A DNA stretch of 8,577 nucleotides, taken from the NCBI GenBank assembly GCA_048886185.1, contig JBHLKY010000055.1, positions 1 through 8,577 of the forward strand, read 5' to 3'. A program made the position numbers and the translations under genes. This document shows positions 1 to 8,577 of this stretch, piece after piece. Each line of letters starts with the position of its first letter. Position 1 is the first letter of the stretch. The notes below the pieces were generated by a model. It was not told the origin of the DNA. It did no database searches and worked only from the letters and a program-made list of their open reading frames with translations. The DNA is from Candidatus Hermodarchaeota archaeon. Its GTDB lineage: Archaea; Asgardarchaeota; Heimdallarchaeia; Hodarchaeales; Hodarchaeaceae.

Positions 1-45
1 GGATTAATCCAAAAACCTCTTCAGTAATTCAAGGTACGGACATGT

Positions 46-1518
46 ATGAGAAGAAGTCGCTTAAATGAGATAAATGTCATCCAAAAAACAACTCAGAATA
101 CTCAGTGGCGTATTGGTTTAGTATATCCAAACTCATACACGATAGGTATGTCAGGATTAACAGTTAAACTATTGTACCATCTTTTAAATCAACACCAAAA
201 CATATTCACAGAGCGAATTTTCTTTTCAGCTGATGTTCCTGGCCCTCCAAGATCAATTGAAACTGGAAAAACATTAACTCAATTTGATCTTCTAGCTTTT
301 ACGTTTCAGTTTGAACTCGATTATGTTAATGCCATTCAAATGTTGAAAAGATCAAATATCCCCATTTATTCAAAGGAAAGAACCCCCAAATATCCACTAT
401 TGATAGCTGGGGGGCCAACAGTCACTACAAACCCAGAACCACTTCTAGACTTTGTTGATATAATTTTCGTAGGTGAATTTGAAGAAATTTCAATTCTTTT
501 TCTAGAGGCGATCATTTCAAGCAAATTTAGCAGCCTCATGGAAGAAATTCTTTCAGTTCCGGGATTTTATTCCTCCCAGGATCCTTTAACAAAGGTAACA
601 CCAGTTATAACATCAAACCTCAATAATGTTAACTATCCAACTGCTCAAGTCCGTCCAATTAGTGGTTGGAAGAATATAAAGGGAGTGATGGATGGGTACT
701 TTCTTCAAGTGTCAAGAGGATGCGTACATGGTTGTCAATTCTGTTTAATTGGTAAAATATTTCGTCCAATGAGAGAAAGATCCTTAAATAAGTTATATGA
801 ATTAATTGATAAAGGAAACAAAGAAACAAACACAAACTTTTTTTCCCTCATCGGGTCAAGTACAGCGGATTATTCTCAGATTCAAAAATTAATATTACAT
901 CTAATTGAAAAAAAACATAAATTCTCCCTTCCTAGTATTAGAGTTGATTCAGGGATTGAAATACTAGAACAGTTAAGCCACAGTGGGTTAAGAAGTTTAA
1001 GTATTGCTCCAGAAAGCGCTTCCGACGATGTTCGTTTTAAGGTTGGGAAGAAAATTAGTAATTCACAAATTTCTGACTTTGTTTTAAAAGCAGAACAAAA
1101 CAAAATCCAAGAACTTAAACTTTACTTTATACTTGGATTAACCCTGAATCCAGTCTCGGAATCACATCAAATAATAAATTTTCTCGACAGTCTGACTGAA
1201 TTATGTTCCTCTCTCAGACTTAGTGTCTCTATAACTCCTCTGATTCCAAAACGTGGCACAAAGATGGAAAACTTTTGTGTTAATTATGAAGAAATTCAGG
1301 CCGGTTTTCAGTTACTTAAAGAAGACATGAATAAATCTATTCACCAAAAAAAGTTTCCAATCCATTGGGCAGCAGTACAAGCAATTCTCTCAATTGGAGG
1401 GCGAGAATTAGCACCAATCATGGCAGATGTTGCAAAAAGTGGAGGATCTTTCCAGAATTGGAAAAAAACTCTAGAAATGGAACCAAAAGACTATTTTCTT
1501 AAATACTACTGCCCCTAG
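46..1518 (+). CDS. Radical SAM Fe-S oxidoreductase with N-terminal B12-binding-like domain (COG1032 / TIGR03960-like, function unknown), 490 aa
   Basis: CxxxCxxC motif RGCVHGCQFC. N-terminal LVYPNSYTIGMSGL...LYHLLN, LAFTFQFELDY, IAGGPTVTTNPEP and IFVGEFE motifs are typical of this family. SIAPES, LYFILGL and TPLIPKRGT match radical SAM barrel motifs. Family assigned by motif recognition, no database search. Confidence 0.88.
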   Translation: MRRSRLNEINVIQKTTQNTQWRIGLVYPNSYTIGMSGLTVKLLYHLLNQHQNIFTERIFFSADVPGPPRSIETGKTLTQFDLLAFTFQFELDYVNAIQMLKRSNIPIYSKERTPKYPLLIAGGPTVTTNPEPLLDFVDIIFVGEFEEISILFLEAIISSKFSSLMEEILSVPGFYSSQDPLTKVTPVITSNLNNVNYPTAQVRPISGWKNIKGVMDGYFLQVSRGCVHGCQFCLIGKIFRPMRERSLNKLYELIDKGNKETNTNFFSLIGSSTADYSQIQKLILHLIEKKHKFSLPSIRVDSGIEILEQLSHSGLRSLSIAPESASDDVRFKVGKKISNSQISDFVLKAEQNKIQELKLYFILGLTLNPVSESHQIINFLDSLTELCSSLRLSVSITPLIPKRGTKMENFCVNYEEIQAGFQLLKEDMNKSIHQKKFPIHWAAVQAILSIGGRELAPIMADVAKSGGSFQNWKKTLEMEPKDYFLKYYCP

Positions 1519-1559
1519 GAATCATCGATTCTGCAATCAGAGGAAAGTAACACTGTTGA

Positions 1560-3308
1560 TTATCGAGATTGAGAGTCGATCAGTGTTTTTGCATCTCGGA
1601 GGTATCTAAGAGCATCCCGTATATTTGCGATGGGAGAGAGAGGTGCGCTCCCAATACGACTTTTGTGAATGTTATCTAATAATTTCTCGGCTAGGGTTCG
1701 AAAGCGTGGTATTGACTTTGAGGAGTCAGCTGTGAGAGACTCAAGAAGTTCTTCGGCCTCTTCGATACGTCCTTGGGCTGAAAGCATAATTGCTAAAAGA
1801 CATTGTCCTTTGGTTCGCTCGGGAATACCAACAAGCTTCTCTAAACTTTCAGTTATTAATTTTTGTGCTTCTTGAAGAATTTTAGGATCCTCAGAAAGTC
1901 GATATTCATTTAGATAAACTTCTGCCTGTGTATATAGAAGAGTTGAGCGAAAACTAGGACAATCGTCAGTATATTTCATTGCATCTTTTAAATAAGTCTT
2001 AGCAGTGCCAATATTATGGATATGAAACTCATATTTCCCTTGGATATAATGATAATGGGCTTTGGAACACTTTTTCAGGTTATTCACGTTGACAGATTCG
2101 AGAATATTGGGTACATTCTCTGATTTATTTAGATCTATTAGTAAATCAGCATATTTCAGCTGAAAAATATCTAGCAATTCTGGATCCGGAGAATCTAATT
2201 CTCCAACTATTGAAAGAGCGTTTTGTGCGTGTATTAAAGCTAGATTATCTTGTGATTCCAAGAAATAAATATACGCTAACCCATATTCTCCTTTTATCTG
2301 GTAAAGAGAAGAACAACAGGTTTGAGCATTCTCTACTACATGTTTGAAGGTTTTTTTTGCCTCTTGTAACTCGCCCTGTTCAACAAGGAACCATGCTTTT
2401 TGAATCATCGGGTAGATAGATAATCCACCACCGAATCCTTTGCTTAATAAGGCTGTTAATGAGGTAGCTTTTGATAAATATTCAGAAGCTTCGTTATGTC
2501 TTGCCTTAGAAGCATAATAAGATGCAAAATTAGTATAGGCTATAATTAAGCGATTATTAGCGTTTATTAACAGGTATTCCTGAATAGCTGTTTCTAAATG
2601 TTGTTCGAAGATTTCGCTTTCTTCCTTATGCGACATTAATGTGCACATGAGTCCTGTATTCAAGTGATGCTGAGTTTTTTTCACTACTTCTAATGCTTCA
2701 TAGAAATCAATTTGGATTTCTTCAATATCCTTCTTAAAAGCGAAAAACTGGATTGGGAGAAATAAGTGCAAATACTTCGAATCAGACTTGAATTCATCTT
2801 CAAAAATCTGTTTAATTGTTGAATAGACCTTTTTGAAGGTGGCTATTTTGTCCAAATTACTTAATAAGAGGACATAGGGCGTAGCGACATCAAATAATGC
2901 AAGCCAATCTTTGGAGGTTTCTATTTGGGAATAACCCTCACCAATGATCGTGATACCTTCGTCGGAGTTAATTAGTTCTGTAATCCCAGCTCCAATATAT
3001 GAAAGCAGAAGTGGATCGGATTGAGTTTCTGCCTCTTTAATAAGAAATTCAGATTTATCCTTGAAAAATCCTATATCAGCCTGAATCCAAGCTATTTTTG
3101 AACATAATGCCCAAAATACGCTAGGTGGATTTTCTTCTTTTTCAAGAAGATTCCGAATAAGGAAATACCAGTCATCGAGCTTTGGAACCGAGTCTTTTTC
3201 CAAAAATTTTGAAAAACCATTTGTTATTATATTGATCCAATGATCATCAATGCGATCAGCAAAAATCGCCAATTCAGCGGGAAATTCTATCCTTTTCATT
3301 TCAAACAC
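1560..3308 (-). CDS. Large tetratricopeptide-repeat / alpha-solenoid protein, 582 aa from GTG at 3308 (579 aa from the in-frame ATG at 3299)
   Basis: Long open frame with helical-hairpin patterns such as AYTNFASYYASKARHNEASEYLSKA, KAWFLVEQGELQEAKKTF, YGLAYIYFLESQDNLALIHAQNAL, YIQGKYEFHIHNIGTAKTYLKDA and LAIMLSAQGRIEEAEELLE. No catalytic motif seen. Confidence 0.8.
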   Translation of the reverse strand: MFEMKRIEFPAELAIFADRIDDHWINIITNGFSKFLEKDSVPKLDDWYFLIRNLLEKEENPPSVFWALCSKIAWIQADIGFFKDKSEFLIKEAETQSDPLLLSYIGAGITELINSDEGITIIGEGYSQIETSKDWLALFDVATPYVLLLSNLDKIATFKKVYSTIKQIFEDEFKSDSKYLHLFLPIQFFAFKKDIEEIQIDFYEALEVVKKTQHHLNTGLMCTLMSHKEESEIFEQHLETAIQEYLLINANNRLIIAYTNFASYYASKARHNEASEYLSKATSLTALLSKGFGGGLSIYPMIQKAWFLVEQGELQEAKKTFKHVVENAQTCCSSLYQIKGEYGLAYIYFLESQDNLALIHAQNALSIVGELDSPDPELLDIFQLKYADLLIDLNKSENVPNILESVNVNNLKKCSKAHYHYIQGKYEFHIHNIGTAKTYLKDAMKYTDDCPSFRSTLLYTQAEVYLNEYRLSEDPKILQEAQKLITESLEKLVGIPERTKGQCLLAIMLSAQGRIEEAEELLESLTADSSKSIPRFRTLAEKLLDNIHKSRIGSAPLSPIANIRDALRYLRDAKTLIDSQSR

Positions 3309-3510
3309 TAAAACAGCTAATAATCAAATAATACTGACTAAGTTCAGCTTTTATTGAATGGATAAAAAGCTTCACGTTTTGACAAAATACCAAGGATGAT
3401 AAAAAGATATTTTTTATTAAGTTTAGAAATATTAAAATAATAATTCGATACATCAGGTTTTAACCTTAAACGCACTTTTATGCCTTGAAATAAGAAATTA
3501 TAGCATAAAT

Positions 3511-3515
3511 GGAGT
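3511..3515 (+). promoter_or_regulatory. Shine-Dalgarno-like site for the YchF-family gene
   Basis: GGAGT ends 7 nt before ATG 3523, the same spacing as the SDs of rpl15e and rnp3. Confidence 0.55.
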
Positions 3516-3522
3516 TTGATAT

Positions 3523-4722
3523 ATGTCTATCCTAATAGGCATCGTTGGAAAGCCGTCATCAGGGAAGACTACTTTTCTTAATGCACTTTGTGGGACATCA
3601 GCTAAAACAGCTGACTATCCGTTCACAACAATCCAACCAAACCAAGGAGTGGGGTTTGCTACAACACCCTGTGTATGTCAGGAACTTGGAGTGACTTGTA
3701 ATCCTCGAAATTCAGAATGTGTTGATAGAGTACGAAAGATCCCTATTAAGATCATTGATGTAGCTGGCTTGGTTCCTGGTGCATATGAAGGGAAGGGGAT
3801 GGGAAATCAGTTTTTATCTGATCTTGCTCAAGCTGACATTCTCGTTCATGTCGTGGATGTCTCAGGATCTCTTAATGAGGAGGGAGAAACAGTTGATCCT
3901 GGTAGTCATGATCCCATGAAAGACATTGCTTTTTTAGAGAACGAGATTGCTGCTTGGATCCGTGGAATCTTGAAAAAAGATTGGGATCGTGCTGTACGAA
4001 AAGCAGATACAGAAAAAAAGAATATAGTTGATTTTATTACTGATAAAATGACTGGATTAAAAATTACTAAAACTGATATAATGAAAGCAGTAAATTCAGC
4101 CAATTTAAATCCTTCATTGGTTAAAGAATGGACTGATGATGATTTACTTCAGCTTTGCCATGAAATACGGAAAACTGGTAAGCCAATTATCATTGCAGCA
4201 AACAAAATTGATCGTCCAACAGCGAAAAGTAACTATGACCGTCTGAAAAAGGAATTTGGTGATATAATCATACCAACATCGGCTCTCACCGACATTGTTC
4301 TTAAAAATCTTGAAAATCAAAATAAGGTTGAATATATCTCTGCTAGTGGCCGACTGAATCCCACGGGTAATTTGTCATCTAAGGAAGAGTCTATTGTTAA
4401 CAAAATACAAATAGAGATATTGGAACCTTATGGAACAACGGGAATCTTTGAAACGCTGAATAAGGCCGTGTTCAATGTTTTAGAACTCCAACCAATTTAT
4501 CCTGTGGCAGATATCAGCCATTTTAGCGATAATGATGGAAAAGTTCTCCCTGATGTATTTCTAGTTAGAAAAGGAATGACTATTAAAGAATTTGCAGGAG
4601 AAATCCATCAAGATCTTTACAAGAACTTCATCCATGGTATTGATGCTCGTACTAATCGTAGGATTTCCGAAAAATACGAATTACAATTTGGTGATGTTGT
4701 TAAAATTGTAGCGGCTACTTAA
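3523..4722 (+). CDS. ychF: Obg-family translation-associated NTPase, archaeal YchF / Ygr210 subfamily, with C-terminal TGS domain, 399 aa
   Basis: G1 GKPSSGKT, G2 YPFTT, G3 DVAG followed by [17 protein letters not shown]4 NKID. Cys-rich insert [17 protein letters not shown] is characteristic of archaeal members. C-terminal [24 protein letters not shown]...GDVVKI is TGS-like. Confidence 0.93.
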
Positions 4723-4729
4723 ATCAATG

Positions 4730-5212
4730 CTAATCCTGAGTTTTATCATCCATCTGAGAGGGATATCTTTTTTGAATTAGTTTTTGCCTCTTAATCTCGT
4801 CAGACTTTCGATAATAATAGTTGGAAGTACGTATAGGCCCAAAAGATCGGATACCAACCTTTTCTAGTTTATCAGTTAGATCTTTTGCAGTTTCAGGGGA
4901 AATTCGACCCTCTTTGGCTAGAAAATCAATTATCTCTTGTCCCTCTTTTTCTGTCCTTGCTCTAGCTAAAAAATCATAAATATTTGGTTCATAATTACTA
5001 AAAGGATCTCCGTCCTGAAATGAAGAAGTAGTCGAATCATCTTTTACTTCATCAATTCTTATATTCATCTTCTTATCTATGAGTTCTTTATATAAAGCAG
5101 GAAATTTCTCTCGAATTTCATCGACAGTTATGTTCTGATCAATTTCAATGGCTTTAATTAAATCTCTCTTTTTTTGATCTTGATTAAAGTCATCTAGGGG
5201 ATTTTCATCCAT
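4730..5212 (-). CDS. DUF2095-family (COG4003-like) archaeal protein of unknown function, 160 aa
   Basis: Recognisable blocks EKFPALYKEL and YEPNIYDFLARARTEKEGQEIIDFLAKEGRIS...L...GIRSFG...YY. Starts 20 bp after the stop of the upstream dehydrogenase on the same strand. Confidence 0.8.
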   Translation of the reverse strand: MDENPLDDFNQDQKKRDLIKAIEIDQNITVDEIREKFPALYKELIDKKMNIRIDEVKDDSTTSSFQDGDPFSNYEPNIYDFLARARTEKEGQEIIDFLAKEGRISPETAKDLTDKLEKVGIRSFGPIRTSNYYYRKSDEIKRQKLIQKRYPSQMDDKTQD

Positions 5213-5232
5213 TAAAAATCTCTCAATAAAGT

Positions 5233-6180
5233 TTATTCTAGCAAGTGTGCATTGACACTAAATTCAGGTTTCTGGCCTTTTAAAACTAATCGAACTTGCT
5301 CAGCTGTAATCTGTCCAGCCCTCTCTTGTGCTTCTGTTGTAGAAGCACTTATGTGAGGAGAGACGTAAACGTTCTCCAAGTCGAATAACTTACTATATTT
5401 CACTGGTTCGACTGTAAATACATCCAAGGCTGCTCCTGCAATCTTTTTTTCTTTTAAGGCATCATATAAAGCATTTTCATCAATAATGCCTCCCCGTGCA
5501 CAATTTATCATATATGCAGAAGGCTTCATTTGCTCCAACTCCTTCTTATTGATCATACCGCGAGTTTCATCAGTTAATAAGGCATGAATTGTAACAAAAT
5601 CAGACTCCAGTAGTACTCGGTTCAGATCTTCGATTTTTTCTGCTCCAATCTTATGGAAAACTTCAGCAGGAAGATATGGGTCATAAACTAAACATTTCAA
5701 CCCAAAAACTTTCGCTCTTTTCACAACCTCGGCTCCTATCCTCCCACAACCGACAAATCCTAATGTTTTACCAAATAATTCTATTCCCATAAGCTGGCTT
5801 TTCGGCCATTCACCCTTCTTAGTTCTATTGGAAGCTTGGATAATTTTTCGACTCAGAGCGAGGATAAATGCAAAAGTCATTTCCGCAACAGATATTGTAG
5901 AAGCACGAGGAGAGTTTACAACATATATTCTGGATTCTGTGGCAGCTTGGACATCTATGTTATCGACTCCAATTCCTGCACGACCAATCACTTTCAGGTG
6001 GGTTCCTTTCTCAATGACCTCCCGTGGAAGTTTAGTGGCACTTCGGACAATAATCGCGTTGTATTTACTTATCTCATTTAATAATTCTAGGGGAGAATAA
6101 TGTTGTTCTGTTACCTCAAACTCTTTCTGTAATTCTGTTACTGCAGAGGCTGCAATCGAATCAGCTATTAAGATTTTCAT
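5233..6180 (-). CDS. serA: D-isomer-specific 2-hydroxyacid dehydrogenase, most similar to short D-3-phosphoglycerate dehydrogenase lacking the ACT domain, 315 aa
   Basis: IVRSATK, RAGIGVDNID, Rossmann GKTLGFVGCGRIG, INCARGG (Arg), DVFTVEP (Glu) and SPHISAST (His) give the catalytic triad. No C-terminal ASB/ACT domains. Substrate specificity is not provable from sequence. Confidence 0.8.
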   Translation of the reverse strand: MKILIADSIAASAVTELQKEFEVTEQHYSPLELLNEISKYNAIIVRSATKLPREVIEKGTHLKVIGRAGIGVDNIDVQAATESRIYVVNSPRASTISVAEMTFAFILALSRKIIQASNRTKKGEWPKSQLMGIELFGKTLGFVGCGRIGAEVVKRAKVFGLKCLVYDPYLPAEVFHKIGAEKIEDLNRVLLESDFVTIHALLTDETRGMINKKELEQMKPSAYMINCARGGIIDENALYDALKEKKIAGAALDVFTVEPVKYSKLFDLENVYVSPHISASTTEAQERAGQITAEQVRLVLKGQKPEFSVNAHLLE

Positions 6181-6209
6181 TTTTACTTTTTTCCTTTGGA
6201 CACGACAGA

Positions 6210-6217
6210 TTTTATAA
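6210..6217 (-). promoter_or_regulatory. Putative TATA box for the serA-DUF2095 transcription unit
   Basis: Minus strand reads TTATAAAA 30-37 nt upstream of the ATG at 6180, which would give a very short leader. AT-rich context lowers specificity. Confidence 0.4.
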
Positions 6218-6563
6218 GATCATATTCCTTATATTTATCCCTATAAGCGATAAAGTGTTCATAAAAGTGTTGAAATCATATCTAAATGTGATTTAAAACT
6301 GATAGAATTACCAGTATTAAAGTTCCGATGTCGATATAGCTTTTATGAAAAAAGCGTTAGAAGTTTCGACACAATGAGCTCAAGAAAAAAAGTAAGTATA
6401 ATTAAATCTAATTGATCTAAATTGAATACATTATACTAATGATAAGATTTTTTCCAATGATTCAGTAAACCAATTTAAGCCTACTCCTTTTGAATTCTTT
6501 GGTTGCATTAATTGAGGGAAAATTAGTTCCGAGGTTATTTCGTGAATGTAACGCCAATACTAT

Positions 6564-6691
6564 GGAGAGAAATGAGTTCCCTTGATGAGAGAATTTAAAA
6601 ATTATTTCAAATCAGTCCTTCTCAAGTATCTCCGGTTTGGAATGTTGCTGATTGAGTCAGAATCTCATATCTGCAGAACCTAGAGGAGGTA
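6564..6691 (+). promoter_or_regulatory. Candidate structured 5' leader (r-leader-like) of rpl15e with anti-SD pairing
   Basis: Manual pairing: UAUCUCC 6627-6633 with GGAGGUA 6685-6691; GGUU 6634-6637 with AACC 6677-6680; inner hairpin 6645-6676. Alternative pairing GGAGA 6564-6568 with UCUCC 6629-6633. No folding energy computed. Confidence 0.45.
6683..6690 (+). promoter_or_regulatory. Strong Shine-Dalgarno site of rpl15e
   Basis: GAGGAGGT ending 7 nt before ATG 6698. Confidence 0.8.
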
Positions 6692-6697
6692 ATCTGA

Positions 6698-7261
6698 ATG
6701 AGTGCTTACAAGTATGTATCCAAATTCTGGAAAGAGAGAAATCAAGAATTTCGTAAATTAAGAATTGCCAGACTGATCGAGTGGAGGCGAGAACCGACTG
6801 TTAATCGAATTGATAATCCGACAAGAGTTGATAGAGCTCGTAAACTTGGTTATCGTAGGAAAAAAGGCTATATCATGGCAAGAGTCCGCGTTCCGCGTGG
6901 GGGCCGTCGAAAAATAAGACCTAGGAGTGGTAGGCGATCTAAAAGAATGGGTGTTAGTAGAATTACACCTAAGAAGTCCAGACAGTGGATCGCAGAAGAA
7001 CGCTGCTGGCGCCATTTCCCTAATCTAGAGGTGCTTAACAGCTACCCTGTACTTGAAGATGGCCTTTTTAGGTGGTTTGAAGTTATTTTGGTGGATCCCT
7101 ACGCCCCTGAAATCATTTCTGATCCAAAAATCAACTGGATTTGTTATAGAAGCAGCCGAGGCCGCGTTTCCCGAGGAAAAACTTCAGCAGGTCAGAAAAG
7201 TCGGGGATTACGGAAGCGAGGAAAAGGAGCTGAACATATCAGACCTTCCTACGATCGTTAA
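6698..7261 (+). CDS. rpl15e: 50S ribosomal protein eL15 (L15e), 187 aa
   Basis: MSAYKY start, WRREPTVNRIDNPTRVDRARKLGY, RVRVPRGGRRKIRP, AEER...PNLEVLNSY, WFEVILVDP, RGKTSAGQKSRGL. Very basic composition. Confidence 0.98.
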   Translation: MSAYKYVSKFWKERNQEFRKLRIARLIEWRREPTVNRIDNPTRVDRARKLGYRRKKGYIMARVRVPRGGRRKIRPRSGRRSKRMGVSRITPKKSRQWIAEERCWRHFPNLEVLNSYPVLEDGLFRWFEVILVDPYAPEIISDPKINWICYRSSRGRVSRGKTSAGQKSRGLRKRGKGAEHIRPSYDR

Positions 7262-7372
7262 GCAGCTGTTTCTAATTTCTCAAAGTAAATATAGGTTCCG
7301 TTGCACTTTAGCTTAAAAACTTCCAATATCATAATTTAAAGAGTACGAAAATAAGAGCTTCAAAAAATACTT

Positions 7373-7377
7373 GAGGT
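7373..7377 (+). promoter_or_regulatory. Shine-Dalgarno site for rnp3, supporting the ATG at 7385 as the true start
   Basis: GAGGT is 1 nt from ATG 7379 but 7 nt from the in-frame ATG 7385. Confidence 0.6.
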
Positions 7378-7384
7378 AATGAGG

Positions 7385-8128
7385 ATGCCTCGTAATTTTG
7401 TTGATTCACTCAATTCTAAAGATGAATCACAGTTATCGGCATGTCTTCATACTGCTAGCTGGCTAGGCTTTAGAGAGATTTGGATTAGCAATCTAACAAA
7501 AGAAGGAAGGAAAATGATCACACAACCTCCCTTCACATCGTTGGTACAAATATACGAACGATTAGATATTGGAAATAACAATGAATCGAAAACTCAAATT
7601 GTATCGTGCCTTCGTCACCAAAGAAGAACAGTCCCTATCATTGCAGTAACATGTCAGACTCCTGAACTCACAGCATGGGCAGCCCAAGACAATCGTGTTG
7701 ATATTTTGAAATTTCCTGTTTTTCAGATTGGAAAATTAATGTCACGATCCATTGCAAATCTAATGATTAAATTTCAAAAGCACTTGGAAATTCAACTTGC
7801 CGAAATATACTCCCTTCCTGAACGGCAACAAATTCCAGCTTTTCGACAGATCCGTTCTGCATTAGATATAGCTTCTCAGAAGAAAGTTCCAATTCTCTTC
7901 ACCTCAGGAAGTAAAAATCTAAGTCAAATACGCTCACCACGAGAACTAGCATCCTTGGGCCAAATGTTGCTTACGAGTTCTGCAATGCCTCTAGATTCAC
8001 TTAGTCTTATTCCACAGCGATTAATCCAAAAGAACCTGATTAAGATCAGTCCAGATTATATCGCACCAGGGGTGTTCAAGATAACGTCCAGTCCAGAATT
8101 ATTAATGAGCGAGAATGAGGAGGAATGA
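7385..8128 (+). CDS. rnp3: Ribonuclease P protein component 3 (Rpp30 homolog, PHP-like barrel). ORF track starts at 7379; 7385 preferred from SD spacing
   Basis: A..LGF near the N-terminus, AAQDNRVDIL, HLEIQL, VPILFTSGS...QIRSPREL motifs. Conserved position between rpl15e and Pop5. Confidence 0.9.
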   Translation: MPRNFVDSLNSKDESQLSACLHTASWLGFREIWISNLTKEGRKMITQPPFTSLVQIYERLDIGNNNESKTQIVSCLRHQRRTVPIIAVTCQTPELTAWAAQDNRVDILKFPVFQIGKLMSRSIANLMIKFQKHLEIQLAEIYSLPERQQIPAFRQIRSALDIASQKKVPILFTSGSKNLSQIRSPRELASLGQMLLTSSAMPLDSLSLIPQRLIQKNLIKISPDYIAPGVFKITSSPELLMSENEEE

Positions 8129-8535
8129 AACTTATGGATGAAAGGAATCGATACATTATTATTCGATTTATCAGTCCTATTCAGCTCCAAGAGAAGGATG
8201 CCTGGTTTATTGTATCATCAGAATTAAAAAGACTTTTTGGTGCATATGGAGCAGCGGAAGTGGGCCTTTTTCTCTCTTATTTTGATGAAAAATCGCAAGG
8301 GGGGATTTTTAGAGCAGCACATAAATCTGTCTGTCGCGTTAGAACGGCGCTTTGTTTTATCCACATAAGACACAATAATCCCCTATTCTTATATTCAGAA
8401 AATGTCAGTGGGTCATTGAAAAAAGCGAAAATCCTATTAACAGGTACAAAACATATAAAACGAGCCCATACTATCCGAAAAATGCTGGAGAACTATTGGG
8501 AAGAAAGCCTTGATGATGACACGAAACTACACTGA
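8125..8535 (+). CDS. rnp2: Ribonuclease P protein component 2 (Pop5/Rpp14 family), 136 aa
   Basis: RNRYIII, LFGAYGAA, GIFRAAH...VRTAL and VSGSLKKAK motifs. ATGA overlap with the rnp3 stop (8125-8128) and GAGGAGG at 8117-8123. Confidence 0.92.
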   Translation: MKLMDERNRYIIIRFISPIQLQEKDAWFIVSSELKRLFGAYGAAEVGLFLSYFDEKSQGGIFRAAHKSVCRVRTALCFIHIRHNNPLFLYSENVSGSLKKAKILLTGTKHIKRAHTIRKMLENYWEESLDDDTKLH

Positions 8536-8571
8536 AGTAGATGTTGAAACCGTCCCAGTCTGAGAGGCTTT
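8504..8571 (+). ncRNA. Box C/D 2'-O-methylation guide sRNA. D guide predicted to target the LSU rRNA P-loop G equivalent to E. coli G2251
   Basis: C box AUGAUGA 8513-8519; guide CACGAAACUACA 8520-8531; D' CUGA 8532-8535; C' AUGUUGA 8541-8547 (one mismatch); guide AACCGUCCCAGU 8548-8559; D CUGA 8560-8563. Terminal stem AAAGCCU 8504-8510 / AGGCUUU 8565-8571 plus U8511-G8564 wobble. The D guide pairs over 11 nt (one G-U) with the conserved rRNA ACUGGGGCGGU. Confidence 0.9.
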
Positions 8572-8577
8572 ATTAAG

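Follow-up and report, generated by a model that had tools for sequence, protein, structure and literature searches.

The window analyzed here is the whole of contig C55 (8,577 nucleotides) from a metagenome-assembled genome of 4.84 Mb, 96% complete. Its host belongs to the Hodarchaeota/Heimdallarchaeota. It is, therefore, an Asgard archaeon, which is the condition on which the original prediction had let the evolutionary interest of this locus depend. Toward the end of the window lie the genes rpl15e, rnp3, and rnp2, followed by a box C/D sRNA that contains the final 32 nucleotides of the rnp2 reading frame. Table 1 collects the coordinates.

Table 1. Genes and sRNA elements at the rnp2 locus (positions in the window)
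Feature	Position	Strand	Remark
rpl15e	6698-7261		precedes rnp2, as does rnp3
rnp3 (p30)	7379-8128		precedes rnp2
rnp2 (RNase P protein Pop5/Rpp14)	8125-8535	+	Pfam PF01900, E 2.7e-12
complete box C/D sRNA, 68 nt	8504-8571	+	sequence read; covariance model R1 80.7 bits, E 5e-15
terminal stem, 5' strand, AAAGCCUU	8504-8511	+	complementary to 8564-8571
box C, AUGAUGA	8513-8519	+	invariant, 18/18 orthologs
D' guide, CACGAAACUACA, 12 nt	8520-8531	+	orphan; overlaps rnp2 coding sequence
box D', CUGA	8532-8535	+	contains rnp2 stop UGA
spacer, D' to C'	8536-8540	+	
box C', AUGUUGA	8541-8547	+	one deviation from RUGAUGA
D guide, AACCGUCCCAGU, 12 nt	8548-8559	+	8549-8559 complementary to LSU 2257-2247
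box D, CUGA	8560-8563	+	invariant, 18/18 orthologs
terminal stem, 3' strand, GAGGCUUU	8564-8571	+	covaries with 8504-8511

The element is very probably a genuine box C/D sRNA. Its four boxes are read in canonical order where they had been predicted, the single deviation being in box C', where U replaces A at one k-loop position. Direct reading also confirms the predicted terminal stem, whose eight base pairs comprise seven Watson-Crick pairs and the pair U8511-G8564. The minimum free energy fold of the sRNA retains this stem. The sequence is consistent with a k-turn in which G8512-A8513-U8514 form the bulge, followed by G8515.A8563, A8516.G8562, U8517.U8561, G8518-C8560, and A8519-U8559; this assignment, taken over from the original prediction, agrees with the positions of the boxes. 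Two guides of 12 nucleotides had likewise been proposed. Both spacers are indeed exactly 12 nucleotides long, but only the D guide survives as a targeting guide, the D' guide having no detectable target. A strict scan of the entire 4.84-Mb genome for this architecture together with the stem returned two distinct loci, versus none in a reversed-sequence control.

The sRNA lies at the very end of its contig. The first 72 nucleotides of a second contig (C66) are the same as the last 72 of the window (8506-8577). This shared segment is an overlap left by the assembler; thus, the sRNA exists once, and the locus runs on into C66. The sRNA spans a contig break in two other genomes of the genus also (C87/C114 in G005 and C341/C61 in G009), and such breaks may reflect strain-level variation just downstream. 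Downstream as well, about half of the genus carries a motif that consists of UAUUAAGG, 15-25 nucleotides, and then GAGUAG or GCAGACACCUUU. It is found at about positions 60-110 of C66 in the host (G000) and at the orthologous positions in loci L018-L025. Within it, AAGG...CCUU could pair; Rfam found nothing at the C66 segment.

The sRNA is shared throughout the genus. Orthologs of Pop5 are found in 20 of its 22 genomes, and in all 20 where rnp2 is assembled, that gene either runs into the sRNA or ends ahead of it. The two genomes without the sRNA (71% and 86% complete) are also without the rnp2 locus. Eighteen copies from the genus were aligned (alignment A1). Here, mean pairwise identity is 1.00 in box C, in box D, and in the 9-nucleotide core of the D guide (CCGUCCCAG, invariant in 18/18), versus 0.44 in the spacer and 0.55-0.57 in the strands of the stem. 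The consensus of box C' in the genus is R-U-G-N-N-G-A, 12 nucleotides ahead of box D.

The strands of the stem vary together. Across the 18 species, 89 of the 90 cells for the inner five pairs hold a pair, and four of these five positions show compensatory changes; over the full terminal stem, such changes are seen at seven of the eight pairs. Overall, 83% of the stem cells are paired, versus 27-47% when the partner strand is slid. The stem scores 0.398 for covariation, versus 0.195 for shuffles, none of 500 of which reached 0.398. An alignment of orthologous rnp2 3' ends had been suggested as a check on the original prediction, and it came out in favor of that prediction, with boxes and guide invariant and the stem covarying over 18 copies.

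The same alignment shows how protein gene and RNA gene share their sequence. Read in frame, box C is part of the acidic Asp-Asp-Asp tail of Pop5. The rnp2 stop codon is the UGA of box D' in six of the 18 species (the window included), directly follows box C in five, is a UGA within box C in three, lies 14 nucleotides upstream of the sRNA in three, and falls elsewhere within the sRNA in one. Thus, the boxes of the sRNA provide the stop codon of rnp2 in nine of 18 species. The stop occupies five positions in all, and the D guide is downstream of it in every species. This means that protein coding cannot explain why the guide is invariant. It means further that the constrained unit is the RNA, with the reading frame ending wherever the RNA offers a stop. 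The rnp2 locus thus offers a clear case of a protein gene whose 3' end is constrained by an RNA gene.

Target assignment requires, of course, a target sequence. The LSU and SSU rRNAs have no assembly in the host genome, and the target was read from congeners. Numbering follows the annotated rrlH gene of E. coli (NC_000913), where ACUGGGGCGGU occupies 2247-2257, as had been stated; BLAST, queried with the archaeal P-loop region, had given no match in E. coli genomes. A same-genus LSU fragment (L009), which shares 84-92% identity with the LSU pieces that two other members of the genus carry on long contigs, reads ACUGGGGCGGUA at the P-loop site. With this fragment, the guide nucleotides from U8559 to A8549 pair with LSU 2247 to 2257 in 11 contiguous pairs, ten Watson-Crick and one G-U (G2253-U8553), with A8548 mismatched. 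The original prediction had named this pairing, including the wobble at U8553, and had asked for no fewer than about nine pairs; the 11 found were measured on the LSU of a congener. C8555 is the fifth nucleotide upstream of box D, and it stands opposite G2251, whose equivalent is the second G of CUGGGGCGG in the P-loop. The numbering on rrlH bears out this register, which the N+5 rule (established knowledge, restated in PMC7994747) makes the one for methylation.

Another candidate for the target was rejected. This was a full-length LSU sequence (L002, on G001:C57) whose helix 80 reads GGGUGGGGCGCC. It shares only 64-71% identity with the LSU pieces of the genus, whose identity to one another is 80-92%, and probably entered that bin as a foreign contig.

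How unusual is the match? The D guide scores 10.5 at the P-loop, and nowhere else in 5.6 kb of genus rRNA does it score above 6.5. When the D guide is shuffled, 78 of 5000 shuffled guides match as well somewhere in that same 5.6 kb. By itself, therefore, the match between guide and target is only moderately unusual, because a C-rich guide here meets a G-rich rRNA.

The D' guide behaves differently. Its best match to genus LSU and SSU rRNA is 6 bp, which 4827 of 5000 shuffles equal, and it has no target in RNase P RNA or in the 11 tRNAs detected by aragorn, a list that probably misses intron-containing tRNAs and that makes the tRNA scan incomplete. Within the genus, its sequence varies among species (mean pairwise identity 0.53). 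The D' guides of some congeners match the LSU site UYUGGUAUGCAG over 7.5-8 bp, and these matches were judged too weak. The D' guide has probably drifted and is an orphan that directs no modification. In Pyrobaculum, 61% of the guides that are overlapped in sense have no predicted target, and the boxes of sRNAs often provide the stop codon of a reading frame (PMC6009581). An orphan D' guide overlapped by a reading frame fits this rule. As a side matter, two C/D sRNAs of family f7 (L144 and L145) have a D' guide, AUGAUACCAGCA, that shares the core AUACCAG with several D' guides of the genus; their D guide, CGCCGUCACUCU, is not a P-loop guide.

The host encodes the proteins that a C/D RNP uses. 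The genes for fibrillarin (PF01269, 263 bits) and Nop5 (PF01798, 224 bits), on whose presence the original prediction depended, stand side by side on contig C8 (59474-61007), and the gene for L7Ae (PF01248, 92 bits) is on C3 (9149-9397). No RlmB-type gene was found in the host genome. The sole gene of the SpoU family is of the TrmJ type, with 201.6 bits against a TrmJ/YjtD model whose cut-off is 167, and 43.9 bits against an RlmB model whose cut-off is 160; thus, no stand-alone enzyme for Gm2251 was found. The genome also holds, outside the window, a second unannotated C/D sRNA with two guides (C14:67244-67297, minus strand), the other locus returned by the strict scan. Each of these, AACCUGACAAGG and CUUAUAGUUACU, is complementary in 11 of 11 Watson-Crick pairs to the LSU of the same genus, at sites 32 nucleotides apart. 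The second sRNA serves as an internal positive control and shows that the host uses C/D guides of such length on LSU rRNA.

From these features, a path for the sRNA can be proposed. Most likely, it would be transcribed with the rnp3-rnp2 message and then excised. By the mechanism of the family, L7Ae would first occupy the C/D k-turn and the C'/D' motif, and Nop5 and fibrillarin would follow. The D guide would pair with the P-loop of the LSU rRNA (helix 80, E. coli 2247-2257), and fibrillarin would then methylate the 2'-oxygen of the G2251 equivalent. G2251 is the universally conserved P-loop nucleotide that pairs with C75 of the tRNA in the P site.

Natural history has delivered guides to this site elsewhere in the Archaea. 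The supplementary table of Dennis et al. (2015; PMC4644070) lists sR107 of Thermoproteus tenax and sR36 of Pyrobaculum calidifontis, whose D guides end in GCCGUCCCAGU-CUGA, and their text predicts methylation at the equivalent of E. coli G2251 for three archaea. An exact pattern searched across GTDB found the guide in compact C/D sRNAs of Pyrobaculum oguniense, Thermoproteus, Nitrososphaerales, and one Undinarchaeota genome; bacterial matches were also returned, and these are without C/D architecture. The U opposite G2253 was considered as a shared derived character and set aside, as the GTDB-wide pattern forced a U at this position and hence provides no evidence. With a pattern that allows either C or U here, families f1 and f3 have U, and families f2 and f4 have C.

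Within the Heimdallarchaeia, the scan asked for guide and box D only (CCGYCCCAGNCUGA), and its reversed-pattern controls returned zero. The combination is present in 19 of 21 genomes of f1 (the family of the host genus), 2 of 2 of f2 (in the same order), 20 of 31 of f3, 1 of 12 of f4, 0 of 12 of f5, and 0 of 3 of f7. The P-loop guide occupies the D position in f1 and f2, and the D' position in f3 and f4. In the latter pair of families, it belongs to a conserved dual-guide sRNA (L188-L195) with the stem GUGGC/GCCAC, whose D guide (UCUCACGACGAA or similar) has its complement in the helix-93 region, around E. coli 2591-2600. The P-loop and the helix-93 region both contact the CCA end of the tRNA in the P site. 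Copies of this dual-guide sRNA in genus g7 have a TATA-like run upstream.

Other Asgard families, searched under a strict pattern, gave P-loop guides in 40 of 400 genomes, versus 4 of 400 in controls. In one of these (family f20, genus g47), a DUF2095 gene is closely followed by a P-loop-guide sRNA whose guide reads UUGCCCCAGA (L182 and L183). The window has a DUF2095 gene as well (4730-5212, minus strand), which is not adjacent to its sRNA. The linkage of a P-loop sRNA to rnp2 was not found outside the genus, the copies in f2 and f20 having other contexts. Taken together, guides to the same site on unrelated scaffolds in other archaeal lineages suggest that the P-loop is the selected target.

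Rfam assigns the sRNA to no family at the gathering level. Its best similarity is to RF01275, sR22 (21.6 bits, E 0.66, gathering threshold 40), and the Pyrococcus C/D families sR22, sR43, and sR12 appear only below threshold. Searches of the literature in full text turned up no account of C/D sRNAs from Asgard archaea.

Other explanations for these patterns can, of course, be proposed. Box motifs are short, and GAUGAUGA encodes Asp-Asp-Asp besides, so that a chance arrangement at the end of a coding sequence might mimic an sRNA. Chance does not, however, deliver invariant boxes, an invariant guide, and a covarying stem at 20 of 20 orthologous loci, nor does it hold the whole element together in three species where the stop codon is upstream of it. 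On these grounds, chance is effectively refuted; the reversed-genome control, too, gave no matches at all. A different proposal accepts the C/D sRNA as real but gives it another RNA (a tRNA or an mRNA) as its physiological target, making the P-loop match incidental. A C-rich guide does match G-rich RNA fairly well, with shuffles averaging 7.9, and the D guide pairs over eight contiguous positions (one of them G-U) with the anticodon arm of tRNA-Pro(GGG), CUGGGGCG. The gene for this tRNA is in the host genome (contig 8, 153731-153804), and the match to it may be chance or may mark a possible secondary target. Set against the 10.5 of the P-loop, other rRNA sites reach 6.5 or less and tRNA sites 7.5. 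Further, it would be hard to see why unrelated scaffolds in other archaeal lineages should carry guides for this one site, and in an identical register, were the P-loop match incidental. We regard this proposal as highly improbable.

Slightly less improbable, though still quite unlikely, is the view that the element is a conserved RNA that methylates nothing. Here, a k-turn RNA that binds L7Ae, or a pre-rRNA chaperone, would act by binding the P-loop or by regulating or stabilizing the 3' end of the rnp2 mRNA. This would account for a conserved stem and conserved boxes within the 3' end of an mRNA, and it would tolerate the imperfect box C' of the window; chaperone-like roles, and possible effects of overlapping sRNAs on mRNAs, are discussed in PMC6009581. 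The part of the element that does not vary is, however, exactly the 9-11 nucleotides complementary to the P-loop, placed in the N+5 register and with the canonical spacing of 12 nucleotides. Further, the host encodes both fibrillarin and Nop5, and the same guide is found in sRNAs of the Thermoproteales that were published as methylation guides. Thus, it is very probably a genuine Gm2251 guide sRNA that occupies 8504-8571 of the window. The central claim of the original prediction, a functional box C/D guide that selects G2251 of the P-loop, is strongly supported by comparative evidence in the form of conservation, covariation, and complementarity. An unannotated, well-supported C/D sRNA gene is in this way added to an Asgard genome.

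What this guide says about eukaryotes is more subtle. Gm2251 is present in the 23S rRNA of E. coli, in eukaryotic cytoplasmic rRNA, and in yeast mitochondrial rRNA. In yeast, snR67 guides Gm2619, the equivalent of E. coli Gm2251 (PMC11121408). In humans, G4196 of the 28S rRNA is assigned to SNORD31, with neither the site nor SNORD31 conserved in mouse (PMC5388417); a table in PMC11542601 gives the equivalence of G4196 to Gm2251. The original prediction had cited both snoRNAs correctly. The same 2024 plant review (PMC11542601) equates Gm1950 of H. marismortui with E. coli Gm2251; in Grosjean et al. (2008; PMC2584109), position 1950 corresponds to E. coli 1909, and the table has no H. marismortui counterpart of Gm2251.

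The original prediction had also presented the sRNA as a candidate archaeal counterpart of a eukaryotic core snoRNA. In the functional sense, this holds. Orthology between Asgard archaea and eukaryotes, however, does not follow from it, as the guide is dictated by a universal target. The special link was overstated, with the guide being found also in Thermoproteales, Nitrososphaerales, and Undinarchaeota, and with scaffolds differing even within the Heimdallarchaeia. A target that is universal and scaffolds that are non-homologous within a single archaeal class mean that orthology is not to be inferred from the guide. When the window was scanned with Rfam, the families of SNORD31 and snR67 gave no match up to an E of 10. 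Orthology of the window sRNA with snR67 and SNORD31 is possible. A bolder version holds that a eukaryotic ancestor related to the Heimdallarchaeia already made the P-loop Gm under RNA guidance, and that the rnp2-linked sRNA, or its relatives in f3 and f4, share descent with snR67 and SNORD31. We consider this rather doubtful. Were it true, one guide RNA would have been inherited vertically, in place of convergence on a universally conserved target, and the P-loop Gm would be among the few guide specificities that predate eukaryotes. The Gm2251 guide is, in any case, widespread in the Heimdallarchaeia, and no class of archaea is closer to eukaryotes. Such a distribution accords with the idea that eukaryotes descend from an archaeon that already made Gm2251 by the snoRNP route rather than by an RlmB-type enzyme.

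Several known systems deliver the same product. RlmB, the bacterial stand-alone methyltransferase of the SPOUT class, makes Gm2251 in the P-loop as a protein-only enzyme. The snoRNAs snR67 and SNORD31 direct the methylation of the same rRNA nucleotide as that predicted for the window sRNA, using the same RNP chemistry, but they are longer, as eukaryotic snoRNAs are, and have a different biogenesis. Closest are the compact archaeal box C/D sRNAs sR36 and sR107. Their guides are the same as that of the window over 10-11 nucleotides, including the U opposite G2253; the identity covers GCCGUCCCAGU/ACCGUCCCAGU plus CUGA, with G2251 selected in the same N+5 register. The D guide of the window is complementary to LSU 2247-2256, the pairing that characterizes this group. 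Unlike the window sRNA, however, sR36 and sR107 come from hyperthermophiles of the Thermoproteota, have another D' guide and another genomic context, and do not overlap rnp2. Only the boxes and the guide can be aligned between them, and in RNAs of about 50 nucleotides, homology of the scaffold looks the same as convergence of the guide. The consensus of sR22 ends its D guide in CCGUUCCAGU-CUGA, one C-to-U change apart from the guide of the window.

Thus, the novelty that the original prediction saw in a P-loop guide was too great, as an identical guide is present in sRNAs of the Thermoproteales and archaeal targeting of G2251 had been predicted in 2015. Guide, target, and the phenomenon of overlap with a reading frame are all already published for the Thermoproteales, and the understanding of C/D RNPs is unchanged. 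The Pyrobaculum sRNAs of Lui et al. (2018; PMC6009581) also overlap the 3' ends of reading frames in sense, also supply the stop codon from a box, and also leave the overlapped guide without a target. The locus described here differs from those in having rnp2 as its partner, and in having kept that linkage across a whole Asgard genus.
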